A DNA stretch of 64,000 nucleotides, from the IMG/VR virus record IMGVR_UViG_3300046171_000231, positions 171,762-235,761 of that record, one strand, 5' to 3'. Positions 1 through 64,000 of this stretch are shown piece after piece (position 1 is the first letter of the stretch; the number at the start of each line of letters is the position of its first letter). The position numbers and the translations under genes are program-made. The notes under the pieces are model-generated. The model worked only from the letters and a program-made list of their open reading frames with translations, did no database searches and was not told the origin of the DNA.

Positions 1-670
1 GGTATCAAAGATGTGAAACCCTCTTGTGTCCATAACATCATTCCAGTACATTTCATAAGGGTTTCCGAGATAATATATCTTTCCATTATTAGAACGAGTA
101 TGATAATGACCTGAGTAAACACGATAAAATTTATCAAATACCTTTGTGTCCATTCCGTGTTCCATTGTATGACCACGAGTTGCTACAAAACCATTTAATT
201 CAAGATGACCCATTATTACATCAGCAGATGTAGTATCCATCATCTCAAGAGTTTGTAATTTATTCTCTTCATTAATCCAAGGAAGAAACAATATATCTAA
301 TCCACCAAGATTTACAGTAGTTGGTTCTGAATAAACTTTTACATTCTCATATTCCTTTAATAAAAGTTCGACTGTATTAATTTCATTTGTATCTTTATAG
401 TATGCAGTATGATTACCAACGATTGTATGGACTGTTATACCCATTGCTTGCAATCGGTCATAGTAGTTCTTTTTTGACCACTCAAGCGTTGCTAGGTCAA
501 TATTACGACGATTATCAAAAGTATCACCCATATCCACAACAGTATCAATCTTATTTTTCTCCAAGTATGGAAAAAAGGTATTATCGTAAAACTTTTTGAA
601 ATATTTGTGTATATAATCAGCACCTTTTCTTGCACCGAAGTGCTGGTCTGTAATGATTGCTAACTTTTCT
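1..670 (-). CDS. gp47: Recombination endonuclease subunit gp47 (Mre11/SbcD-like), runs off the window start; start codon damaged
   Basis: Manual translation gives KLAIITDQHFGARK...DMGDTFDNR...IVGNHD...MGHLE...SGHYH metallophosphoesterase motifs. No ATG at the gp55 junction (AATAGAAAAGTTA where AATAGATGAAGTTA is expected). Confidence 0.93.
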
Positions 671-1144
671 ATTTGAGGACTTGTACTGAATATTATCTTT
701 AATTGTATTATAATCAGAACTACTACCTGCCATTGCACTATCATCAACTGTCATCACTTCTTCAAATCCTGTCTTCTCAATTATCTTTGTTTTAATTTCT
801 AATTGCTTCTTTTCCTTCTGTATTCTTCTTAGAAATGCATAGTGTATGATTTGAGTAAAGTAAGCAAATGGATTTCTTGACTTCTCTGGGTCAAAGTTAT
901 GAATATACTGAACACAATTCTCTATTCCATCAGATATCATATCATCACGAAACATATAGTTTACAAAGTTTGGTTTATATGATAAGTGTGTGGCAATCTT
1001 TAAAAAACAAGAACCTAAGTAATTTGTAATGCGTGGTTTAGGTAAATCATTTTCCTTTGCTTCTTTTACCTGTGCACGATATACAATTAATGCTTCTAAC
1101 AGTTCACGATTATTTACATAATGCTCTGATTTTTTCTTTGCCAT
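617..1144 (-). CDS. gp55: Late-transcription sigma factor gp55
   Basis: HYVNN...CFLKIATHLSYKPNFVNYMFRDDMISDGIENC...NPFAYFTQIIHYAFLRRI is typical gp55. The last ~16 aa probably come from a lost stop codon. Confidence 0.96.
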   Translation of the reverse strand: MAKKKSEHYVNNRELLEALIVYRAQVKEAKENDLPKPRITNYLGSCFLKIATHLSYKPNFVNYMFRDDMISDGIENCVQYIHNFDPEKSRNPFAYFTQIIHYAFLRRIQKEKKQLEIKTKIIEKTGFEEVMTVDDSAMAGSSSDYNTIKDNIQYKSSNRKVSNHYRPALRCKKRC

Positions 1145-1166
1145 ATACCTGACTTAATATATTGAT

Positions 1167-1195
1167 AGTATAACATATTTTATAAGACTTGACAA
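1167..1195 (-). promoter_or_regulatory. Sigma70-type promoter for gp55
   Basis: Minus strand TTGTCA-17 nt-TATACT about 20 nt upstream of the gp55 ATG. Confidence 0.75.
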
Positions 1196-1896
1196 GTTAC
1201 TACTGATTCAAGATAAAATTTGCTACATTATTATATTCATCAGTTGTTAACTCAGTTTTATTAGTATTACGTATATTAAAAGACATTATAATTCTTTCAC
1301 CATCTGTGGGTGGAACTTCATGTTGTGTTTGAGGTGAAAACAAAACTAAAGAGTCATTCTTCGGATAAACTGGTTTTTGACCATCAAATATTATTGGAGA
1401 TGCATTATCTTCAACATAAGCATAATAACATCCTGATATAAGAAATCCATCTAATAAGTTACCATGATCATGCTTCACTGTAAAGTTACCTTTCCGATAA
1501 TGTGCTACCCAGAACTCTCCTACCTCTAAAACTTCTTTTGTAGAAAATAACTTATTATATAAATTTTGAGAATATTGTAATATCAAATTTAAATAGTTTG
1601 AAAATATATCAGTTAGTAAATGAGTTTCGTATACACTAGCCCAAGCTTTTACATTTGACTCCATTCCAACTGGATTTTCTCTCTCATAATCTATTATTAA
1701 ATCTTTAATATGATTACTTCTATCTTTACCAAATAAATTGGTAGTCATTGATGTAGGAAGAAGATTTGATTTATTATACAACTTAGCTAACTTTGCAAGT
1801 TTATCATTAGTCAGATAACCTTCATCATACAAATGTGTATACTGTTGTACTATTTGGTCAATGTTTATCTGCTTTTTCTCACTCACTTGACAAGTT
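1187..1896. repeat. 12-bp direct repeat ACTTGACAAGTT (1187-1198 and 1885-1896) flanking the oxygenase gene
   Basis: Identical 12-mers seen at both ends of ORF 1200..1886. Confidence 0.85.
1200..1886 (-). CDS. 2OG-Fe(II) oxygenase superfamily protein
   Basis: HDH...SGCYY...LVLFSPQTQHEV...RIIMSFN: HxD/H...H...R facial-triad pattern. Confidence 0.82.
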   Translation of the reverse strand: MSEKKQINIDQIVQQYTHLYDEGYLTNDKLAKLAKLYNKSNLLPTSMTTNLFGKDRSNHIKDLIIDYERENPVGMESNVKAWASVYETHLLTDIFSNYLNLILQYSQNLYNKLFSTKEVLEVGEFWVAHYRKGNFTVKHDHGNLLDGFLISGCYYAYVEDNASPIIFDGQKPVYPKNDSLVLFSPQTQHEVPPTDGERIIMSFNIRNTNKTELTTDEYNNVANFILNQ

Positions 1897-1915
1897 CCAT
1901 AAATTTATGTACAAT
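1887..1915 (+). promoter_or_regulatory. Near-consensus sigma70 promoter, antisense to the uvsW operon
   Basis: TTGACA-17 nt-TACAAT on the plus strand. Confidence 0.6.
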
Positions 1916-1930
1916 AACCTTTGTAGAGGT

Positions 1931-2347
1931 TCAAGGGTTGTTAGGCTTATCTATATTATTCTTAAAGATATTCTCAAGGCTCTCACGAGCATCTTCAACT
2001 GTAGTCAATAATCCCATCTTATTATTTAAGGATACTTGACCATCAATTTCAATATCAATATCATCTTCATTTAAATATCTGGTATAAAATTTAATCATCT
2101 GTTCATCAGTTACTTCAGACATCGTAATAATTTTATCATACTTTATTAAAAATAAATCTTGATCTGGTAACTCTAACCAAGGTTTGACTTTAACATATTT
2201 TCCTGCAGGACTAGAAAGCATTTTCATTATTACTGGATTTGAAAGCATGATAATAGAGTCTCCATCATTCTCATCGACAGAAACAAGTGAGAAGATTTCC
2301 TCCCCTGTAATAAGTTTTAGAACTGCGTGAAATTCGTCTCCCATCAT
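1931..2347 (-). CDS. Conserved cyanomyovirus protein downstream of uvsW (Sm-like N-terminus)
   Basis: FHAVLKLITGEEIF...LSNPV...KPWL pattern; coupled to neighbouring genes. Confidence 0.7.
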   Translation of the reverse strand: MMGDEFHAVLKLITGEEIFSLVSVDENDGDSIIMLSNPVIMKMLSSPAGKYVKVKPWLELPDQDLFLIKYDKIITMSEVTDEQMIKFYTRYLNEDDIDIEIDGQVSLNNKMGLLTTVEDARESLENIFKNNIDKPNNP

Positions 2348-2982
2348 ACTCCTATATTATAATTGACAATGCATCTAGTATTACTATTTATAGGTTGTTT
2401 TGCTGCGTGATATAACCGACCATCAAATATAACCATTCGTCCTTGTTTTGGTGTTACACTTTCTTTTATAGTATATTTTTCATTAGGAAGTTCCTCTCTT
2501 TCATTGTATATGACAGTATCACCATCACTATCACAAACATAATAAAGAGCCACCATAAAATTAATATCCTCTTCTATATCAATATGTGCTGTATCTATTG
2601 TTCCGTCCGTGTTTATTGGAAATTGTAAAAAAGAACGTCCTTGAAGAACTTGTACATTAGAAAGTCCTAGTTTTAAACCAACTCTTTGTAGCATAGGTAC
2701 AAATAATTCATGATAGTCACTATGTACCCTACCTAGTAAGTTAGGTTTATGAGGTTCATAATTATCTTCTGTCCATTCTTTAGGTAGGTTAACATATTGA
2801 TGAGAAAGACCAGGTCTATGTTTACTATCATCATCAAAAGCTACTGTAACATCTTCAATATAATGCCAAGGAAACTGTAGTCCAGTATGATCTATTCCAC
2901 CAAGTAATTCTGTTTTTATTTTATTTTGATAATCTTTTTCAATAAAGTCATCAATGACCATAATTTGATTTTTAAATTTCAT
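2344..2982 (-). CDS. 2OG-Fe(II) oxygenase superfamily protein
   Basis: AHIDI...ALYYVCDSDGDT...PKQGRMVIFDGRLYHAA...RCIVNYN. Confidence 0.85.
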   Translation of the reverse strand: MKFKNQIMVIDDFIEKDYQNKIKTELLGGIDHTGLQFPWHYIEDVTVAFDDDSKHRPGLSHQYVNLPKEWTEDNYEPHKPNLLGRVHSDYHELFVPMLQRVGLKLGLSNVQVLQGRSFLQFPINTDGTIDTAHIDIEEDINFMVALYYVCDSDGDTVIYNEREELPNEKYTIKESVTPKQGRMVIFDGRLYHAAKQPINSNTRCIVNYNIGV

Positions 2983-4466
2983 TAATTTTTCAAAGGTATT
3001 TTTACAATGTCATAGTTAAAATTCTCTTCATTATACACTTTTATTCTCTCAATGAGATGGTTCAGTGTATAATTTCTTCTTGATTTGTAACTAATATCAT
3101 CGGCAATATCATATAGAGTTGCCTTTGTTTTATTGTTTCCCTTTCTTAAGACTCTTCCGATTGATTGAAGGTTTCGTATTCGAGATTTAGATGGGGAAGC
3201 AAAGATGACATTATGAAGGTTCTTAATGTTGATTCCTGTTGAGAAGGTTCCGTATGAGGCAATAATGATTGCGTTATTCTCCATCTCTGTAATTGAGCGA
3301 ACCTCTTCTCGATCTTCTGTTGCAACTCCTCCGTGTACGAAGAAGACTTGTCGTTGTTCAAGTACATTGCTCTCCTGTATTAAATTATATAGCGGTTCTC
3401 CGTGTCCTTCGACCCTTGCAAATAGAATTAATGTATTACCTTTAAGATCAAGGGCAAGATTTTTAATAAAATTATTTCTCTTTTGATGTCCAATAATATA
3501 TTGAATCTCATCCTCAAATGTCTCAAATTTATTTGGTGAGTGTTTCAATAGAAGCACATTAATATCCAACGTCGCTACATGACCTTTCTTCATAAGCTCG
3601 TCTGTCTTAATAATTTTATAAGAAGGACCAAATAAACCTTCTAATACCCACTTATGGGTCTGTGTTCCATCAAGAGTTCCTGTGAAACCAAAACGATACT
3701 TGGCATTATCAAGTTTTGACATTATAGATATTAATGACTTTGATTTAAACTGATGTGCCTCATCTCCGATTACACATCCAAAACGATTAAAGTACTTACG
3801 AGGAAGTTTGTAGATCGATTGCCAAGTTGTAATGATTACTTGAGAATCTGTTTCTCTTTCTTTACCTGCATATATCTTGTGACAAAATGAGCCAACTTCC
3901 CAACCATAATCCTCGAAATCTTTATACATCTGTTCTACTAAAGATGTCGTCGGAACTACTATCAGAATACTTAGTTTTCTTTCAACGTAATATCTCACAA
4001 TCCCGTATATCATCAGCGACTTTCCTGAAGCAGTTGGAGATATCAATAACCTACGATTGTATTTTAAAGCGTCGTGTACTCCCTGAATCTGATAATCTCT
4101 AGGTTTATATTTACTTACAGCGTTTAAATAATCTTTGACACCCTCTTCACATATACCATCATTTACCTCAAAAGGTAAACCATAGAACTTGCTTGGTTGA
4201 AAATCATATGTATATCCGTGGTCTTTACAGAACTGTACGATCTTATCTAACAGTCCGACATATATTTGATTGTTCTGAATATTAAATAACCTTATCTTTC
4301 CGTCCCAATACTTATTCTTATAAGTTGGCATAAACTTTGCACCTGGTACTTCAAAGGTGAAATAGTCTGCTAACTCATAATAAACATGCATTTCAGACTC
4401 AATCTGAAGATGCACTTCATTCTTTTTTGATATTATCAAATGCGACATAACATCGATCAATATCAA
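2982..4466 (-). CDS. uvsW: UvsW SF2 RNA-DNA/DNA-DNA helicase
   Basis: SPTASGKS (Walker A), GDEAH, TGT, GTFSTGIN, QSIGRVLR motifs. Confidence 0.97.
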   Translation of the reverse strand: MILIDVMSHLIISKKNEVHLQIESEMHVYYELADYFTFEVPGAKFMPTYKNKYWDGKIRLFNIQNNQIYVGLLDKIVQFCKDHGYTYDFQPSKFYGLPFEVNDGICEEGVKDYLNAVSKYKPRDYQIQGVHDALKYNRRLLISPTASGKSLMIYGIVRYYVERKLSILIVVPTTSLVEQMYKDFEDYGWEVGSFCHKIYAGKERETDSQVIITTWQSIYKLPRKYFNRFGCVIGDEAHQFKSKSLISIMSKLDNAKYRFGFTGTLDGTQTHKWVLEGLFGPSYKIIKTDELMKKGHVATLDINVLLLKHSPNKFETFEDEIQYIIGHQKRNNFIKNLALDLKGNTLILFARVEGHGEPLYNLIQESNVLEQRQVFFVHGGVATEDREEVRSITEMENNAIIIASYGTFSTGINIKNLHNVIFASPSKSRIRNLQSIGRVLRKGNNKTKATLYDIADDISYKSRRNYTLNHLIERIKVYNEENFNYDIVKIPLKN

Positions 4467-4489
4467 TTATTTAGTCGTGTTTTATAAAC

Positions 4490-4645
4490 CTATCCTACAA
4501 TAGTATCAAACCAATCTTGACTCATTCCTGAGATAATTTTGTCTGCTGAATCATTATCTATTGCATAGTTTTCATCTATGAGATGCTGTTTCACTTTCTC
4601 ATAGTTCTCGTGAATCTTTTTTGTTTCTTTTGGTGTTGGTTTCAT
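4490..4645 (-). CDS. Small hypothetical protein (51 aa)
   Basis: Manual translation MKPTPKETKKIHENYEKVKQHLIDENYAIDNDSADKIISGMSQDWFDTIVG; fills the gap upstream of uvsW. Confidence 0.7.
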   Translation of the reverse strand: MKPTPKETKKIHENYEKVKQHLIDENYAIDNDSADKIISGMSQDWFDTIVG

Positions 4646-4677
4646 AGTAATCTCTTTCGTCCTGAATATTCTATATT

Positions 4678-4684
4678 CTAAATA
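4678..4684 (+). promoter_or_regulatory. Late (gp55-type) promoter CTAAATA for the aaRS-like gene
   Basis: CTAAATA 21 nt before the ATG at 4706; same motif precedes late genes on the other strand. Confidence 0.55.
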
Positions 4685-4705
4685 AATTAGTTTTGCTTTA
4701 AATTC

Positions 4706-5506
4706 ATGACAAAGTTAATTGAACCTAAAAAATATACGAAGACACTTGACCTTTTGAGGTCATTTTTTTTGTCTAGAGGTTTTTTAGAAGTCCATACCCA
4801 AAACCGTCTAAGTATTCTCGCTGCTTGTGAAGATCCAGAAACAGTAGCAACATATGAATATAATGGTGAAGTGTGGCCGTTACCACAAACGGGACAAATG
4901 TGGTTGGAGTATGAGTTACTTAAAAATCCTGATGTGCCTGGTTTCTTTTGTTTATCGACTTCATATCGACAAGAACCAAATCCAGTTGCTGGTAGACACG
5001 AAGTAATCTTTCCCATGTTTGAGTTTGAAATGCATGGTGGTGTTGATGCACTCGAAGAGATGGAGAAAGATTTAGTTGCACATTTAGGAATTGATCTTAA
5101 TCATTCTCAGATAAAAAGTTATAAACTATGGCAGAAAATATTTGGTCATGAAGAATTAGATCACGCTGATGAATCTCTCATACAAACAGGTATGATTACA
5201 GATTTTCCTGAGTGGACTTCACCTTTCTGGAATATGGCAAGAAATGAGGATGATACTAGTAAAAAGATTGATGTAATCTTAAATGGTATGGAAACAATTG
5301 GTAGTGCAGAACGCAGTACTGACAAAAAACAAATGCGTGATACCTTTCATACAATATCTGATGGACAGTATGCTGACCTTCTTTTCAAATTATTTGGTAA
5401 GGAAAGAGTTGAGAAAGAATTAGAAGAGTTCTTAGAGTTCGATTTCTTCCCCAGAAGTGGTGGAGGTATTGGTGTTACTCGTATAATGGATGCGATTCCT
5501 GATTAA
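4706..5506 (+). CDS. Class II aminoacyl-tRNA synthetase-like catalytic domain (AsnRS/AspRS paralogue lacking the anticodon-binding domain)
   Basis: Motif 2-like STSYRQEPNPVAGRHEVIFPMFEFEM, ETIGSAER, motif 3-like RSGGGIGVTRI; only 266 aa with no N-terminal OB fold. Confidence 0.85.
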   Translation: MTKLIEPKKYTKTLDLLRSFFLSRGFLEVHTQNRLSILAACEDPETVATYEYNGEVWPLPQTGQMWLEYELLKNPDVPGFFCLSTSYRQEPNPVAGRHEVIFPMFEFEMHGGVDALEEMEKDLVAHLGIDLNHSQIKSYKLWQKIFGHEELDHADESLIQTGMITDFPEWTSPFWNMARNEDDTSKKIDVILNGMETIGSAERSTDKKQMRDTFHTISDGQYADLLFKLFGKERVEKELEEFLEFDFFPRSGGGIGVTRIMDAIPD

Positions 5507-5934
5507 TTATATCCTGATTGAAACTTATTCCATTCAATTGCATTTTTAATTTGATATGTTCGATTAGATACTGCTCTTATAACTTCTTCTAAAAATTTAA
5601 GCATAATATCATAGTATTTAATTTTCATATCAACTTTATTCATTCTATCGTCTGCTTCAAGATGTCTTTGGATAGCATCTTTTTCACGAACCTTATATGG
5701 AAATGGTTCTTCGATATATGCTTCTGCTGGTGCCTTACCTGTGTAATAATTATATCTTTCTAATCTAACTTTACTATATTGTGTTCTTGCCTTCTCTCTC
5801 ATTAAAGTAATTGTATTATAAAGTGTATAATACTTTGAGTGAAGTTGAGGTATTTTTAAAGATTCATCATGTAAATTATCAGGATCGATATGAGAATCTT
5901 TTTCCCACATCTCCTGTATTTGTTCAAGATTCAT
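5503..5934 (-). CDS. uvsY: UvsY recombination mediator
   Basis: LHSKY...RLERYNYYTGKA...YPFPYKV-like segment...RTYQIKNAIEW. Confidence 0.93.
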   Translation of the reverse strand: MNLEQIQEMWEKDSHIDPDNLHDESLKIPQLHSKYYTLYNTITLMREKARTQYSKVRLERYNYYTGKAPAEAYIEEPFPYKVREKDAIQRHLEADDRMNKVDMKIKYYDIMLKFLEEVIRAVSNRTYQIKNAIEWNKFQSGYN

Positions 5935-6470
5935 GTAGTGCTACTTACTAAATCGTATATTGTATATTTGAATGTTGCCTCTGCTGTAAAAAATTGTACG
6001 TCAGTATTTGTTGCATCAAATTCTAAAGAAGTTAAAGATATTGGAAATAAATCATTAAATTTAACTTTTGCAACTTCTCTATAATTACTATTCAGTATTC
6101 TTAGAGTGCCATCACAAAATGCTTCTTTGGGATCTCTTTGTCCATCAGGGTCTGTAATTATTTCTTTAAATTGTTTTCCAGACTCTGGAAATCCTAATCC
6201 TTTTAACCAACCATATACAGAAAGATAATTTTCCATATTTTCATCAACTAAAAAACGAAGAGTAAAATCTCCAAAAGTTAGTCTTTCACCAGGCACATCA
6301 ATATTTTTTAAGTATGATGCTTGAGTAGTAAGTTCGAGGCTTAACTCTGGTATTCTAGCAGAATTTGAGAAAAAGTCAACCTTCGGAAACTTAGTCAAAT
6401 TAAATTTAAATCCTACTCCCGAAAGAAAATTTCTATTATCTATTTGCTTTACAAATGCCGAATTAGTCAT
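5931..6470 (-). CDS. gp3: Tail completion / sheath stabiliser gp3
   Basis: NFLSGVGFKF...IDVPGERLTFGDFTLRFLVDENMENY...LFPISL. Confidence 0.9.
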   Translation of the reverse strand: MTNSAFVKQIDNRNFLSGVGFKFNLTKFPKVDFFSNSARIPELSLELTTQASYLKNIDVPGERLTFGDFTLRFLVDENMENYLSVYGWLKGLGFPESGKQFKEIITDPDGQRDPKEAFCDGTLRILNSNYREVAKVKFNDLFPISLTSLEFDATNTDVQFFTAEATFKYTIYDLVSSTT

Positions 6471-6488
6471 TATCTTTTTGATTATTTA

Positions 6489-6926
6489 TTATCTTTGAGT
6501 GAAATCAATCCCTTCCAAGTGGTCATATTCGTGTTGAAAGACTCTTGCTGCAAAACCATCTAGTTTTATTTTATGCTCTTTTTTATCCTCGTCCTCATAT
6601 TTTACAATGATTCGATTTGGTCTATTGACATTTATAATCTCATCAGGATAGGATAAACATCCTTCTTCAAACCAACCACAATCTTTATATCTTTTGATAA
6701 TACGAGGATTAAAACAAGTGATTATTTCCTCTGTTTCCATATGTATTATCATCACAAATACTCTTTCACTAATACCAATTTGATTTGCAGACAGACCGAC
6801 CCCCTCGTAATGAATCATATTCTCTTTCAGAATTCGAGAAATTTCACGACGATCTAAATCCTCACTACACGGTTTCATTTTTTCGTGTAGTATTGGGTGT
6901 GTGTTAGGTGTTAGTTGTAGTATCAT
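6489..6926 (-). CDS. def: Peptide deformylase
   Basis: GVGLSANQIG, EGCLS and QHEYDHLEG motifs. Confidence 0.96.
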   Translation of the reverse strand: MILQLTPNTHPILHEKMKPCSEDLDRREISRILKENMIHYEGVGLSANQIGISERVFVMIIHMETEEIITCFNPRIIKRYKDCGWFEEGCLSYPDEIINVNRPNRIIVKYEDEDKKEHKIKLDGFAARVFQHEYDHLEGIDFTQR

Positions 6927-7095
6927 CTTTCCTTGGATTATTTAGAAACCAAGAAGGAGACTCCATAATAACATCTATATAAACCGTTTTTGCATAGTGA
7001 ATCCCACGGTAACACAGAAAAGCAAAGACCTCATCTATATCGTGCTTATCTTCGTCCCATTCTGGTTCTTGTCCTCTACCTAATAAGTGTAACAT
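6904..7095 (-). CDS. Small conserved hypothetical protein (LCYRGIHY motif)
   Basis: GGAGG RBS and CTAAATA late promoter (7118-7124) upstream. Confidence 0.65.
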   Translation of the reverse strand: MLHLLGRGQEPEWDEDKHDIDEVFAFLCYRGIHYAKTVYIDVIMESPSWFLNNPRKDDTTTNT

Positions 7096-7140
7096 TTGTC
7101 TTAGCCTCCCGTAACATTATTTAGGTTTCCAAACATTGAC

Positions 7141-7168
7141 AAAAAAAGAGACCCCCGAAGGAGTCTCT
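7141..7168 (-). terminator. Rho-independent terminator with UUCG tetraloop
   Basis: AGAGACTCC-TTCG-GGGGTCTCT followed by a T run. Confidence 0.9.
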
Positions 7169-7183
7169 GATATCTCGAACGAG

Positions 7184-8320
7184 TTATTTATCTTCTGGAA
7201 AAACTACTCTTATAGCATCAGTTTCTCCTTCAATTTGAGGAACCCAATAAAGTTCTAATGGAAGTTTGTTAAGTTCAATTTTTGGAAGTCCAACCTTCCA
7301 AAGAGGATTCGTATTAATCAGTTTGTTTGCGTAAGAAATATACCAATTAATTGTGTTGTTAAGAATATCTTGAATTGTATCAATCATTTCTTGCCTCTCT
7401 GCTTCAATCTGATGTTCGCATATAGATTTACTTGAAGCACATACTCGAACTGTTTCACCTTTTGTCCACGCTGCCCAAGTCCACTTTAGAACATCATTAG
7501 CATAACGATAATAAAATCCTTCATCAAGTATTTTGTGATAACACATAAGACCATCTAAATCTGATACTTTATTTTTGTTAAAACGTGGATTTGATAATAT
7601 CCATTCTTTTATTTCTTCTGGAGTTGTGTTAAAAACTCTTGATGACTTTTGTTTAGTATCTAGAATTTTGTTAATTATTCCTCCAATAGTTCCTTTGTGA
7701 CCTTTCTTTGGAAAACGAAGGTAAGCACCCGATACTTCAAGTAATAATTTGATATTACTTTTAGTTAGTGGAATATTATCATCTATCATGCATTTCTGTA
7801 TCTGATAAAAATCTGCTACCTTTGCATTTTCAGAATGATCAGTTGCATTTGCTCTCATACCCATTAAGGTCATTGCTGTTGCATCTGATAATCTATCAAG
7901 AATAGCATTACCTGTTAACTTGCGTTCATATTTTGCAATAGGAGCATGCCTCCATCCATTTTCGTTAAGTGCTCTCACAAGATGACGATGATCAAAATAC
8001 CATTCTCCATCTGTGTTTATAAAAACACTAACTGGCCAACCAAAAAATAACCATAAAAAGTTCATAGTTGATGCAACTAATGATTCAAATTTTTCTTGAA
8101 TCAGTTCACTTTTACGTGGTGTGTTTTTTGAAGGAGGTGCTTTTAAGTCCGCTACAGGTCTTGATTCAAACCCCTTAAACGAAAAAAGAGGGTAATCAGG
8201 TCCATCTGATTCTCCTACTCCGAGTTGATCAATAGGAAAATCTTCCCTATTTTGATCTATTTTTACTGTTTTGTACATATTCTTATTGATATGAATTTGG
8301 ATTGAACATTGACTCACCAA
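7184..8320 (-). CDS. Hypothetical protein with ParB/Srx-like N-terminal domain (likely start MYKTVK, ~8278)
   Basis: WPVSVF...WYFDHRHLVRALNENGW resembles the ParB-N (dGhHRl.A) motif. Confidence 0.6.
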   Translation of the reverse strand: MVSQCSIQIHINKNMYKTVKIDQNREDFPIDQLGVGESDGPDYPLFSFKGFESRPVADLKAPPSKNTPRKSELIQEKFESLVASTMNFLWLFFGWPVSVFINTDGEWYFDHRHLVRALNENGWRHAPIAKYERKLTGNAILDRLSDATAMTLMGMRANATDHSENAKVADFYQIQKCMIDDNIPLTKSNIKLLLEVSGAYLRFPKKGHKGTIGGIINKILDTKQKSSRVFNTTPEEIKEWILSNPRFNKNKVSDLDGLMCYHKILDEGFYYRYANDVLKWTWAAWTKGETVRVCASSKSICEHQIEAERQEMIDTIQDILNNTINWYISYANKLINTNPLWKVGLPKIELNKLPLELYWVPQIEGETDAIRVVFPEDK

Positions 8321-8331
8321 CGCTCCCCCAA

Positions 8332-8360
8332 ATTATAACACAAAGGCAATAAAAAAGCAA
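8332..8360 (-). promoter_or_regulatory. Sigma70 promoter for the ParB-like gene, overlapping the gp23 terminator
   Basis: TTGCTT-17 nt-TATAAT with extended TGn. Confidence 0.7.
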
Positions 8361-8377
8361 CCCCGAAGGATTGCTTT
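8349..8377 (-). terminator. gp23 Rho-independent terminator (UUCG loop)
   Basis: AAAGCAATCC-TTCG-GGGTTGCTTT-TTT. Confidence 0.9.
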
Positions 8378-8400
8378 GTTTTAAAATTGTAATATTTAAA

Positions 8401-9795
8401 TTACATAAGGTTGGAAACCTTAACTCTTCTGTAGTAACGGTTTGTGTTACGTGTAAGTGTTCCAAGTCCTTGAGTTGTTCCTTGTGAGAATGGGTTCTCA
8501 ACCATACCATATCTGGTCTTGAATCCAATTTTTGGTTGGAATGTATCCTGACCAACCGCACGAACCATCTGTAATGGTACATATGGGCAGTAGAATAATC
8601 CAGCGTCATAAGGAGATGAACCTTTGTATCCGATAACATAGTACTGAGTAGCAGCAACGTTAGCAGCAAATGGGTCAATGTACACTCTGTACTTACCTTG
8701 TAATACACCAGCAAATGTATTGCCTGTGTCATCTACATTAAGGTTAGCGTTAAGAGCAGGAGTGTAGTCTAATACACCAGCCATTGTCAATGCAGAAGCA
8801 ACGTCAGCAGAACAAAGGATCATGTTACCCTTTCCTCTACGAGTCTCTTGTGCGATTGCGTTAGCATCTCTTTCCATCTGGAATATGAGACCTTTGAACT
8901 TCTCAACTGACCATCTTCCGTTGGAGTCTGTGTCTAAGTCGAATGTTCCACCAGAAGCAACGTTTGCTTGAGCACCAGGCTTCGCTACGTTGTAAATTGT
9001 TCTGATAACTTCTCTGTTGATTTCAGCAAGTATCTCTGTTGAAAGGATATTTGCTAACTCAGCCTCTGCGTTCAATCCGTGGATTGCCTTAAGGTCTTGA
9101 GCAAGTTCTAAACTGTACTCTGCCTTTAGTGCTCTGGACTTCGCTGTAACGGTCACTTTCTCGATTGAGAATGCCATTTCGTTGAAGTTATCACCAGTTG
9201 TACCTAGATCTTCAGAATCTCCAGTTGTCATACCCTGACCTACGTTGTAGTCAGTAGCATTTGCTTGAGATGCAGTTCCACCAAGTAATCCTGGATTTGT
9301 ACCACTTTGAGCAGTTGTACCTAAACCAACGTTAGATGCACCAGTAGCAGTGAAACCTGCTGTGTTGTCAAATCCTTCATTCTGACCAGAGAATGCTGAA
9401 TCTGCTTCGTTGAATAGTGCTTCTGAACCAGACTGAGTTTTGAATCTGGATCTCATTGCAAAGATTAGTCCAGTTGGACCATTCATTGGTTGTACACCAG
9501 CCAAATCGTATGCCACCAAGTTAGGCATTGAACGACGAATTAGACTGATAAGTACTGGGTCGAAACCAGCAACAGGACCTGCAGCAGTTGCACCAGCGGT
9601 GAATCCACCTGTGCCAGCAGCGTTTGTTGGTTGTTCTGCAAGGAATGATGCTTCCTCACGTAATTCTTTTTCTTGGTTTTCTAACAGGATAGCGGTTGTA
9701 GCTCTTCTATGAGCGTCTTTGATTGGATCAACTCCATCATAGTCGAGAATAGGTCCCCACTTTTCCTGCAAATGTTCTGTGTTATACATTTGCAT
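8401..9795 (-). CDS. gp23: Major capsid protein gp23
   Basis: EKW.PIL...ILLENQE...GFDPVLISLIRRSMPNLVAYDLAGVQPM...YCPYVPLQM...KIGFKTRYG. Confidence 0.99.
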   Translation of the reverse strand: MQMYNTEHLQEKWGPILDYDGVDPIKDAHRRATTAILLENQEKELREEASFLAEQPTNAAGTGGFTAGATAAGPVAGFDPVLISLIRRSMPNLVAYDLAGVQPMNGPTGLIFAMRSRFKTQSGSEALFNEADSAFSGQNEGFDNTAGFTATGASNVGLGTTAQSGTNPGLLGGTASQANATDYNVGQGMTTGDSEDLGTTGDNFNEMAFSIEKVTVTAKSRALKAEYSLELAQDLKAIHGLNAEAELANILSTEILAEINREVIRTIYNVAKPGAQANVASGGTFDLDTDSNGRWSVEKFKGLIFQMERDANAIAQETRRGKGNMILCSADVASALTMAGVLDYTPALNANLNVDDTGNTFAGVLQGKYRVYIDPFAANVAATQYYVIGYKGSSPYDAGLFYCPYVPLQMVRAVGQDTFQPKIGFKTRYGMVENPFSQGTTQGLGTLTRNTNRYYRRVKVSNLM

Positions 9796-9841
9796 TTTGA
9801 TTTTTACCTCTTACGGTTTGTTGTTTGAATAAATGTTAAAT

Positions 9842-10921
9842 TCACTTTTTGGCAGCTCTGGATAGAACGTTCAAATAGGCTTGCATTCTAGGAGTAGTCT
9901 CTTCCGAGATTACTTCATCTGTTGAAACCTCTTCTGATAAGTTCTCAGAGGTGCTCTTTGGAGCACTAGTTTTTGATGGGAAATAAGATTCCTTCAATGT
10001 AACTAGTTTCTCACGATAGTCTGTCTCACTTTCAAACTCAACATTTTCGGCAAGAGTAGCGAGTTTTTCCTTCTGAGTGTCTGCAAGACCTTCAGCTACA
10101 GCAGTGAAAACACCGTCTGCATTGGATTCTGCCAATCTACGATTTAGAGCAACGTTACGATCTATTTGCTCATTGAGTTTTGATTCCATTTCATCAAGTT
10201 TGTCTACCATGCTATTGAGTACATCGTATTTTTCTTCAGGGATTGTTACATAATGTTCTTCAAAAAGTGACTTCATACCTTCCAAGAAGGATTCTGTCAT
10301 CTCTGTTTTAAGTCCTGCTTCTACTTGGAGTGCATTTTCTTGCATCCACTCGTCAGCGACATACTCAAGGTATCCATCAACTCTTTCAGTTAATCCTGCC
10401 TTGATTGTGTCTAACTCTTCAACGAGAGCAGTAGCATAAGACTCTTGTAATTCTTCTTTGATTTCTGCAACTTTAGTTTTGATTGCAGCTTCAAAAATTG
10501 TCTTTGCTTTGTTTTGGAACTCTTCGGAAAGTTCTTCACCTTCAAGAAGTGCTGCAACGTCTGCTTCGACATCATAACTTTCTTCTTCTTCGATGACTTC
10601 TTCCTCAGAAGTTTCTTCTTCAGCGACTACTTCATCTGTAGTTGCTTCTTCTTCAGCGACTACTTCATCTGTAGTTGCTTCTTCTTCCTCGATAACTTCC
10701 TCCTCTGTTTCTGCCTCTTCTGCTTTCATAGCTTTGGCATTAACAACATCTTTCACTTGTGCAAGTGTAAGTGCAGGATCTTTCAGCTTTGCTGAATCGT
10801 CATCAGGTTTATAGTTTTCTGGTGTAGGTCCACCTAGATCTTCTACTGGAATGCCTGATGAAGGCATTGGATCTGCAGGTTTTGCACCTTTGGTGACTAC
10901 GTTTTCTTCGATGTTTTCCAT
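9842..10921 (-). CDS. gp22: Prohead core scaffold protein gp22
   Basis: Acidic coiled coil, LSEEFQNKAKTIFEAA, YLEYVADEW; position between gp21 and gp23. Confidence 0.95.
   Translation of the reverse strand: MENIEENVVTKGAKPADPMPSSGIPVEDLGGPTPENYKPDDDSAKLKDPALTLAQVKDVVNAKAMKAEEAETEEEVIEEEEATTDEVVAEEEATTDEVVAEEETSEEEVIEEEESYDVEADVAALLEGEELSEEFQNKAKTIFEAAIKTKVAEIKEELQESYATALVEELDTIKAGLTERVDGYLEYVADEWMQENALQVEAGLKTEMTESFLEGMKSLFEEHYVTIPEEKYDVLNSMVDKLDEMESKLNEQIDRNVALNRRLAESNADGVFTAVAEGLADTQKEKLATLAENVEFESETDYREKLVTLKESYFPSKTSAPKSTSENLSEEVSTDEVISEETTPRMQAYLNVLSRAAKK
10613..10687. repeat. In-frame 33-bp tandem duplication in gp22 (EEEATTDEVVA x2)
   Basis: ttcttcttcagcgactacttcatctgtagttgc occurs twice in tandem. 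Confidence 0.9.
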
Positions 10922-10972
10922 TTAGTGTAAAAAGTTACCGTGGATTTATTGAAATTCGTAAGAATCTATACT

Positions 10973-10980
10973 TATTTATA
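10973..10980 (-). promoter_or_regulatory. T4-type late promoter TATAAATA (gp22/gp23)
   Basis: Exact TATAAATA. Equivalent motifs at 6483, 7118, 11865, 13557, 16405, 18861, 22851, 28714, 38147 and 53714. Confidence 0.85.
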
Positions 10981-10992
10981 GCTTTCTTAAAT

Positions 10993-11643
10993 TTAGAGAT
11001 TATTTAGAAAATCTTGAAACAGACTAAGTTTCTTTTCTTCTAATCTATTTTGTGTGACAAGTGTGTTAATACGCTTCTCAGTTTTTGCTGCGAGTTCTTC
11101 ACGAAGACTTCCACCTTCCCAAACCCACTCTCTTCCTTCCATTATTCCATTCACAAAAGCGTCTGGTGCGGAAGGGTCTGCTACTATATCAGCAGCGGTT
11201 GCTAATTGAAAATCTTCTCCAACCATTTTACAACCATTACTACTTTCTCTTAGTGATCCGATACCACGAGAAGACACTCCAAGTTTTACTCCTTCATCTA
11301 AAAGAGAAGATGCAATTTTACCCATTGGAGTAGATAGTAAAGTCGCTTTTCCTCTAAAATTATTTCCCTCTCTTACGAGCGAGGTAATTTTGTGGGATAC
11401 ACGATCTAAGTTAACTGTTGGACCTTCAGGATGACCAAGTTCACCAAGTGCTCTGCCTTGAGAGACAAAAGTTTTGTTGTATCTTCTGACTTCATTTTCA
11501 AGAATATCAACAGGATACATTCTACCATTACGATTTTTGATACCACCTTGAAGAAACACACCCTCGATACAGAGACGTTTTGATTTCCCTTTACCTTCGG
11601 TGATAAATTTTACTTGTGAGACTTCTTCTGTGATAAGTTTCAT
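10993..11643 (-). CDS. gp21: Prohead protease gp21
   Basis: IEGVFLQ...NRNGRMYP...GELGHP...GVSSRG...DIVADPSAPDAFV. Confidence 0.97.
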   Translation of the reverse strand: MKLITEEVSQVKFITEGKGKSKRLCIEGVFLQGGIKNRNGRMYPVDILENEVRRYNKTFVSQGRALGELGHPEGPTVNLDRVSHKITSLVREGNNFRGKATLLSTPMGKIASSLLDEGVKLGVSSRGIGSLRESSNGCKMVGEDFQLATAADIVADPSAPDAFVNGIMEGREWVWEGGSLREELAAKTEKRINTLVTQNRLEEKKLSLFQDFLNNL

Positions 11644-11840
11644 TATTCTGATTCCTCTTCAGTTGGTTGTTCATCTGACACTTCTTCTTCCTCTGGTACT
11701 TCATCAAATATAGTTGAAGCAACATCAGGTCTAAAAGCATCAATACGAGCAGCTGCTTTTGCCATTAATGTATCTTTTATTTTATTAGATACATCACTAG
11801 CACTAGCGTCAGTCGCAATCAAATCCACTAATTCTTCCAT
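11643..11840 (-). CDS. Small acidic prohead core protein (gp67-like position)
   Basis: Between gp20 and gp21; acidic tail; own TATAAATA promoter. Confidence 0.65.
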   Translation of the reverse strand: MEELVDLIATDASASDVSNKIKDTLMAKAAARIDAFRPDVASTIFDEVPEEEEVSDEQPTEEESE

Positions 11841-11867
11841 AAGATTAAATTATAGCAATATGTTTAT

Positions 11868-13532
11868 TTATATCTCTGCTGATTTGGTATCTTTTTGATA
11901 CTCAGCATCAGTAATTTGTGCTTCTGCTTCTACATCTGGATCTTGTGGTACATCACCTAAATCTTCACCACCTTCTTGAGGTAATGGTTCTCCAGTTATT
12001 GGGTCAACCTCTGCAGGATTTGGAATGATACCTTTTTGTATTTCATCTTCAATCTGCATATCAATCTCTTCAATTTCCTGATCTGTTTGACGTAATACTC
12101 TCTTTCTTACAAATTCAGTTGAATAATACTTACCAATATAAGGTTCAATTTGTGCAAGATTACCTAAACGACCTTGTATCATTTCAGTTTCTTTGAGCTC
12201 TGCAAACTGATTATCATATAAGAAGTCATATTGAATATGATCTTCCATCTTATTCCAGTCTTCTGGAGTTACAATATTCTTTAATATTAACTGAGTTTTG
12301 AGCATATCATTGAACATATGTGCAAAACGCTTTCTTAAACGACCTACAAACTTTGCAAATTTAAGTTCGTCTCTTAATATTTCTGATGAACGACCTAAGT
12401 TAAACCCACCTTCTGCAGCAATTCTTGACTCAGGAATACCTAATGCACGATATAATTTCTTCTGAAAATATTCAATATCGGAAAGTTCACCAAGATTTTG
12501 TCCACCTGGTAGAGTTGTGATTTCAGTTCCACGACCACCTTCTCTTCTTGGCAACCAAAAATCTTCCATCATACTCATAAATTTACGATCATCACGAACT
12601 TCACCAGTTTGTGCGTTGTAAGTTAACTTATTACGATAGCGACTCATTACCTCTTTAAGATATTGTTCTGCCTTAACTTTTGGTAAATTTCCAACATCAA
12701 TATAAAATATTCTTCTTTCTGGTGCTCTTGATAAACGATAGATAACAAGACTATCTTCAATCATTCTTAATTGATTGAGTGCTTTGATTGCTTTATGAAG
12801 ATATGAAAGAACACGATTCTTATTTCGATCTACTAAACCAGATGTACACATAGTAATTGAATCTTTTGCAATTTTAGTCGATCCTTTACCTGCTTGTGCA
12901 ATCATCCCTGTTGGATAATTAGGTTTCATTGAATAGATGTAGTATTCATCAAATTCAGGACTCATAATACTATCGTCCTTACTATTAATTCTTATGTAAG
13001 GATCATCTTTACCATTCTTCCTTTTTTCTTGTTTAACAAACTTCAACTTCATCGGGTCAATATATCTTAAATCCTTGAGTCCTTCCTGTGGATTTTTTGT
13101 ATCGATTACCTTTAGATAATATAAACGACCATCTATATACCAATTTCTAAAAATTTCGTGAGACTTCTTATCAAAGTCCATCAATTCTTTAATATATCTG
13201 AACTCTTCTCTAATTTTTTTCTTTATGCCATCACTCGCATTAAGATTTGATAGTTCAACTTCAACAGGAGAATCATATAGATCACTTACAATTGCTTCAT
13301 TAACAACATCTTCAATGGCACCATCTGCTTCTGGATGCAGAGCCATCTCTCTATATCTTTTAATTAATTCGTGTTCAGAACGATATGCACCTTCAATATC
13401 TACGTATTGACCATAAAATCCACTTGCTATATAATTATCAACCCCGTCCTCATTATTTTTGGGGACAGGGGAGACAATAGAAGTTGATTTATCTTCTGTT
13501 TCTTCAATAGAAAAACCGAAAAGTTTTGCCAT
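11868..13532 (-). CDS. gp20: Portal vertex protein gp20
   Basis: YRLSRAPERRIFYIDVGNLPK...EDFWLPRREGGRGTEITTLPGG. Confidence 0.99.
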   Translation of the reverse strand: MAKLFGFSIEETEDKSTSIVSPVPKNNEDGVDNYIASGFYGQYVDIEGAYRSEHELIKRYREMALHPEADGAIEDVVNEAIVSDLYDSPVEVELSNLNASDGIKKKIREEFRYIKELMDFDKKSHEIFRNWYIDGRLYYLKVIDTKNPQEGLKDLRYIDPMKLKFVKQEKRKNGKDDPYIRINSKDDSIMSPEFDEYYIYSMKPNYPTGMIAQAGKGSTKIAKDSITMCTSGLVDRNKNRVLSYLHKAIKALNQLRMIEDSLVIYRLSRAPERRIFYIDVGNLPKVKAEQYLKEVMSRYRNKLTYNAQTGEVRDDRKFMSMMEDFWLPRREGGRGTEITTLPGGQNLGELSDIEYFQKKLYRALGIPESRIAAEGGFNLGRSSEILRDELKFAKFVGRLRKRFAHMFNDMLKTQLILKNIVTPEDWNKMEDHIQYDFLYDNQFAELKETEMIQGRLGNLAQIEPYIGKYYSTEFVRKRVLRQTDQEIEEIDMQIEDEIQKGIIPNPAEVDPITGEPLPQEGGEDLGDVPQDPDVEAEAQITDAEYQKDTKSAEI

Positions 13533-13559
13533 AGTATAATATTTTTGTTATATGTTTAT

Positions 13560-14147
13560 TTAGCTGATGTCTACACCGCCTGATACGGGACTGTCTCCCT
13601 TAAGAATTTCAATATACTGAACCTGAAGTTCAACAGTAAATTCTTGAATACCTTGAGCGTCATATGATAATTCGATAGGACCGACCTGTGTTGGGAAGGT
13701 ATCATAGAAACGATATTTCCTGATACTTTGTCCATCACGATCAAGTTGGAATACAAATGCGTCAGACTGATATGCAGCAGGATTAACTAATCCAGTGTTA
13801 TCACTTAACTTGTTGATTGTATTCATCCAGTTCTCAAATGCAGATCTTATTGCAAAGTCTGTATCGTTGATTACTGTGACTGTCCATGAATCGAACGTTC
13901 TGTCACCTGCGATTTTAAGAACCCTTCCTCGGAAAGGAACTTCTATTTGTGCAATGTTTGATGCGGGTAATCTTGCTCCTTTAACCAAGAACCTTGATTT
14001 GTCAAGAACATCCTGTGCTGGTTGAGCAGCATCTGGGAATGTGAGGACTACTTCAAACAGATTAGCACGAGCACCGCCACCTGTCAACTTACTTTTAAAG
14101 TCTGAAATCGTTCTTAATGGTGGTGGATTGACCTGATTTCTAGCCAT
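13560..14147 (-). CDS. gp19: Tail tube protein gp19
   Basis: GGARANLFEV...PFRGRVLKIAGDRTFDSWTVTVIND. Confidence 0.96.
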   Translation of the reverse strand: MARNQVNPPPLRTISDFKSKLTGGGARANLFEVVLTFPDAAQPAQDVLDKSRFLVKGARLPASNIAQIEVPFRGRVLKIAGDRTFDSWTVTVINDTDFAIRSAFENWMNTINKLSDNTGLVNPAAYQSDAFVFQLDRDGQSIRKYRFYDTFPTQVGPIELSYDAQGIQEFTVELQVQYIEILKGDSPVSGGVDIS

Positions 14148-14168
14148 AGTTGATTAAACCTCTGTTAA

Positions 14169-16367
14169 TTAAACGGAACCGATTACTTCTTCAAAATCAA
14201 CACCAGTTCTGGTGGCGACAAAGGTTAGACCAATGAAGTTGATAGAACGTGCTGGTTTGATAAAGATGTCAGCAACAAATTCATTACGATCAATGACTGC
14301 TGCAGTATTATTTGTTTCATCGCAAATCACAACAAAGTCAAATATACCTCTGTTGGATTGAACCTCTCTTAGGAATGGTTCAATGATATTTACGAAGTTT
14401 GTCCTTGTTAGTTCGTCGTTGAACTCAAAGAGTTGATCCTTTGCTGCTGCTGAAATAGCATCTTCAAGGAAAATAAACAATCTACGAACGTTAATTCGGT
14501 CAAATGCCGAAGACTTACCAAATGAAGTTTTGTCTCCAAAGAGAACAATACCAGCACCTGGTGAGAGCATAACAGGATTAACTCTATTTGAATATAGAAT
14601 GTCTCTCTGTTTTTTGCCTGGATTATAGGCAAGTTTCACTGAGTTTAGAATTGCACCTCTTGCAGTACCTGCAGGAGAGAACCAAGGGAACTGTTCAATA
14701 TCAGTTCTTGCACAAGTTCCAGCAATATCACCATTCAATGGCACATATCTAAATGTATTATTGAATCTATCGAACATATATTTGTATCCACTATCGAATA
14801 CACCATATGTTGAAGATGATATTGGAGCATAGTAACTTACGATGTTTTCAGTCATCGTATCAATGTTATTGACAGTTACAGAACCTACTGAACTATCATT
14901 CAAGAATGCTTGACGATAAGGTGAAATAAATGCGACTGCATCTTTTCTTGCTTCAGCAACTGCAATACATTTTTCTGCAAGAGCTTGTGACTGCTCTTTT
15001 GGATGATGAGCAGCACCCATCATTATAAAGTCAACTTCAATTTCCTCTGTGTTTGAGAATAATTCATAACCACTGATTAAGTCATCAACACCTGATGTCA
15101 AAGCACCAACTGTTGTATAGTCTGTCTTATCTCCGTAGTTTGTACCACCTGCTAGAGATGATGTAACTACACCTGAAGCACCAAAGTTAACTCCACTTGC
15201 ATCTTGATCCCATCCACTATCTGCATCTAAATTACCGATTGCAGTTGCAGTTCCAGCAGTAAATCCAGTTGTTGTAATTCCTGCAGGAGCACTACCACCG
15301 TAAATGTATTGTGAGTTTGTTGCAAGATATTTTCTCCAGTATGCAGTTGAACCTACTGAATATTCGGCATCTTTTGCTTTTGAAAGATTTAGATGCTTTT
15401 CAAGAATTGTTCCAGCATTACCTGTAATTGTTCCTTTATCATCTATGACAACAACGTGAAGTTCATCAAATCTACCACCTCTTGAGGAAGCATAAGATGA
15501 TGTGCCAGGTGCGTCTGCTATTTGATCCCACTCTAAACTTAGTGGATTACCATTTGCATCTGTTTTTGTTAACACTATGTTTTGTCGTTCAAACCAGTCA
15601 ACTGCTGCAGTAACACTCTGTACTGTTCCTCCAATATTTGAACCAGCAGCACTTGCTTCAACGTTTCCAGTATTAAATTTGTAGACACCACCATTTTGGT
15701 AACTTACATTTGTAACTGTTCCAGCAGTTGAAACGTGTGCTATTGTTTTTACACTTATAGTACCTGAACCAACTTCAGTAACAATACCCTTAACGTAACC
15801 ATCAAGAACACTTGTTCCTCCAGCACCAGCAACGATTCTACCAGCAGCAGATTGTGTGATTCCTAATCCAACTGTACTGATACCAGATACTGTTAATATT
15901 TGGTCTGCTTTTGCATCAATGATTGCAACTCTAAGTCCGTTTGCATATGTACCAGGTGTTTTTGATGCAACTGTAACACCAGTAATTGTATTGTCATCAT
16001 AACCTAATTGGTTATAGTGAGTATCACTCTTGATTCTTATAGAAGAAGCAGCTCCTACAAAAGCATTCTTCAGACCAACACCAGTTAATGTGTCGTAATC
16101 GTCAGCACGAATAACTTGAAGTGTGCCACCGTATGCTAGGTAAGAAGATGCAACCATCCAATATTCATAGTGATTATCTATTGAATATGGTTGTCCAAAA
16201 GTCTGTAATAGATCCTCCTCACTCTCAATGAGTTGTGCGTCCTCTACAGGACCTTTCGTAAATGGAGCAACTAACGCACCGATAGAGCCGCTTGTAGCGT
16301 CTACTCTACCAATGGTAAGGTCAACTTCTCTTACTAGGATACCAGGAGAGGCTAAATTTACCGCCAT
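14169..16367 (-). CDS. gp18: Tail sheath protein gp18
   Basis: LASPGILVREVD...PWFSPAG...SAFDRINVRRLF...PARSINFI. Confidence 0.98.
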   Translation of the reverse strand: MAVNLASPGILVREVDLTIGRVDATSGSIGALVAPFTKGPVEDAQLIESEEDLLQTFGQPYSIDNHYEYWMVASSYLAYGGTLQVIRADDYDTLTGVGLKNAFVGAASSIRIKSDTHYNQLGYDDNTITGVTVASKTPGTYANGLRVAIIDAKADQILTVSGISTVGLGITQSAAGRIVAGAGGTSVLDGYVKGIVTEVGSGTISVKTIAHVSTAGTVTNVSYQNGGVYKFNTGNVEASAAGSNIGGTVQSVTAAVDWFERQNIVLTKTDANGNPLSLEWDQIADAPGTSSYASSRGGRFDELHVVVIDDKGTITGNAGTILEKHLNLSKAKDAEYSVGSTAYWRKYLATNSQYIYGGSAPAGITTTGFTAGTATAIGNLDADSGWDQDASGVNFGASGVVTSSLAGGTNYGDKTDYTTVGALTSGVDDLISGYELFSNTEEIEVDFIMMGAAHHPKEQSQALAEKCIAVAEARKDAVAFISPYRQAFLNDSSVGSVTVNNIDTMTENIVSYYAPISSSTYGVFDSGYKYMFDRFNNTFRYVPLNGDIAGTCARTDIEQFPWFSPAGTARGAILNSVKLAYNPGKKQRDILYSNRVNPVMLSPGAGIVLFGDKTSFGKSSAFDRINVRRLFIFLEDAISAAAKDQLFEFNDELTRTNFVNIIEPFLREVQSNRGIFDFVVICDETNNTAAVIDRNEFVADIFIKPARSINFIGLTFVATRTGVDFEEVIGSV

Positions 16368-16448
16368 CTTGTATTCTCCGATCTCAGGAATATTTTTCTG
16401 AAATTATTTATGAAAATACCCTTTTTCATCGGGGAAACAGTGCATGAA

Positions 16449-16670
16449 CTACCAATCTGGATATTCCCACCTCTTTATTTCTACTTTTTTTTTACTTTTT
16501 ACTCTTGCAATCGTGCAAGTTTTACATTCATAAGAATATGATGATTGAATACTTTTATTCTTTCTTATTAAATAAAACCCATCTATTAAATCTTTAATAT
16601 TTCCACAAACACGACACTTACGTTCTGTCAGAACAAAATGGTCAACTTCAAGTTGTTCATCAAAATCCAT
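16449..16670 (-). CDS. Small Zn-binding conserved protein (CxxC...CxxC)
   Basis: RKCRVC...YECKTC. Confidence 0.7.
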   Translation of the reverse strand: MDFDEQLEVDHFVLTERKCRVCGNIKDLIDGFYLIRKNKSIQSSYSYECKTCTIARVKSKKKVEIKRWEYPDW

Positions 16671-16906
16671 TATAGAACTTGGATTACACCATTACAATCT
16701 GGAATATCTTGCATTATTTTACTTTCAATACCTTGTTTAAGTGTCATCGCACTCATTGCACAACTTGTGCAAGCACCACCTAATCTAACTTTAACATAGT
16801 TTGTACCTTCTTCTATCTCTACAAACTCTACAAATCCTCCATCTGCTTCAATATAAGGAGCAATTTCAGATAAAGACTTGGTTACATTACTTTCATTTAA
16901 ATCCAT
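16670..16906 (-). CDS. NifU-C / NfuA-like Fe-S cluster scaffold or carrier domain
   Basis: IAPYIEADGGFVEFV...VKVRLGGACTSCAMSAMTLKQGIE with CxxC; start MDLNE coupled to the gp17 stop (TAATG). Confidence 0.9.
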   Translation of the reverse strand: MDLNESNVTKSLSEIAPYIEADGGFVEFVEIEEGTNYVKVRLGGACTSCAMSAMTLKQGIESKIMQDIPDCNGVIQVL

Positions 16907-18550
16907 TACATATAATCCCACATATAAGATTTGTCACCATATTCATCAGTATGCCATAAATCTCCGTCCTTGTCAATAAAAGTAGATTCATCTTGTCCGT
17001 CAGACATAAAACCAAATGGTGCCATATCTTGTTCGATTTGATTTTTCTGTTCCTCATATATTCTCTTTCTTACATCATTATCAGTCATTTCTTTGAAATA
17101 ATCCTGTGCAACTAGCCAAGCAAATATCACTAAACACATTGCTAGGTCATCATTACATCCCTCTTCTGCTTCAAATGAGTTGTGTTTTTGAGAGAAAGTA
17201 GTTAATTCTGATATTATATCATAATCAATAATAAGTATCTTATCATCTTCTAGTAAAGTTTTTAAGTTTGAACAACCCAATTTTTTAACTGCTTGTGTAG
17301 TTCTCACTCCTAACTGTGACCTTTTACCACTAAATCCAGCACCAACAACTTGACCTGCACGACCTCTTTGAGAACACATCAATAAATTATCATACTCTAA
17401 ATCATAATTTAAGATAGATGCGACCTGATCTCCAATATCATTTACTTCACATAATATGAATGCTTTATTATATGCTTTTCCTATATCATCAATAATACTC
17501 GGAAACAGCATTGGTTTGATTTCATTATTACGATACTTTGCAACTGCTTTATATGGAAAGTTAGTTATATCAAAAACAACAAATGCAGAATAATCATTTC
17601 CAAGACCACGAGCAACGTCAACTGTAATCAAATAATTATGGTCTTTTTGTGGTCCTTCATATACATCTAATCCTGCATTTCTTTGAATTGGACTTTCATA
17701 TACAAGATTCTTTAATTTTGATGGATTGATTAAAGTATTAACAGATCCTAGAAACTCACATTCAAACTCAACCTTAAATTGTTGCTCTGATGTGTTTGCG
17801 ATTGTTTGTTCTTTCCATTCTTCATCACGACCTGGTACTTCAGACCAATGAACTTCAGTTGGTACATATTCATTTTTACCTCTATCAGCATCGTGCCACA
17901 TACGATAAAAATGATTCATACCTCTTGGGGTAGAAACAATTATAACTTTTGATTTTTGACCAGATGAAATTGTTGGATATACAGACGCAAAGAAATCATC
18001 CTGCAATATGATTCGGTATGAATGCAAATTCGTCTAAGAATATGACGTTATAAGATCCACCCCTAACTGCAGATGATGATGTTGAGTTTGCTGATATTTT
18101 TGACCCGTTCTCTAATTCTAATGAACCTTTATTCCAAGATATAATACCTTGCTGCATCCATCTTGGTAAATTTTCGTATGCTAATTGAAGTCTACCTAAT
18201 AAATCTCTGGCAGTAGAGGCTTTGTTTGCCAGTATAGCAATATTAATGTTATCATTAAAAACTGCATAATGTAAGAGATAAGATACAACTGTAGTGGATT
18301 TACCCGTCTGCCGAGGCATCTTACAGATGTTAAAACGGTTTTCATGGAAATTACTTATTAGTTTTTTCTGGAAAGGATACATCCGAAATGGAACTAATCC
18401 TTCATCAATGGATACAATCTTTATATGTTTGTTTGCAAAATATACAGGATCTTCTTTACACCTCATAAACTCAAGAATATTCTCTTGAGAAAACTCAATA
18501 GGAGTATTTGCTTTTTTTAAATTGGGATTACCAAGATAAACTTCACTCAT
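16906..18550 (-). CDS. gp17: Terminase large subunit gp17, split by a one-base insertion near 18001
   Basis: PRQTGKSTT, IFLDEFAF...VSTPRG. Removing one G from GCAGGATGAT restores ...HIADDFFASVYPTISSG. Confidence 0.97.
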
Positions 18551-18567
18551 TATGTAAAATTAAATTG

Positions 18568-18840
18568 TTAACTTATTGTGTATCCTACAGCTGCACCTAA
18601 AACAGCAGCGTTTGCTGCAAAGATTGCTTCAGTTGATTTTTTCTCTACAACTTCTACAGCATTACCTGGTAATGTAAAAGTTCCAATTGTTGTAGATCCT
18701 CCAACAGAATCAATAACAGATACTAATCTTGCAGTTGTACTATTATTAACAAGACGGACTGCTGTAGCACTACCAAAGGTGGATGCACCTGCAGCATTTG
18801 TGCCACATGCTGCTTCAGTACCTTTAATTAATGTGATCAT
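18568..18840 (-). CDS. Small conserved (probably virion) protein upstream of gp17
   Basis: 90 aa, beta-rich, with an ATAAATA late promoter upstream. Confidence 0.65.
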   Translation of the reverse strand: MITLIKGTEAACGTNAAGASTFGSATAVRLVNNSTTARLVSVIDSVGGSTTIGTFTLPGNAVEVVEKKSTEAIFAANAAVLGAAVGYTIS

Positions 18841-18879
18841 TATTCTAAACTTTTATTGACTATTTATGCTGTCTTCTTA

Positions 18880-19164
18880 TTATGCTTTTTTTATCTTCGC
18901 ACTTAATCTTTTAAGTTTTATGTAATCACCAGGTTTATCAGGGTTTAACTGAGGATTAGATTTTAAGACATCACTGTTAATTTTACCCCTTTTAGCAAGA
19001 GGAATAGGAAGATTGAATCCAGTGCTCTTTCTAAACTTATCTGAACTCTTCTTTATCATATCCAAAGTTCTGATCCTATTTGTAATCGCATCATCTACAG
19101 TCACAGGTATAGTATCATAATTTTTTGGAGATACTTGCTCCATAAAAGTTTTAAAATCTTTCAT
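18880..19164 (-). CDS. Putative internal head protein with a capsid-targeting-like N-terminus (MKDFKTFME)
   Basis: Start coupled to the upstream stop (TGATG); N-terminus resembles the T4 IP CTS MKTYQEFIAE. Confidence 0.55.
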   Translation of the reverse strand: MKDFKTFMEQVSPKNYDTIPVTVDDAITNRIRTLDMIKKSSDKFRKSTGFNLPIPLAKRGKINSDVLKSNPQLNPDKPGDYIKLKRLSAKIKKA

Positions 19165-20963
19165 CAGCAGTTCCACCTTCTTAATGCCTTATTAATTCTT
19201 GAATCTGGATCTCTTCTTGTCTTTGCAGAAGTAAGTTTCTTCTTCATACCTTTCATTCTTCTACAGAATGATAATCTTCTCTTTGCAGATTTAGAACCTT
19301 TTTTCAATTTCTTAGGATCTTTTGTAACTGCAGTTTTTAATTTAGAACCAGGATTTTCACGACGATATGCATTAACTGCCTTTTGACTTAAACCATCAGT
19401 CTTATCTTTACGATTCACCTTCTGCCAATCTTCATCTAATTCATCTCTCCAGTTTGACATACTTTCTTTAAGTGGTTTTGCTTTGATTATATCAACAGTT
19501 TCAATTTCTGTAAACTTAATATCATCAACATTCCAATCTTGAATAGTCAATGCTTCATCTGCAATATCTTCTTTTTGCATTCCAAATTTAAAACCTTTAT
19601 TTGTCTTTGGTTTAAATTTTTGAGTTGCTAAGTTAACTTCATCTGCACCAATATCAAGTCTAAATTGTTGTGAACCTGGTATCTGTCTCTGCACATTTTT
19701 TTCTATTTGACCACTTTTTAAATAATTATCAGCAGTTTTAAAATCATTTTTCTGTGCTGATGTAAATTTTGCAGGATTGTTACTCATAGTATTTCGAGCA
19801 ATATTCATACCATACTCTGCCTTTTTTTGTACAACTGCACCAACATTTGGAACTACTCCATCAGCATCCATTTTAATACCCATACCTGATTTAGATAATG
19901 CTGATTTCAATGCGTCTTTATTTGTTCCACTACCGACCTCTAATTGATTCATTTTACCTACCACATTTGCCTGAGCTGTTTTTCTTGCATCTAAACTTTG
20001 TTGAGTCAGTGGTTCTTTTGCAAACTGCTTCTTTTTCATTTCTTCAGGTGATGGAGCAGTTTTTGCTCCTGTAGCACCTAAACCTTCATTCATTGCCTTT
20101 TCTAAATTATCTGCCTGTTTTGCGTGTGTTTTAGAACCACTTCTCAATTTCTTAACTAAGTGTTTTACAAATGGTTTATCTTTTTTATCTAATTCTTCCT
20201 TCATTGCATCTTTACGAATTTTAGCATAAAAAATTTTTTCACCTTCCTTCTCACCATATTGGTCTTTAAAACTCTTCATCATATCATCGGATTTTTCATA
20301 TTTTTTCTTCAACATTGTATCCTTTCTCTTTTGAGCAGGAGTCATAGTTTCCTCTTTAAATTCAGTACCAGGAACCACTCTAATAAGTTTTCCTGTTCCA
20401 GTAACTTTACCTTTACTATCTCTAGTTACAGTATATTGATTTGTTGGTTTGTAATTAACTTTTTTAGGACCGCCAGGTATTTTTCTATCTGCAACGTACT
20501 TATCTACTTGTTTAGTAATTGCAGCGTCTTTCATATTTTTTCTTATTTGACTAAATGTTTTACCGATTGCACGAGCACCTGCAACTGCTCCAACCAATCC
20601 AGCAGCAACTAATGCTCCTTTTGGAGTTTTAGATATTGCTTTCCCAGCTCTAGCAGCTAATTTTGCAAGACCTCTCCTTGGAGGAGTTCCTTTTACTACA
20701 TCTTTATATGCTCTAAAAGATGCTGAATTTTTTGATTTTTTTGCTTGGTTTACTATATTTTGTGATAACTTATCTTCTCTTGAAGTATCGACACCCGCAT
20801 ACATTCTGCTTAAAAATCCTTTTGCTCTTGATCCAAGTGATGCTAAAGTATCTCCAGGTTTTATAGTTACCTGATTAATTGATTTAACATTCTTGTTTAT
20901 TTTTGGAAGTTCTGGTTCCTTCTTCTCACCCATATAAGCAGTACCATCTCCACCAGTCGGCAT
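19164..20963 (-). CDS. Lys-rich modular putative head protein (C-terminal part; reading frame is open back to ~21095)
   Basis: Ends in the conserved cyanophage module DWQKVNRKDKTDGLSQKAVNAYRRENPGSKL...SFCRRMKGM...SRINKALRRWNC. Confidence 0.7.
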   Translation of the reverse strand: MPTGGDGTAYMGEKKEPELPKINKNVKSINQVTIKPGDTLASLGSRAKGFLSRMYAGVDTSREDKLSQNIVNQAKKSKNSASFRAYKDVVKGTPPRRGLAKLAARAGKAISKTPKGALVAAGLVGAVAGARAIGKTFSQIRKNMKDAAITKQVDKYVADRKIPGGPKKVNYKPTNQYTVTRDSKGKVTGTGKLIRVVPGTEFKEETMTPAQKRKDTMLKKKYEKSDDMMKSFKDQYGEKEGEKIFYAKIRKDAMKEELDKKDKPFVKHLVKKLRSGSKTHAKQADNLEKAMNEGLGATGAKTAPSPEEMKKKQFAKEPLTQQSLDARKTAQANVVGKMNQLEVGSGTNKDALKSALSKSGMGIKMDADGVVPNVGAVVQKKAEYGMNIARNTMSNNPAKFTSAQKNDFKTADNYLKSGQIEKNVQRQIPGSQQFRLDIGADEVNLATQKFKPKTNKGFKFGMQKEDIADEALTIQDWNVDDIKFTEIETVDIIKAKPLKESMSNWRDELDEDWQKVNRKDKTDGLSQKAVNAYRRENPGSKLKTAVTKDPKKLKKGSKSAKRRLSFCRRMKGMKKKLTSAKTRRDPDSRINKALRRWNC

Positions 20964-21076
20964 TTGCTGTCTTACTCTAGCAGGTACAGTCTTTTCATTA
21001 TCCTGATATACAACAGCAGGACCGTAATTAGTGTTCTTTAGTTTTGTTTTTTCTTGTATATCAGAAGAAGTGTCTT

Positions 21077-22825
21077 TTACTTCTTCTTCTTGGACTTTTT
21101 TACGCAGTTTGGATACCTCTTACCAAACATTGTTTTCATTCCTTTCTTTTCGTAACCTGCCCAACACTTCTCATCTAAAGTTGATCTCCAATCATAATGT
21201 TCTTTCTTCATTTCTTTTGTTATCAATTCCTTTTCACCAGCAACTACTGTCTTCACATTCTTTTGTCTTTTCATCTCTGCCTTTTTTTGAAAAATAGTTT
21301 GACCTTTATTTAAATCTTTACCAGATCTACCCATATTTTCATTTACTTCGTATTCAACTGACTCTGATTTATTACCCCAGTTTGCAGCACCTACCTTACG
21401 ACACTTAACTAATGCTCCTGATGCATATGCACTTGGCCAAACTGAATATCTTGACTTAACTTTGTGATAACAAGCATCTTTTGTGCCACTACCTTTACCT
21501 TTCTTGTCTTTTACCTCTGTAATTATTTCTTCTTCCTCTATATCTTCTAATAGTATATCTCCTACAACTACACCGTTCTCTGCAAACCAACCACGATTAA
21601 CTTCAATCGCATATCTTATCTCACCATCAGGATATACAGGAATTGGGTTCATTGGATCTAATTCTTTAATACTTTCAATTATACCTTCTTCGTTTATGAA
21701 CGCAATATCAAGAGGTATAAAAGTATTCTTCATATGAAATGAATATTGATCAGTATTTTCAAATACGAAGAGCATACCTCTATCTTGTTCCAAACTCTCA
21801 CGGAACATCAGACCTAATTTAAACTCTCCATCATTTTGTGGAACTTCAAGTTGAAGTGGTAGTGAAACAAATTCTTCTTTCATTTTCTTTTTAGGTTTGT
21901 CGGTTGCAACGTATGTTGGTTTTGCTGCGTTTGTTTTTGATTGTTGACCTTTATCTTTACTTTTCTTTCTTCTAGATGCAGATCTTCTCTCTGCAGGTGT
22001 CATACTCTCATATTTAGAACGAGATACACATTTAGGTACACCTTCACCTGGTTCATCACTTGCACAAGTTCCACCTGTGGTTACATTCACCCATCCACCT
22101 TTACCGTCTTTGGATTTAGAACCTTTGAACCAAGAACGTAATGAACCCTCACTCATACTCTTTGGTTTCTTACCTTTTTCCTTCATATTAATCGCAATCG
22201 CTGCTTGTTGAGCAGAACTTGATGCTTCTTTTACATCTTTACTATCAAGATAATCTGCAGCAGTATCCAAATAATCAGATGCTTTAGTTATCTTTGATTG
22301 AACCCACGCTTTGAAATTGTCTTTCTTACGAGAGTGTTTTTCAATACGTTTAGATGCTCTATCTGCAGTTTTCAACTGACTACGAATCATCTCTGGTTCG
22401 TGATCACCATGCTTCTCTTCATTCATTTTCTTAGTCTTTTTCTTCATTGAGTTAATAAACTTTCGATAAACTGCAGCTTCAGAAGTTTTACCCATCACTC
22501 TTGCTCTTTGCTCCATAGCAATTGCTGCTTGAATTTTATGAGCATGTGATCTACTAGATTTCCTAATTTTCGCCACACTTGCTTTAGCAGTAGCAACGTC
22601 CTTGAAACCCAGTCCATGAATAGTTCCTTTAGGATCTTCATCAGTATATAAATCAGAGTGTTTTTTAGATTTAGCAGGTTGTCCCTTTTTACGGGCAATA
22701 CGAGGATTCGATCCCTCTGAAACTAAAAAACCATCCTCACGAACTTTGTATCCGTCAGGAATGGGTTTACACTTTTTATCAGTGTTACAATAGTATTGTC
22801 CCTTTTTACAGGAAGTCTTTCCCAT
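21077..22825 (-). CDS. Modular putative head protein containing a DUF192-like domain
   Basis: GLMFRESL...GMLFVF...FHMKNTFIPLDIAFI...YAIEVNRGW (DUF192) among small basic modules; CTAAATA promoter at 22851. Confidence 0.72.
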   Translation of the reverse strand: MGKTSCKKGQYYCNTDKKCKPIPDGYKVREDGFLVSEGSNPRIARKKGQPAKSKKHSDLYTDEDPKGTIHGLGFKDVATAKASVAKIRKSSRSHAHKIQAAIAMEQRARVMGKTSEAAVYRKFINSMKKKTKKMNEEKHGDHEPEMIRSQLKTADRASKRIEKHSRKKDNFKAWVQSKITKASDYLDTAADYLDSKDVKEASSSAQQAAIAINMKEKGKKPKSMSEGSLRSWFKGSKSKDGKGGWVNVTTGGTCASDEPGEGVPKCVSRSKYESMTPAERRSASRRKKSKDKGQQSKTNAAKPTYVATDKPKKKMKEEFVSLPLQLEVPQNDGEFKLGLMFRESLEQDRGMLFVFENTDQYSFHMKNTFIPLDIAFINEEGIIESIKELDPMNPIPVYPDGEIRYAIEVNRGWFAENGVVVGDILLEDIEEEEIITEVKDKKGKGSGTKDACYHKVKSRYSVWPSAYASGALVKCRKVGAANWGNKSESVEYEVNENMGRSGKDLNKGQTIFQKKAEMKRQKNVKTVVAGEKELITKEMKKEHYDWRSTLDEKCWAGYEKKGMKTMFGKRYPNCVKKSKKKK

Positions 22826-22833
22826 TATACAGA

Positions 22834-23268
22834 CTATTCAGAGCTATTATTATTTAGCATTCCGTCTTTTAACATCTTCGATAGTTCAGTTGTTGAACCT
22901 ACAAACAATGCATTGTTAGTAACTGTATTTTGAGTTTTTGGATTATCTGCTTCAATATCTTTTACCTTTTTATGCAAATCTGCGAGTTTATCTGTAGTAT
23001 CTGCCACACTTTTAATTAACTGACCTGCAACTTCATATGCTCTTGGACTTGCAGTTTCTCCTGCAACTTCCATAATACCATTAATTGCTTCTTGTCCTTT
23101 TTCGATTAATGAATATAAATTTCCTCTTGTATAATCATAATCCTTTTCAACATTTTCTGCTCTAGTTTGACTCTTCTGTATTTCAGTATCTTCTGCTTTA
23201 ACAATCGCATCTACTTCAACACTATCATCAGTATTGAAAGTATCATTTAAAGAATCAAACTTACTCAT
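22834..23268 (-). CDS. gp16: Terminase small subunit gp16
   Basis: SPRAYEVAGQLIK...NNALFVGSTTEL. Confidence 0.92.
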   Translation of the reverse strand: MSKFDSLNDTFNTDDSVEVDAIVKAEDTEIQKSQTRAENVEKDYDYTRGNLYSLIEKGQEAINGIMEVAGETASPRAYEVAGQLIKSVADTTDKLADLHKKVKDIEADNPKTQNTVTNNALFVGSTTELSKMLKDGMLNNNSSE

Positions 23269-24116
23269 TAGATATCTACTCCTCGATTAGGTGCAAAGTC
23301 TTTTGCATCCCCAAAGAATGAACTTGTTTCTGTAAATCCAAAATCATCACCTGGTTCAATTAATAAGTCATCTGCACTATCTATAACTTCATCTTCGTTA
23401 TAATCCTTCTTTGCTTTTGGTACAACAGTGTATCTTTGTACACGTTTTGCTGTTCTTGTATTTGTATCTTCATAGTAATCCAACTGAACTTTTTTGATAA
23501 GTCCTTCTGGAGTATTTGCAATATGATTAAAGAAGAATGTTTTTGCAGTAAATGATAATGTGTATATTAATGCTCTTCTTGTAGAAAAATCACCCTCATA
23601 ATCGTCTTGTTGTGCAATATTTTGTAATACCATTGGTATATCTCTTTTCTCACCGATTGATTTAACTAAATCAATTGATATATTAAAACCTGGCTGAAAG
23701 AATGGTAATATCTGCTCTAATATTTGTAATCCATCATCTTGTTGCTTAACTAAAATATTTAAGTCAAATCCAAGATTGTATGGCACTGGCATAAAAACCC
23801 TTTTTATTTGATCATTATTTTTATCTTGTGCTTTGAATGTTTGAGTTATACCTGCTTTTCTTGCTGAATCATATGATATATTTGTAATCTCAAAAGACAT
23901 TCTAGGTAATGTAATTTGAGTTGCTTTATTTAATTCTGCCTGTTGTGTAATTCTTGCTAAAAACTTTTGTCTTGGTCCGTATGCAATTGGAACCTTAATA
24001 TCAGATATAACATTTCCTGCACCGTCATCGTGTTGCACATGGATATCATTAAACAATGTACCGAACGCAATAACAGTTTTTCTTACAATTTGGTGATAAA
24101 AATAATTCCCTAACAT
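23268..24116 (-). CDS. gp15: Tail sheath stabiliser/terminator gp15
   Basis: YFYHQIVRKTVIAFGTLFN...VPIAYGP.QKF...LPRMSFE...EQILPFFQP. Confidence 0.95.
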   Translation of the reverse strand: MLGNYFYHQIVRKTVIAFGTLFNDIHVQHDDGAGNVISDIKVPIAYGPRQKFLARITQQAELNKATQITLPRMSFEITNISYDSARKAGITQTFKAQDKNNDQIKRVFMPVPYNLGFDLNILVKQQDDGLQILEQILPFFQPGFNISIDLVKSIGEKRDIPMVLQNIAQQDDYEGDFSTRRALIYTLSFTAKTFFFNHIANTPEGLIKKVQLDYYEDTNTRTAKRVQRYTVVPKAKKDYNEDEVIDSADDLLIEPGDDFGFTETSSFFGDAKDFAPNRGVDI

Positions 24117-24120
24117 TTTT

Positions 24121-24330
24121 CTACGCTAATAACTCCGATCCACCTAATAATAAACCACTTTCTGTTGCTAAATCATACATTTTAGCGTGTATGGTATCAT
24201 CAACTTCAGTTGTCCATTTTGCTGTGTTTTCTGTTGCTATCCAACATTGCAAGGTATCGGTGATTGCTGTTGGAAGATTATAATCAAACCAAGGATCATA
24301 TGGTATTTTATAAGGTTTTGGATATCCCAT
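24121..24330 (-). CDS. Small hypothetical protein
   Basis: 69-aa ORF coupled to the gp14 stop. Confidence 0.55.
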   Translation of the reverse strand: MGYPKPYKIPYDPWFDYNLPTAITDTLQCWIATENTAKWTTEVDDTIHAKMYDLATESGLLLGGSELLA

Positions 24331-25730
24331 TAAAAACTCCCGAATGGATTTGATTCTGAAAAGTCGATAAGCAAGTCTGCTTCTGACTCAAATATGTCAC
24401 CTTCATTATATTTATCGGTAGTGTCATCATCAAACACAGAAACACTGAACACTGCTCCAGATTCAAGTCCCTTAACATCTTCACCTGGAAAGAATCCTGT
24501 CGTTGTCGTACCAATTCCAACATTGGAAACTTTAAGAATCATTGTATCATAATCCCAGTTTTTAACTCTTGCTTGTGTTCCTGAACGCATACCTTGAACA
24601 ACTTCATTAAAGAAGTATGTACCAACACCACTGAGTGTTTCTGGGTCAGATATTGTAACTGTTGGGTCAGTAGCATAGTTTGTACCAGGATTAATGACGA
24701 ATATACTTTTAACTTCATTAAATCCTTGTGTATCATTAATACCAATAGATGCAAGACCAACTGCTCCTGTTCCTCCACCTGCAGATACAGTAACTATTGG
24801 TGCAGTACCAAATCCGATACCACCATCAGTGATAATATATCTAACGATACCATTTGATGTTGTATTAATTGAGCAAGTTGCTGCTACTCCTGTTCCACCG
24901 CCACCTGTGAATGTAATTGTAGGTGCTTCTGTATATCCAAATCCTGCATTGGTTATTAATATCTTCTCTACAGAAGTTACATTTGCTCTAGAGGTTGTGA
25001 ATGCCACTGCTGTTGCATCAGAATTATTCAAAGTACTTGGAGACGTGCTTATTGAAACTAAAGGTGCACTTGAGAATCCTGAACCATCATTGTTTAGGAA
25101 AATTTCTTGAATAAATCCAGATTTTCTAACTGGAGATGCTTGTGCAGTTCTACCAACTCCAACTAATTGAAGGTCTGCAATATATCCAACATCATCCACT
25201 TGAGTATCAATCGCAGCTATATCAGTATCAATAACTTCATCCTCATATTCAAATAGTTCACATTTAAGTTTGTAAACATAATTACTACCCAACTGATAGA
25301 ATGGTTCTTCGTGCTCTACAAATTTTATTTCAAATAATCTTTGACCCAATGGGAAGAATACTAAATCACCTTCACGAGGACGAGAAGATAAATCTATATC
25401 ATCATCTGCTTCCATAAATGGTGAAATAAATTCTTCAAATCTTTCTTTTGAAATAGTAAGAGTTACTTCATCTCTTAAACTCATTCCAAACTTAGTTAAT
25501 ACATCTCCAGCACCTGCATATCCATCATAATTTTCTACATATGCTTCAATTAAAAAGTTATCATCAAATTTAGATGCAGTTACTTCTTCTATAATTGTTG
25601 ATTGATTTACAAATTTTCTTGGAATAAATGTAACTTCTACACCATAAATTTTTAGATGTTCATTAATTAGACTTTGTACTAATCTCTGTTCACCTCTAGA
25701 ACCTTGTAAAAAATGTGGATTTAATGCCAT
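24330..25730 (-). CDS. gp14: Neck protein gp14 (with Gly-rich inserted repeats)
   Basis: LNPHF...EQRLVQSLINE...PREGDLVFFP...FEIKFVEHEEPFYQLG...YKLKCELF. Confidence 0.95.
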   Translation of the reverse strand: MALNPHFLQGSRGEQRLVQSLINEHLKIYGVEVTFIPRKFVNQSTIIEEVTASKFDDNFLIEAYVENYDGYAGAGDVLTKFGMSLRDEVTLTISKERFEEFISPFMEADDDIDLSSRPREGDLVFFPLGQRLFEIKFVEHEEPFYQLGSNYVYKLKCELFEYEDEVIDTDIAAIDTQVDDVGYIADLQLVGVGRTAQASPVRKSGFIQEIFLNNDGSGFSSAPLVSISTSPSTLNNSDATAVAFTTSRANVTSVEKILITNAGFGYTEAPTITFTGGGGTGVAATCSINTTSNGIVRYIITDGGIGFGTAPIVTVSAGGGTGAVGLASIGINDTQGFNEVKSIFVINPGTNYATDPTVTISDPETLSGVGTYFFNEVVQGMRSGTQARVKNWDYDTMILKVSNVGIGTTTTGFFPGEDVKGLESGAVFSVSVFDDDTTDKYNEGDIFESEADLLIDFSESNPFGSF

Positions 25731-25736
25731 TATACA

Positions 25737-26576
25737 TCACCCAATGAAGTCAAGAGGAGGAGTCTCATAGTCCATCATCATTCTTGACTTGATTTCCTCT
25801 AACTCTCTAACTCCATCATCGTATATTTCTCTTCCGTTTAATTCAATACCGCCAGGTAATTTAGTTCCTCTGAACTTAATTAAATTCATACCCCATTGCT
25901 TTTTCATCAATGCAACAAAATATCTTTTTACAAAGGGGTCATTATAAACTTGTGTGTATTGTTCAGGATCAAGGGCACGGAAACAATCTATTACTATAAA
26001 AGTGTCTAATGATTGTGAATTCCAGTCAATATCTAAGTATAGTCTATCTTGTCTCTGGTTGAATCTTATCTGCTTTTCAGTTGTAAGTAAAAAATCAATA
26101 TCTTCTAGATATGTTTTTGTCATTGCAAATTGTAGTAATTCAACTGAATTAAAATAATATAAGTCATTTAAGAATAACTGATATTTAATACTAAACATTC
26201 CACCTGATATAGAACTACTATCAAATTTAAATATTTTATTTACTCCTACTACATGCTCTGGAACTGCTATAAAGTTAGAAGTCTCATAAAAATTACTTGA
26301 TACAGTTCCTGCTGTATTAGTTGATATACCAGTTGTGGTAACTATTCCAACCCCATCAGTGCCTTGTGCTCTACCTCTATCTAAATCTTCCTGAGTAATT
26401 TTGTATTTGAGATACATTCTCTCAATACCATTATAATGACGTTCTTGATATAACTGAAGAGTATCATCAAGTGCATCATGTATCTGGTCAGTATCAAGGT
26501 TTATTTCCAATACAGGATAACCCAGTTTACGCAAACCGAAATTTATTAGTTGTCCTCTACTGTTTGGTGCTGCCAT
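25737..26576 (-). CDS. gp13: Neck protein gp13
   Basis: LRKLGYPVLEINL...KKQWGMNLIKF...LPGGIELNG. Confidence 0.95.
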   Translation of the reverse strand: MAAPNSRGQLINFGLRKLGYPVLEINLDTDQIHDALDDTLQLYQERHYNGIERMYLKYKITQEDLDRGRAQGTDGVGIVTTTGISTNTAGTVSSNFYETSNFIAVPEHVVGVNKIFKFDSSSISGGMFSIKYQLFLNDLYYFNSVELLQFAMTKTYLEDIDFLLTTEKQIRFNQRQDRLYLDIDWNSQSLDTFIVIDCFRALDPEQYTQVYNDPFVKRYFVALMKKQWGMNLIKFRGTKLPGGIELNGREIYDDGVRELEEIKSRMMMDYETPPLDFIG

Positions 26577-26751
26577 TACTATCCGTTTGATTTGCGAGTT
26601 GCTCTAAAAGTTCATTTTTTTCTTTTTGAAAATCATTTTTTAGAGTTTGGAGTTTTGCCTCCAAAAGAACATTTTGATTTAATGCTGCTGCTAATTTGTT
26701 ATGATATAAATTCACTAATACATTAACATCTACTTCACTGTTTTGTTGCAT
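26557..26751 (-). CDS. Small coiled-coil protein (possible fibre assembly chaperone)
   Basis: 64-aa heptad-rich ORF immediately after a fibre gene. Confidence 0.55.
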   Translation of the reverse strand: MQQNSEVDVNVLVNLYHNKLAAALNQNVLLEAKLQTLKNDFQKEKNELLEQLANQTDSNGSTKQ

Positions 26752-26753
26752 TT

Positions 26754-28457
26754 TTAGAAAGTTCCTCCATCAAGGGTCGAAGTCCAATGTGGCTTGTTAG
26801 TATATGTATTCGTTACAGCGTCAGGTGATGTACTCAAGTTTTGAATTGCACCACTCTGACCTTCTCTTCTTAAATTGTTTGATGTATTGAATGTTCCTTC
26901 AACACCAACTAGAGGGACTGATGTACCACCACTCACTGCACTCTCAACGACACCAAATGCATTTGTGGTGTCTTGCTTTATAATGTCTCCTTGAGACAGT
27001 GTGACCGCTCCTGGCGTTGTTATAACAACCTTTGTAATTGCAGTTAATACTTGCTTTGAAGTAATAACTGGGGAAGCAGGGGCATTTGTAGACCTCTGTA
27101 AACCTTCACTATCAAACCAAACTACACCACCTGAACTAAAGTTACCTGACTGATAGTAGATACCTTTAATATCTAAGAAACCTTTTGTACCAGAAACAAC
27201 ACTTGCTGTAATAGTTGCATCAGGAACATAAGTCCATCTACGACTATTATCACCGTGTGTTCCGTGATTTCCAACTCCAGCAGTATTAGAAGCAATTGAA
27301 CTATCATCAAGTCCAAAGAAACCATCAGTTGAGTTTGCAGTACCTACACCAACGTTGTAAGTAAATCCAAGTCCTCTGTCAGTATTAGTGTCTGTTGCGT
27401 GTACAACTGTTATTTCAGTCTGTGTGCTAATTCCAGCAACTGCTGTTCCTTGGAATGTAAGAGTCTTAGTTCCAGTATTGATTGCTGTAACTGTTGTAAT
27501 ACCACTTGCTGAAAAACTTGAATGTAAAAGAGTATCATTTACTGCGATACCTGTTACTTGGTCAACTACAACTGCTGAAGCTCCATTTGCCATCGCAGTC
27601 ATTACAGTTCTTGTACTGGTAGTATCACCAACCATCATGATTGGGTCATTAACAGTTGTCTGTGTTGAGTTAACTGTAGTTGTTGTACCATCAACTTGTA
27701 AGTTACCTTTGATGATAACGTCACCTTCATTACTCAAACCATCTGGATATGGGTCAATGAATATTTTATTTTCTTGACCTGATAATGATGCAATAATATT
27801 ATTCTCAATTCTTATATTACCAAGTGTACTATTACCACCAGCAACAGTGAAGTCACCACCAACATTTAAATTCTTTTCTACACCTACACCACCTTCAACA
27901 ATTACAGCACCTACGTCTTTACTTGTTGATTGAGTTGCAATATTAAATCTTACATCTGCACCAGTAAAAGTTAATTGGTCTGTACCATTTTCATCATATT
28001 CAATTTTTGAATCAGCAGTTGCTGTTCCGTTTGCTCCACCACCAAAACCCAAGAAGGTATCGTCAGGTACCATTACCTCACCAGATCCATTTGGATTAAA
28101 GATTATGTCTCCATCAGTATCAGTCGAGGATAAGGTATTTGCATCTAAAGTTAAATTATCTACATTCCAGACATCTATTTTTCTACTATTGTCAAGTATT
28201 GCTACAATACCACCATCACTATTTCTTGAGTTTGTTACACCATTCAAAGCACCAGGTGTGTGCTCCATCATGGATGTATAGTAATGTCCTGCGACAGGAT
28301 TGACGTTTGTACCGTCATCTCCTAAAAATATTCTATCTTTGTATTGATTTGTACCACCATACTGACCCACACCAGTCACATATGCCATTTCACCCCAATT
28401 CAGACTGCTTGGTTTCGCAGTTCCAGAGGAGCGTTTGATTCTAATAATACTAGCCAC
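26754..28457 (-). CDS. Tail fibre-like virion structural protein
   Basis: N-terminal IRIKRSSGTAKPSSLNWGEMAY anchor motif, Gly/Thr-rich beta repeats, C-terminal LDGGTF. Confidence 0.75.
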   Translation of the reverse strand: MASIIRIKRSSGTAKPSSLNWGEMAYVTGVGQYGGTNQYKDRIFLGDDGTNVNPVAGHYYTSMMEHTPGALNGVTNSRNSDGGIVAILDNSRKIDVWNVDNLTLDANTLSSTDTDGDIIFNPNGSGEVMVPDDTFLGFGGGANGTATADSKIEYDENGTDQLTFTGADVRFNIATQSTSKDVGAVIVEGGVGVEKNLNVGGDFTVAGGNSTLGNIRIENNIIASLSGQENKIFIDPYPDGLSNEGDVIIKGNLQVDGTTTTVNSTQTTVNDPIMMVGDTTSTRTVMTAMANGASAVVVDQVTGIAVNDTLLHSSFSASGITTVTAINTGTKTLTFQGTAVAGISTQTEITVVHATDTNTDRGLGFTYNVGVGTANSTDGFFGLDDSSIASNTAGVGNHGTHGDNSRRWTYVPDATITASVVSGTKGFLDIKGIYYQSGNFSSGGVVWFDSEGLQRSTNAPASPVITSKQVLTAITKVVITTPGAVTLSQGDIIKQDTTNAFGVVESAVSGGTSVPLVGVEGTFNTSNNLRREGQSGAIQNLSTSPDAVTNTYTNKPHWTSTLDGGTF

Positions 28458-28685
28458 TTAAAAATTTCCTCCGTTGATGTCTAAGTTCTGTGTTGCACCT
28501 GGAGTCAGCTCCAATGTTGCGTCAAATTTTTTTGTCAAAGCATTATAAACTAGCACCATCCCATTTTGCGGATTTACTACGTTAACGTCACTTAATTCTG
28601 ATAATGATAGAGTTGCAGCACCTGCAAGTGAAGAAATCACTTTTGTCGCATTTTGTTGTCCAACTCTGACTTTGATATCTGCCAT
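28458..28685 (-). CDS. Small virion protein
   Basis: LSELSDVNV motif, C-terminal INGGNF; TATAAATA promoter at 28714. Confidence 0.65.
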   Translation of the reverse strand: MADIKVRVGQQNATKVISSLAGAATLSLSELSDVNVVNPQNGMVLVYNALTKKFDATLELTPGATQNLDINGGNF

Positions 28686-28725
28686 CTAGGTTAGCGTGTT
28701 CAGATCTAAAAAGTATTTATATTTA

Positions 28726-28929
28726 CTATGATGTTATCTTTGAAGCAAGGTCATGTAACATAGATTTCAGAGTCTCTATCTCTGATTTCATAGCATCTAA
28801 TTCGGACTGTTTATCGGAATTAATTCTACGAGTGTTCATATAGTCTTGATATCCTGCTTCATCTTTACTAATTATAGCATTAGTATCTTCATCACGAAAT
28901 AAATTTTTGTGTCCTTCTACTTGTATCAT
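28726..28929 (-). CDS. Small conserved hypothetical protein
   Basis: VEGHKNLFRD..TNAII followed by a coiled coil. Confidence 0.65.
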   Translation of the reverse strand: MIQVEGHKNLFRDEDTNAIISKDEAGYQDYMNTRRINSDKQSELDAMKSEIETLKSMLHDLASKITS

Positions 28930-31900
28930 TACGCTAGAGCTATTATTCTTAAATCTCTTAATCTAACTGGAGTGCATTCATTCGTTGATATCATTACAAT
29001 TTTTATAGTAAATCCAGTAAACTGTTGTAAATCATCGGCAGTAAATTGATAATCATTAAACTCATCAAAACCACTAGAGATAACACGAGCATCTGGTCTA
29101 CCATCATTATTTGCTTCATCAATTACTTGATCACCGAATCCATCTCCATCAGAATCAATTAAATTTTTAAAGCCTGGAAATGCTCTATATGTTAATGATA
29201 CTTCAGAAGAGTCTGCACAGTATAATCTATAGAATACTCTAAAGTCTGCTTCTGGTGCAACATTGGCACCAACAATAACTTTTAATGAAGTTGCAGGTTG
29301 CTCTAAATCAACTCTTTCAGATACAAATACTGAACCATGAGGATCATTGAATATTCGATTTGTACGTGAGTCGGTTGCATAATTATCTAATCCAATAGGA
29401 TTATTAACTTTATTTCTTCCAAATATGAATGTTGCATTTTTTAAATCTACAACTGGTGATAAATTTGCATCTCCACTTACTAAGTCTAAATCTACATAAA
29501 ATGATTTTTGTTTAGGAAGATTTGTTAATTTATCTTCATTCACTGTTGATGTAATCAATCTTGGAGTTTCAAAGAATTTAAACGAGTTAAGTGATACTGG
29601 TTCAATTCCTTGATCTATGAATGATACTTCAGAACCACCTGCACTTGTTCCACTAATTGTTCTTACTGAAGCACTTAAATCTGTGATATTTCCTGGTGTT
29701 AGGAAATTAATTTGAGGTTCAAAGGAACTAAACTGATGATTTTGTGAAATTTTTGTATTGTTCCCACCAAATGCTTTTTCATCTCTGAAACACAATAGTG
29801 AATTTCCAGTTCTTTGATTCAAAGGATCTAAAGCAGTACGATTGACTTCAAGGTAATAATTATCAATATCTGAATTATTTTTAAGTGTTGTATTAGTTGG
29901 AATAGTATGAATAGTGTTGATTCCTACTAATGATACTCCAGCTGCTTCATATGTTTGAATACTTGCACCTTCAGGATGAGGTAATGCAACTGTGTTTAAA
30001 ACACCTCTAGTAAGTGTAAGTTGTCCTGTGCCAACAACATAAGATACAATTTCCTCTTCAATTAATGCTTCACCTCTATCAGTTGAAATACCAGAGAATG
30101 ATGAGAAAGGTACAGTATTGCCAAGTGAAACTGTTGTACTCTCTGCAGTCAGTGATGAAGTTGAAGGAACTATAAGTGTGTCTGGTTTAACATTTCCTAT
30201 TTCTATCTTGTTATTTGCTCCATGATGTGCGTGGTTGTACTGTGTGACCTCAAATACATTACCTGCATACAAATCACCATTTACAACTGAATCGCCATTT
30301 ACAGCAACGTTAGCAATAACTGCTCTTGTATCATTACCAGCACCATATTGTACTAATGGTTCGTTATTAGTAAACTTCTCTCCTTGAACATCAGTTAGAT
30401 AGAGAGTATCGAATGTTGAGTTGATTGAATCAACAACAAATTTTAATCCAGCACCTCTGACTACACCACTATGACTATTATCGACTGTTAAGACATCACC
30501 AACTTGATAACCAGTTCCAGCAGATTGTACTGCTACTGCAGTAACTACCTCATTGGATACTGTTGCAGTTACTGTGCAACCAGATCCACTTCCTGTCAAA
30601 GCAACTGTACTAACGGTTCCACTTATACTATATCCTGAACCACCTGTTACAACTTCTTCAGTTGATATAGGAGCACCTTGACCCTCAATAATACCTGTTA
30701 CACTTTGATCTTCTGAATCACCAGCAGCACCTGTGCTTACTTTTCTACCAATTGGTAAATTAGAATTTGTTCTTGTACCACTACCATCAATTGTTACCTT
30801 TAACTTTCTAGGTAATGAACGAACAGGGTTGTCAATTAACAATTGTGTATTTGCATTTCCTGGTTCAATTGGTGTATTGTACATTCTGACAACACCTTCA
30901 TCGACAAATTGTGCTTTACGAAGTTTGAATGCTAAGTCTTGATTCTGAGATGCTGTCCAAATTGTACCGTTCTGAGATTTGAATAAACTACCACCAAGAT
31001 ACTGCTTAGAAACTACTACATTTTGAACATCAGGTAATTGTGTTGTTTTAACTGATTTTTCACCCATTGTTGCACACCACATTGTGTACTTATCAGTTGA
31101 TGCTGATATAAACACTAATGCAAATTCCTCTCCTTGTGGCAAGTATACTGGAGATGGGAATTTAAATGTAGTTGGTACAGAGGCATCATTTGAGACATTA
31201 ATATCTTCTGGATTTACGACAATTTCACAGAAATCCTGTACTAAGTTCTCAGTTGGAGCTCCAAATCCCATAGTTCTTAATTGAACTGTTAATTTAGCAT
31301 TTGGGTCTTTAGATGCAAAATAAACATCAAATGAGGTTAAAAATGCACCTGTTTCATCAACTGTAAATGATTGACATAACGGATCTCTTCCACCTGACTT
31401 TTTCCAAGATTTTCCTTTTCCACCTTCTTTCCTTTAGATTTCCTTCTCCTCTTCGCCATTGCTTTTGCTTTGGCTTGTCCTTTGCTCTCCTTTGTCTTCT
31501 TTTAAGTGTCCTACCCCATCCACCACCTCTTCTGGTAGTAGTAGTTCTTTCTCCAGTTACTTCTTCACTAGTAGATGTTTCAGTATCAACAGTTACAGTA
31601 ACTTCATTTTCTTTTACTGGTGGACGAGGTGGATTTCTTACTTGAACTATAAAATCCCTTTGAGTTAAAACTGTTCCAGTTCCAAGGAAGGTTCCAGTAG
31701 AACTACTTAACATTGCTAAATCTCCAGGTAATGGAATAGATCCATCAGGAGTTGAAGTTACTTTAAATGATTTTGTTCCTGTTGTAAATAAAGTAGGTGG
31801 TTTTGGTGTTTTATTTGCATTTCTAAAGAAGAATGATCCAATTAAATCTCCCCAATTATCCGAAAATAGTGTAGTATTAATTACTGTTGCTACAGCACCA

Positions 31901-34900
31901 CTTGATTTACCAGTTAATTTTGCACCTTTAATAAGGTATCCAAAATATTTTTCATTATTAGCAAGTCCAATTATATCAGTATTAAATAATTTTGATGTTG
32001 CAGAATAAGTTGCTGATGGTGCTGGTCTTGTGCGATCATATGGATCAATGATATATTTTTCTACACTTACAGAAGGTGATCCTAATGATGATTGAACTTC
32101 TGGTCTGTTTTCATCACCATACTTATGATTTGGTTCTTGAGATCTAATTAAACCTATTTCTTTTCCATTTAATTCAACCTTTACATCTTCAAATATAGAA
32201 AATGTACCAGAGTTCATTTCAATCTCAGTTAATTTAGGTACTATATCTGGAACACCACTATCTAAGAAATGATAGTGTTTTGTGAGTGGCTTCAAACCAC
32301 TAGCATAGAAAGCAACGTTTCTAGATCTCATAAATGGATCTACAATACTTGATACCTTTGTACTTTCAACGTAATCTTTTTCCTCTGATGGACCAACTAA
32401 TTTGTTTGAAAAACTTTTTTCAATCCTTCGAGTGACCTGTGTACTACTACTCGCTCTTCTTAATGTTTGAGTTTTGGTATAAGTAGTTCTACCACTACGT
32501 CTGGTAGATGTACGGCTATATTGTTTTCCTCTAGTAGTAGTTGTCTTACCTCTAGTTTTTGTATCTGAAACTACATTTGTACTTTCGACCCATCTCGCAC
32601 CAGTTGATTCTATTCTTGCATTATTAACATATATGGTTCTTGTCCAATTATCAGAAGGAGGATCTAATATTACTAAACCTGAAAAAGCAACCACATTGAA
32701 TGGGTTAACATTTTCAACTGATGTTGCTTGAGGTTGTTCAATCCAATCTATTTCTTCATAGTCTAATGTAATTAAGTCTCCAGTTTTTTTACAATTTGAA
32801 TCTAAAAGTTGCAAATTAGAATTCATATCAGCAGTTTTAACATCGATTGCAGTATTCAATGCAAGTTCAGGATTCATTGACCAAAAATCAACTGCAGAAA
32901 TCAACTCTTTATTGTCTACATCAACATCACATTTTGAACCACCTTCAGGATTAAAATCAATAAAATCTCTATTTTTAAAATTGTTTACAACAAAACCAGT
33001 TTTAAATCTGTTTAAACCATTTGCATCTTTAACTGAGAATGATTTTGTATCCAATTCTAATTGACTTAGAGATGTTATTTGCTCTAAATTTTCAATTCTT
33101 TGTTCAAGTGCTCCAATATCACGCATTGTGAATCTACGATTATCTTTTAATCTAATCTCCGCATCTCTTATATCATACAAATATGGTGGTAAAATTATTG
33201 TTGCAATTTCCATTGCATCACTATTACTTGAAGGTTCAGTAGGATTTTCTGCTGACTCTCCAAGAAATACCTCCATACCTTCATCATAATCCATAAGTAA
33301 CTTATCAATTCTACCAAGATAATGATTAAGACCAAGTAATGCACTTTCATTTGGAGTGATTACATATGGATTTGTTGATTCAAAAGCTCTGCTTGTAAAT
33401 GCAAATGGTGAGGCTCCACCACCACCATAAACATATGGTGATACTCTAGGTCGATAGTCAAGAATATCTGATGCTTGAATTCCAGATATATCGGGAAGAT
33501 CTTTAGTATATCTTTCTGGTGAATATGAATTGACTGTAAAGAAATCTCCACTATTTCCACTTGCTACTTGATATTGATCAAATATAATCAAAAGTTTTTT
33601 AGATGGAACAGCAGAATGAGCATTTCTAATAATTCTAGAATAATCACAATATTGATCTTTATGACCTTTATCTAATGAATAATTACTTGTTCTATCAACA
33701 AAGTTACCAATAGTTACTCCCTGTAAAACAGTCTCTACAGATGACTCATTAAATTTAACAATTTCTCCAATTGTAAATGTACTATCATTTAAATATACAA
33801 AATCAACAGTATTTGCAGTTCGACTTACAATTTGTCCAATTGCACGACTTTCTTGACCTTTTATTTGCTCTCCAACTATAGTGCTTGCATTTAGTGCTAA
33901 ACCAGATACAAATGTTAGTTTATCTAAAACTGGTGTATTTGTATCTTTAGATTCATAAACAGCATGCACCTTAACAACATCTGGAACATTTAATGATATT
34001 TCTTCATCTTCAACTCTCAATCCATAACCTCTACTCTGAGCTAATCCATTAAATGGAGTTGCAACTCCTTGAGTTCTTGTTACTTCAAGTGTTTGACTCC
34101 TTAAGTAATCTTTTGATTTACTTGTGATTCCAAGTTTTTTGAGTGTTACATTAACAGTCGCATTTTGGTTATTTTTAGATAAACCACTAAATGTGATTGT
34201 ATTTGCATTATTTGTAATTGAAACTTGATCTTTTTTTAATGGTTCTGTTGTACCATCACTATAATGAATTGAATATCTTTCTTGATCGAATGGTTCAAAG
34301 AATACGCTTGTAATTCCTACAGAAGTTGTTAAACCAACAGATGAATTAAATGTTATTTCACTACTGTTAATATTTGTTGGACCACCTGTTATTTGTTTTG
34401 CAATAGTTAAATCTGAATTTCCAAAATCAACCAGTGAAACATTTGGTTTTGGTAATTCAGCAAAAATTCCAGAAGTTTCAAGATTTAAAATTTTGGGAAC
34501 TTTAATTCTAAATGTAGATGATGTTGTTTTGCTTGTTGCAACTGTTCCTCCATCACATATACCTGCAACACTAGCTGTTGTTCCTAAAGTTAATGTTTTA
34601 CCATCAACTGATATGCCAGTAACTTCATTAAAAATAGGAACAGATCCAGTTCCAGCATTAAATGATATAATTGATCCTGTTTGAATACCTACTTTACCTG
34701 CAAAGTTGCGATTTGACTGCTGTTGCAGCAGTTCCTACAATATTAATTTGATCAGTTAAAGAAAAACCAGGCAATACACGGTCATATAATACTGTATCAG
34801 CACTGAAATCAGATAATAAACCAGCATCAATTCCATTCGCATCTTGAAATACTGATTTAACATCATCAATTGTATATGTTACTATTTCTCGAATAGATGG

Positions 34901-36526
34901 TTTCTCATATCCACTTAATCTTTCATTAATTACTAATTGTTCTCCAACAATAAATGTTCCTGTTGTTTGAGATACTACTATTTCATTAGATCCTGTAGAA
35001 CCACCATCTTTAGCAGCAAAACCTTCAGCACCACTTGAAAGACCTCTAACTTTCATTCCTTTTACTACACCTGATGATGTAAATGCACTACACTTTAATA
35101 CAGTAAATGTTTGAATATCATAAAGGTATAGATCGAAACTAGATGCTGCATCTTTGTAAGTATCATCAGTCAAAGAATAAAAGTAAACTCTTGCTTCACC
35201 AACTTGTAAACCATTCGCAGCGTTACTACCTGCTTTTCTCTTTCCTTGTAGTTGAATAATATTTCCTGTTGTTCCTCCAATACTAACAACAGGAGCTCCT
35301 TGGGCATTGTTTACTCTGATTAAACTTCCCATTTCAAAAGGAACTGATATTCCTTGAATATTTTGAGTATCTCTTGGTTTATCAACATCTAAAATAGTTG
35401 TACCAGATACTTCTACGTCAAATCCTTTTATATAAGCTCTACCTGGTGATATATTAACACACATTAGATCCTCATCAGGTTCATTTCCATCATCAGTAAA
35501 TCTATCATCAGTGAACAACCCATCCGAATCTATCTCATCATTTAATGATTCCTGAATGTTTACACGAAACTGTTCAACAGAATAATCACCTGATTCGTCA
35601 TATGTTCTTCTTGCAAAGTAAGTTACTATTTCACTATAAATTGATTTATCTTGTAATTTTTTAATTCCACCATTATCAACTCTCAGTAATTCTATAAAAT
35701 TTGTATCTTCATAGTCTGTTAATGACTTTTTAGCAAGTTTTACTGATATCTTGAATCTATCTGCACCTGGTGCAGCAAAGTTTGTAAATCCTTTTGCATT
35801 ATCATATAATGAAGAATCATCATTTGAGTTTATAATTTCTTCTGATACATCAAATCCAACTCTATATGATGGATTTATTGAATATGGATCTAAAATAATT
35901 TGTTGAGTTGGTACGTCTACAAATGTACCACGTATAAAATATATTCCAGCAGTCACACCAAAGGCAGAACCAATTGCAGTTGCATCTTCTGATGCTAATG
36001 TTAAAACAGTTTCACCTATTGTTATTGTAGTATTACCATATGTTAGTGGTTCCTCTAATATTAAAACTTCTCCATCTGGAAATGCAGTGCTTTCACCATC
36101 TGTTCCAGATTGTTGATATTTTAAGAAAATTGTTATTTTATCTACACCTTCTGCTGGAGGTAATATAAAATTCTTTATTGTTGCGACTATTCCTGATGTT
36201 TGACCTCTTACTCTTAATCCTTTACCATCATTAGCTGCTATTATATTACTTAAGTAAACAGAAACATCAATGCCGAGATGTGTATCATTTACTTTTGCAG
36301 AAAAATATGTATTATCATATTCAATAGCACCAGGTATGACCATTGAACCTTCTTTAAACAGATGCTTACCAAAAGATTCAACTTGATTTTGTAATAGTGA
36401 CTGTAACCCAGTTAACTCCCTTGCCTGTACTGGATATCCAGGTTTAAATAGGATTTTATAAAATTGATCATCCTTATTGAAATCATCATAATAAGGTGAT
36501 ATATTTAAATTAGTCTTTTGTGGCAT
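28929..36526 (-). CDS. Giant virion structural protein (DUF4815/VrlC-like, ~2500 aa), split by indels near 34713 and 31400-31500
   Basis: Starts MPQKTNLNISPYYDDF...LFKPGYPVQARELT. The ORF fragments join after single-base corrections (GTCAAATCGC to V-N-R; ...GGRDPLCQSFTV continues into 28929..31271). Confidence 0.85.
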
Positions 36527-36528
36527 TT

Positions 36529-38121
36529 TTAGAATTCGAGTATGATTTTAATGTCTTCTTTTTGACGAGAGTTTCTAACAATTAATGGTCTATTATCTAG
36601 GTAAACTATTTCACCTGACCCTTTATTTATCTCAGAATTAGAAAGTCCTGAAATAAAGTTCACTCCTAAGTTAATTAATTTATTACCTGTAGGATTTGTT
36701 GTTATACCAGAAAAATCTCTAGAAATTGCTCCAGAAAAGAATGAACTCTTTCCTGTAACATTATTTGCACCAACAACAGATTCAAAATCATATATTCGAC
36801 CTGCAGTTGAAATACCTGCATAGTCGGTGTGATCGTATGTTGTTCTATTAAAGTTAAGAGAACGATCTCTAAAATATTTTAATACTTTAGTTTCTGAATC
36901 ATACGAAGCAATGTAACCTGTCGAAACTTTTCCTGTATTTGGAGATACTGTTAATACTTGTTTAACTTCTTCACCAACTTGTGGTACTCCAGTTACAGTG
37001 TCAAACTTAATTGCTTGTAATGAAGAGTAAGTATTATCAGTATATGTAACTGATGTTCCTACTTTTGTAGGATTTTTTACCACACCAACTTGTGAAAACT
37101 TTGTATCTATTGGAAAATCCTTAGTAGAATCATCAAATCTTGCATAAACAATAACTCTATCCGTTCCTAATTCAGTATAAACATCTGAACCATGACCTAA
37201 ACCTGGTGGAATGATAGGTATGAGTTTCGCTCTACCAGTAGATGTACTAACACCACTACTTAAAGTTCCTAAATCAACAATGCCATAACTATAACCTTTA
37301 CCTCCAGCACTTACAGTAACATCTGTAATTGTACCATTTACAACATCGACTCTTGCTTTTGCACCATCACCATCGCCTATTATATCAACTTCTTGGCTTA
37401 AACCATTAGCATAACCACTTCCTGCATTTTCAATGTATACGTGTTTGATTTGGTTCTGGTTTACAGATGAGTCACCGTTTTCACGGACTGATCTAATTTG
37501 AGAATCTTGACTAGAGTTCCAACTATTTGGGACAGTAATAAATTCAGTTGAGTCAAATTTAATAATGTCACTAGGTGAAACAGTGAAAAGATACTTCCAA
37601 AGATATCCATCACCACTATTTCCTGCTTTTGATGGTTCCAAATCAGTGAAGGTTGGTTCATCTTGGGAGACATTTCCAAGTGGGTTAGAACCTGTTGATC
37701 CATTATCAATACAAACGTAAACTTTGAAGTCGGAATTAAGTACGTAGTAGTTCGCATCATATAATCTATTTGCTGCTGTTAAAGGACTTGGATTTTCTAC
37801 ACTATAATCATCTCTATAAATTTCATATCTACTTCCTGCAACCCAATCAACTCTTCTTATAATTCTTCTAATATTAGAGGATGCTATTTTTTTACCAAAC
37901 ATCATCGTATCACCTGTATGTGAACGATATGAAAAACTATCAGTTGGTGCAGGTGTACTAGAGTTCCAATTAGAAGACCTACCATACCCAACTAATGTTG
38001 AAGTACCAGCTGGATTAGGTAATCCAATGAAAACATAATATGAATTATTTGTGTTTTCTACTGATTCAACAAAATTGTTAGCGTTTAGTATTCTAAATTG
38101 ATCAGTAATAATCGCTGACAT
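36529..38121 (-). CDS. gp8: Baseplate wedge protein gp8
   Basis: MSAIITDQFRILNA...DFKVYVCIDNG...DGYLWKYLF...RQKEDIKIILEF. Confidence 0.93.
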   Translation of the reverse strand: MSAIITDQFRILNANNFVESVENTNNSYYVFIGLPNPAGTSTLVGYGRSSNWNSSTPAPTDSFSYRSHTGDTMMFGKKIASSNIRRIIRRVDWVAGSRYEIYRDDYSVENPSPLTAANRLYDANYYVLNSDFKVYVCIDNGSTGSNPLGNVSQDEPTFTDLEPSKAGNSGDGYLWKYLFTVSPSDIIKFDSTEFITVPNSWNSSQDSQIRSVRENGDSSVNQNQIKHVYIENAGSGYANGLSQEVDIIGDGDGAKARVDVVNGTITDVTVSAGGKGYSYGIVDLGTLSSGVSTSTGRAKLIPIIPPGLGHGSDVYTELGTDRVIVYARFDDSTKDFPIDTKFSQVGVVKNPTKVGTSVTYTDNTYSSLQAIKFDTVTGVPQVGEEVKQVLTVSPNTGKVSTGYIASYDSETKVLKYFRDRSLNFNRTTYDHTDYAGISTAGRIYDFESVVGANNVTGKSSFFSGAISRDFSGITTNPTGNKLINLGVNFISGLSNSEINKGSGEIVYLDNRPLIVRNSRQKEDIKIILEF

Positions 38122-38166
38122 TGTATCTAAACTTTTCTTTTCCTTTTATTTATAGAGGTAATGTAA

Positions 38167-41100
38167 TCAAATTCCAAACACTCTAATCGCACCTGATGAT
38201 CTAAGACCTCTAAGAGACGATGTAGTGTAGTTCTTTCTTTGTATTGTTGGGAAGGTTGCCAAACCAGAATTGACTGTCAATCCAGTCACTCCGATTGAAA
38301 TTGGACTACTACTCCTAGATGCATTATATATTCTACCCCAACTGATTCGACCTAGATGTGTAGCAATACCAGGATTACTATTATTAAAGTTTCCTGTGAG
38401 TCCAGCTCCCACACCAGTAATTTGTCCATTCTGAATATTACAAGTAATCTCACCATTTTCACCAGTAGAAGCAACTGCGTGAACTTTATAGATGTTATCT
38501 AAGAAAGTTGATCCAATTCCCACAATGGATGAATTATGAGTATCAACAGATGTAATACCAGTTCCAACTGTTGTATCTTTGATAAACACTGGATAGTTTA
38601 CTAATAATGAGTTCGCTGCTTTATCTGCCCTAAAGAAGAACTTAAGTGCTGATTGACCACTAACTGTAGTTGTACTTATGCCAGTAATAATACCAGTAAA
38701 TCCTTCTACATTACTAATTGATGTAATTTTTTCAGTTTTAAAAGTTGGTAAGTTAATAATAACTTGTGGTGGAGTTACGTTTGAATAACCAAATCCTGCA
38801 TTAGTAACATTTATCGCTGATATTGAACCATTTGTAATTGTAGCAGATGCTGTCGCAGTTGTTGCCACTCCTACAGTTCCATCAGATTGTATGAATGTTG
38901 CAACTCCAACTAATGGAGAACTAATTTTTACTGTAGCACTATCATATCCACTTCCTACATTTGTAATATCAATTGAAGTTATTGTACCTGCTGCAGATAC
39001 AATCGCTGTTGCAGATGCACCAACATTTACTTCCCCAGAAGTTACAAGAGCATCAACAGTGTTATATTCTAAATTATAGTCACCATCAGTCTCATCTGGA
39101 TTAGTAGCGGTTAAATGATCACCTTTTTCATAGAAGAATACCTCTGCATCGTCAACAAATATACCGTTAGTATTTTGTGTTCCAGATGTAGTTGTGTAAT
39201 CACCAATTATTTTTGAGGTAGGATAGACTTGTGGTTCAAGAATTTCTCTTGATTTATCTATTTTCTTACCACCTAAGATAATATCAACTTTTTGTTTTGT
39301 CCATCTGATTGGTTTATTATTATTTTCATCAATACCAGCTCCAGTGTAAATATCAGTCTCAACAAGTTTTGCACCAAGTAATTCTTTTAATGTTCTTTCC
39401 GCTTCTTGTGAAGTTGTAAATCCAACAGGATGTTTGAATAATCTTAATTCATCACCAATCTTGACTGTTTGTTGGATATCTGCAGTATCTACATCAACCC
39501 CATCTTGTCCTTTGTAGAAGAAGATATCAACTTTTGCTTCAGGTCTTGGTGCTTCAACAAATTCAAATGTAGTACCACCTTCAAATGTATATGCAGAACT
39601 TGGTTCTTGTAAAACACCATTTATGAATATGAGAAGAACTGAGTTTAAATCAATTAATTGTGAACGAGAATTATTAAGATCTTTTTCAAAACTTAGTAAT
39701 TGACCGTTGAAGAATAACGGGAATCTTGTTCTTGAACCATCTTGTAAATTTTGAATACTATCAATAAAGTCTATTTCACCAAATTGCCAAGCAGAGAATT
39801 TATCTTGGAAAATTTGTGTAACCTCTAATTCAAATTCTTGTATTGGTGCGGATAAATGTGATGCAGTTACTAATCCAACTGGTTTAAACTTATCACCAAC
39901 TTTGAATGAATGTCCAGGTCTTGCGATAGAGAATTCTGATATTTCAAAAGTAGTAGATCCAATACCAACAGTTGTTTTAGCAGCACTAACTTTTACATCA
40001 ACTAATAAAAGTGATCCAGAATCAGTTGTTGCACCTATACCCTGTCTTGAAACACCTATAATTGGTAAATTATCATAATTTGGTTCAGGAATTATAATTT
40101 CAGGATTAACATAACTTGTACCAGCAGAAACAATATTAAATGCAAGTGTACCTCCAACACCTACTGTTGCTGTTACAACTGCACCTGTACCACCGCCACC
40201 ACCTTGACCAACATTTAATGTAATCGTGTTAGTTGTAGTTGCAGTAATCGCAGTTTGAATACCAGCGATAGGATCTGAGTTAGGGAAACTTGTCTTAGAT
40301 ACTGAACGAGGATATGGATGGTCTGAGAAGAAATTATCTTTTGAACACTTGAATACTAAACCACCAGTATCAATACCAACTGTATCACTAGTTGTTAATC
40401 CGTGACTTGGAATTGTAAGAACAAGAGTTCCTGTATGAGATGTGTAAACTGCATTTGTTGCAGTAAACGCATTACCAGCAAAGTTTGATTGTCTTATTGA
40501 ACCTACACCAGCACTTACAAATCTATGAACATATGCTTGATCTGTAACACCAATTGCAACAGAACCACCACGATATCCTGAACCAAATGTAAGATCTTCA
40601 AAGAACTCATACGCATTACCACCACCTTGATAAGTATGAGGTATTGTGCTTGCACCTGCCTGAACTTCAAATGTTCTATCAGAAACTATACCAACAACAA
40701 ATAATGGTCTTTCATGATCTTGGAAGATTGTTGTTGTGACACCAACATATCCACCACCACCAATTGTTTTTACTGAGTTTGCAGCAGCGGAAACAAATGT
40801 ATGAACATACTGGTCACTTGCAGCAGATGCACCAACATTAACTCTAAATGTATTTGTAGTTCTGTTACTAACTGTTAGATATTGACCAGCAGCAGGGTCA
40901 GTTGCACGAGGATAACAATGAGTAGAATTATTACTATCTTTGTCACAAGTAAAGCAAATAGAACCCGTATCAAGAACAACAGCATCACCATTTGCTAATC
41001 CATGATTTGCGATAGTTAATACTAATACACCAGTTGCTGGATTATAAGTTGCATTTGTTGGTGTACCAACAACTGTTTTTGGACATACAAATTCTAAACC

Positions 41101-44100
41101 TTTAAGTTTAACAGTATTTGGTCTTTCTAAACCAAATCCATGAACACTGTTTGTAGTAACTGTAATAATACCTGTGAGATTATCATATGCTGCAGTTTGT
41201 ATTCCAAGATTAAATCCTGAAGATGTGCCGATACCAACAATACTTGTTAATCCACCAGTAGCATTTTTAAATGCTTTTACCTTTGCACCTTGTAATGGAG
41301 CATATCCTGTGCCTGGTGTTGAACCTAATGAAACAATTAATCCACCTCTTGGAACTTGGTTTTGATTAATATCAAATTCAGATACGATAAAATCACCATT
41401 TGTAGAAGTGATACCACTGAACTCCACAGTCGATATACCAGCTGTTGTGTCTGATATAAATTCATAATTATTTCCAGTATTGTTAATTGTTTTTGGAGTT
41501 TGGAATACACCGTTAATGAATAAAACACCGTTTCCTACCCCAATACCTGAAGAAGTATTTGCACCACCCACAGTTAATGAATAAGTTTTACCAATACCAG
41601 TAAAGTTATCGGATATATCATCAAACAACATATTTGTTGTATAATTACTCCTTAAGAATGTTCTGCCACTAAAGTCTGCTTTTACAAATGGTAAGTTAGT
41701 TTCATCTCTCCTTGATCTATTATTTCCTTTAGGTGGTTCTGCAAAGAACACACTACTTTCAACTATATTAAATGCACCTCTATGAACCCTCGCTGTAGTG
41801 TTTGCAAGGTGTGAAGTTGCTGCAATACCTAATTGACCTCTTTCAACTTTTACAACTGGTAGAGTCGCAATACCTAATGCTACATCAGTTGAATCATTAA
41901 TTACTCCTTCAGAAACACTTGAGAAACCAACTTCAGTAACTTTCACATACTCATCATCAATTTTAAGGAAGTCGGTTGGTGCAACTGACCCAATTCCACT
42001 TAATACAAACTGTGAAAGTCCAATACCTATATTTGAATCTAAATTATGGGTAATAGAAGTAAATGAAACTGGTTGTTGTACAACACCATCTAAACCAATA
42101 ATTGTTTTTGTTAGTTGTTTTCTCATAGTAAGTTTATGAGAATTACCTCCACCAAATCCTGAAAATGTTACCGCAATACCTGTTGAAACATATTCAGGTC
42201 TTGTATATAATTCAAATCTATTTTCATCAATAACTTTAGCATAAACTGTGCTTGGTAATAATGTTGTTACAACACCAGCAATATTAGATGTTGAACCAAT
42301 AGAGATAGCAGTTCCAGCAATACCTATAAATGTAGAATCAGGAGTATAAGTTAATTCTTCATTTGTGTTAAAGAAATGACTTGGAATACTAACGACACTT
42401 GTTGTAGTGCTGATTGTACCAACAGGATTAAAAGTTTTAGAATAAATTGGAACTTCATTATGTTTTAATACAAAATCTTTTTTGTTAGCTCTAAGACCAG
42501 CAGCACCATCATAAGTTGTTAAGAAAACTTTTTGATTAACAGTACCATAAGTTAAATCAGGAGGTGTGTTTTCAAAATCACTTGCTGTATATAATATTTG
42601 ATTGTAAGATTGTACCTCAATTAATGAATCAAATTCTGCATCTGGATAAAATCTTAAGTTTATGTTGTCACCACTTATTTCACCACCAAATGTTCCAATA
42701 CCTGTTGTTGATCCTGCAGATACAAATGGATATTGAACAGTTAAAATATCATCAACATCACGAATTGATATAACTTGATGAACTGCAGATGTTTCCCCAC
42801 AAGAAACTCTGACTAAAGATTTAACAGTACTATCAATTAATTTGTTTATTGTTGCATATGTTATTGTACTTGCAGTTCCAGTAACATACCCAGATTCTAA
42901 TCTTGCACTTCTTTCAGCACCTGCAGGTTGACCAGCAACAGAAAAACGATAAGTTCCAATTCCAGATGCAGTTGAACCCAAGCCAACAACATTTGATCTA
43001 ACTGTAAGAGGATTAACTCTATCATTTTCAACTTGTAATTTAACTAAATTATTTTCAACTCTTGCTGTTATAACACCAACAACACTATTACTTAAACCAG
43101 ATGATGTATCAACATAAGTTTGAGAAATTGTTGTATCTGTTCCATCATAATCAACAATGACCTCGTTATAGTTCATTTCTTTTGTCAAACTATCTTGAAC
43201 TAATACAGAAGCATGTAAACTGTTAAAATCGTATGAAGGAACTTCAATAATAGATGAAGTTGTGAATCCGACAGTTGTTGATCCAACACCAGCATTTACA
43301 CCAGTTAAATCAACGCTACCGATTCCGTTTGTACCAATACCTGTTAAATCTGTATTGAAATCAATTTTAAGAAGTTTTATGTCATGATCTTTTAAGAATT
43401 TTTCTGTTGGAGTGAATAAAAGATTTTTAGTTCCTGTTGCTAAAATTTCAGTACTAAAATCACCTAATTTAAGTGTTGTAAAATCAGTTGTTTTTTCAAG
43501 AATAAATGCATCATTTTCAGTAGTTAAAGTTACGATTTCTGAGAATTGAATATCAAAAGTATCAGGATCAATAATTTGTACTAGGTAATTTGCAAAATCT
43601 TCAATTAGAGGTTCTATAACAGTATTAGTGCTTTCAAATCCTTCACTAGAAAAATCATCACTTATATCATCGTGTAGTAAAACTCTATTTGTTTTGCATC
43701 TTGTAAAGTCGGTTAAAGTTCTATTTTGAAGTGTTAAAAACTTAGAACCATTAATTCTTGAGTCATAATCCTTTGCAAAGTCAAAATTATTAATCGCATC
43801 TACTCTCTGTTTATCATTAAGCTCAAGTACGTTACCTACATCTAAAACAACACTTTGATTTGATTCACGAACTGTTCCAAATCCAACTTCAATATTAGAT
43901 GTAATTGTAGTATCAGAAAAATTCTTGAGTCCAGATGGATGAACTAAACGATTTATCGGATTAACAAATTTTTCCCATTCAATTGAACTCTTAACTGTAT
44001 AAGATAGGTTCTGATAATAATCATTGTCAGGTATAACTTGGTAATCTTCATTTAACTTACCTATATCATCTAACCATCCATACTCTTGCCTGTTTGAAAA

Positions 44101-47100
44101 ATCAGTTGTGAATTTTGCTTGATTATCTACAATACTTGTTATTTCAGCAGATACGTTACTTAATTCACCTTTAATTCTGTCACCAGTTCTTATTTTATAC
44201 TTACCATCAATTTTTATATAATCATTTCTTACTTCAATAACTTTTAAATCAGTAATGACATCGCCAATTATCAATGTTTCTTTTAATTCAAAAACACCTC
44301 TTGATTGAACTGGTTCAATTACTGGATACTTTTTCTTATTAATTAATGTAGCATATCCAGACTGGAATGTTTTAGCAATTCCAGGATTTGTTGTAACACC
44401 TGCTGTACTAAACTCTACTATACATTGAGTTCCAGCAGTGTAGTTAACTACATCGAAAAACTCATAATTATAATTATCGGAATTGTATCCAGTTCCTTCA
44501 ACGGTGGTAGTAGTGGATATTCCTCCACTTAAAGTACCAATTCCTGCTTCACCTACTCTTTGTATACCTTCAACATAAATTTCATCTCCAGTCGCAAATG
44601 GTTGAGTATCAAATCCATTAATTGGAGTTTCAAGGAAACAAGTTACAATACCAGAATTACTAATTAAAACTGAGTTAATTCCAACACCATTTGAATTGTT
44701 AATTGAAATTATCTTATGTACAACTGAGTCTAATCCAGTAACAGGTGATAATACATCAACTTGTGATATAGTTTGGTTAGGTGTTCTAGCTTGTAAAGAG
44801 AGATTATCAACAACTGTATTTGATATAGGATTGAATACAATTAAGTTAGGTGTGCTCATATAATCAGCACCACCACTTACAATATTAACTGAATCAATAA
44901 TATCGAGATTATCAATATTAACAACAGGTGATATAAATGCCTCTGGACTTAAGGTTTTATCTGAAGAATATTCATAACCTATATCAACTGTTCTTATTTT
45001 TTTAATTCTTCCAATATTTCTTGAAGAAGCAATTATATTTGCATCAGTTCCACTTACACTATTAATCTTTTTAAATTGAGGTAATTTTTTATAGTTAAAT
45101 CCTGGTGAAACTATTTTTAAATCTTTTATCTGACCGTGAACTGCTGTTGACTTGGTAGAGTATTCTAATTTTTCACAATCACTATTTGTATAACTTAAAA
45201 ATTCTGGTATTACAGGTGAAAAATCAAAGGTGTCATCAGTTACGTTAAATATTTTATACTCATTATTATACTTACTATCAATAAATCTTATTTCTGAATA
45301 ATTTGATACCTCAGTATCTGCAGTGCTTATAAATCCACCTTTGGTTAAACCATAATATAGTGTACCTGGCGAAGATGCTGAGTATTGAACTGTAAGTGCA
45401 GCACCTATAGGATCGGTATTATTAGTAGCAATACCAACTGTACCACCAGTACCAACATTAAATGCACTTGAATCTTGTGAACTTAAATATTCGTTTGTGA
45501 GATTTCTGTCATAAAATAATTTAAAGTCAAAATTTAACAAGGTACTACTTGTTAATCCAAAGTTTAATTTTGAATTTTTAACAACATCAATTCTTGGATT
45601 AATTAATGCAATTGATTGATTTCCACCAGTGTTTGCTGTTATATTTACAGTTCTTACTGGATTTGATTTGTTATCTTCAATAGTCTCTGAAAGTTGGAAT
45701 CTTCTACTACTAACTCTATTAACAAAGTATGTTCCTGTACTTAATCCAGTTGCAGCACCATCATAAAATACTTTATCTCCAGTTTCAAATCCATGATCAA
45801 CTATATCAATCTGATTAGTTTCAATATCAGAGGCAGTAAATAATATTGGATCAATAATTAACTTTTCAAATTCAGAATTGTAATTAACAGACACAGGAGT
45901 TGTGGTACCATTTCCAACATTTAAACTAGGTACTACATTCATTCTGATAGTATCACCTTCAACTAGATTATGAGTAGTTGTATTTGCTGCAGATACATTT
46001 GTTGATACTGTTGTTGTAATTTTATCAATATCACCAGTTATTTGTTTTTTATCTGTTTGGAAAGAAATATAATCCTGAAGAAATTCCAGAATTAGATCCA
46101 TTGCTATAAAAATATAAACCCTCACTTGTACTTCCAATTCCAACTCTAGTAGTTAAAATACCAATATTATCTTGACCTTTATTAATAACATATACATCGA
46201 GTGAATTTTGTCCTAAATGTGGTACTTTAAATTCAGTCACTAATGGTGTAGTACCTACATCAAACCTATTTGCACCATTTCTTTTATTTAATGTAATTTT
46301 TTGACCTGTCTTAAATGGATGGTTTGGAATACGGATTGTTCTTGTTGGTATTGATACTACTTCTTTAAATCACCAACAAAGGTGTCTACATCTACAGCAC
46401 CACCATTTGTAGTTCCAACACCAACTGATTGAGGACCATTAAAGTAAATTAACTGATTTGGTTCTGATTCAAATTTTGTTGTTTTAACAGGTATACTAAT
46501 TTTATTATTCAGGGCATCAACATTAGATCCAGCAGTATGTGCGACACCTGTATGTCTTAATACTCTAATAACTTTCCTTTGATCAAATACATCTAATACT
46601 CTTACTTCCTCAACATCTATTACATTTCCCTGAACCAATTCTAATAGAACCACCTATTGCAACATTAGTTGGTAATCTGTTTACATGTATATCTTGAATT
46701 AAACCATTGCCAGATCCAATTGTCATTGTTTTTGAAAGTCCAACTCTATTAGTTGTGACACCAACTTTAAATGAATTAGTTAAATTTACGATAGAGCTAC
46801 TTAACCCAGATATGGATACGGATGTTTGATCATTCAACTCCATAAATGGTAAAAACTGTGCTGTTACTTCGTCATAATTATTCCAAGTAAAAATAGCATT
46901 TTCAAATGTATTAATAGTTGTATCAATACGAGAAATTCCAATACCAACTATCTCATCAACTTCTGCACGGAATCCAGAACCATTTGTTCCTTCATCATCA
47001 AAATCTGTGGTGTCTCCCACTTTATATCCTGTACCACCATTTAAAATTGTAAATCCATCAACACCACCCTTAGTGACCGCTTCAATTTTTGAAATTTGTC

Positions 47101-50100
47101 TTATCTTTTCATAAGATTCTATGACAAAATCATTACCTGCAAATTTTTCATCTACATTGTATGGTAAAGTATTTCTTCTTAATCCAGAATTATTAAAATC
47201 AAATTCTTGATTTAATATTTGATTTTCTGCTATAAATGGTGAACGATATGTATTACCAATAAAGTATGGATATTTACCCTCTAATTTGTTTGTACCTGTT
47301 CCTAATCCAACAGTAGAGAAGTATGCGTATACACCATTTGGAAATTCTGGTGTTTTTCCAAATCTTCCGTTATGAATGTCTAAATCACCAGTTCCATTAT
47401 ATACATGATCTTCGACAAAAAATCCTGCAGAATAACCTGGTGGACGATTTGTAACTCTATTAATATCAGTTACATATGATGGTGTGATTATTTTTAATGT
47501 AGAGTTAATATTATCTGGATCTGAATATCCAAAAGGACCATATATTGGATTTCCATCATATGCCCAACCAACAATTGGTGAGTGACCTGTTATATTACTA
47601 AATTCACCACTTGAAGTGACATTAAATGTATTTTCAAAATTATTAGCAATATCTTGAGAGTAACCTAATATACTGAATCTTAATGTATCTTCTTTTGTAG
47701 ATAAGAATGAATCCCCAAATCTGTGAGTATTATTCAATGTTAGAGATCTAACTCTTGCTGCGTATGATCCGTTGGAACCTCTTGGAAATCCCCTTACCTC
47801 TGTTGATACGCTACTATAACCAATACCTGTGTTTGTTACTATAGCATCGATAACCTGTCCATTTTGAATAACTGGACGAACAACAGCACCTGCACCACCA
47901 CCTGTTGACGTAATTCTAATTTCAGGACTTGAATTATATTCTCTTCCTCTATTAACAACAGCTACATCTGTAATTCTTCCATTTACAATAATTGGTTTAA
48001 ATTCTGCATACCTACCATTTTCAATAGTAACTTTAGGAACAACTTCTTTATCTAAAGTGGTAGAACCATAATTTGTTCCTTCTTCATAAAGATATCCACC
48101 AATTAATTCACCAGTTACTACAGGAGTAATTACAATATTACCAGTAATTGTTGAACCATAAGAAACATCAACATTTACTGTAATCTGAGGAAAATTAAAT
48201 ATTTGGAATCCTTCACCACCAGATTCAAAATTAATATATTTACCTCTATTAAAATCTACTGTTGAAGTTCCTCCAATTCCAGCGTCTGCTAATTGGAATG
48301 TATCGTTTGTTAATTTATTAATGTAATAAGATGATGTTGTTGATAATCCCTGTATCGGTGTAGTTTCTGCAGAATATTCAACTATCTCCCCACTGATCAA
48401 AACCATGATTCTTAAATGAAACAACATTTAATGATGTTGAGATTCCAATAGGTTTTACTCTCAATTTTCGATGAGTGTATCCTGATCCCTCTTCTAAAAC
48501 TTTAACTGCAACTAGAGTGTTTTCTACTTTCTGTTCTAACTTATGAATACCACTTGCAGCAGTGTCTGTTGATAATCCAACAGTGTTTATACCTGCAGTT
48601 CCAAATAATGCATCTGTTGGAGTATTAAATTTCTTACTGTAGATGGATTCACAGATCTTACATAATATGGTGCACCGTCAGATAATGTGCCACTAATTTT
48701 ATTTTCAAGATCATATGCAGTTCCAATACCGATTGGACTGTTTCCATTAGATCCATAATATACGAGTTGCCCATCAGTTAAATTATGATTAGATTTAAAG
48801 GTAATAGTTTCATTTACTATATCAACCCCACCATTAAAGAAAATATCTCTGCTATCAAATAGAAGTTCTCTGTTTCTAGTTCCTAATATTGGTTGTAATA
48901 CACATCCATTTCCGTTACCACCTGTTAATGAAATACTTGTTACTTGATCAATATCAAATTCTTGAGGATCAACAAATACTTCTTTGACTGTACCCTGAAT
49001 TACTGGTTCAACAGCAGCACCAACTCCACTACTTGTTTCAATACCAACAATTGGTGGATTTAAAATATCGTACCCACTTCCACCATTTAATAAGGTCAAC
49101 TGGACTCTAAAGGACCATAATATATTTGATTATCTGAAATAGGTGAACGAATTTGAACACCGTTGATTAATATTCCAATATCATTTGTAGGTATATCTTG
49201 ATTTGATGCTACAAAAAGATTTTGTGATAAAGGAAATTTCCTTATAATTTTATCTGGTTCTAATACTCTACTTGAATGTTTCTGTAAGACAAATCTATGA
49301 ATATCAGTTGTGGATGTAGTTGGACCAACTTGAACTGTACTTGCAGATCCGATTTGAGCTAAAGAATTAAATATTCTAATTTTTGTAATGTCTTGACCTG
49401 GTTCGGGTATAACAGGGTCTACAAAGTATGTTCTTCCAGTATCTAAACCAATCAGTCCTCCACCTTCGGGTTGATATGTAACAGCATCACCTTGTATAAA
49501 TTTTATATTTCTTGAAAGAGGAAAATTAATAAAACTGTATCGGTCATTTAAAGGATTAAATGCGTCTAATCCAGCAGCAGTTCCTCCAGTAAGAGTCTCT
49601 TCAATAATATCAGTTGTTATATCATAACTTGGTAGAGAATTTGATGCAACATAACCATCAGTGTTTCCATCAACATAAACACTTAAAGTGTCTGCAATAA
49701 TATTATCATTACCCTTTACTATAGATACACCTGTACTAGATGCCTTTTCAATTTTTCTACGAATATCATATTCTTGATTTGCATTTTGTGTAAATCCCGC
49801 AATGTTTGAAACTGTTATCTGATTTAATGTTGTGTTAATACTCGCAACAGTACCACTACCAGCAATAACCTGTTCATTTCTCTTTAAGATATCGAATCGA
49901 TCACCAACTTTAAGAGATGATTTATCAATTAGTGTTTTTAAAGTAAATGTTGAACTACCTACTGGAATATCAACTTGAAATCTTGAACTTGTATTGTAAA
50001 TCCATGAATTTGCAAAAATTTGTTTATAATTTTCACTATCATTTTCTATTTTTTCACCAATATTTTTAACGAAGAAGTTTTCACCTTCATTAATTAAACT

Positions 50101-51342
50101 AATATCTGTAATTGGAACTAACTCAGATAATACACCAGTAATTCTTAAATCAACTCTTTTTGTTAAATCTCCATTTTCATATCCAAAGATAGTCTCATTA
50201 TCTCTAAGATCATCTGCAGTTCCTATACCAACTGCTACACCAGTGCATCCAAAAAATTGATTTATTGATTTTGAAGTATAATCAATTTTAGAATTAGATC
50301 CACTAATGACAGTTCCAGTAGTACCAAAACCAACAGTTGAATCAACATTTATTATTGTTGCACCTGCATCAACTTTATCAAGAACTCTAGTCTTGCCTGG
50401 TACTGTGAATACACCTTCAATTAAGTCACGATCACTAAATCCAACAAATAATGCAATTTTATAATAATTTCTACCTTCACGTTTAATTATTTCAACTTCT
50501 GAAACTGATGCATTAGTTGAAGTATCTGTTGATTTGAATATTGTTTGACCTGTTAAGTTTTGAGGTTCACCAGTTCCAATTACATCAGCAACTACAACTT
50601 CACGACGTATAAATTCTGCATCAGATGGTTTTATAAGATTACCCTCTAAGTCAATTATTCTTGCTTCAACTCCATATAATACTTTGAATAAGATTCTTAC
50701 AGATTCTTCAATACCTTTTGATTGATAAAATGAACGAGCAAACTTTACAAAATTACCTACATCTAAGGTTGTTGCAAAATCATTATTTTCTAAACCTGGT
50801 AAGAAGGTTTTCTTCATTTTTTTGAAGAATTCCTGAATGAATAATACAGATAAGTTTGTTAATGATGATCCAGATGTATGAGAGGTTGCTGATGTTTGAT
50901 TAAATTTTAAACTCTCACGATTAATTTCAAGTAAAGAAGAAGAAATACCAACATTATATCCTGTAATTCCACTAAATCCACGAATACATCCAGTAAATGT
51001 TGTTGAAGTTATTCCAGTGTAAGATATAATTTCATCATCTATTTTAAGTAATCCATATTCAGATGGAAATCCTTTTGTACTAGGAACAGTTATAGTTGTA
51101 TCAGTAGTAGATATTCCTGCAGAAATAGTTGTAATTCCAACAACTACTTCAGGAACTAAATTATCTACTTTTAAATATTGATCAAGATTCGTAATTAAAT
51201 CAGATGCACCACCTTGAAACTCTTGTGAAATATAATATTGCTTTAAAAACTCTGTAGCATTAGGAAAATCAGATACCACAAATTCTGGTAACTGATTCTC
51301 AATAATGGTATTGACTTGTATTCTTTTGTCAATTTGTGACAT
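38167..51342 (-). CDS. gp7: Baseplate wedge initiator gp7 (~4400 aa), split by at least six indels
   Basis: MSQIDKRIQVNTIIENQLPEFV...FLKQYY...FYQSKG; HSPIVGWAYDGNPIYGPFGY; LVHPSGLKNFSD. Fragments 49096..51342, 48587..49099, 46610..48427, 46357..46653, 46049..46240 and 38167..46143 join with single-base fixes. Confidence 0.88.
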
Positions 51343-51345
51343 AAA

Positions 51346-53292
51346 TTATTTCCTCTCTAAATCTCCATTAGAGTAGCTTGATGTGTAGTAATCTCTGGTA
51401 AATACGACTCCTGAAACATCTTCACCTGAAGCGATTACATCCTTAATAGTATTTATTGTACTCTTTGATACATCAAAATTAAGATATAAGTCCTTTAATC
51501 CCACTACATCATTTGATTCTGGGAATGCTTGAACCTCGATAATGTTATTATCACTTACAGTTGATGTTATATTGATAGTATTTAATATCACTTCACCCTT
51601 TTTATAATCAACAACACCTGCATCTTTAACTATAACTCTCTGCTCACCTCTATTATTTTTAGTAACGACACTAAGTGTACCCATATTACTACTGTCCAAA
51701 GTACCAACAGCATTTTTATTTGGAACATCAGTAATATATGCAACATCATTAAAACCATTAATTGTAAATCCAGTGCTTTTTATATTATATCCTGCAGGAT
51801 TAATATTAAATTTATTACCAAAACAAAGTTCATATTGTGCAAATTGATTTAATAATGCTTTTAAATCTCTTCTAATAATAACTTTTGTGATATTAGATGT
51901 AATTCCGTTATCAATACGGTCAATAAGTGTGCTAACTTTACTATATTTAAATCTACCACCAAACTTATTTAATTCAACATTAGAAGAATACTCATTTAAT
52001 GCTGATATTATTGCAGTTCTTAGAGATGCTGCTGAAGAAATTTGTGATGGATTATAATAAACATTGGAATCTATTTCCACATATAGTAATTTTAAATCAA
52101 CTATTTCAGAATTTATACCAGCAATAGCGTAACTCTTTAATTTATTTTTAATTTGTGATTTATCAAAATCAGATACAAATGTACCATTTTTTGGTTTGAT
52201 ACTAATTTGAACTTTACCAAATTGTGGTGGGTCTAATTCCTCTCCACCAATAACAGCAACTGACTCTGTTTGAGGAAATATTGTACCAATTATTGCTTCA
52301 TAATCTCTTGGTGTAACTGCTCTATATTGTGCTGAATAGAGTCTTGGTGCAAAGTACTTAATAGAAGACACATCTTCAACTTCAGCACCATTAGAAGCGT
52401 TTGTAAGTGTAGTTACTGATATACTATCAGATGGTGTAAAGAAGGTGCCATCGCTATTTGTAAACTGTCCTTGAAAACTAAAACTTGCAGCACCATTTCC
52501 AGTTTCACCATCAGTGACAATATATGTCGTAGTTATAATTGAACTATTTTCTAATTTACGACCAAATAAACCATCACCAAATAATACTTCATATTTTTCA
52601 TCTTGCACTTCTTGTGCCAAAAATATTTCTGAATTTTTATCAACATTTAAAATATTATCAATCATTGAATATTTTCTTCCAAATCCAGTTTCATTTGGAC
52701 CTTTGACATATGCTCTTAATGTTGAACTATCAATGTTAGGACTATCAATTATATACCTTAATTCCTTTGTAGTATCAACTCGATATACCCTTTGAAGTAA
52801 TGTTCCTTCATATACACTAATTGGGTCTGCAAATTGTGCGAATGAAGTTCCACCAATATCTCTGACTCTTGATGATGTAATCTCATCAGGTATTGAGAAT
52901 CGATATGTAGTTCCTTGTGAATTACCAACACAAACAAGTCCAGAACGTAGAGTTAAGAACTTAGGAGTGCTATCATCTGTTGTACCTAAGTTTATATCAC
53001 CTATGGTAATTGTAGCGGTTGCAGCAGTTTTTGAACGGGGTACGTACCCAATATTTCTTGCTAAAGATATAACATTTTCACGAATTGTAGCAGAGTCTAA
53101 AAATGACTCATTTGCAACTAAGTTTGCATTAAATGCATTGATGTAAGAATTATATGCAAGAGCATCAATTAAAACAGAAAAGTTAGAACCTTCAAAATCA
53201 AAATCTGAAAAATTTGAGTTTGAACGAAGAAAATCTTTAATTTGTGCTTTGATTTGATCAAAGTCTAAACTTGTAAACTGAGTAAAAGGCAT
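51346..53292 (-). CDS. gp6: Baseplate wedge protein gp6
   Basis: LDFDQIK...DFDFEGSN...ESFLDSA...APRLYSAQYRAVTPRDY. Confidence 0.96.
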   Translation of the reverse strand: MPFTQFTSLDFDQIKAQIKDFLRSNSNFSDFDFEGSNFSVLIDALAYNSYINAFNANLVANESFLDSATIRENVISLARNIGYVPRSKTAATATITIGDINLGTTDDSTPKFLTLRSGLVCVGNSQGTTYRFSIPDEITSSRVRDIGGTSFAQFADPISVYEGTLLQRVYRVDTTKELRYIIDSPNIDSSTLRAYVKGPNETGFGRKYSMIDNILNVDKNSEIFLAQEVQDEKYEVLFGDGLFGRKLENSSIITTTYIVTDGETGNGAASFSFQGQFTNSDGTFFTPSDSISVTTLTNASNGAEVEDVSSIKYFAPRLYSAQYRAVTPRDYEAIIGTIFPQTESVAVIGGEELDPPQFGKVQISIKPKNGTFVSDFDKSQIKNKLKSYAIAGINSEIVDLKLLYVEIDSNVYYNPSQISSAASLRTAIISALNEYSSNVELNKFGGRFKYSKVSTLIDRIDNGITSNITKVIIRRDLKALLNQFAQYELCFGNKFNINPAGYNIKSTGFTINGFNDVAYITDVPNKNAVGTLDSSNMGTLSVVTKNNRGEQRVIVKDAGVVDYKKGEVILNTINITSTVSDNNIIEVQAFPESNDVVGLKDLYLNFDVSKSTINTIKDVIASGEDVSGVVFTRDYYTSSYSNGDLERK

Positions 53293-53293
53293 A

Positions 53294-53695
53294 TTATCTT
53301 GTTGGTTCTAATATAAAAGAAAAAGATTGTAAGGGAGCTTCCAATCCTATAATCTCAAAAAGCACTCTAACATTTACTGAGTTATCATCTGGTACTGCAT
53401 CTACTTCAACACCAATATCACCTACTCTTGGTTCATAGTTTCTAATTGTATTTCTCACCATATCCTCTATAATCATTACAGAGGAAGCACTCATATTTTC
53501 AAATAGTAGTTCACGAATATTTGTACCTAAATTTGAGTCAAAAAATCTCTCTGTAGGTATAGTCTCAACCAAATTCCTTACAGATCTAGTGATTGCTCGC
53601 TCATTTGCAAGTATAGGAATGTCTTTTGTCACTGGATGTGGGTCGAAAGACAAACTTATATCCTTAAATGCTTTAGATTTGCGTGGACTCGCCAT
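53294..53695 (-). CDS. gp25: Baseplate wedge subunit gp25
   Basis: FKDISLSF.PHPVTKD...ERFFDSNLG...NYEPRV. Confidence 0.95.
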   Translation of the reverse strand: MASPRKSKAFKDISLSFDPHPVTKDIPILANERAITRSVRNLVETIPTERFFDSNLGTNIRELLFENMSASSVMIIEDMVRNTIRNYEPRVGDIGVEVDAVPDDNSVNVRVLFEIIGLEAPLQSFSFILEPTR

Positions 53696-53713
53696 TATTA
53701 ATGCTTTTAGTTT

Positions 53714-53721
53714 TATTTATA
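53714..53721 (-). promoter_or_regulatory. Late promoter TATAAATA heading the baseplate operon
   Basis: Exact motif 19 nt upstream of gp25. Confidence 0.85.
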
Positions 53722-53723
53722 CC

Positions 53724-54075
53724 CTATCTTGCATAATCATTCATAACGTAATCATCAGTATCGAAGTAATTGAGTATCCACCACGCTACACTACGTGGAT
53801 TTTTGCTTCCCACAAGTGAAAATATCGATTGCTACACACCCTTTTTCTGGCCAAGTGTGGCAAGAAAGATGACTTTCTGCTAAAGAGATGAGAGTTGTCA
53901 CTCCATAGGGTTCAAATTGATGACTAAAAGTGTTAAGAACAGTCAAACCTTCGGTTTCAACTGCTCTTACCATTGTTTTTTCTATTTTTTCCTTATCATT
54001 TAACTTGTCAAAGGGTACATTATACACTTCAACGAGTAAATGTTGCCCCATATGGGCATTTTTTACGTTTTTCAT
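53724..54075 (-). CDS. speD: S-adenosylmethionine decarboxylase proenzyme (SpeD-like, pyruvoyl), C-terminus frameshifted near 53812
   Basis: HQFEPYGVT...LAESHLSCHTWPE...DIFTCG. Removing one G gives ...CGSKNPRSVAWWILNYFDTDDYVMNDYAR*. Confidence 0.92.
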
Positions 54076-54812
54076 CCTAATTCTGGTTCAATGTTGATTT
54101 CTACATTACCTGTTTTTGGTTCAAACGGTTTTCTTTCCTTTTTTTCTTCAACTTCTTCGATTTCATTGCGTTCTTTTGCTGTTTTCCAGAAATAATTCTC
54201 TTCTGAACCCAGTCCATCCCGATCATGACCGTTTTCAACTTGGTAATATACAGTTGAGACCTTAAAATCGGGCACTTTTGGTGTTTCTGGAGTAATACTG
54301 TTGTCATAAATCCTCATTCTGTTGTTTGGATAGAGACAAAACTGTCCATTATCGAGTTCTAAGAGATTATGAGACTTATGTTCGGCAGGTTGCTCACTGG
54401 TTGAGTAGTCAATTGCGTCTACACTGTCATGATAGTTGTCTAAAGTACAGATGTAGGTGCCTGTTTGGTTGCCAAAGTCTCTTGTATAGACTTCATAGTG
54501 CATTGAACCGATAAACTGCTTCTGAACAGCGACTACACCATAGTCCATACAGTTCCAGAACTGTAAATTATGTAAAGTCATATCAGGGTCAGGTATCTCT
54601 GGCTCTGATAGAAATGCCGAAATGGGTAGTTTATCAAACATCGCAGCATATTCGGGCAAATACGTCTCAAAATAAAAGGCACGACCAGGAATGCTCTTGG
54701 CCGATACCCATACTCCTTTTACAAATTCACCATGTCCACTCTTATGGTCGGTTAAGTACTCTTTTCGTACCCATACTTCATAAGAAGGAAGATTCGTAAT
54801 TAAGGTAGACAT
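54072..54812 (-). CDS. Conserved cyanophage hypothetical protein (MSTLITNLPS...)
   Basis: WVRKEYL...FYFETYL...LQFWNC...EHKS...LYPNNRMRI; true start at 54812. Confidence 0.75.
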   Translation of the reverse strand: MSTLITNLPSYEVWVRKEYLTDHKSGHGEFVKGVWVSAKSIPGRAFYFETYLPEYAAMFDKLPISAFLSEPEIPDPDMTLHNLQFWNCMDYGVVAVQKQFIGSMHYEVYTRDFGNQTGTYICTLDNYHDSVDAIDYSTSEQPAEHKSHNLLELDNGQFCLYPNNRMRIYDNSITPETPKVPDFKVSTVYYQVENGHDRDGLGSEENYFWKTAKERNEIEEVEEKKERKPFEPKTGNVEINIEPELG

Positions 54813-54959
54813 TAACGACCCTTGCCCCCGATATCTTTTACGAGCCGAGTTACGGGACGTTGCTGCATATTTCGAGTGTTTGCCCCGCCCTTGACGAGTT
54901 TTTTTGGGTCTTGTCTCAGTAATATAAGTACTGCCCATCATTCCAGTTCTTTTAGCCAT
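54812..54959 (-). CDS. Small basic protein (PKKTRQGRGKH...RKRYRGQGR)
   Basis: Separate gene once one extra G is removed, which restores a TAATG stop/start overlap. Confidence 0.7.
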
Positions 54960-55185
54960 TTAAAGGTTCCTCAATATAAGGTTCATAAGTAATATCATTT
55001 GATGTAAGAGTCTGATTGTAATAGGACTCGATTGCAAGGTCTTCCATAATGTCAAAGAGTTCTGACTCTGATACATTCCAGAAGATGACCTTGCCTTTGC
55101 GTAGGACGTTATAACGGTCTCCTACTTTCTTTTCTTCTTGCGGTTTTCCCATTTGTTGAATACAAAAAGTCCGATTGCGATCCAT
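54952..55185 (-). CDS. Small hypothetical protein (start uncertain)
   Basis: ORF track; C-terminal half looks coding. Confidence 0.55.
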   Translation of the reverse strand: MDRNRTFCIQQMGKPQEEKKVGDRYNVLRKGKVIFWNVSESELFDIMEDLAIESYYNQTLTSNDITYEPYIEEPLNG

Positions 55186-55214
55186 ACTATAATTGTAAAT
55201 CCGTAATTTCCCAT
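55122..55214 (-). CDS. 30-aa single-pass membrane peptide
   Basis: MGNYGFTIIVWIAIGLFVFNKWENRKKKRK. Confidence 0.55.
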   Translation of the reverse strand: MGNYGFTIIVWIAIGLFVFNKWENRKKKRK

Positions 55215-55289
55215 TTACCGATGTGGATTGTAATACTGTATAAACAAGAATAGTATAAAGATAATCAGTAGAATTGTGAGTCCTACCAT
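55215..55289 (-). CDS. 24-aa single-pass membrane peptide
   Basis: MVGLTILLIIFILFLFIQYYNPHR; coupled to the upstream stop. Confidence 0.55.
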   Translation of the reverse strand: MVGLTILLIIFILFLFIQYYNPHR

Positions 55290-56053
55290 TATATCACTCT
55301 TGTCTTTTCGTGTCCAACTCTTACTTGTGGGTCACACCAGATTTCAAATCCTGCTTCCTTTGCATCGAGGCAGAATGATACATCTTCACCGCACATATCT
55401 TGAACTTCTCCTGATTCAAATACCTGCATCTTTGGAGCAAACCAAGGATAAGGCATTTCTTTATGTTCAAAGACACCTTTCTTTATTAATAACCAACCGA
55501 AACCAGTATAGTCAACTGTAAATGGTTTCTTTCTCTTACTTATACTTTCGATAGTTTCATGATTCATCACACCACCGTTTGTGCGGAAATCATCTTCTTC
55601 TAACCAGTGTGCAACTGATGTAGTCTTTCCATCTTCGGTACAATACCAACCTGCTGCAATATCTTTTTCCATTAGAAGTATCTGATAGAACTTCTCGACA
55701 CTGAATACAATATCACTATCAATCCATAATTGATAATCATAATTGAGTTTACCATCCCAAGGTAACTGGTCAGGTCCTCGAAGAACGTTTGCACCAAGAC
55801 ACTTACATCGGGCAAAATTAACCATTGATGAATAATCTTGACTGATTTGTATACTTGCTCCTGATTGAACCAAATCAAAACATAAAGATACAAAAGACTT
55901 GAGAAATGTATAGGATACTCCACGACCAGGTAGACAGAATACAACTGTCTTTCCTTTAATCATTTCCTTTGCTTTTGCATAATCATATTGTGGTGCAGCT
56001 GCTGCCTTCTTTGGTTTTGGGTTCTTTGCTTTTACTGTAAATCCTTTCGCCAT
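55289..56053 (-). CDS. GT-A fold glycosyltransferase-like protein
   Basis: VVFCLPG...NFARC...YDYQLWIDSDIVF (DxD)...TGFGWLLIKKGVFE...GEDVSFC...VGH. Confidence 0.85.
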   Translation of the reverse strand: MAKGFTVKAKNPKPKKAAAAPQYDYAKAKEMIKGKTVVFCLPGRGVSYTFLKSFVSLCFDLVQSGASIQISQDYSSMVNFARCKCLGANVLRGPDQLPWDGKLNYDYQLWIDSDIVFSVEKFYQILLMEKDIAAGWYCTEDGKTTSVAHWLEEDDFRTNGGVMNHETIESISKRKKPFTVDYTGFGWLLIKKGVFEHKEMPYPWFAPKMQVFESGEVQDMCGEDVSFCLDAKEAGFEIWCDPQVRVGHEKTRVI

Positions 56054-56075
56054 AATATGTTGTAATTACACATTC

Positions 56076-56104
56076 ATTATACATCATTATCTATACACTG
56101 TCAA
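56076..56104 (-). promoter_or_regulatory. Consensus sigma70 early promoter
   Basis: TTGACA-17 nt-TATAAT. Confidence 0.88.
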
Positions 56105-56125
56105 TGAAAGTATTATGATTCGGTT

Positions 56126-56698
56126 TTACTCACTTAATTGAGTTATACTTATATTTCCTGATACAGTTATACGAGGAGTATCTGATTTATGTGGAGAGAC
56201 TCCGTGTAACATATGAGAGGGGAAAAATACAATATCTCCTTTCTTTCCTTCAATTGGTAAACTACTTGACATCAATCCACTTATATCTCCCCATATCTCA
56301 GCACTGAGACGAGTCCTTTCATTTACAAAATAAAATTTTGCATCATTCTCTTCAGAATCTCTCATAAAAATTACAAAGGATAATTCATATCCCTGATGGT
56401 CGTGCTGTTCCTGATGATAGTATCGATGATAAGTATTCTTCCATACCTCATCAATTGAAAAACCATAAGGTATTCCTTCATCAATGACTTCAGATAGAAC
56501 TTCGATAACATATGGTTTTAAGAGTTCTGTAAATCCTGTAAGTTTTAAATGAACTTTCTCACTTAAACATTCATCTCCCCATTCAAACTTTTCTGTTGGA
56601 AGTTCAAGATCTGGATTCATACAGTGTTCAATTATTTCATTCTGATTCTCTGGTGATATTACAGAAAAGAAATCATTCCAAAAAGGTGTTTCAATCAT
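56126..56698 (-). CDS. 2OG-Fe(II) oxygenase superfamily protein
   Basis: QEQHDH...KKGDIVFFPSHMLHGV...RITVSGN. Confidence 0.87.
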   Translation of the reverse strand: MIETPFWNDFFSVISPENQNEIIEHCMNPDLELPTEKFEWGDECLSEKVHLKLTGFTELLKPYVIEVLSEVIDEGIPYGFSIDEVWKNTYHRYYHQEQHDHQGYELSFVIFMRDSEENDAKFYFVNERTRLSAEIWGDISGLMSSSLPIEGKKGDIVFFPSHMLHGVSPHKSDTPRITVSGNISITQLSE

Positions 56699-56871
56699 TA
56701 ATAAGACGATTCTTCAAGTGATGGTAATGGTGTTTCAGCAATTTCTTCGTATGTTATCTCATCCTTCCAGTACGATGTATATAACTTATTCCATATAATA
56801 TCGAACTCTTCTTCATTCAAATTTTTAAACAAACACTTATTATCGTCCAGATAGATGTGGTAAGTTTTCAT
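56698..56871 (-). CDS. Small acidic hypothetical protein (57 aa)
   Basis: MKTYHIYLDDNKCLFKNLNEEEFDIIWNKLY...; coupled to genes on both sides. Confidence 0.65.
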   Translation of the reverse strand: MKTYHIYLDDNKCLFKNLNEEEFDIIWNKLYTSYWKDEITYEEIAETPLPSLEESSY

Positions 56872-57041
56872 TCTTCCTCTTCGAGTATGTGGATGCCACC
56901 ATTGTCAATAAACCATTCAAGATTCATTCCCTCGTACCAACCGTATTCATTCATCATCCATTCTGGGATTGTGAGTTTATATTCACCTGTGATAGTGTCT
57001 GTTGTGATGGGTTGGATTTGAGATTCAGAATCGTGTTTCAT
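56868..57041 (-). CDS. AbrB/MazE (SpoVT-AbrB) swapped-hairpin domain protein (57 aa)
   Basis: ITTDTITGEYKLTIPEWMMNEYGWYEGMNLEWFIDNGGIHIL; promoter TTGCAA-17-TATACT at 57090-57062. Confidence 0.7.
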   Translation of the reverse strand: MKHDSESQIQPITTDTITGEYKLTIPEWMMNEYGWYEGMNLEWFIDNGGIHILEEEE

Positions 57042-57279
57042 GTATGATGTTCACTTCTTCCAGTATATAGTACATAGGTATTTTTTGCAAATCCTGTGTG
57101 CTCATTTTTACACACGAAAAAAAATCTGTACCCCCTGCGTAAACTAAGTGCGTTTTATATTTACAGGTCGATTTGGGTCGTTTATAGCTTAATGGTACCT
57201 TGCGATTTTATAACGGGGGGGCGGGAACCCGCACCCCTGCTGCCAACGCACGAACAGTCTCAGGTGAGACTCAGGGAGA

Positions 57280-57528
57280 TTAGTCCCTGTCGGTGTAGTG
57301 ACCTTCGGTAACTCTTTTTCCGTTCAGAGCATACCAGCAGACCTCTGCAAATCCAAATTCCTGTGCTAAGTCGTAGCACATAGGGTAAGCGTCCTCCAGT
57401 GTTCTTACTGGTTCTTTAACATTTGTGTTAGGAACTTCAACGAAATATGTAATCATAATTAAAAAGTGAATGTAATTTATATACTTATTATAACGAATAG
57501 AGTTCAGGTCCGTGGGGTAAATATCCAC
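57280..57528 (-). CDS. Small early protein (likely start MITYFVEV)
   Basis: ORF track; CYDLAQEFGFAEVCW. Confidence 0.6.
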   Translation of the reverse strand: MDIYPTDLNSIRYNKYINYIHFLIMITYFVEVPNTNVKEPVRTLEDAYPMCYDLAQEFGFAEVCWYALNGKRVTEGHYTDRD

Positions 57529-57773
57529 CGAACCGAAACAATACGTTACATATAAGAAGTTAATGCGTGGGGTCGATTCTTACAGTATTTTATACTCTTC
57601 ACGCACCACCCCACAGAGTCGGTTATAAAATCAACCAGTTGATCTTCTTCGGTAACGTGCCATAGCCCCAGAGTGTTGTCCGTGATGAACTCCTGCTCCT
57701 GCTCTGTAATTGTTCCCATAGAGTCCGTGAAGTCGAACTCTATTTTTTCTACAATGAAAGGACTGCATTAGGA

Positions 57774-58019
57774 TTAAACTCCTAATGCGTATTTACTGCA
57801 AGGGTGCGGATTGCTTGGAGTGCAACCGAATGAACCAAAGAAAGCATCTAATTGCTCTCTGTCTAATTCGGGGTCGTCAAAGTCAACCTTTGCGATTGAA
57901 TCGACTCCCCACTCTGCAACTTCGATTTCAAATGTTTCAAAATCTTCGCATACATAAGCAACGTCATAGAAAGATTCTTTTTCGTTGATTCTGTTGATTA
58001 GTCTTTGTGTTTTTGTCAT
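57774..58019 (-). CDS. Small acidic early protein
   Basis: Preceded by TTGACT-17-TATTAT (58046-58074) and a CCCCTT leader. Confidence 0.65.
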   Translation of the reverse strand: MTKTQRLINRINEKESFYDVAYVCEDFETFEIEVAEWGVDSIAKVDFDDPELDREQLDAFFGSFGCTPSNPHPCSKYALGV

Positions 58020-58601
58020 AAGGGGTGAATGAAACTTATACTATAATAATAAAGGAAAAAGGGGAAAAAGTCAATAGTTTTTCCCCCTCAAATATTAAGA
58101 CTTTATTAACTTATGTTGGTCAGCGGGTTTGAATCCGTCAACACCTAATTCCGCTAATAAACATCTGTCATATAATGAATTACAGATTTCTGTTAACTCA
58201 TCACTGCTTGCCCCCTGTGTGGGGTCGTAGTCAACCCACCCATCAGAGGGGTTGTTTAAGTCGCCAATTTCTACGCACTGGTCGAAACTTGTTGTAACGT
58301 GCGATTAATTGATAATCGCCTTTTATGTACATTGGTTGAGTCATTGAATTAAACATAATTAGTGTCTGTCTGAGATGTACCACACACCATAGCGGTTTGA
58401 TTTCTTGAGGTTCAAAGTTTCTCTTTGACATCTCTTTTAATGCTGCTTGAACAACTGGATTTTCAAGTGCTGATTGATTTACTAGGACTTTTCCGTCGTA
58501 GATTGGTTGTAAGTTTTTGTTGAACATAAGAGGTTGCTTAACTACTTCTATTATAAAGGATAATTGGGGGAATAAACCCCCATATCAGCGAATTGAAACA
58601 A

Positions 58602-58864
58602 TTAGTTACATTCAGAAATTACTTCGTTTAATTCGTCAATGTTTGCTTCGCCCCAGTCTGCTCCGTCAGGTGTAGCAAATGACCCTATCATTGCTTGCAT
58701 TTCATAAAGGAAATCTGCATAGTTTTTACATTCTTTTGCTATGCTGTAAAAACCTTCATCATTTCTTATCCATAGGGCAGCGTTCCAAGTTGTCCAGTCT
58801 GTCCATCCGTTGTATTCTGTCTTAATGTCTGAAAGGTTTAATTTTGGTTGTGAAAAGTTCATAA
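58602..58864 (-). CDS. Conserved phage early protein (YNGWTDWTTWNAALWIRNDEGFY); likely start MNFSQ
   Basis: Recognisable widespread phage motif; TATAAT and CCCTT leader upstream. Confidence 0.7.
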
Positions 58865-58932
58865 GGGAAAACTGTTTAACTACCCTTATTATAGTCTCTG
58901 GAAAGAACATATCCAGTAGACTTAATAAAGAT

Positions 58933-59274
58933 TTAATAATCTGTAACATTTAAAAATTGATTGGTTAAGGTATGCTCTAATGCGTATGCCTCCTCCTCTC
59001 TTTGTGTGTCATCTCTTAACCCCCTTACGTTTTGGTCAACGTGAATTAATTCGTGTATAAGGGTTGTTATAAAATCCTTTTCCGTTAAGTTGTTATGGAT
59101 TTCAATTTCGTTTTGGTCGTTGTTTTCTAATGTCCAACCAAAGACGTTATCCTCTGTTAAATCCGTGGGAATAACTTCAATATCCACTTCCGTTAGGTTT
59201 GGATATAATCCAGACATAAACTCAAAGATTTGATTTCCAAGAGTTGTAAATCTTTTATTAGTGATAATAAACAT
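58933..59274 (-). CDS. HExxH zincin / SprT-like metallopeptidase
   Basis: EIEIHNNL...TTLIHELIHVDQ...EEEAY. Confidence 0.75.
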   Translation of the reverse strand: MFIITNKRFTTLGNQIFEFMSGLYPNLTEVDIEVIPTDLTEDNVFGWTLENNDQNEIEIHNNLTEKDFITTLIHELIHVDQNVRGLRDDTQREEEAYALEHTLTNQFLNVTDY

Positions 59275-59396
59275 AAGGGTTAATTGCTTATATCCTATTA
59301 TTGCATATTTTCATATAAAAAAACTGGGTAGTGTGCCAGTTCATAAACTGTCCACTTTAGCTTGCACTGGTCAACCTCTCCGCTTATAATAAAGGT

Positions 59397-59461
59397 ATAA
59401 GAGGGGCAGGGTCGCCCCGATGACGCAAAAGTTCGACACTCCCCCTGCCTTCTTTTTTTTT
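59397..59461 (+). ncRNA. Candidate small structured RNA 1
   Basis: TTGCAC-17-TATAAT promoter, 5'/3' pairing stem, T9 tail, no ORF. Confidence 0.55.
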
Positions 59462-59471
59462 AAAAATAAGC

Positions 59472-59498
59472 AAAAAAATGAAGGTACTAACACCTTCA
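59472..59498 (-). terminator. Terminator of the MutH-like gene
   Basis: TGAAGGT-gttagt-ACCTTCA followed by T7. Confidence 0.75.
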
Positions 59499-59548
59499 GA
59501 GTTTTTTACAGGCACCTTACAGGCGATCCTGGTGGGAGTAGTTTGGTA

Positions 59549-60142
59549 TCATATGATACTCTTTGCGAATTTCCCTGTTAAGTAAAATGCCATTCCCTTA
59601 TTTTTCAATGTTACCCCTTTATAGGTTAATGGGTGATAAGGTTTTGAATCTTTTGTTCTGATTTGTAGTAAACCATTTAATCCTGTAATGGTTGTTAACT
59701 CTTTATCGTCTAAGTATGCAAATTGAACTTGTTCTGCGATATATTCAAAATCTTCTTCTAACATTGCATAAATTTCGGGGTTTGAATTTTCATTAATTGT
59801 TGTAGTTCCTATGAAGTTGTTTTCTCTGTCAAATGCAACAAATAATGTATTTTTTAATTTGATACCAACTTTAGTTTCTGGGAATGTTTTATAACATTCG
59901 TCATCAATTAATTCTGGTAATGTGTGTTTAAGTTGAGTAACCGCAATTGATTCCCCTTTAGTAAACGACTTCAATTCTCCGTCTACCATATCAGTAAGTT
60001 TAGAACTATTGGGAATACCAAGTGCAAGTTCTAACAACTGTCCCCGAACCCCCTTATTTTTTCGGGGTTTTGGTAGTGTGGTAAAATCAACCTTAGTTAG
60101 ATTGAATTGTACTTCTGAGAGGGTTAAAGTCATTTGCTTCAA
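59549..60142 (-). CDS. MutH/Sau3AI-family PD-(D/E)xK endonuclease
   Basis: NKGVRGQLLELALG...TD...GELKSF and LQIRTK match MutH/Sau3AI motifs. Confidence 0.8.
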   Translation of the reverse strand: MKQMTLTLSEVQFNLTKVDFTTLPKPRKNKGVRGQLLELALGIPNSSKLTDMVDGELKSFTKGESIAVTQLKHTLPELIDDECYKTFPETKVGIKLKNTLFVAFDRENNFIGTTTINENSNPEIYAMLEEDFEYIAEQVQFAYLDDKELTTITGLNGLLQIRTKDSKPYHPLTYKGVTLKNKGMAFYLTGKFAKSII

Positions 60143-60268
60143 TTGCGGTTATACAACTATTATAACCCCACCCATTCACGAAATGGGGCTACAGGTGTGC
60201 CAGTTTGTTAACTGGCATATGGGACTTACACTCCTAACCAAATTTGGATGTATGATGCCCAATAGGTG

Positions 60269-60451
60269 CTATATGCACCTATCGTCAAATAGTCTCTGTG
60301 CTTGCTTCGTGATTGCGTCACGGACTCCACCTCTTGGGTGAGCAAGTAATTCATCTAACTGCTTTTGAGTTAGTTTGTTTGATACTCTGAAGTTTTCTTC
60401 TGCTTCAACTAAGCAATCTTCAAGTATTGATTCGTGATGTAATGTACTCAT
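60269..60451 (-). CDS. Small early protein
   Basis: MSTLHHESILEDC...; promoter and CCCTT leader upstream. Confidence 0.65.
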   Translation of the reverse strand: MSTLHHESILEDCLVEAEENFRVSNKLTQKQLDELLAHPRGGVRDAITKQAQRLFDDRCI

Positions 60452-60526
60452 TTTTTTAAGGGAAATGTTTGTTATGTACTTATTATAGTCGGTAAGAGTA
60501 CCTTTGCAAGTACTCTTAACAATCTC

Positions 60527-60790
60527 TTAATATTCTGCAATCTCTCTAAGATAGCAATCAACCTCCGCAAAGGTTAACCAACCTTTAATTGAATCGTCTA
60601 TAATGTGACCATTTGGGTTGATTTCGGCAAGTTCGTATAATCCGTCATCACCCCCATATGAACCAGTATGGTTTGCAACACTAGCACCCCAACCATTAAG
60701 AAAATGAAATTTTTCAATCTGTCCACCAGTCCTGTAAAGTACCGCATAAGGTTTAAATGTGTTTAAAGAGTGAAGTTGTTTAGTAGGCAT
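60527..60790 (-). CDS. Conserved small phage early protein
   Basis: FLNGWGASV...SYGGDDGLYELA...GWLTFAEV. Confidence 0.7.
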   Translation of the reverse strand: MPTKQLHSLNTFKPYAVLYRTGGQIEKFHFLNGWGASVANHTGSYGGDDGLYELAEINPNGHIIDDSIKGWLTFAEVDCYLREIAEY

Positions 60791-60875
60791 AAGAGGAATT
60801 AACTTGTATGTACTAATTATAAAATGTGGTTAGGGGCTTTGCAACCCCTATTGTGCCACTTTCTAAACTGGCATA

Positions 60876-61298
60876 CTACCAGTTGTTACAGAATACATAT
60901 CCGTTATTGAATGTATAATCCCATGAGAGTCCATCTTCCCATGTTTTCTCCCAGTCGATAGCAACCCAATAGGGCATGTCTGGCATCCCGTAGCAATCAT
61001 TTAAAAAATTCTCAGCAAATTCTGCTTCGCTGTCGAACCTTCCATGATACGCATCATTAAGGTGTTCAACATCCATGAGATCAAATTCCTCAAGAAATGC
61101 GTCAACTGTCTCTTGGTCGTATTCTTCAACCATTCTTGCGTAGTCTTCAAAATAACAAACAAAGTCTTTTGCTCCGTGAGTTTCGATAAACTCTTTCATT
61201 TCGTCTTCGTCATGCCCGTCTTCAATTAATCCTTCTAGGTGTTCTTGGGCATGTGCTTCAGTTGGAAATGAAGTTGTTGGGGCGATTTCGTAAGGCAT
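60876..61298 (-). CDS. ArdA-like antirestriction (DNA mimic) protein
   Basis: Very acidic; DAYHGRFDSEAEFAENF...PYWVAIDWEKTW resembles the ArdA C-terminal domains. Confidence 0.72.
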   Translation of the reverse strand: MPYEIAPTTSFPTEAHAQEHLEGLIEDGHDEDEMKEFIETHGAKDFVCYFEDYARMVEEYDQETVDAFLEEFDLMDVEHLNDAYHGRFDSEAEFAENFLNDCYGMPDMPYWVAIDWEKTWEDGLSWDYTFNNGYVFCNNW

Positions 61299-61364
61299 AG
61301 TTTAAGGGTGAACTGTTTTAAGTATAGGATAGAGGGTCACGCATGGCAACCCCCAAATATTAAA

Positions 61365-61558
61365 TTAATATAAAGAATAACCTACGACTTCTTCTCCGAA
61401 CATTTCCGAAGCATCAACCGCATGAAATCCAGTTGTTAAAAGTCCGTCAATATAGGACTCATCTTCCAACTCTTCGGGTAGGTCATCTTCTTCAACATCA
61501 TAACCAATGTTGATCTCATCTTCAAGAAGTAAATCTTTGTATTCGTCAATAGTCATTT
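61365..61558 (-). CDS. Small very acidic early protein (likely start MTIDEY)
   Basis: TTGCAT-17-TATATT promoter and CCCTT leader lie inside the longer ORF call. Confidence 0.6.
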
Positions 61559-61629
61559 TTGTAAGGGAAATTTGTTTACGTTCTAATATAAACCAAGTTG
61601 CAACCCAATGCAACCCAGCTTGTGCCACT

Positions 61630-61797
61630 TTATGAACTGGCACGTCTTCGCTTGATTTCGTGTTTGGCAAGTGCTAGTCTTTGGTTCTCTTCTTCAGTGT
61701 TGAGAAGTTCCATTATACTTAATGCACGTATCATGTTACGTAACCCGACCATCTCCATGCGACGCACGTAACCCGCCTGATTATAGGTGTCGATCAC
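61630..61797 (-). CDS. Small early protein (55 aa)
   Basis: MIDTYNQAGYVRRMEMVGLRNMIRALSIMELLNTEEENQRL...; stop lies inside palindrome 4. Confidence 0.55.
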   Translation of the reverse strand: MIDTYNQAGYVRRMEMVGLRNMIRALSIMELLNTEEENQRLALAKHEIKRRRASS

Positions 61798-61934
61798 TTC
61801 ATCACCTCATCAACTAGGTTATCGTAAGTTTGAATGTCCCAACCTTTCTGCTCTGGGACTTCCATTTCGTATGCGAACATGACTAGTTCTTGTAGGTAGT
61901 CTAGTTGCGATTGTGTCAATGTTAGTTGTCTCAT
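61794..61934 (-). CDS. Small early protein (46 aa)
   Basis: MRQLTLTQSQLDYLQELVMFAYEMEVPEQKGWDIQTYDNLVDEVMK. Confidence 0.6.
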   Translation of the reverse strand: MRQLTLTQSQLDYLQELVMFAYEMEVPEQKGWDIQTYDNLVDEVMK

Positions 61935-61971
61935 AGGGGTGTGTGTATCTAGTTGTATTATAGCATGTGTG

Positions 61972-62012
61972 TCTAGTCGAGATTGTTAAGACATGCTTAA
62001 GTCTCGACTAGA
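61972..62012. repeat. Inverted repeat TCTAGTCGAGA...TCTCGACTAGA (hairpin of the array decamer)
   Basis: Perfect 11-bp arms with an inner TTAAG/CTTAA pair. Confidence 0.8.
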
Positions 62013-62019
62013 TGTTTTT

Positions 62020-62349
62020 TTAAATCTTCATTCCGTCAACGAATGGTTTAAGAGTTCCGAAATCAGATAGGAACCAATCAAAGTTTCTCTGTACCACTCT
62101 GGCACCGTCACAAAACTCTTCAAGTATTGCATTTAATCTTGATTTGGTGGTTACGGTCTCCCAACCTGCACTTGAGATGTTAAAATCATTTGATGCAGTA
62201 TCAAACCACGCAATGCAATTACCGTGAAGCATAACGTTTACTTCAGTCGTGATGCCATCTTTTTTGTAGCAAGTGACGGTGGTGTTACTACCTGACCAGT
62301 TCTTTCTGTGTCTGATAGCGTGGTTCATTTGCTCTTCAATCTTTCTCAT
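62020..62349 (-). CDS. Conserved phage early protein (TTKSRLNA motif); true start MRKIEE
   Basis: Own TTGCAT-17-TATAAT promoter; the upstream part of the 277-aa ORF call is the shadow of the next gene. Confidence 0.72.
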   Translation of the reverse strand: MRKIEEQMNHAIRHRKNWSGSNTTVTCYKKDGITTEVNVMLHGNCIAWFDTASNDFNISSAGWETVTTKSRLNAILEEFCDGARVVQRNFDWFLSDFGTLKPFVDGMKI

Positions 62350-62431
62350 AATGTTTGGGGGTTGATTTACTTTTATTATAATGGGTGGGGTTACGCAATG
62401 CAACCCCAATGTGGACAGTTTAAAAAGTGTC

Positions 62432-62932
62432 CTAATAGTATCCTGCTGCTTCCATTCCTGGTTCATCATAGAAACATTGGAATGATAAGTCTGGATACTT
62501 CTCACGCAATTTCTCCATAATTCCTTCGGGTGGACTCCAAGCAGTATCAAATTCGAGTTCCAATATCTCCGCATCATTATACTCAATGTCAACATCCCCT
62601 GCATCCCACTTTGTACCCCAGTTATTAACGCACCACATATACCAACGATCATCATTCGTACCATCTGGAAAGTTGTATGTTTCCCACATAAGTCTTCCGT
62701 CTTTGTTGAATTCCTGTTTGAGAACTGGTAATACTCCTTCCTCATTTGGAATTGTCTTGAAATCAGGTACAGGAAAAATCTCATTAAAAGGTTGTGCCTT
62801 TCTGAAAGTCTCCTCAATCTCCTTGAGTTTTGCTTCTGATTCTTCATTACCAAAGATTGTAATTCTGTTGTGACACCAGTTCGGCATAAGGGTTCTCCGT
62901 TTGTGTATGTACTTATTATAATGGATGGTCAC
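62432..62932 (-). CDS. DUF1281/YubB ferredoxin-like domain protein (likely start MPNWC)
   Basis: MPNWCHN...WYMWCVNNWGTKWD...FDTAWSPP...YDEPG. Confidence 0.8.
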   Translation of the reverse strand: MTIHYNKYIHKRRTLMPNWCHNRITIFGNEESEAKLKEIEETFRKAQPFNEIFPVPDFKTIPNEEGVLPVLKQEFNKDGRLMWETYNFPDGTNDDRWYMWCVNNWGTKWDAGDVDIEYNDAEILELEFDTAWSPPEGIMEKLREKYPDLSFQCFYDEPGMEAAGYY

Positions 62933-62959
62933 ACGGATGCAACCAATAGTAGACAGTTT

Positions 62960-63106
62960 CTAAACTGTCATAGCCAGTATATCCATATACTGTTCGTAGG
63001 TGTATACTACATCTCCAACCTCTACATCATACGGGTACCAACCGTAATACTTGTAATGGTCCCGCACATAATCCTTGATTTGGGATTTGACTTCTTTCAT
63101 CTCCAT
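62960..63106 (-). CDS. Small early protein (48 aa)
   Basis: MEMKEVKSQIKDYVRDHYKYYGWYPYDVEVGDVVYTYEQY...; stop inside palindrome 6. Confidence 0.6.
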   Translation of the reverse strand: MEMKEVKSQIKDYVRDHYKYYGWYPYDVEVGDVVYTYEQYMDILAMTV

Positions 63107-63234
63107 TAGTCTACCTCTGGGTATGAGTAGAACAATTGCCAGTAGAGGTCATTCATCAAACCAAACTCAAACGATGTTGAAGCGTGGATATCAGTTTCGC
63201 CCTCATAGCATTTCATAATTTCTTCGTAGTTCAT
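63106..63234 (-). CDS. Small early protein (42 aa)
   Basis: MNYEEIMKCYEGETDIHASTSFEFGLMNDLYWQLFYSYPEVD. Confidence 0.55.
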   Translation of the reverse strand: MNYEEIMKCYEGETDIHASTSFEFGLMNDLYWQLFYSYPEVD

Positions 63235-63360
63235 ACAGCGGGGATAACGTTTACATTCCTACTATACCCCACTCACAACAAAAAACAACCCGTAATGGAC
63301 AGTTCATAAACTGGCACACTCAAGGTTGTAATGTCCTTTATATTCGATTATAATGAGTAT

Positions 63361-63425
63361 ATAACAAAAACAAGAGTCTGGGGTAGGACTGATAGAAAAC
63401 CTTCGCCACTCCCCGAGCTCTGAAA
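63361..63425 (+). ncRNA. Candidate small structured RNA 2 (homologous to RNA 1)
   Basis: TTGTAA-17-TATAAT promoter; GGGGTAGG...TTCGCCACTCCCC core. Confidence 0.5.
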
Positions 63426-63489
63426 TAATAACTGTAACCTTCTGTAATATTTGGGATGGATCTTATCGCAATCCAGCTGCCCCGTCAAC

Positions 63490-63665
63490 TTAAGTTGTGC
63501 CACTTCGGATACTGTCCACTGGCACCCCGTTCTCTAGCAATTTCGTGTTAGAATGGATAAACTCATCGGGAAAAGAGTTTATGCTTTTCGCCCAATCAAT
63601 TTTTTCGACCTTCAGGTCATCCCAACATTCGATGTCTAGCGTGACTGTGTACACACGCTTATGCA
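63490..63665 (-). CDS. Small early protein (likely start MHKRVYTV)
   Basis: TTGACA-18-TATCAT promoter at 63726-63697. Confidence 0.55.
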
Positions 63666-63747
63666 TGATAATGTGTATCTCGAAGTGTATGTACATATGA
63701 TAGCACACATCTAGATGACGTGTCAAGTATATGAGTATATGCACACA

Positions 63748-63928
63748 TCTCGACTAGATGATATGATGTGCGGGTGTCTCGACTAGATTCATATTCACAT
63801 ACAGTATATGAGATGATGAATGATGATGAGAGTCTCGACTAGACTTATTATATGTGTGATATATCTCGACTAGCTTCTATGAGAATTATGAGTATCTCGA
63901 CTAGGAAAAATTATCAGACCTCGACTAG
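63748..63928. repeat. Array of six (T/C)CTCGACTAG decamers with unique spacers
   Basis: Copies at 63748, 63777, 63833, 63864, 63895 and 63919; spacers 19, 46, 21, 21 and 14 nt. Confidence 0.9.
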
Positions 63929-63967
63929 TTTTTATGTCAGGATTCTCAGAAATTTATGCCCGTGATG

Positions 63968-63996
63968 TTGACAAATCGCCCGTTCGATGCTACGCT
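63968..63996 (+). promoter_or_regulatory. Sigma70 promoter pointing out of the window
   Basis: TTGACA-17 nt-TACGCT with extended TGn. Confidence 0.65.
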
Positions 63997-64000
63997 CGCT

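What the first reader, a model, noticed from the sequence alone, without database searches (positions are those of the whole stretch)
19164..22825. Beads-on-a-string head cargo: a mosaic polyprotein punctuated by prohead-protease-like sites
Seen: the two large ORFs between gp16 and gp17 consist of short basic, often Cys-containing modules and a DUF192-like domain. The junctions repeatedly read hydrophobic-x-E: LVSE, MNEE, VKE, MSE, MKEE, ITE, VNE, LDE, FKEE, MKEE, MNE, LKE, LDE. Established: T4 gp21 cleaves after (I/L/V)-x-E in proteins packed into the prohead. Inference: a polyprotein cut during head maturation into about a dozen small DNA-binding or ejected effector proteins, with modules swappable between phages.
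Basis: partly seen in the sequence, partly recalled or inferred. Interest (0 to 1): 0.6.

Follow-up and report, generated by a model that had tools for sequence, protein, structure and literature searches.

The report
Frameshift-joined bead-string virion cargo protein
Two very basic genes between the terminase genes of a T4-like cyanophage appear to be one frameshift-joined string of small swappable modules, each preceded by a site resembling the head-protease cleavage motif, so the phage probably packs a kit of mini-proteins into its head, but cleavage is not yet shown.

Summary
Two minus-strand ORFs lie between gp16 and gp17: 21077-22825 (582 aa) and 19164-20963 (599 aa). Both are Lys-rich mosaics of small modules, and all 13 quoted hydrophobic-x-E strings are present. 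Raw motif counts are unimpressive, and the strict T4 L/I-x-E motif is not enriched. Position is what stands out. In more than 340 relatives, module insertions and homology breaks fall at conserved hydrophobic-x-Glu sites.

Three further lines support a head-cargo reading.
- Homologues (T4-GC119) were found in virions by published mass spectrometry.
- T4-type capsid-targeting leaders (MKTFKQFISE-like) head neighbouring small ORFs, including window ORF 18880-19164. They also head stand-alone copies of the same modules, and the virion-packaged cytidylyltransferase.
- The phage encodes gp21, and gp23 carries an LAE site.

It would give a 1220-aa fusion besides the 582-aa product.

Cleavage, head location and frameshifting remain inferences, and neither ORF has a canonical leader of its own. 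I rate this a new variant of a known kind, of moderately high interest.

The parts
21077..22825 (-). ORF P0001 (582 aa), the 0-frame product. It has nine beads: Cys3 beta-module 1-37; helical module 38-136; helical module 137-200; AQQAA mini-module 201-226; GGWVN/Cys2 module 227-317; DUF192 318-437; DUF5872-like Cys2 module 438-496; variable Lys-rich stretch 497-552; CWxGY beta-hairpin 553-582.
22715..22825 (-). N-terminal Cys3 module (res 1-37), ending FLVSE. It is the usual N-terminus of this family. In some relatives a CTS-like leader precedes it (MKSLNLFINE|G...).
21515..21874 (-). DUF192 bead (res 318-437) with an acidic tail. It is entered after MKE(E) and left at LLE/ITE.
21095..21101 (-). 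Slippery heptamer A_AAA_AAG, in phase with P0001 (codons GTA AAA AAG).
21063..21087 (-). Predicted frameshift-stimulating hairpin. It has a 9-bp stem (21087..21079 pairing with 21071..21063) and a 7-nt loop, and lies 7 nt after the heptamer. The 0-frame stop TAA (21079..21077) lies at the top of the stem.
20964..21095 (-). Start-less 44-codon stretch in the -1 frame (VQEEEVKDTSSDIQEKTKLKNTNYGP...RVRQQ). It joins P0001 residue 577 to P0002. It is conserved as protein in relatives and carries an IQE site.
19164..20963 (-). ORF P0002 (599 aa), the distal part of the long form. Parts: leader MPTGGDGTAYMGE 1-13; low-confidence Lys-rich region with a Gly/Ala-rich hydrophobic helix (about 112-135) 14-204; helical beads 205-256 and 257-293; linker 294-317; helical domain 318-465; bead 466-500; DUF6321 501-599.
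18880..19164 (-). ORF94, a small basic protein with a T4-type capsid-targeting-like leader (MKDFKTFME|Q). Its ATG overlaps the P0002 stop (TAATG).
10993..11643 (-). gp21 prohead protease, the presumed processing enzyme. It is 37% identical to T4 gp21. Its N-terminal LITE aligns with T4's LIE-9.
8401..9795 (-). gp23 major capsid protein. SFLAE54|Q matches T4's SFLTE65|A maturation site by eye; the automatic alignment is ambiguous there.
   Evidence: PMC9026906

Best explanation
The two ORFs are one translational unit of a T4-like cyanomyovirus, in the T4-GC119 family.

Translation. Most ribosomes stop at the P0001 stop codon and make a 582-aa protein. A fraction slip -1 on A_AAA_AAG, helped by a hairpin 7 nt downstream. 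These read through 44 start-less codons into P0002 and make a 1220-aa fusion.

Architecture. Both products are strongly basic strings of about 9 and about 18 small, independently exchangeable modules.

Fate. The protein is built into the prohead, as T4 internal proteins are. The prohead protease gp21 then cuts it after the conserved hydrophobic-x-Glu that precedes nearly every module. This releases a set of small basic proteins that stay with the DNA and are probably ejected with it. The frameshift would carry the distal modules, which have no start codon or leader of their own, in on the proximal part at a fixed ratio. This is a Gag-Pol-like logic.

Shown here: the architecture, the mosaicism, the position and conservation of the sites, the frameshift cassette and its conservation, and the CTS-like leaders nearby and in relatives.

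Shown elsewhere: virion presence of homologues.

Inferred: frameshifting in vivo, head location, cleavage, and ejection or function.
For: 1. Virion presence. T4-GC119 was detected in S-SM1 virions with 13 peptides, and its gene length varies from 276 to 2985 nt among cyanophages (PMC3037559 Table S8). S-SCSM1 ORF29 is a 'virion protein' by MS.

2. Mosaicism. There are more than 8000 metagenome relatives with variable length and domain content, mixed PHROG matches, and 152 insert clusters.

3. Sites at borders. For 10 or more unrelated modules, Phi-x-E sits at a fixed offset before the module in many different upstream contexts. Examples are 29 of 31 contexts for SLxxWF, 40 of 49 for CWxGY, 35 of 40 for KGKGSG and 23 of 24 for HHKKD.

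4. AF2 models place the sites at domain edges or in low-confidence linkers.

5. T4-type leaders.
- T4 IPII/IPIII read MKTYQEFIAE and IPI reads MKTFKEFTS...ITE.
- The cyanophage g16-g17 regions hold 29 such leaders, all on the coding strand and none on the other strand. One is window ORF94.
- Stand-alone leader-led proteins share modules with the polyproteins.
- The same module start is preceded by a leader in some proteins and by FLVKE/FLVSE in others.
- The leader also heads the cytidylyltransferase that published MS finds in virions (PMC3037559; PMC9602691).
- The leaders' P3 residues are L, I, F and M. That partly overlaps the junctions' V, M, L, I and F; V, common at junctions, is not seen in the leaders.

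6. Machinery. gp21, gp22 and a gp23 LAE site are present.

7. Frameshift.
- The heptamer is in phase, with a 7-nt spacer and a 9-bp hairpin (dG -10 kcal/mol, z -2.7).
- The heptamer and the 3' arm are invariant in 18 other loci while the loop varies (the 5' arm was fixed by how the loci were picked); 100% of cells pair.
- The arms use AAG x4 and TCT x2, although AAA is the preferred Lys codon.
- The -1 frame overlaps by 40-91 nt and has no start codon for 35-68 codons in 18 of the 19 cases; L057 has one near the frame opening.
- Seven relatives run on in frame 0.
- One-frame fusions of the two parts exist: P0156, S-SM2_109 and S-SCSM1_29.
Against: - There is no direct evidence of cleavage or of frameshifting.
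- P0001 (MGKTSC...) and P0002 have no canonical CTS, so how they would enter the prohead is open.
- The strict T4 motif L/I-x-E is not enriched. Many sites have V or M at P3, which is not documented for T4 gp21.
- Some borders have the hydrophobic residue at P4 or lack the motif.
- Only about a third of all indel borders follow a Glu.
- Linkers are Glu-rich in general, so part of the signal may be compositional.
- The hairpin shows no compensatory changes, because its arms are invariant. The loci were partly selected by a pattern that included the 5' arm.
- The Syn9 homologue was not detected in virions.
- The g16-g17 region also holds tail-fibre genes in relatives, so position does not argue for the head.
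Confidence: 0.52

Rival explanations
1. The protein is an uncleaved multi-domain virion protein. The beads stay joined, for example as a DNA-condensing or inner-capsid protein. The conserved hydrophobic-x-Glu is a linker or helix-capping feature, or a binding motif, and not a protease site.
For: No cleavage data exist. Linkers are Glu-rich overall. Several sites sit at helix ends in the AF2 models. The strict T4 motif is not enriched. The published MS only shows presence in virions.
Against: The same tripeptide recurs before 10 or more unrelated modules in many contexts, with Glu never replaced by Asp. It occupies the position of the cleavable end of T4-type leaders in stand-alone copies of the same modules.
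Confidence: 0.25
2. The protein is a fusion relic. The beads were once separate small genes, and the junction M-x-E strings (MNEE, MKEE, MSE) are fossil start codons or internal starts. No processing is involved.
For: Met is over-represented at P3. Some relatives start exactly at a module border, such as S-SM2_109 with MSNPR.... In P-SSM4 the modules are spread over four ORFs.
Against: At the same aligned position Met alternates with V, L, I and F: VKEG, MSEG, MKEG and VSEG occur before one module, and L/I/V before another. The Glu is the invariant residue, which a start-codon relic does not explain. Stand-alone copies carry a 9-10-residue leader rather than a bare Met.
Confidence: 0.08
3. The two ORFs are separate genes and the apparent frameshift cassette is coincidental. 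P0002 starts at its own ATG (20963, or at Met11), and the Lys-codon run with the TCT-TCT repeat is only sequence conservation among close relatives.
For: P0002 has an in-frame ATG, and gene callers use it or Met11. There are no compensatory changes in the hairpin. The heptamer is also kept in 7 loci that need no shift.
Against: The 44-52 codons upstream of the ATG are open and conserved as protein (VQEEEVKDTSS.., KTKLKNTNYGP..). They lack ATG, GTG or TTG in 18 of the 19 cases. The heptamer phase, spacer and stem match the dnaX type. The arms are invariant while the loop and the downstream sequence diverge at once. The L014 homologue has no Met at the P0002 start position.
Confidence: 0.15

Closest known systems
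T4 internal proteins IPI/IPII/IPIII and Alt: capsid-targeting sequence plus gp21 cleavage (PMC9026906)
   Same: Both are small basic proteins in a hypervariable locus. The N-terminal leaders are of the MKT(F/Y)xxFxxE type. Cleavage follows hydrophobic-x-Glu. gp21, gp22 and gp23 are present. The proteins are virion-borne.
   Different: Here many modules are strung in one 582- or 1220-aa polypeptide with internal sites, rather than one leader per protein. The window's two ORFs lack the leader. P3 is often V or M. The locus lies between g16 and g17.
Proteolysed inner-body and ejection proteins of giant phages phiKZ, 201phi2-1 and SPN3US (PMC9026906, PMC5694885, PMC10052503)
   Same: A gp21-related prohead protease cuts many head-internal proteins after Glu at a short motif (S/A-X-E or A-X-E), sometimes at several sites.
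   Different: The proteins are unrelated and larger. They show no bead-like modular shuffling and no frameshift. The P3 preference differs.
Polyvalent proteins of phages and conjugative elements (Iyer et al. 2017, PMC5512222)
   Same: Many unrelated domains sit in one polypeptide, the genes lie next to virion genes, delivery with the DNA is predicted, and the analogy to viral polyproteins is drawn.
   Different: Those carry recognisable enzymatic effector domains and usually an embedded peptidase. Here the modules are tiny, basic and of unknown function. No peptidase domain was found. Release would be in trans, by the prohead protease.
dnaX-type -1 programmed frameshift, and Gag-Pol logic
   Same: The A_AAA_AAG heptamer and a downstream stem-loop would give a short and a long product that share an N-terminus. 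The long form would carry extra cargo into a capsid and then be cut by the capsid protease.
   Different: In dnaX the shift truncates the protein. Here it would extend it by 643 residues. This is not a retroelement, and the frameshift efficiency is unknown.

Membership tests
T4-type internal head proteins (CTS / gp21 substrates) | N-terminal capsid-targeting sequence of about 10 residues ending in hydrophobic-x-Glu | tested here: not met
   P0001 starts MGKTSCKKGQYYC and P0002 starts MPTGGDGTAYMGE. The feature is met by the adjacent ORF94 (MKDFKTFME), by three CTS+Cys-module relatives, and by stand-alone module copies.
T4-type internal head proteins (CTS / gp21 substrates) | Cleaved by gp21 after L/I-x-E | not testable with these tools
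   Conserved Phi-x-E sites lie at module borders. P3 is often V, M or F rather than L or I.
T4-type internal head proteins (CTS / gp21 substrates) | Present inside the mature head and ejected | not testable with these tools
   Only virion presence of homologues is known, from published MS.
T4-type internal head proteins (CTS / gp21 substrates) | Basic protein, with gp21 protease and gp22 scaffold encoded by the same phage | tested here: met
   Net charge is +41 and +62 and pI is 9.6 and 10.05. gp21 matches PF03420 and gp22 matches phrog_237.
Polyvalent proteins (Iyer 2017) | Several unrelated domains in one polypeptide, encoded next to virion genes | tested here: met
Polyvalent proteins (Iyer 2017) | Recognisable effector enzyme domains and/or an embedded processing peptidase | tested here: not met
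   Pfam finds only DUF192, DUF6321 and a weak DUF5872 match. Foldseek against the PDB finds only DUF192 folds.
-1 programmed ribosomal frameshift cassette | X_XXY_YYZ heptamer in phase with the upstream frame | tested here: met
   A_AAA_AAG at 21101..21095, in phase in the window and in 18 other loci.
-1 programmed ribosomal frameshift cassette | Stable structure 5-9 nt downstream, conserved | tested here: met
   A 9-bp hairpin lies after a 7-nt spacer, dG -10 kcal/mol, z -2.7. All cells pair in 18 distinct sequences, but there is no covariation.
-1 programmed ribosomal frameshift cassette | Overlapping -1 ORF that lacks its own start and is conserved as protein | tested here: met
-1 programmed ribosomal frameshift cassette | Trans-frame product made in vivo | not testable with these tools
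   No proteomic or reporter data are available.
DUF192 (PF02643) | HMM score above the gathering cut-off, and matching fold | tested here: met
   96.3 bits against a cut-off of 27. Foldseek matches 3m7a and 3pjy at E about 5e-5.
DUF6321 (PF19846) | HMM score above the gathering cut-off | tested here: met
   50.9 bits against a cut-off of 28.5, residues 519-597 of P0002.

The most novel reading that the evidence does not exclude
T4-like cyanophages, among the most abundant viruses in the sea, load their heads with a combinatorial library of mini-proteins. The proteins are made as a polyprotein whose length is set by a -1 frameshift. It is taken into the prohead through its proximal part and cut into beads by the prohead protease. 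This is a Gag-Pol-like strategy in a tailed phage. The g16-g17 hyperplastic region would then be the cyanophage counterpart of the T-even internal-protein loci, and a large untapped source of ejected anti-defence or host-takeover modules.
Probability: 0.35. Interest if true: 0.8.

Novelty: new variant of a known kind. Interest (0 to 1): 0.68.

Why it matters
If the reading is right, four things follow.
- It would explain what a hypervariable, very abundant marine gene family does. The family has more than 8000 metagenome variants and has been annotated only as 'hypothetical' or 'structural'.
- It would extend the T4 capsid-targeting and gp21 processing system to cyanophages.
- It would give a rationale for why a metabolic enzyme (the cytidylyltransferase/NMNAT) turns up in cyanophage virions.
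- It would add a recoding event in a phage structural region that works as a cargo-loading device.

It would also point to dozens of small module families as candidates for ejected early-acting proteins. All of this can be tested with ordinary virion proteomics on cultured cyanophages.

Tried and rejected
- Raw motif counting gives only weak enrichment and none for the strict T4 motif. I did not use it as the argument.
- Function of individual beads stayed open. Pfam at relaxed thresholds gave only chance-level hits plus a weak DUF5872 match. Foldseek against the PDB found only DUF192 folds for P0001 and nothing for P0002.
- The ESM Atlas gave only viral 'hypothetical' clusters. One lead came out of it: the bead at residues 38-137 recurs fused to cytidylyltransferase-like, PAP2 and FMN-reductase domains.
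- Literature searches for DUF192 in phages, for DUF6321/DUF3008, for 'capsid targeting sequence' with 'cyanophage', and for frameshifting in cyanophages found nothing relevant in the held library.
- The S-SCSM1 supplement holds no peptide-level data for ORF29.
- A first hairpin count used a mis-registered structure string and was redone.
- A first regex for the cassette was wrong and was redone.
- One search was a mistaken reference and returned an error.
The result stands, but a reference should have been used.
- I did not use the large profile search, the complex prediction or the reads tools. None could show cleavage or frameshifting.


Full report
CONTEXT. The window is the last 64 kb of a 235,761-bp IMG/VR virus record. 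It is a T4-like cyanomyovirus, and its closest named relative by gp23 is Prochlorococcus phage P-SSM2 at 85% identity. All genes in the region lie on the minus strand:
- gp23, 8401-9795
- gp22 scaffold, 9842-10921
- gp21 prohead protease, 10993-11643 (PF03420)
- gp20, gp19 and gp18
- gp17, as two overlapping ORFs, 16906-18550
- two small ORFs
- the two target ORFs
- gp16, 22834-23268
- gp15

OBSERVATION. P0001 (21077-22825, 582 aa) and P0002 (19164-20963, 599 aa) are as described. Both are Lys-rich (16%) and strongly basic, with net charge +41 and +62, and they rank among the five most basic of 187 large ORFs in the genome. P0001 holds a genuine DUF192 domain and P0002 ends in DUF6321. PHROG matches are piecemeal, with a different family for each stretch. 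All 13 quoted hydrophobic-x-E strings are present at the stated places. Counting alone is unconvincing. The relaxed motif occurs 18 times against 9.5 expected in P0001 (p=0.002) and 7 against 6.3 in P0002, and the strict T4 motif L/I-x-E is not enriched.

WHAT THE FAMILY IS. The proteins belong to T4-GC119 of Sullivan et al. 2010. That cluster is present in 15 of 16 cyanophage genomes with gene lengths from 276 to 2985 nt. It was detected in purified S-SM1 virions (13 peptides) and not detected in Syn9 (PMC3037559, Table S8). The S-SCSM1 homologue (ORF29) is annotated as a virion protein from mass spectrometry. Relatives of P0002 cover from 16 to 100% of it. In S-SM2 and S-SCSM1 the P0001-like and P0002-like parts form a single protein. 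In P-SSM4 the modules are spread over four ORFs next to the cytidylyltransferase gene.

ARE THE SITES AT MODULE BORDERS? I pooled 347 relatives, taken from the protein searches and from ORFs of 80 IMG/VR loci.
- Global pairwise alignment of 159 non-redundant proteins gave 7912 clean internal insertions of at least 15 residues, which collapse to 152 insert families.
- A Glu immediately precedes the insert in 49 of the 152 families. Lys, which is twice as abundant, does so in 32.
- All eight best-supported modules (41-133 members each) have a hydrophobic-x-Glu within +-4 residues of the left border, and five of eight at the right border. The base rate is 0.20, so p is about 3e-6 and 3e-7.
- Among the 38 families with at least three members, 22 have one at the left border.
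- At internal ends of BLAST homology blocks, Glu is the last aligned residue in 26% of cases against a 6.9% background, while Asp and Lys are not enriched.
- Anchoring on the conserved core of 15 modules shows the site at a fixed offset upstream in many different contexts. Examples are VKEG, MSEG, MKEG, MNEG and VSEG before SLxxWF (29 of 31 contexts); L(D/S/E/N)EK before CWxGY (40 of 49); L(T/N)EVKDK before KGKGSG (35 of 40); and (I/L/V)xE before HHKKD (23 of 24).
- In P0001 and P0002 the junction Glu residues are 82-99% conserved with essentially no Asp, and P3 is hydrophobic in 63-99% of relatives.
- The AF2 models have a low mean pLDDT (57 and 53) but contain confident modules. They place the sites at module edges or in low-confidence linkers. 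For example, in P0002 the helices end at 255 and 296, next to MKE256 and MNE293.

Not every border fits. Some have the hydrophobic residue at P4, and the hypervariable stretch after residue 485 is messy.

INDEPENDENT SUPPORT: T4-TYPE TARGETING LEADERS. I read the T4 leaders from the T4 record itself. IPII and IPIII begin MKTYQEFIAE|A, and IPI begins MKTFKEFTS...ITE|A. The review PMC9026906 states three relevant points. The first 10 residues of IPIII suffice for head targeting. gp21 cuts after L/I-x-E. Asp at the cleavage position blocks processing.

A pattern built on these leaders finds 29 ORF starts in the 80 cyanophage loci. All lie on the coding strand and none on the opposite strand. Examples are MKTFKQFISE, MKTYKEFITE, MKTFQEFISE and MKSFKDFLKE.

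In the window's own 235-kb genome the pattern finds two ORFs.
- ORF94 (18880-19164, MKDFKTFME|Q) has an ATG that overlaps the P0002 stop.
- A 423-aa cytidylyltransferase-like protein (MKSFLQFITE|S; PF01467) lies outside the window. That enzyme family (T4-GC190, or NMNAT) is the metabolic enzyme repeatedly found in cyanophage virions by MS (PMC3037559; PMC9602691). Its S-SCSM1 and P-SSM4 orthologues begin MKSFLQFLKE and MKKFSAFLKE.

The leader therefore tracks with virion packaging in these phages. Three further observations tie the leaders to the beads.
- Stand-alone leader-led proteins share modules with the bead strings: S-SM2_108, PSSM4_158, S-SCSM1_30 and a 171-aa ORF in L035.
- Three GC119-type proteins carry a leader in front of the Cys3 module, reading MKSLNLFINE|GTSKKCPKGQYYC.
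- The same module start is preceded by a leader in some proteins (MKTLQQFLE|SSNPR, MKSFKQFQE|SWS..) and by FLVSE|G or FLVKE|G in the strings.

The P3 residues of the leaders are L, I, F and M. They overlap the junctions' V, M, L, I and F only in part, since V is absent from the leaders. This partly answers the objection that the junction motif departs from T4's.

The phage's own gp23 has SFLAE54|Q where T4 has SFLTE65|A; the automatic alignment is ambiguous at that point. The gp21 N-terminal LITE aligns with T4's LIE-9.

The P0002 frame is open from 21119, which is 52 codons upstream of its ATG. That stretch has no ATG, GTG or TTG, and it overlaps the end of P0001 by 40 nt. Inside the overlap, in phase with P0001, lies GT[A AAA AAG] at 21101-21095. 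After a 7-nt spacer comes a 9-bp hairpin (AGAAGAAGU/ACUUCUUCU, with a 7-nt loop that holds part of the 0-frame stop). Its free energy is -10 kcal/mol, with z = -2.7.

The arrangement recurs in 18 independent IMG/VR loci.
- The heptamer is in phase.
- The -1 ORF overlaps by 40-91 nt.
- The first possible start codon lies 35-68 codons into the -1 frame, except in L057 where one lies near the frame opening. The -1 ORFs run up to 538 codons.
- The heptamer and the 3' arm are invariant while the loop and everything downstream vary; the pattern that picked the loci already fixed the 5' arm. Every cell pairs, and the closing pair switches between U-A and U-G.
- There is no covariation, so the structural evidence rests on conservation and on codon choice. 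The arms use AAG four times and TCT twice, although AAA outnumbers AAG about 2:1 in these genes.

The start-less stretch is conserved as protein (VQEEEVKDTSS(L/D/E)xQEK...), and it is followed at once by a Phi-x-E and then by different modules in different loci. Seven other loci keep the heptamer but run on in frame 0 without a stop. P0156, S-SM2_109 and S-SCSM1_29 carry both parts in one frame. The stop after ..NCVKKSKKKK is shared by 89 pooled proteins, so the split is not an assembly error.

The long product would be P0001 residues 1-577, plus 44 residues, plus P0002, for 1220 aa in total.

MECHANISM PROPOSED. The unit is a bead-string cargo protein made in a short and a long form. It would be incorporated into the prohead, cut by gp21 after the junction Glu residues, and the basic fragments would be retained with the DNA and probably ejected.

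The steps I have shown are the architecture, the border sites, the leaders in the neighbourhood and in relatives, and the frameshift cassette with its conservation. The steps taken from the literature are virion presence of homologues and the rules of the T4 system. The steps that remain inferred are frameshifting in vivo, head location, cleavage, and function.

The main gap is that neither P0001 nor P0002 has a canonical leader. Two elements keep the N-terminal position in front of varying modules and are candidates for the targeting role. One is the Cys3 module, which starts about 130 pooled proteins. The other is the MPTGGDGTAYMGE element, seen 28 times, half of them N-terminal, in front of at least 7 different sequences. 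This is untested.

RIVALS. There are three: an uncleaved multi-domain virion protein with a conserved linker motif; fusion relics with fossil start codons; and two separate genes with a coincidental cassette. Each is weighed in its own section.

COMPARISON AND NOVELTY. The system works like the T4 internal-protein, CTS and gp21 system, and like the proteolysed inner-body proteins of giant phages. Conceptually it resembles the polyvalent proteins of Iyer et al. 2017. It fails one defining feature of each of these groups. It has no leader of its own, no embedded peptidase and no known effector domains.

The held literature does not link capsid-targeting sequences, internal proteins or frameshifting to cyanophages. 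Subscription papers such as Millard et al. 2009 could not be read. I therefore file the finding as a new variant of a known kind.

No reads tools were used. No step needed referral.

Noticed in passing
window 16906-18027 and 17996-18550 (-): The large terminase gp17 is split into two ORFs that overlap by 32 nt (..FIPNHIAG* / ..DDFFASVYPT..). No slippery heptamer is seen at the junction. This looks like a single-base indel, either an assembly error or a real lesion, rather than recoding.
   Followed up: partly
window 18880-19164 (-): A 94-aa basic ORF has a T4-like capsid-targeting leader (MKDFKTFME|Q), and its ATG overlaps the P0002 stop (TAATG). It has no PHROG or Pfam family. It is a likely internal-protein analogue.
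   Followed up: partly
own genome outside the window, G000:C1:140805-142076 (-) = L088:109-1377: A cytidylyltransferase-like protein (PF01467) begins with a T4-type leader, MKSFLQFITE. Its orthologues in S-SCSM1 (a virion protein by MS) and in P-SSM4 have the leader too. This may explain why the enzyme is found in cyanophage virions.
   Followed up: yes
own genome outside the window, G000:C1:128235-130691 (-): Two more very Lys-rich proteins (316 and 488 aa, net charge +21 and +72) have Gly/Ala-rich hydrophobic segments like the one at P0002 residues 112-135. They show no BLAST similarity to P0001 or P0002.
   Followed up: no
window 20559-20630 (-), P0002 residues about 112-135: A Gly/Ala-rich hydrophobic helix (GALVAAGLVGAVAGARAIG) sits inside an otherwise highly charged protein. 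Similar segments occur as inserted modules in relatives. It might act on membranes during ejection or mediate self-association. This was not tested.
   Followed up: no
window 22418-22714 (-), P0001 residues 38-137: Atlas structure matches (TM 0.8-0.9 normalised to the query) find this helical bead fused to cytidylyltransferase-like, PAP2, NTP-transferase and FMN-reductase domains in other viral proteins. This is only a lead that the bead may be an adaptor accompanying packaged enzymes.
   Followed up: no
window 16449-16921 (-): Two small ORFs lie between gp17 and gp18. One is an endonuclease VII-like protein (phrog_4723). The other is an 83-aa protein with a CxxC motif (phrog_29737). They are typical hyperplastic-region content.
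   Followed up: no
loci L033, L038, L042, L044, L053, L081: These relatives keep GTA AAA AAG but continue in frame 0. There, a -1 slip would terminate after one to three codons (KKV*, KKVQK*). That would be a dnaX-like truncation, if it happens at all.
   Followed up: no

Follow-up and report, generated by a model that had tools for sequence, protein, structure and literature searches.

Does a short stretch lying between two genes of a large T4-like cyanophage, on the strand opposite to them, encode a small RNA of its own, or is it merely a terminator that happens to follow a promoter-like word? This question is raised by positions 59362–59461 of a 64,000-nt stretch (hereafter, the window), which is the last 64 kb of the 235,761-bp IMG/VR virus record IMGVR_UViG_3300046171_000231. 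The closest cultured matches of the window are Prochlorococcus myoviruses, and its psbD is 94–96% identical to that of high-light Prochlorococcus such as strains SB and MIT 9314. The genome has 34.9% G+C and a uniformly negative GC skew, which fits the location of almost all genes on the minus strand. Plus-strand transcription units therefore look exceptional here. The initial annotation proposed an early small RNA of approximately 65 nt, transcribed from the plus strand, GC-rich, free of ORFs, overlapping no gene and belonging to no assignable family, in which the 5′ part pairs with the 3′ part and an inner GUCG/CGAC stem is possible.

The predicted transcription unit at 59362–59461

The observation itself was confirmed, as the promoter, the G-rich/C-rich pairing and the nine-U run were all found where they had been described. 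The unit occupies a 274-nt gap between two minus-strand ORFs. One of them, at 58933–59274, encodes a 113-aa M78/DUF6782-like protein, and the other, at 59549–60142, encodes a 197-aa protein of phrog_15364 with a weak match to MvaI/BcnI, a family that shares the MutH fold. The G+C content of the element is 0.52, compared with 0.349 for the genome. The features of the unit, together with a second copy discussed below, are as follows.

59333–59355, plus strand: inverted-repeat promoter box GTGCCAGTTCATAAACTGTCCAC, with half-sites of the GTGCCA / GTGGACA type, 29 nt upstream of the −10.
59362–59367, plus strand: −35-like hexamer TTGCAC, followed by a 17-nt spacer.
59385–59390, plus strand: −10 hexamer TATAAT; the transcription start is inferred near 59397.
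59397–59402, plus strand: short purine-rich leader (AUAAGA), about 10 nt shorter than in most relatives, which have GGGGACAAUC-type leaders.
59403–59418, plus strand: conserved hairpin P1, composed of GGGGC (59403–59407), loop AGGGUC (59408–59413) and GCCCC (59414–59418).
59419–59431, plus strand: A-rich linker GAUGACGCAAAAG, containing a non-conserved AUG at 59420.
59432–59439, plus strand: conserved single-stranded box UUCGACAC (family consensus UCGNNAC, usually UCGMCAC).
59440–59452, plus strand: C-rich segment UCCCCCUGCCUUC, which in this copy pairs back onto 59399–59411 to form the terminator stem.
59453–59461, plus strand: U9 tract, the inferred 3′ end of a transcript of about 65 nt.
59479–59498, either strand: bidirectional terminator-like hairpin, preceded by A7 and followed by U6, which ends the 197-aa gene on the minus strand and acts as a back-stop for the plus-strand unit.
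63295–63425, plus strand: second, divergent copy of the unit (63349–63425 from its −10 onward), composed of an inverted-repeat box (63295–63318), TATAAT (63349–63354), hairpin AGUCU-GGGGUA-GGACU (63375–63390) and box UUCGCCAC (63402–63409).

The word TTGCA-N16–18-TATAAT occurs 5 times in the window against 0.41 expected, indicating that it is not a chance match. All five lie within 59362–62942, of which four are on the minus strand and serve the early genes, while the present one faces the other way. RNAfold reproduced the proposed pairing of AAGAGGGGCAGGG with CCCUGCC-UUCUUU at −18.9 kcal/mol. This fold alone is not unusual, since its z-score was −1.18 and 25 of 200 shuffled sequences folded as well. 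The stem at 59399–59411 / 59443–59456 runs straight into the U-run that ends at 59461, so that the 3′ end of this copy, though not the conserved core, satisfies the definition of an intrinsic terminator. The minimum-energy fold did not form the inner GUCG/CGAC stem, which would compete with the hairpin P1. The statement that the unit has no ORF is not literally true, because a 53-codon ATG frame runs over 59420–59581. The unit overlaps no gene on the other strand, as it ends at 59461, or at 59507 at the latest, while the convergent gene ends at 59549; it would overlap only read-through minus-strand transcripts, and does not fit a cis-antisense RNA.

A conserved family with one compensated hairpin

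An exact 18-mer of the element (GAGGGGCAGGGTCGCCCC) hit 16 IMG/VR loci, of which about 12 are cyanophage-like and share much more than the 18-mer. Two degenerate patterns built from the shared blocks, and one built from the 3′ block of the window copy, enlarged the family to 74 distinct sequences after removal of duplicates. They come from T4-like cyanophage contigs of 0.33–0.6 G+C and up to 258 kb, and align without gaps in the hairpin. A BLAST search of 50,697 phage records found the element only in S-SRM01 (a freshwater Synechococcus phage of 240 kb), P-SSM2 and P-SSM5 (each 252 kb), and one single-cell marine virus, and no feature is annotated under any of these matches. In P-SSM2 it lies at NC_006883 66488–66534 on the minus strand, and in S-SRM01 at about 90095–90256 of MW015081, also on the minus strand, with a second copy about 1.5 kb away. 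A covariance model of the family (R2) detected two copies in the window's own genome (70.6 and 45.3 bits, the latter with E 8.5e-12) and one in P-SSM2 (33.2 bits), none in S-RIM2, S-MbCM25 and P-HM2, and nothing significant in Syn9 (13.2 bits, E 0.13). On this sampling, the family belongs to P-SSM2/S-SRM01-like large cyanomyoviruses rather than to all Kyanoviridae.

Read 5′ to 3′ on the strand of the element, the members begin with the inverted-repeat box, whose half-sites and their complements are about 10 nt apart. It is present in 62 of 73 members, and in 60 of those 62 it lies 29–31 nt before the −10. A −10 hexamer matching TATAAT in at least 5 of 6 positions was found in 59 of 73 members, mostly 18–22 nt before the hairpin (12 nt in the window copy). 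These are followed by a purine-rich leader, a 5-bp hairpin with a six-base loop RRGGUM, an A-rich linker of 9–14 nt, and the UCGNNAC box, of which U, C, G, A and C are invariant. A variable segment comes next, which is either C-rich (..CCCCCUGC..) or, in many high-GC members, G-rich (..GGGGCAGC..). It leads into AT-rich sequence and then a U-run, a strong hairpin that also terminates the convergent gene, or another promoter of the same kind. The strong hairpin lies 35–45 nt downstream in most high-GC relatives and is equivalent to that at 59479–59498, while the C-rich segment plus U-run is shared by the nearest relatives of the window copy, the contigs designated L209, L210, L228 and L232. The inverted-repeat box, with a TTGCAA −35 and a −10, also precedes ordinary protein genes in S-RIM2 and S-MbCM25, as well as four protein genes in the window's own genome, in which only about eight such promoters occur in 235 kb. 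It is therefore a special class of promoter and not part of the RNA.

RNAalifold predicted exactly one consensus helix, the short hairpin, both on a first 48-sequence alignment and on the 74-sequence alignment. Standard pairs were formed in 370 of 370 cells, against 71% in shuffles and 40–70% when the partner was slid. Changes on both sides were found in 80 cells against 16 expected, four of the five pairs change on both sides, and the covariation score was 0.80 against 0.24, which was reached by 0 of 500 shuffles. The sequences are phylogenetically related, so that these shuffle counts overstate their independence and are not probabilities. Each hairpin was also located by a best-hairpin search before aligning, although it falls in the same ungapped columns throughout, and alignments made without that step, including a model-derived one, recovered it as well. 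Sixteen different 5′ arms occur, among them GGGGC, GCAGC, GGUGG, GUUCG, GAGCA and AGUCU, each with its matching 3′ arm. The closest relative of the window copy, L210, has the same leader and the same 3′ half, but GGUGG-AGGGUA-UCACC in place of GGGGC-AGGGUC-GCCCC. Forty-seven cells are G.U and none is A.C; on the other strand those 47 cells would be mismatches. This indicates that the pairing is selected in the plus-strand transcript, which argues against a DNA palindrome or a minus-strand RNA.

The long 5′/3′ helix has no comparative support, as 69.9% of cells paired against 69.7% in shuffles, and in many members the G-rich 3′ segment cannot pair in that way. In the window copy and L209, L210, L228 and L232, however, the minimum-energy fold is this long imperfect hairpin, ending exactly at the U-run. 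We hence read it as the intrinsic terminator of this sub-group. It uses the 5′ arm of the conserved hairpin, so the two folds exclude each other. A UGAC/GUCG second helix, and a helix two columns away from (rather than at) the GUCG/CGAC stem, also showed no covariation; the latter stem overlaps the 3′ arm of P1. A pseudoknot between the loop and the C-run was considered by eye and dropped, since members with GAAGUA or GAUGUA loops, or with G-rich 3′ segments, cannot form it. A tRNA-like reading, with UUCGACA as a T-loop and GGCAGGG/CCCUGCC as an acceptor stem, was likewise considered by eye and dropped because relatives do not keep it, and a tRNA and tmRNA search found none.

A search of the whole window against Rfam 15, including PhotoRC-I/II, wcaG, manA, glnA, abiF and the Yfr RNAs, gave no hit at gathering thresholds. 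In E-value mode only noise was obtained at the locus, where the best hit was ylbH at 16.8 bits against a threshold of 50, on the wrong strand, and PhotoRC-I scored 11.3 against 45; nothing was found in three relatives. The family model found nothing significant in two HLII Prochlorococcus, one LLIV Prochlorococcus and two Synechococcus genomes, so this is not a captured host sRNA. Simple complementarity searches with the 3′ box found no site in the phage genome other than the genes themselves. In two HLII Prochlorococcus genomes there was no complement of at least 15 of 18 bases, and the one 11-of-12 hit is inside an ORF and at chance level. The replacement of the C-rich segment, which would be the obvious seed, by a G-rich one in many relatives weakens a simple base-pairing model.

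RNA libraries from seawater contain this stretch as assembled, unstranded contigs. In an oligo-dT library, a 77-nt contig covers 59384–59460 without a difference at depth 24, with a depth of 7 to its left and 18 to its right, while the 197-aa gene is almost uncovered. Variants in the homopolymer runs, strain differences and oligo-dT priming on the flanking A-runs can all produce such a pattern, so that it is not counted as proof of expression. Two metatranscriptomes carry a related strain in which the sequence right of 59274 is replaced, showing that the unit is dispensable, or at least exchangeable, among close strains.

What the unit is thought to be

The interpretation given in the initial annotation was partly supported. 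Its central inference, an independent, non-coding, promoter-to-terminator unit opposite to the genes and outside known families, holds up well, whereas its secondary structure is not supported, and the words "early" and "65 nt" remain inferences. It had also missed the inverted-repeat box, the second copy 4 kb away and the link to an iteron array. Our analysis establishes that promoter and RNA are conserved as one unit, that a plus-sense hairpin with an RRGGUM loop is kept by compensation and followed by a conserved unpaired box, that no reading frame is conserved, and that Rfam and the host genomes searched contain no match. The remainder is inferred from sequence, including expression from the predicted strand and the size of the transcript (about 65 nt, or about 110 nt if it reads through to the next hairpin). 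In this view, the host polymerase would make the RNA early, because the promoter is of the host sigma-70 type. The loop and box would form a recognition module for a protein or nucleic-acid partner, through which the RNA most likely acts in trans, since the stem is free to change while the loop and box are not, the 3′ part is interchangeable, and most copies are closed off by terminators with nothing downstream to regulate. The variable 3′ segment would serve mainly as a platform for expression or termination, and the C-run of this copy would double as the terminator. We regard this composite as more likely than not, and within it, the existence of a genuine RNA gene as very likely, much more so than any particular mode of action.

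Other readings were weighed against it. A cis-acting, promoter-proximal attenuator, in which the hairpin and box bind a factor deciding whether plus-strand transcription stops at the U-run or runs on, antisense to the upstream early genes and toward the iteron region, would make the short RNA a by-product. The mutual exclusion of the two folds in the window copy and its close relatives is in its favor, as are the many AT-rich relatives that lack a terminator after the box and run into a second promoter of the same type, the orientation of all copies toward the iteron array, and one contig (L013; 1 case in 75) in which the element precedes co-directional ORFs and can thus also serve as a leader. 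It is nevertheless considered unlikely, since most high-GC relatives have a strong bidirectional terminator directly before a convergent gene, and the alternative helix shows no covariation across the family. Similarly unlikely is a replication-linked RNA acting as a primer, R-loop former or regulator for an origin defined by the iteron array and AT-rich stretch, of which the present unit would be a displaced paralogue. This is attractive for the second copy, whose surroundings are described below, and recalls T4 oriE, which combines an early promoter, a non-coding RNA and iterons, and lambda oop RNA, which lies beside ori-lambda. However, the present copy has no iterons nearby (the nearest are at 61972/62002), another promoter and a terminator-like hairpin separate the second copy from the iterons, and the uniformly negative GC skew gives no origin signal; origin function of the repeats is itself only supposed.

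A DNA-level element, in which the palindrome and the repeated GGTCGCC-like words are binding sites for a protein and the covariation merely reflects a symmetric operator, could be suggested by the GGUCGC shared by loop and box about 22 nt apart (roughly two helical turns) in high-GC members, and by the density of other protein-site-like repeats in the region. It is very unlikely, as a DNA palindrome does not predict the G.U/A.C asymmetry, the stem sequences differ completely between members while the loop is kept, and a promoter sits at a fixed distance upstream. An ordinary bidirectional terminator with a fortuitous promoter match is consistent with the unremarkable fold of the window copy and the true bidirectional terminator 20 nt away, but it is contradicted by the joint conservation of promoter, hairpin and box in 74 distinct sequences and by the conserved hairpin not being adjacent to the U-run. 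A small protein starting at the AUG at 59420 is the least likely. Although the frame is open in the window, several relatives have 12-codon frames from the same AUG, and a 68-codon frame in L013 starts there and abuts the next ORF, the AUG is absent in L210 and in most of the family, being replaced by UUG, AGG, AAG and others. Contig L005 has a TAA after two codons, S-SRM01 has no start and a TGA just upstream in that frame, frame lengths vary from 2 to 68 codons, and substitutions fall on first and second codon positions without concentrating at third ones.

Small phage RNAs with their own promoter and terminator are already known, of which lambda OOP RNA (77 nt, listed as a cis-acting phage sRNA in PMC12197685) is the textbook case. 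Both OOP and the present unit are self-contained, transcribed against the neighboring genes and convergent with an upstream gene, and OOP also lies beside an iteron-bearing origin. There is no similarity in sequence or structure; OOP overlaps the 3′ end of cII and works as an antisense RNA, whereas the present RNA would stop before the convergent gene and has a conserved loop and box that antisense action would not need. At T4 oriE, a host-type early promoter reportedly drives the non-coding RNA_E toward a cluster of direct repeats (Vaiskunaite et al. 1999; Kreuzer & Brister 2010), which resembles the second copy at 63295–63929, but the present copy is 4 kb from the repeats, no homology is expected, and RNA_E is not known to us to have a conserved hairpin or box. 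The cyanophage RNAs named in the literature examined are CfrI of S-PM2, which is about 225 nt and antisense to psbA/F-CphI, and the Rfam motifs PhotoRC-I/II, wcaG, manA, glnA and abiF, which are cis-regulatory leaders of metabolic genes (PMC9964418, PMC12197685); none matches here. The PeSL (promoter-early stem-loop) cassettes of T4-type phages (Arbiol et al. 2010) are likewise compact modules of an early promoter plus a stem-loop in the plastic early region between small genes, but are reportedly co-directional with the genes they serve and thought to act as recombination and regulatory cassettes, while the present unit faces the other way, has no gene to serve and carries a conserved RNA sequence with covariation. 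The host sRNA Yfr1, with its conserved single-stranded ACUCCUCACAC between hairpins, shares a C/U-rich single-stranded stretch next to a hairpin, but the present unit gave no Rfam match, it has no homologue in the five host-type genomes, and the C-rich stretch is not universal in the phage family.

The present family, its promoter class, its two-copy arrangement and its association with an iteron array were found neither in Rfam nor in the literature searched, which did not extend to the Syn9 transcriptome (PMC5029184); Sullivan et al. 2010 does not mention the RNA, and searches for the sequence words found nothing. T4-like cyanophages are among the most abundant viruses in the ocean, yet very few of their non-coding RNAs are known. 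This appears to be a further, clearly structured family with its own special promoter, conserved from freshwater S-SRM01 to AT-rich Prochlorococcus phages, and lying in the early host-takeover and anti-defence gene region. It gives a concrete, testable handle on early regulation, and possibly on replication control, in phages that include the culturable P-SSM2, P-SSM5 and S-SRM01, and the alignment is a ready seed for an Rfam-type family.

The second copy and the iteron array

The divergent paralogue at 63295–63425 is followed on the same strand by a third inverted-repeat-box promoter (63497–63519), a short hairpin with a U-run (63552–63590), six direct repeats of TCTCGACTAGA (63748–63929), and about 700 nt of AT-rich DNA in which no obvious long ORF was seen by eye. 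Two copies 1.5–4 kb apart on one strand are the rule in relatives. The copy nearer to the repeats lies about 350–450 nt before a similar array in the window, in contigs L228, L007 and L217, in S-SRM01, and in P-SSM2 with its single copy, although the repeat word drifts between CTCGTCGAG, ATCTCGACTAGAT and GATCTCGAACAGATT. A promoter-driven non-coding unit directed toward iterons was thus observed for the second copy and for that of P-SSM2, but not for the unit at 59362–59461. It could be speculated that the two RNA copies, the inverted-repeat-box promoters and the iteron array together form a so far unmapped replication-origin or master control region of P-SSM2-like cyanomyoviruses, in which the RNA would be the ligand or regulator of the protein that binds the iterons, or the primer or R-loop RNA. 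This would make it an RNA-controlled origin in an abundant group of marine viruses, but we consider it improbable on present evidence.

In high-GC relatives, the counterpart of the unit at 59362–59461 is convergent with a Kyano_Gp96 (PF23790) gene and has a DUF7249 gene to its left. In the window, the Gp96-like gene is located at about 62020–62350, and extra genes, namely the 197-aa gene, an ArdA-like gene and others, lie between it and the RNA.

A second copy of the RNA unit and the repeats that follow it

A second, divergent copy of the same RNA unit was detected on the plus strand of the window and was scored at 45.3 bits by R2, the covariance model of the family. The features of this region are as follows.

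63295-63425 (+), the second copy, comprising an inverted-repeat box, TATAAT at 63349-63354, hairpin AGUCU-GGGGUA-GGACU at 63375-63390 and box UUCGCCAC at 63402-63409
63497-63590 (+), a third plus-strand inverted-repeat-box promoter (-10 TAGAAT near 63549), followed at once by a short hairpin (GGAUAAACUC / GAGUUUAUGC) and UUUU
63748-63929 (+), six direct iteron-like repeats of TCTCGACTAGA spaced 24-56 nt apart
61972 (-) / 62002 (+), an inverted pair 1.7 kb away from these repeats

The third promoter with its short hairpin may represent another tiny RNA or an attenuator in front of the iterons. The same or a drifted repeat word follows the RNA copy in P-SSM2, S-SRM01 and the contigs denoted L007, L217 and L228, and the array may be an origin of replication or a regulator-binding array. 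In P-SSM2 (L192 1000-1480; NC_006883 about 65980-66460, minus strand), the 400-nt unannotated gap between PSSM2_098 and PSSM2_099 holds the RNA copy, two further inverted-repeat-box promoters in tandem, and an array of ATCTCGACTAGAT-type repeats in both orientations. Furthermore, window positions 63351-64000 were compared with the genome start (L270 1-650), and the end of the contig was found to repeat its start with a few differences. This suggests terminal redundancy or a circularly permuted genome of about 235.1 kb, although the record is listed as linear in IMG/VR.

Minus-strand signals and genes around the RNA gene

On the minus strand, the left half of the inverted-repeat box (59333-59355) is part of a terminator-like hairpin followed by T7 (59321-59342; GAACTGG..CCAGTT + TTTTTT). 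The intergenic gap therefore carries two minus-strand terminator-like sites flanking the RNA gene. Four TTGCA-N16-17-TATAAT promoters were located on the gene strand within 2.5 kb (60482-62942, minus strand), each ahead of small ORFs, which looks like a dense early-promoter cluster. The neighbouring early genes look like host-takeover or anti-defence functions, as listed below.

60876-61298 (-), an ArdA-like anti-restriction protein (phrog_36653)
59549-60142 (-), an MvaI/BcnI-like nuclease-fold protein
58933-59274 (-), an M78/DUF6782 metallopeptidase-like protein
62432-62932 (-), an Api92-like DUF1281_C protein

An exceptional contig and a split psbA match

In one contig (L013, positions 200-460), the element lacks the inverted-repeat box, follows a co-directional terminator, and precedes co-directional ORFs, of which the first starts at the element's own AUG. 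This was the only such case seen. Outside the window, at 92.7-94.7 kb of the genome (L271), the psbA match is split, such that a 259-aa ORF carries a TAG inside the Pfam match and is followed by a separate C-terminal piece. This may be an intron or an interrupted gene, as occurs in some cyanophage psbA genes.

What the first reader, a model, noticed from the sequence alone, without database searches (positions are those of the whole stretch)
63326..63475. Second homologue of the small RNA, flanked by convergent promoters
Seen: downstream of TTGTAA-17-TATAAT lies AGAGTCTGGGGTAGGACTGATAGAAAACCTTCGCCACTCCCCGAGCTCT. It shares GGGGYAGG...GAT(G)A...AAAA...TTCGMCACTCCCC with RNA 1, while the outer closing stems differ in sequence yet still pair (AGAG/CTCT). 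A minus-strand promoter (TTGACG-17-TAAGAT from palindrome 8) faces it, and that transcript would end in the same hairpin plus TGTTTTTGTT, with no ATG-started ORF. Inference: a paralogous sRNA family with conserved internal loops (protein-binding or decoy RNA), here possibly made as a sense/antisense pair.
Basis: partly seen in the sequence, partly recalled or inferred. Interest (0 to 1): 0.7.

Follow-up and report, generated by a model that had tools for sequence, protein, structure and literature searches.

The report
Conserved cyanophage small RNA gene family
The stretch is one of two copies of a previously undescribed small non-coding RNA gene that is shared by many T4-like viruses of marine cyanobacteria and is read against the direction of the virus's protein genes, which makes it a likely regulator of early infection, though its target is still unknown.

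Summary
The sequence is at window 63374-63421. It has one paralogue at 59403-59449. Both copies sit behind + strand sigma-70-type promoters, and a - strand promoter faces the copy in the finding.

The window is the last 64 kb of a 235.8-kb T4-like cyanophage that carries gp23, gp18, psbA/psbD and regA. Pattern scans and covariance models found about 100 related copies on some 80 IMG/VR contigs, often 2-3 per contig. One divergent copy lies in the cultured Prochlorococcus phage P-SSM2. None was found in cellular genomes or in Rfam.

- a 5-bp hairpin with hexaloop RRGGUM. It has 22 different stems and 354 of 355 cells paired, and 19% of the paired cells are G·U, which favours the + strand RNA;
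- an A-rich linker;
- a conserved (U/G)UCGNCAC-NNN-CCCUGC segment;
- an AU-rich tract or a U-run.

The closing stem is specific to this lineage. A model built only from relatives of this copy finds the other copy at E = 1.7e-5, aligned hairpin to hairpin.

Best reading (about 0.5): an early-class regulatory RNA that pairs with gene-strand transcripts. Here that transcript is the leader made from the facing promoter. Transcription, RNA ends and targets remain untested.

The parts
63297..63317 (.). Palindromic operator GGACAGTTCATAAACTGGCAC. It is shared by the + strand RNA promoter and a weaker divergent - strand promoter for gene B.
   Evidence: The same palindrome class stands 10-12 nt upstream of a -35 box at about 13 sites in the genome. 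Ten of these face the gene strand. Two face the + strand, and those two are the RNA copies.
63326..63354 (+). Sigma-70-type promoter TTGTAA-17-TATAAT of this copy (RNA2). The predicted start is near 63361.
   Evidence: 10 of 12 match. A + strand promoter scoring at least 9 of 12, mostly with TATAAT, stands 7-20 nt before the hairpin in 56 of 85 distinct copies. The transcription start itself is inferred.
63375..63390 (+). Hairpin P1: stem AGUCU/GGACU with hexaloop GGGGUA.
   Evidence: RNAalifold. Covariation score 0.65 against 0.24 in shuffles, and 0.82 against 0.26 on a second set. 22 distinct stems; 287 Watson-Crick, 67 G·U and 1 mismatched cell.
63391..63401 (+). A-rich linker GAUAGAAAACC. 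Its sequence and length vary among relatives.
   Evidence: Alignments.
63402..63409 (+). Conserved segment UUCGCCAC, which is (U/G)UCGNCAC across the family.
   Evidence: Conserved even in copies that were found through 5' anchors only.
63410..63421 (+). Tail UCCCCGAGCUCU. In this lineage it pairs back to 63374-63384. Most of the family has NNN-CCCUGC(C) here.
63422..63447 (+). AU-rich tract GAAAUAAUAA followed by the repeat CTGTAA-N4-CTGTAA, conserved in the window's lineage. There is no + strand U-run.
63460..63519 (-). Convergent gene-strand promoter. It has a palindrome at 63497-63519, a -35 box TTGACG at 63488-63483 and a -10 box TAAGAT at 63465-63460. The predicted start is near 63453, so its leader is antisense to RNA2.
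   Evidence: It is conserved at a fixed distance of 33 nt in the window-like relatives.
63363..63373 (-). T-rich tract (TTGTTTTTGTT on the - strand) after the reverse-complemented element. It is a possible attenuator or terminator of the - strand leader.
   Evidence: It is conserved only in the window's lineage, and the terminator scan did not call it.
59333..59392 (+). Paralogue RNA1: palindrome around 59337-59350, then TTGCAC (59362-59367), a 17-nt spacer and TATAAT (59385-59390).
59403..59461 (+). Paralogue RNA1 body. Hairpin GGGGC/GCCCC with loop AGGGUC (59403-59418); linker; UUCGACAC (59432-59439); UCCCCCUGCC (59440-59449); U-run (59450-59461), which forms an intrinsic terminator.

Best explanation
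What it is. Window 63361 to about 63435/63450 (+) is a gene for a small non-coding RNA. It belongs to a family specific to T4-like cyanophages. This genome has two copies. The other is at 59397-59461 (+) and ends in an intrinsic terminator.

How it is arranged. Each copy has its own promoter of the phage's 'palindrome, -35, -10' class, the same class that drives about ten small gene-strand genes. Each copy points against the otherwise one-directional gene flow.

The RNA, from 5' to 3':
- a 5-bp hairpin with hexaloop RRGGUM;
- an A-rich linker;
- a conserved, probably unpaired (U/G)UCGNCAC-NNN-CCCUGC(C) segment. In this copy the tail is CCGAGCUCU, which folds back on the 5' end.

Likely mechanism (inferred). 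The RNA is made together with the palindrome-controlled genes and acts by base pairing with gene-strand transcripts that cross a family copy. In this copy that transcript is the about 220-nt leader started by the facing promoter at 63488-63460, upstream of genes 63234-63106, 63106-62960 and 62887-62432. Pairing would cover the leader's own hairpin and T-tract. It could therefore change read-through, processing or stability of that early operon. This resembles the P22 sar RNA or plasmid countertranscripts (recalled from memory).

Open point. Cis-antisense action alone does not explain why the primary sequence is kept across about 100 copies. A second partner is therefore likely: a protein, or a G-rich host or phage RNA site bound by the C-rich segment.

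Shown: family membership, the hairpin, promoter conservation, orientation, copy number, and restriction to phages.
Inferred: transcription, RNA ends, the pairing partner and the regulatory outcome.
For: - The two copies are unique in the genome, and the similarity is significant.
- Relatives come from four independent anchor patterns and two model searches.
- Hairpin covariation is strong and includes many G·U pairs. These would be A·C mismatches on the other strand.
- A + strand TATAAT-type promoter stands 7-20 nt upstream in 56 of 85 copies. A facing - strand promoter is present in 22 of 84.
- Both copies use the genome's palindrome-promoter class.
- Flanking genes lie on the opposite strand in nearly all loci.
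- The family has no conserved ORF. The AUG seen in type 1 is not conserved.
- RNA1-type copies end in U-runs.
- The convergent promoter is conserved in this lineage.
- In a duplex scan of the gene-strand transcriptome, only the RNA's own antisense site and the paralogue's antisense site stand out.
- The element is absent from Rfam and from 185,579 representative cellular genomes.
- A member is present in cultured phage P-SSM2, in an unannotated 399-bp gap, with the same palindrome and TATAAT upstream.
- The stretch is held contiguously in marine RNA libraries.
Against: - Nothing shows that either strand is transcribed. The RNA libraries are unstranded contigs, may contain DNA, and show no depth peak at the element.
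- This copy has no + strand terminator, so its 3' end is unknown.
- The facing promoter is found in only about a quarter of copies, so the convergent arrangement cannot be the family's general mode.
- Cis-antisense action does not require the observed conservation of primary sequence.
- Some subgroups replace the C-rich tail with CGAAGCAGC or UGGGGCAGC. This argues against a single universal seed.
- Five relatives have a small gene downstream on the RNA's own strand. In those phages the element could be a leader rather than a free RNA.
Confidence: 0.5

Rival explanations
1. The conserved RNA is a protein-binding or decoy RNA rather than a base-pairing regulator. The hexaloop RRGGUM and the unpaired UCGNCAC-CCCUGC segment would be recognition sites for a phage or host protein. 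Candidates include the phage translational repressor RegA, RNase E or RNA polymerase. The several copies per genome would raise the dose.
For: - The primary sequence of the loop and of the single-stranded segment is kept while the stem sequence is free to vary.
- Genomes hold 2-3 copies.
- No convincing trans target was found in the phage's own transcripts.
- The phage encodes RegA.
- The tail is followed by an AAAUAAU-type tract. UAA triplets are slightly enriched there: 175 against 156 +/- 9 in shuffles. From memory, in-vitro selection with RB69 RegA yielded UAA triplets.
Against: - No binding evidence of any kind exists. The complex prediction was not run for a protein-RNA pair and counts for nothing.
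- The UAA enrichment is weak, z about 2.
- Some subgroups change the tail completely.
Confidence: 0.17
2. The element works on the gene strand. On this reading it is an intrinsic terminator or leader attenuator of - strand early transcripts. The + strand promoter would be incidental, or would serve only transcriptional interference.
For: - In this copy the - strand reads hairpin followed by UUGUUUUUGUU.
- It lies right after gene 63666-63490 and inside the leader of the next operon.
- RNA1 is flanked by A-runs and T-runs, which make it a two-way terminator.
Against: - 67 of 355 stem cells are G·U. On the - strand these would be A·C mismatches, leaving 3-bp stems in most type-2 copies.
- The - strand T-tract is missing outside the window's lineage.
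- The - strand fold is unremarkable: -18 kcal/mol, z = -1.2.
- The terminator scan did not call it.
- The conserved feature is the + strand -10 box.
Confidence: 0.12
3. The element is a cis-acting leader: a conformational switch or attenuator. The 5' hairpin P1 competes with a long-range helix formed with the 3' tail, and in RNA1-type copies that helix is the terminator stem. The switch would set how far + strand transcription reads on. Read-through would go into antisense RNA, or into the small same-strand gene seen in some relatives.
For: - In most copies the tail is complementary to one strand of P1 or to its loop, so the two folds exclude each other.
- RNA1-type copies place a U-run right after the tail.
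- Five relatives carry a small gene downstream on the same strand.
Against: - Neither copy in the window has a same-strand gene downstream.
- The long-range complementarity is mostly explained by G-rich against C-rich composition. It is absent in several subgroups.
- There is no loop-tail covariation.
- No Rfam riboswitch matches.
Confidence: 0.12
4. The + strand transcript of this copy primes or activates DNA replication. On this reading it is an origin RNA aimed at the adjacent non-coding region that holds six direct CTCGACTAG repeats. From memory, T4 oriE combines an early-promoter RNA with iterons.
For: - The promoter points towards a non-coding stretch of about 1.15 kb. That stretch spans window 63667-64000 and continues at genome 611-1456. 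It holds six direct repeats at 63749-63928 and AT-rich tracts.
- The RNA is G-rich at its 5' end.
Against: - The other copy and most relatives are not next to such repeats, and many end in terminators.
- Nothing marks this region as an origin. GC skew is uninformative because all genes share one strand.
Confidence: 0.06

Closest known systems
P22 sar RNA and lambda OOP RNA (small phage cis-antisense RNAs made from a promoter that faces a sense promoter or gene); recalled from memory
   Same: A short non-coding RNA has its own sigma-70 promoter and is oriented against a phage operon. It overlaps the sense leader or transcript head-on. Here the predicted starts are about 92 nt apart.
   Different: - This RNA belongs to a sequence-conserved family with 2-3 copies per genome, spread across many phages.
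- Only about a quarter of copies face a promoter.
- This copy has no terminator of its own.
- No expression or functional data exist.
Yfr1, the cyanobacterial small RNA with an unpaired C-rich motif (ACUCCUCACAC) between two stem-loops; recalled from memory
   Same: It has a similar size and layout: a 5' stem-loop, an unpaired conserved C-rich stretch (here CACUCCCCCUGC), and a 3' terminator in many copies. It would act in hosts where Hfq-dependent pairing is not expected.
   Different: - There is no sequence or model match, and Rfam scans were negative down to E = 10.
- The element is not found in cellular genomes.
- The motif differs, and some subgroups replace it.
- No host target could be searched here.
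CfrI and the other non-coding RNAs reported in T4-like cyanophages (PhotoRC-II, wcaG, glutamine riboswitch), as listed in PMC9964418
   Same: These are also non-coding RNAs encoded by T4-like cyanophages, and CfrI is also antisense to protein genes.
   Different: None of those families matches this element. This one lies in the early small-gene region, has its own palindrome-controlled promoter, and is multi-copy.
Countertranscript-driven attenuation in plasmids pT181 and pIP501; recalled from memory
   Same: There are convergent promoters. The small RNA is complementary to a leader that carries a hairpin and T-tract upstream of the regulated genes.
   Different: Here the leader's terminator-like hairpin lies inside the overlap rather than downstream of it. 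Its - strand form is weak. The arrangement is confined to one lineage.

Membership tests
Any Rfam 15 family | A match to a curated covariance model | tested here: not met
   There were no matches at gathering score over the whole window. At E up to 10 over 59000-64000 the only match was an irrelevant snoRNA hit at E = 7.5, elsewhere in the stretch.
tRNA or tmRNA-like element | A cloverleaf or tmRNA fold recognised by ARAGORN | tested here: not met
   ARAGORN found no genes in the window. The UUCGNCA stretch is not flanked by a complementary T-stem, as read.
Intrinsic terminator of the gene (-) strand | A stable G+C-rich hairpin followed by a U-tract on the transcribed strand, conserved in relatives | tested here: inconclusive
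   In this copy the hairpin (-18 kcal/mol, z = -1.2) and UUGUUUUUGUU are present, but the scan did not call them. The U-tract is absent outside this lineage. 19% of stem cells would be A·C on this strand.
Cis-antisense small RNA (P22 sar / lambda OOP type) | Its own promoter, oriented against a sense transcript that overlaps it | tested here: met
   The + promoter is at 63326-63354 and the facing - promoter at 63488-63460. Both are conserved in the window's lineage. All flanking genes lie on the other strand.
Cis-antisense small RNA (P22 sar / lambda OOP type) | A discrete short transcript detected in infected cells | not testable with these tools
   Only unstranded contigs of marine RNA libraries were available. 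They hold the stretch but show no ends and no peak.
Riboswitch or transcription attenuator | A regulated gene downstream on the same strand | tested here: not met
   Neither copy in the window has a credible + strand ORF downstream. Five relatives do have a small same-strand gene.
Riboswitch or transcription attenuator | Mutually exclusive terminator and anti-terminator folds supported by covariation | tested here: inconclusive
   P1 and the tail helix exclude each other, and RNA1 has a U-run. The tail helix is no better than with shuffled tails in most copies, and there is no loop-tail covariation.
Hammerhead ribozyme (prompted by CUGAUGA...GAAA in type-1 copies) | An invariant catalytic core CUGAUGA / GAAA around a three-way junction | tested here: not met
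   The core letters vary (CCGAUGA, CCGUUGA, CUUAUGA), and type 2 lacks them. There is no stem II and no Rfam hit.
RNA anti-CRISPR (solitary CRISPR-repeat mimic) | Sequence likeness to a host CRISPR repeat | tested here: not met
   The type-2 pattern has no match in one genome from each of 185,579 bacterial and archaeal species. The type-1 pattern gave two chance hits in high-GC coding DNA.
Small-peptide gene (AUG inside type-1 copies, with a GGAGG-like leader) | A start codon and reading frame conserved among relatives | tested here: not met
   The AUG is replaced by UUG, AAG, GAG or AAA codons, or is followed by an immediate stop, in many copies. Type 2 has no start codon there.

The most novel reading that the evidence does not exclude
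The family is a compactly folded RNA whose conserved loop and single-stranded segment bind a specific partner outside the phage's own transcripts. That partner could be a host factor, such as RNase E, the ribosome or RNA polymerase, or a conserved host RNA. On this reading, abundant marine cyanophages carry a dedicated multi-copy RNA tool for host takeover. For this copy, a further possibility is that it also feeds a replication origin in the adjacent iteron region.
Probability: 0.2. Interest if true: 0.85.

Novelty: new member of a known kind. Interest (0 to 1): 0.6.

Why it matters
T4-like cyanophages are among the most abundant viruses in the ocean and kill a sizeable share of Prochlorococcus and Synechococcus. 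Little is known about how they regulate early infection. They lack the T4 middle-mode factors, and few phage-encoded RNAs have been described.

This work defines a structured, sequence-conserved, multi-copy small RNA. Each copy has its own promoter of a distinctive palindrome-controlled class. The RNA is present in a cultured model phage, P-SSM2. It therefore offers a concrete, testable handle on early gene control and on phage-host RNA biology in a host group where Hfq-type mechanisms are not expected.

The family model, with 22 covarying stems, is ready to be proposed as a new RNA family.

Tried and rejected
- Rfam: nothing at gathering or permissive thresholds.
- tRNA and tmRNA: none.
- blastn of both loci and of the short cores against GenBank phages: no cyanophage hit. 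A 17-nt match in podovirus S-CBP42 at E = 10 was not followed up.
- S-CAM7 and S-RIM8: no pattern match.
- S-M1, P-HM2 and Syn9: no model hit. S-PM2 gave only a weak 15.6-bit hit with a 28-nt loop, which I do not count.
- Host-derived origin: rejected, because there is no match in cellular genomes.
- Hammerhead, tRNA-like T-arm, SRP-like, CRISPR-repeat-like and micro-ORF readings: each was considered from motif resemblance and dropped, because the defining letters are not conserved.
- A loop-tail pseudoknot and a preQ1-I-like fold: no covariation.
- The closing stem as the family's fold: not conserved.
- Complementarity of CCUUCGCCACU to a 16S rRNA segment recalled from memory. Dropped, because the central N varies among A, C and U, and no host sequence could be checked.
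- Trans targets in the phage's own gene-strand transcripts: only Gly-codon-rich G tracts appear besides the antisense sites.
- RegA-RNA complex prediction: not folded, so it is no evidence either way.
- The Syn9 transcriptome paper: not held. The papers I could read mention no such RNA.

Full report
CONTEXT

The window is the last 64 kb (171762-235761) of a 235,761-bp IMG/VR virus record. Bases 1-610 of the record repeat its last 610 bases at 97% identity. The map is therefore circular or permuted, and the contig happens to start inside the element.

The phage is a T4-like cyanomyovirus:
- It has a gp23-type major head protein, a gp18 sheath and a 2OG-Fe(II) oxygenase.
- It carries psbA and psbD and regA.
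- Almost all long ORFs lie on the - strand.

THE OBSERVATION

The quoted sequence is at 63374-63421 (+), behind TTGTAA-17-TATAAT at 63326-63354. The shared motifs occur only at 59403-59444 and 63380-63414 in the window, where shuffles give 0.00 and 0.06 expected matches. The same holds for the whole genome.

The facing - strand promoter TTGACG-17-TAAGAT (63488-63460) is present. The - strand reads hairpin followed by TTGTTTTTGTT. In this copy the long hairpin with the AGAGU/GCUCU closing stem is the minimum-energy fold (-16.9 kcal/mol, z = -2.6).

RELATIVES

Four pattern scans of IMG/VR used different anchors: both ends, the 5' half of each type, and the 3' segment (parsed). Two covariance-model searches followed.

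- Together they gave 99 matches, 77 of them distinct, on about 80 contigs of 33-45% G+C.
- Many contigs hold two or three copies a few kb apart, as the window does.
- Neighbouring genes form shared families, including a 150-aa family two genes away in 20 of 28 type-2 loci. They lie on the strand opposite to the element.
- Five loci are an exception. There, one small gene (the family of window 60269-60451) sits downstream on the element's own strand.
- No match exists in one genome from each of 185,579 prokaryote species, apart from two chance hits in high-GC coding DNA.
- blastn found nothing in GenBank phages.
- The type-2 model, however, finds a divergent member in the cultured Prochlorococcus phage P-SSM2 (record 66473-66551, complement; 34 bits, E = 4e-7). 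It lies in the unannotated 399-bp gap between PSSM2_098 and PSSM2_099, preceded by the same kind of palindrome and a TATAAT.
- S-M1, P-HM2 and Syn9 gave nothing. S-PM2 gave only a doubtful hit.

STRUCTURE

RNAalifold on 26 type-2 sequences predicts only a 5-bp hairpin, RGUCU/GGACU with loop GGGGUA. On 18 type-1 sequences it predicts GGGGC/GCCCY with loop AGGGUC.

The model built from type 2 alone finds the window's other copy at 27.3 bits (E = 1.7e-5) and aligns it hairpin to hairpin. The reverse test gives E = 0.25. The two copies are therefore homologous.

Across the family:
- There are 22 different stems, among them GGUGG/UCACC, GGAGC/GCUCU, GAGCA/UGCUC, GUUCG/CGAAC and AGUCA/UGACU.
- Of 355 stem cells, 287 are Watson-Crick, 67 are G·U and 1 is mismatched.
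- The covariation score is 0.65 against 0.24 +/- 0.03 in shuffles, and 0.82 against 0.26 on the second set. Slid controls stay below 0.21. These alignments were fitted to the model, which flatters the numbers, but the raw stems speak for themselves.
- The G·U pairs would be A·C mismatches on the - strand, so the structured molecule is the + strand RNA.
- The loop is RRGGUM: GGGGUA 35 times, AGGGUC 16, GAGGUA 11 and AGGGUA 6.
- A P-SSM2-like subgroup has a 5-bp stem (AGGAG/CUCCU or AGCAG/CUGCU) with an 8-nt loop.

After the hairpin come:
- an A-rich linker of variable length;
- (U/G)UCGNCAC;
- three variable letters;
- CCCUGC(C);
- an AAAUAAU-type tract or a U-run.

- The tail is replaced by CGAAGCAGC, UGGGGCAGC, UCCUCCCGC and others.
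- Pairing of tail and 5' region is mostly no better than with shuffled tails. The z-score runs from -3.6 to +1.7, and this copy scores -2.0.
- Loop and tail do not covary.

PROMOTERS

A + strand promoter scoring at least 9 of 12, nearly always with TATAAT, lies 7-20 nt before the hairpin in 56 of 85 distinct copies. A facing - strand promoter of that quality occurs in 22 of 84.

In this genome a palindrome of the form GTGCCAGTT-N4-AACTGGCAC stands 10-12 nt upstream of a -35 box at about 13 sites. Ten face the gene strand. Two face the + strand, and these two are the RNA copies. At both copies the palindrome also serves a weaker divergent gene-strand promoter.

The facing promoter at 63488-63460 has its own palindrome at 63497-63519 and is conserved at a fixed distance in the window's close relatives. 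With predicted starts near 63361 (+) and 63453 (-), the two transcripts would overlap by about 92 nt. The - strand one would be the leader of the genes at 63234-63106, 63106-62960 and 62887-62432.

EXPRESSION

Marine RNA libraries hold the stretch contiguously with 0-2 differences. They are unstranded assembler contigs, may contain DNA, and show no peak or ends at the element. Transcription is therefore not shown.

INTERPRETATION

The best-supported reading is a phage-specific small regulatory RNA family made from early-class promoters against the gene flow. For this copy the most concrete partner is the facing leader. A duplex scan of all gene-strand transcripts singles out only the RNA's own antisense site and the paralogue's.

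The strict conservation of the loop and the single-stranded segment suggests another partner, protein or host RNA, which I could not identify.

The rivals are given with their evidence in the rival explanations. They are a protein decoy, a gene-strand terminator, a cis-acting switch, and an origin RNA aimed at the six CTCGACTAG repeats at 63749-63928.

Known cyanophage RNAs (CfrI, PhotoRC-II, wcaG, glutamine riboswitch; PMC9964418) do not match. The comparative genomics paper PMC3037559 and the P-HM2 transcriptome paper PMC5082946 mention no such element.

VERDICT

The feature is real. It is a new RNA family of a known general kind. Its function is unproven. Interest 0.6.

Noticed in passing
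window 63749-63928 (and the non-coding stretch 63667-64000, continuing at genome 611-1456): There are six direct copies of CTCGACTAG spaced 24-56 nt apart. They lie in a gene-free, AT-rich region of about 1.15 kb that separates the end and the start of the one-directional gene array. This is a candidate origin or master regulatory region.
   Followed up: partly
window 59337, 60201, 60857, 61626, 62416, 62954, 63300, 63497; also genome 8908, 13852, 17134, 165975, 168696: A palindrome class of the form GTGCCAGTT-N4-AACTGGCAC lies 10-12 nt upstream of a -35 box, centred about 55 nt before the predicted start. It marks a promoter class for many small early-region genes and for both RNA copies. The binding factor is unknown. 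The same palindrome occurs in relatives and in P-SSM2.
   Followed up: partly
window 63391-64000 versus genome 1-610: The contig ends overlap by 610 bp at 97% identity, with 16 differences. The record is listed as linear but is probably a circular or permuted map assembled from two variants. The contig start falls inside the RNA element.
   Followed up: yes
outside the window: genome 92691-94718 (- strand): There are two Photo_RC genes (psbA and psbD). One is split into two matches with an in-frame TAG between them. This may be an intron, as reported for some cyanophage psbA genes, or a frameshift.
   Followed up: no
window 59546-59559: A perfect palindrome GTATCATATGATAC lies at the stop of the MutH-like gene next to RNA1. 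Similar TGTATCATATGTWACA repeats replace the usual palindrome upstream of the type-2 copies in loci L128 and L134.
   Followed up: no
window 61973-62011: An inverted pair CTAGTCGAG ... CTCGACTAG, the same 9-mer as the iterons, lies in the gap before the gene at 62020-62350.
   Followed up: no
L355 780-1180 (P-SSM2 record 66280-66678, complement strand): The 399-bp gap holds three successive palindrome-plus-promoter modules, all pointing against the genes. The first drives the family member. The second is followed by a small hairpin, CUUAGG-CGGCACA-CCUAAG. Locus L022 shows a similar cluster of three.
   Followed up: partly
window 60269-60451 (-); loci L157, L165, L167, L178, L193: A small gene family (MSTLHHES...) lies on the gene strand in the window. 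In five relatives it is inverted onto the RNA's strand, just downstream of the type-2 copy.
   Followed up: partly
window 63432-63447 and 59506-59522: The repeat CTGTAA-N4-CTGTAA lies downstream of RNA2 and is conserved in the window's lineage. Its reverse complement, TTACAG-N5-TTACAG, lies downstream of RNA1. The meaning is unknown.
   Followed up: no
window 59549-60142 (-) and 60876-61298 (-): Two neighbours of the RNA copies look like defence-related early genes. One is a MutH-like protein, so named in one GenBank relative at 55% identity. The other is an anti-restriction-like protein (PHROG 36653).
   Followed up: no
window 4777-4805 (-): The type-2 model gives a weak hit here (10.3 bits, E = 6.9): GGUUU-UGGGUAU-GGACU followed by an A-rich stretch. 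It is probably chance.
   Followed up: no

What the first reader, a model, noticed from the sequence alone, without database searches (positions are those of the whole stretch)
63700..63996. Iteron-like TCTCGACTAG array between divergent promoters at the strand-switch region
Seen: six direct copies of a 10-mer (start-to-start 29, 56, 31, 31 and 24 nt) with unique ATG/ATAT-rich spacers, plus a degenerate copy (CACATCTAGATGA, ~63706). The array is non-coding and bounded by a leftward TTGACA-18-TATCAT and a rightward TTGACA-17-TACGCT promoter. Established: T4 oriE uses short iterons next to an early promoter. Inference: a replication origin, packaging/organising site or multimeric protein-loading platform. 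The repeats are too short and the spacers too irregular for CRISPR.
Basis: partly seen in the sequence, partly recalled or inferred. Interest (0 to 1): 0.62.

Follow-up and report, generated by a model that had tools for sequence, protein, structure and literature searches.

The report
Conserved operator array in marine cyanophages
The repeated 10-mer is real: it is the core of a 13-base palindromic protein-binding site, clustered once per genome next to early promoters in a large group of T4-like phages of marine cyanobacteria, most likely an early-gene control switch that may also mark the replication origin.

Summary
There are five exact copies and one near-exact copy of TCTCGACTAG at the stated spacings, far above chance. 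The window is the end of a 235.8-kb T4-like cyanomyovirus contig, a relative of Prochlorococcus phage P-SSM2. The contig's ends overlap by 610 bp, so the array also occurs at the contig start.

The 10-mer is the core of a near-palindrome, ATCTCG-A-C(T/G)AGAT. Clusters of it occur in more than 117 IMG/VR contigs, in P-SSM2 and in S-T4, once per complete genome. Syn9, S-PM2, P-HM2 and P-SSM4 lack it. In close relatives the sites are 98% conserved against 73% for the spacers.

Sites lie on or beside sigma-70-type promoters. In P-SSM2 one fills the spacer of TTGACA-17-TATAAT. On the far side of the array, a conserved rightward promoter fires into ORF-free DNA that holds lineage-specific repeats (cyanobacterial DnaA boxes in some lineages) and a 10%-GC stretch.

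There is no coding strand switch; the flanking genes all lie on the minus strand.

Best reading: an operator array for an unidentified dimeric DNA-binding protein that controls divergent early promoters. It is probably coupled to a T4 oriF/G-like origin. No binder was found, and replication was not testable.

The parts
63748..63928 (+). Main array. Six direct copies of the TCTCGACTAG core at 63748, 63777, 63833, 63864, 63895 and 63919. Each is the centre of a 13-bp near-palindrome ATCTCG-A-CTAGAT.
   Evidence: logo; 98.1% identity in site columns against 72.7% in spacers across six relatives.
63705..63719 (.). Decayed site (palindrome CATCTAGATG) in the spacer of the leftward promoter. It is a full operator at this position in relatives L089, L073 and L103.
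   Evidence: Loose-end variants in metagenome contigs carry the full site.
63697..63726 (-). Leftward promoter TTGACA-18-TATCAT with TG before the -10. It drives the first small early gene.
   Evidence: 11 of 12 matches. Conserved as TTGCAT/TTGCGT-17-TATCAT in relatives.
63726..63753 (-). Second, weaker leftward promoter-like element. Its -35 position is filled by the first operator (TCGAGA-16-TATACT).
   Evidence: 9 of 12. The same 'operator, then 7-9 nt, then -10' layout occurs in many other lineages.
63968..63996 (+). Rightward promoter TTGACA-17-TACGCT with TG-n extended -10. The predicted start lies just beyond the window end (contig about 612).
   Evidence: Promoter plus the first roughly 20 transcribed bases are conserved in about 47 loci and in P-SSM2.
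63490..63666 (-). First leftward gene: a 58-aa very acidic protein (PHROG 12516, 'family 0'). It is the most conserved neighbour of the array and is transcribed away from it.
   Evidence: Present in 71 loci, oriented away in 69 of 71. AlphaFold2 pLDDT 84, no fold match.
61973..62011 (.). Second locus. An inverted pair of the same site, 29 bp apart. The proximal site occupies -33 to -21 of an extended -10 promoter.
   Evidence: The pair is conserved in close relatives L024, L054, L067 and L073.
61957..61962 (-). -10 hexamer TATAAT, preceded by TG-c, of the promoter controlled by the inverted pair. It precedes the 46-aa ORF at 61794-61934.

Best explanation
The array is a cluster of binding sites (operators) for one dimeric, sequence-specific DNA-binding protein that has not yet been identified. 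It forms the control region at the head of the phage's early transcription. Each 10-mer is the core of a 13-bp near-palindrome. Sites sit on or next to sigma-70-type promoters. Occupancy would therefore time, and most likely shut off, two divergent transcripts. The leftward one encodes tiny acidic immediate-early proteins. The rightward one is non-coding and runs into an A+T-rich element. That rightward promoter-plus-A+T-rich module has the anatomy of a T4 oriF/oriG R-loop origin, so the same region probably doubles as the replication origin, with the array as its regulator or organiser. Shown: the motif, its symmetry, its conservation, its once-per-genome occurrence in the complete genomes checked, its placement relative to promoter elements, and a DNA-level constraint on it. 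Inferred: that a protein binds it, the sign of regulation, and any role in replication.
For: Statistics: 11 matches against 1.5 expected. Logo: 545 unique instances in 117 loci give A-TCTCGAC(T/G)AG-A-T, and the G form is a perfect 6+1+6 palindrome. Occurrence: one cluster per complete genome. G002, G003 and P-SSM2 each have one. S-T4 shows two only because its record carries about 9.5 kb of terminal redundancy. The own genome has one array plus one inverted pair. Selection on the sites: 312/318 identical cells in sites against 543/747 in spacers, and copy number changes by whole units. Promoter overlap: in P-SSM2 a site fills the spacer of TTGACA-17-TATAAT; in L073, L089 and L103 a site fills the spacer of the leftward promoter; the own second locus has a site at -33 to -21 of TG-c-TATAAT; many lineages show operator, 7-9 nt, -10, about 20 nt, operator, ATG, or an operator directly after the -10. 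DNA-level constraint: in 66 loci some sites lie inside a real 46-51-aa acidic gene (equal to PSSM2_098). Its third codon positions vary most (0.35 against 0.22 and 0.18). Yet its DLD(E/Y) motifs are written GAT CTC GAC GAG/TAT in 63 of 83 cases. Leu is CTC in 83% of them, against 6% genome-wide. Origin-like features: a conserved rightward promoter followed by no ORF. The 50-nt GC minimum is 10% at +81 in the own genome (3 of 500 controls as low), and averages 15% against 29% in 33 lineages. Two or three tandem TTTTCCACA boxes sit at the equivalent place in 7-8 lineages against a background of 0.04 per kb. That sequence is the cyanobacterial DnaA-box consensus (PMC5987646). T4 oriF/G are a promoter plus an A+T-rich unwinding element, and oriE has iterons and an early promoter (PMC3016281).
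Against: No cognate binding protein was found. Neighbouring small proteins have no Pfam DNA-binding domain. The conserved acidic neighbour has no RHH or HTH fold and no PDB match, and it is missing from P-SSM2 and 47 loci that still have the array. In the own main array only the first site and the decayed site touch a promoter; the other five lie 30-200 bp upstream. That many sites is more than a simple operator needs. Spacing (24-56 bp) is not helically phased. Syn9, S-PM2, P-HM2 and P-SSM4 lack the motif and any equivalent 9-mer array, so the system is not general to the family. The predicted rightward RNA has no significant structure (z = -1.1). RNA-library contigs cannot show its start, end or strand. 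GC skew is uninformative because all genes share one strand.
Confidence: 0.5

Rival explanations
1. The array is purely a replication origin of the iteron type. An initiator protein oligomerises on the repeats, melts the neighbouring A+T-rich DNA and loads the phage helicase. Any promoter overlap serves only transcriptional activation of the origin.
For: The cluster occurs once in each complete genome checked. It lies in an 860-1000-bp ORF-free gap. Five to ten sites is typical of iteron origins. An A+T-rich element and, in some lineages, DnaA-box triplets lie alongside. The own genome has direct repeats in the array and an inverted pair at a promoter, as in iteron plasmids. T4 oriE offers a precedent.
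Against: No Rep-like or initiator gene lies next to the array. The sites are palindromic, of mixed orientation in relatives, and irregularly spaced. The own genome has no DnaA box at the locus. Even for T4 oriE the role of the iterons is unproven. Sites sit precisely inside core promoters.
Confidence: 0.28
2. The repeats are remnants of coding sequence. The 10-mer is merely how a repeated Asp-Leu-Asp-Glu/Tyr peptide of a tiny acidic gene is written, and in this phage that gene has decayed, leaving a functionless array.
For: In 66 related loci an ORF of 46-51 aa reads through several sites in one frame and shows a coding-type substitution pattern. The own genome keeps only a 29-aa remnant, read from the sequence.
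Against: Codon choice in those motifs is fixed far beyond coding need: CTC 83% against 6% background. In the own lineage the frame is broken, because TAG falls in that frame and the spacings are not multiples of 3, yet the sites are 98% conserved. Sites also occur upstream of the ORF, in promoters and in both orientations.
Confidence: 0.05
3. The array is a packaging or terminal-repeat signal. It marks the physical ends of the genome (pac or DTR boundary).
For: The array lies inside the 610-bp repeat at both contig ends. The S-T4 record's roughly 9.5-kb terminal redundancy contains its cluster.
Against: The two end copies differ at 17 positions, which fits an assembly overlap of co-occurring strains better than a true DTR. 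In P-SSM2, G002, G003 and G004 the cluster is internal, at 66, 86, 137 and 82 kb. By established knowledge, T4-like phages package by headful with permuted ends.
Confidence: 0.05
4. The sites are used by a host factor (a cyanobacterial transcription factor or nucleoid protein) and not by a phage protein. This would let the phage read host state, as NtcA and PhoB sites do in other cyanophage promoters.
For: No phage-encoded binder was found. The motif is invariant across phages of 32-51% GC that infect both Prochlorococcus and Synechococcus. Host DnaA boxes occur next to it in some lineages.
Against: The motif matches no cyanobacterial regulator site known to me (recalled, not tested). Host genomes could not be searched here. 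The one bacterial-genome scan was swamped by chance hits.
Confidence: 0.12

Closest known systems
[quoted passage not shown]
   Same: A sigma-70 -10-type promoter fires into non-coding, extremely A+T-rich DNA within about 100 nt. The module is compact. It lies in a T4-like phage that encodes gp59/41/61-type replication proteins.
   Different: The promoter has a normal -35 plus an extended -10 and no MotA box. It is flanked by an array of palindromic sites and a second, lineage-specific repeat set. No R-loop or replication data exist.
T4 oriE iteron cluster
   Same: A cluster of short repeats lies next to an early-mode promoter in a T4-type genome and is conserved at the syntenic site in relatives. 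Function is likewise unproven.
   Different: [quoted passage not shown] Here the sites are 13-bp palindromes with irregular 24-56 bp spacing and mixed orientation in relatives. No sequence or gene-neighbourhood homology to T4 oriE was shown.
Multi-operator control regions of phages and plasmids (lambda OR/OL, P1 C1 operators, KorB 13-bp palindromic operators, omega/CopG-type repressor arrays)
   Same: Dyad-symmetric sites of about 13 bp occur in several copies and overlap the -35 element, the spacer or +1 of sigma-70 promoters. They lie between divergent promoters.
   Different: No repressor gene was identified. The phage is strictly lytic and T4-like. Up to 10 sites are packed into 250 bp. 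Some sites are embedded in the coding sequence of a tiny acidic protein.
Iteron origins of plasmids and phages (lambda ori, P1 oriR, R6K gamma)
   Same: Repeated initiator-type sites lie next to an A+T-rich region, with DnaA boxes in some lineages. Direct repeats occur at the array and an inverted pair at a promoter.
   Different: The repeats are shorter than the usual 17-22 bp. There is no 22-bp phasing and no adjacent rep gene.

Membership tests
Operator array of a dimeric transcription regulator | Binding site with dyad symmetry | tested here: met
   The logo of 545 instances gives ATCTCG-A-C(T/G)AGAT. The G variant is a perfect palindrome.
Operator array of a dimeric transcription regulator | Sites overlap core promoter elements (-35, spacer, -10 or +1) | tested here: met
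   P-SSM2 promoter spacer. Relatives' leftward promoter spacer. Own second locus at -33 to -21. Many other lineages. In the own main array only the first site and the decayed site do so.
Operator array of a dimeric transcription regulator | A cognate DNA-binding regulator is encoded or known | tested here: not met
   Pfam and PHROG scans of 20 neighbouring proteins found no DNA-binding domain. The acidic neighbour has no matching fold. The phylogenetic profile is confounded by clade.
Operator array of a dimeric transcription regulator | Occupancy changes transcription | not testable with these tools
   Only assembled contigs of RNA libraries were available.
Iteron-type replication origin | Three or more direct repeats of about 17-22 bp in one orientation with regular (about 22 bp) phasing | tested here: not met
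   The core is 13 bp. Own spacing is 24-56 bp. Spacing peaks at 24-25 and 29-33 bp, and orientation is mixed in relatives.
Iteron-type replication origin | Adjacent initiator (rep) gene | tested here: not met
   None was recognisable on either side.
Iteron-type replication origin | A+T-rich unwinding region and DnaA boxes nearby | tested here: inconclusive
   A+T-rich element present: 10% GC, 3 of 500 controls as low. TTTTCCACA triplets occur in 7-8 related lineages but not in this genome.
T4 oriF/G-type R-loop origin | [quoted passage not shown] | tested here: met
   The definition is from PMC3016281.
T4 oriF/G-type R-loop origin | Persistent R-loop and origin firing early in infection | not testable with these tools
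   No infection time series exists for this phage. The runs are metagenome contigs. GC skew is uninformative.
T4 oriE | [quoted passage not shown] | tested here: not met
   The spacing is irregular. RepEA/RepEB homologues were not searched for.
CRISPR array | Repeats of 21-48 bp with uniform unique spacers and cas genes | tested here: not met
   The 10-13-bp sites have 14-46-bp spacers of uneven length. The spacers are homologous between relatives.
pac site / direct terminal repeat | Located at fixed genome ends, with identical terminal copies | tested here: not met
   The end copies differ at 17 of 610 positions. The cluster is internal in other complete records.

The most novel reading that the evidence does not exclude
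This locus is the principal replication origin of a large clade of marine T4-like cyanophages (P-SSM2, S-T4 and more than 100 uncultured relatives). It would be an R-loop origin fired from a conserved early promoter, gated by a protein that binds the palindromic array, and assisted by host DnaA in the lineages that carry DnaA-box triplets. The tiny acidic gene whose codons are forced to spell the same DNA motif would be part of the switch.
Probability: 0.3. Interest if true: 0.75.

Novelty: new variant of a known kind. Interest (0 to 1): 0.6.

Why it matters
T4-like cyanophages are among the most abundant viruses in the ocean. In the literature I could search, neither their replication origins nor the control of their early genes is defined at the sequence level. 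They also lack the MotA/AsiA system of T4 (recalled, not tested here).

This element is conserved, is present in two cultured phages (P-SSM2 and S-T4), and occurred only once in every complete genome checked. It therefore gives a concrete, testable handle. The array can be used as bait to find the binding protein. The two promoters can be mapped. Early replication can be profiled around one defined site.

The partial embedding of the DNA motif in a real acidic micro-gene, with codon choice dictated by the DNA site, is an unusually clear case of dual coding.

Tried and rejected
(1) Near-identity search of the region against GenBank phages found no match.

(2) Rfam and tRNA scans of the locus found nothing.

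(3) Literature string searches for the motif, and searches for cyanophage origin, DnaA-box or palindrome descriptions, returned only primers and unrelated papers.

(4) The scan of bacterial genomes for the array, with the T/G variant allowed, was swamped by chance hits in high-GC genomes. Host genomes therefore could not be tested for the palindrome.

(5) The conserved acidic neighbour was tested as a ribbon-helix-helix repressor. The AlphaFold2 model is confident (pLDDT 84) but has no two-helix core and no PDB match. The protein is also absent from P-SSM2 and from 47 array-bearing loci. It was rejected as the obligatory binder.

(6) A phylogenetic profile compared array-positive with array-negative genomes. 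It is confounded because the positives form a clade. The best hit is a glycosyltransferase-like 254-aa protein and not a DNA binder.

(7) Cumulative GC and AT skew is monotonic because all genes share one strand, so it carries no origin signal.

(8) A structured small RNA from the rightward promoter is not supported. The fold z-score is -1.1, with only a weak A+T-rich hairpin.

(9) Read evidence came only from assembled contigs. One rRNA-depleted metatranscriptome covers contig 65-656 and nothing from 701 to 1600. Strand, ends and DNA carry-over cannot be judged.

(10) Syn9, S-PM2, P-HM2 and P-SSM4 were searched for an equivalent array of any exact 9-mer. None was found outside coding repeats.

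(11) A PDB sequence search with the Kyano_Gp96-domain neighbour gave no hit.

Full report
**What the sequence is.** The window is the last 64 kb of a single 235,761-bp contig with 35% GC. Its large proteins are T4-type baseplate and tail-sheath proteins. The tail sheath is 76% identical to that of Prochlorococcus phages P-SSM2 and P-SSM5, and the next best matches are Synechococcus myoviruses. It is therefore a T4-like cyanomyovirus (Kyanoviridae) from seawater. Of 24 listed runs, 20, from 14 seawater/viral metagenome studies, hold the stretch or a part of it.

Contig positions 1-610 repeat positions 235152-235761 with 17 substitutions and no indel. The mismatches fall in two patches. That pattern fits an assembler closing a circular or permuted genome across co-occurring strains better than a true terminal repeat. 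The array in the window (63748-63928) is therefore the same element as contig 358-538. Everything to its right had to be read from the contig start (locus L001; window coordinate = L001 coordinate + 63390).

**The observation.** In the contig-start copy all six are exact. With one mismatch allowed the window has 11 matches against 1.5 expected, and none of 100 shuffles reaches that. Genome-wide, exact copies occur only in this array and in an inverted pair 1.75 kb away, at window 61973-61982(-) and 62002-62011(+).

The 'strand-switch' is not real. A greedy ORF map puts nearly all genes of the genome on the minus strand, including those immediately left and right of the array. The array sits in an ORF-free gap of about 860 bp. 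The gap runs from the start of a minus-strand gene (window 63666) to the end of another (L001:1136).

**What the repeat is.** In these loci the motif, with the common variant TCTCGACGAG, forms clusters of 3-10 sites in both orientations. A logo of 545 unique instances extends the core to A-TCTCGAC(T/G)AG-A-T. This is a 13-bp near-palindrome, ATCTCG-A-C(T/G)AGAT, and the G form is perfectly symmetric. Start-to-start spacing peaks at 24-25 and 29-33 bp.

Of the 117 loci, 106 carry, within 3 kb, genes shared with cultured cyanomyoviruses. In complete records the motif occurs in a single cluster: G002, G003, P-SSM2, and S-T4. S-T4 shows it twice only because the record carries about 9.5 kb of terminal redundancy. 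Syn9, S-PM2, P-HM2 and P-SSM4 lack it, and they lack any comparable non-coding array of another exact 9-mer. The system therefore belongs to one broad clade and not to the whole family.

In an alignment with six relatives that are 74-81% identical, site columns match the window in 312 of 318 ungapped cells. Spacer columns match in 543 of 747. Copy number changes by whole units. Metagenome contigs from the same samples carry the intact variant.

**Relation to promoters.** In P-SSM2 one site exactly fills the 17-bp spacer of a consensus TTGACA/TATAAT promoter that points into the early genes. In L073, L089 and L103 a site fills the spacer of the leftward TTGCAT/TTGCGT-17-TATCAT promoter. At the window's second locus a site occupies -33 to -21 of a TG-c-TATAAT extended -10 promoter, and a second site lies 29 bp upstream. 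Close relatives keep this pair.

Across other lineages two layouts recur. One is operator, 7-9 nt, -10 hexamer, about 20 nt, operator, start codon. The other is an operator directly after the -10. In the window's main array, the site nearest the genes abuts a TATACT -10-like hexamer, which is followed by the TTGACA-18-TATCAT promoter. This placement is what one expects of operators of a dimeric regulator.

**Neighbours.** Clustering of ORFs around all loci shows that the most conserved neighbour is a very acidic 50-58-aa protein (window 63490-63666, PHROG 12516). It is present in 71 loci at a median of 86 bp and is transcribed away from the cluster in 69 of 71. Its AlphaFold2 model is confident (pLDDT 84) but matches no solved fold and is not ribbon-helix-helix. 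It is absent from P-SSM2 and from 47 array-bearing loci. I do not take it for the binder.

A second family is a 46-51-aa Asp/Tyr-rich protein that ends in LAYRHYA and equals the annotated P-SSM2 gene PSSM2_098. It lies between the operators and the first family in 66 loci. Its third codon positions are the most variable (0.35 against 0.22 and 0.18), so it is a real gene. Its Asp-Leu-Asp-Glu/Tyr motifs are nevertheless written with the operator sequence in 63 of 83 cases. Leu is CTC in 83% of them, against 6% genome-wide. The DNA motif is thus under selection of its own, even inside coding sequence.

The window's lineage has lost this gene. Only a 29-aa remnant frame is left (read). Its T-variant sites put a TAG in that frame, and its spacings are not multiples of three. 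Here the array is non-coding.

**The other side of the array.** About 40 bp beyond the last site lies TTGACA-17-TACGCT with an upstream TG. This promoter, its spacer and the first roughly 20 transcribed bases are conserved in about 47 loci and in P-SSM2. The -10 varies between lineages only in ways that keep a promoter. No ORF follows it in the window's genome.

Downstream comes a second set of short repeats that differs by lineage. The own genome has an ACAGATT type. In 7-8 lineages these are two or three tandem copies of TTTTCCACA, about 200 bp from the last operator, against a background of 0.04 per kb. That sequence is the DnaA-box consensus of cyanobacteria (PMC5987646).

Next comes an extremely A+T-rich stretch. 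In the own genome it is 10% GC over 50 nt at +81, and 3 of 500 random controls are as low. The mean over 33 lineages is 15% against 29% for controls. In 36 loci a GIY-YIG homing-endonuclease gene has been inserted on this side. The predicted transcript has no significant fold (z = -1.1), only a weak A+T-rich hairpin. No Rfam family matches.

**Interpretation.** Four lines of evidence show a protein-binding element: the symmetry of the site, its selective conservation, its position on core promoter elements, and the DNA-level constraint inside a gene. Its first-order role is control of the divergent early promoters (confidence about 0.5 for this as the primary function). The sign of regulation is inferred. 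Sites at -27, in spacers and at +1 suggest repression or shut-off. Activation in place of a -35 element, as MotA does at T4 middle promoters, is not excluded.

The rightward promoter followed by an ORF-free, A+T-rich element has the anatomy of the minimal T4 oriF/oriG origins: a promoter plus an A+T-rich unwinding element, primed by an R-loop. T4 oriE combines short repeats with an early promoter (PMC3016281). Three further points make a coupled origin plausible: the cluster occurs once in each complete genome checked, the gap is large, and some lineages carry DnaA boxes. None of this could be tested. GC skew is monotonic. Only assembled contigs of metagenomic and metatranscriptomic runs were available. 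One rRNA-depleted RNA library covers L001:65-656 and nothing from 701 to 1600, which is compatible with transcription of this region but does not prove it.

**Rivals.** Four rival readings were weighed.
- A pure iteron origin (0.28) lacks an initiator gene and regular direct repeats.
- A decayed coding repeat (0.05) is contradicted by the codon bias and by conservation where the frame is broken.
- A pac or terminal-repeat signal (0.05) is contradicted by internal positions in other genomes and by non-identical end copies.
- Use by a host factor instead of a phage protein (0.12) is a variant of the main reading. I could not test it, because my one scan of bacterial genomes was swamped by chance hits in high-GC genomes and returned no cyanobacterium.

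**Novelty.** Searches of the held literature for the motif, and for cyanophage origins, DnaA boxes or palindromic early-promoter elements, found no description. The kind of element, an operator or iteron array at an early-promoter or origin region, is well known. This motif, its clade-wide conservation, its single occurrence per complete genome checked and its partial embedding in an acidic micro-gene appear to be undescribed. I rate it a new variant of a known kind, with interest 0.6.

Noticed in passing
window 63391-64000 = contig 235152-235761, repeated at contig 1-610: The contig ends overlap by 610 bp with 17 substitutions and no indel. The substitutions fall in two patches (169-241 and 515-556). 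This looks like closure of a circular or permuted genome across two co-occurring strains and not a true terminal repeat.
   Followed up: partly
Related loci, e.g. L009:9820-9957(-); P-SSM2 NC_006883.2 66124-66279 (PSSM2_098): A 46-51-aa Asp/Tyr-rich micro-gene overlaps part of the operator cluster in 66 loci. Its DLD(E/Y) codons are forced to spell the DNA motif (Leu = CTC 83% against 6% background). The window's lineage has lost it.
   Followed up: yes
Related loci, about 200 bp beyond the last operator (e.g. L009, L021, L078, L005, L015, L096, L118): Two or three tandem copies of TTTTCCACA, the cyanobacterial DnaA-box consensus, occupy the position where this genome has ACAGATT-type repeats.
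   Followed up: partly
Related loci, e.g. L068:4447-5208(-), L047:399-1154(+): A GIY-YIG homing-endonuclease gene of about 250 aa is inserted just downstream of the conserved rightward promoter in 36 loci. This genome lacks it.
   Followed up: no
L001:640-681 and 797-811 (contig start, beyond the window end): Dispersed repeats of the GATTCTATACAGATT type lie in the ORF-free DNA downstream of the rightward promoter. A 10%-GC stretch follows at L001:688-737.
   Followed up: partly
window 60876-61298 (-) and 59549-60142 (-): Early-region genes include an ArdA-like anti-restriction protein (PHROG 36653; weak Pfam ArdA). They also include a protein with weak MvaI/BcnI-nuclease similarity, annotated MutH in one Synechococcus phage.
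   Followed up: no
window 55289-56053 (-): A 254-aa protein (PHROG 1574) with weak glycosyltransferase similarity and a DSD motif. tblastn E-values are 1e-135 to 1e-155 in all four array-bearing reference genomes, 3-9 kb from the array. The protein is absent from the four array-less ones, and is probably just a clade marker.
   Followed up: partly
window 38167-46101 (-): A 2644-aa protein matches a giant 'baseplate wedge subunit' PHROG (2885). Two further pieces of the same family lie at 46610-48427 and 49096-51342.
   Followed up: no
L022:6098-6233 and L043:1644-1713: Two IMG/VR contigs carry the same 10-mer as tight tandem repeats, with an 18-bp period x8 and a 15-bp period x5. The second lies in a 496-kb contig. 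Neither shares genes with cultured cyanomyoviruses nearby. They may be unrelated or a different use of the motif.
   Followed up: no
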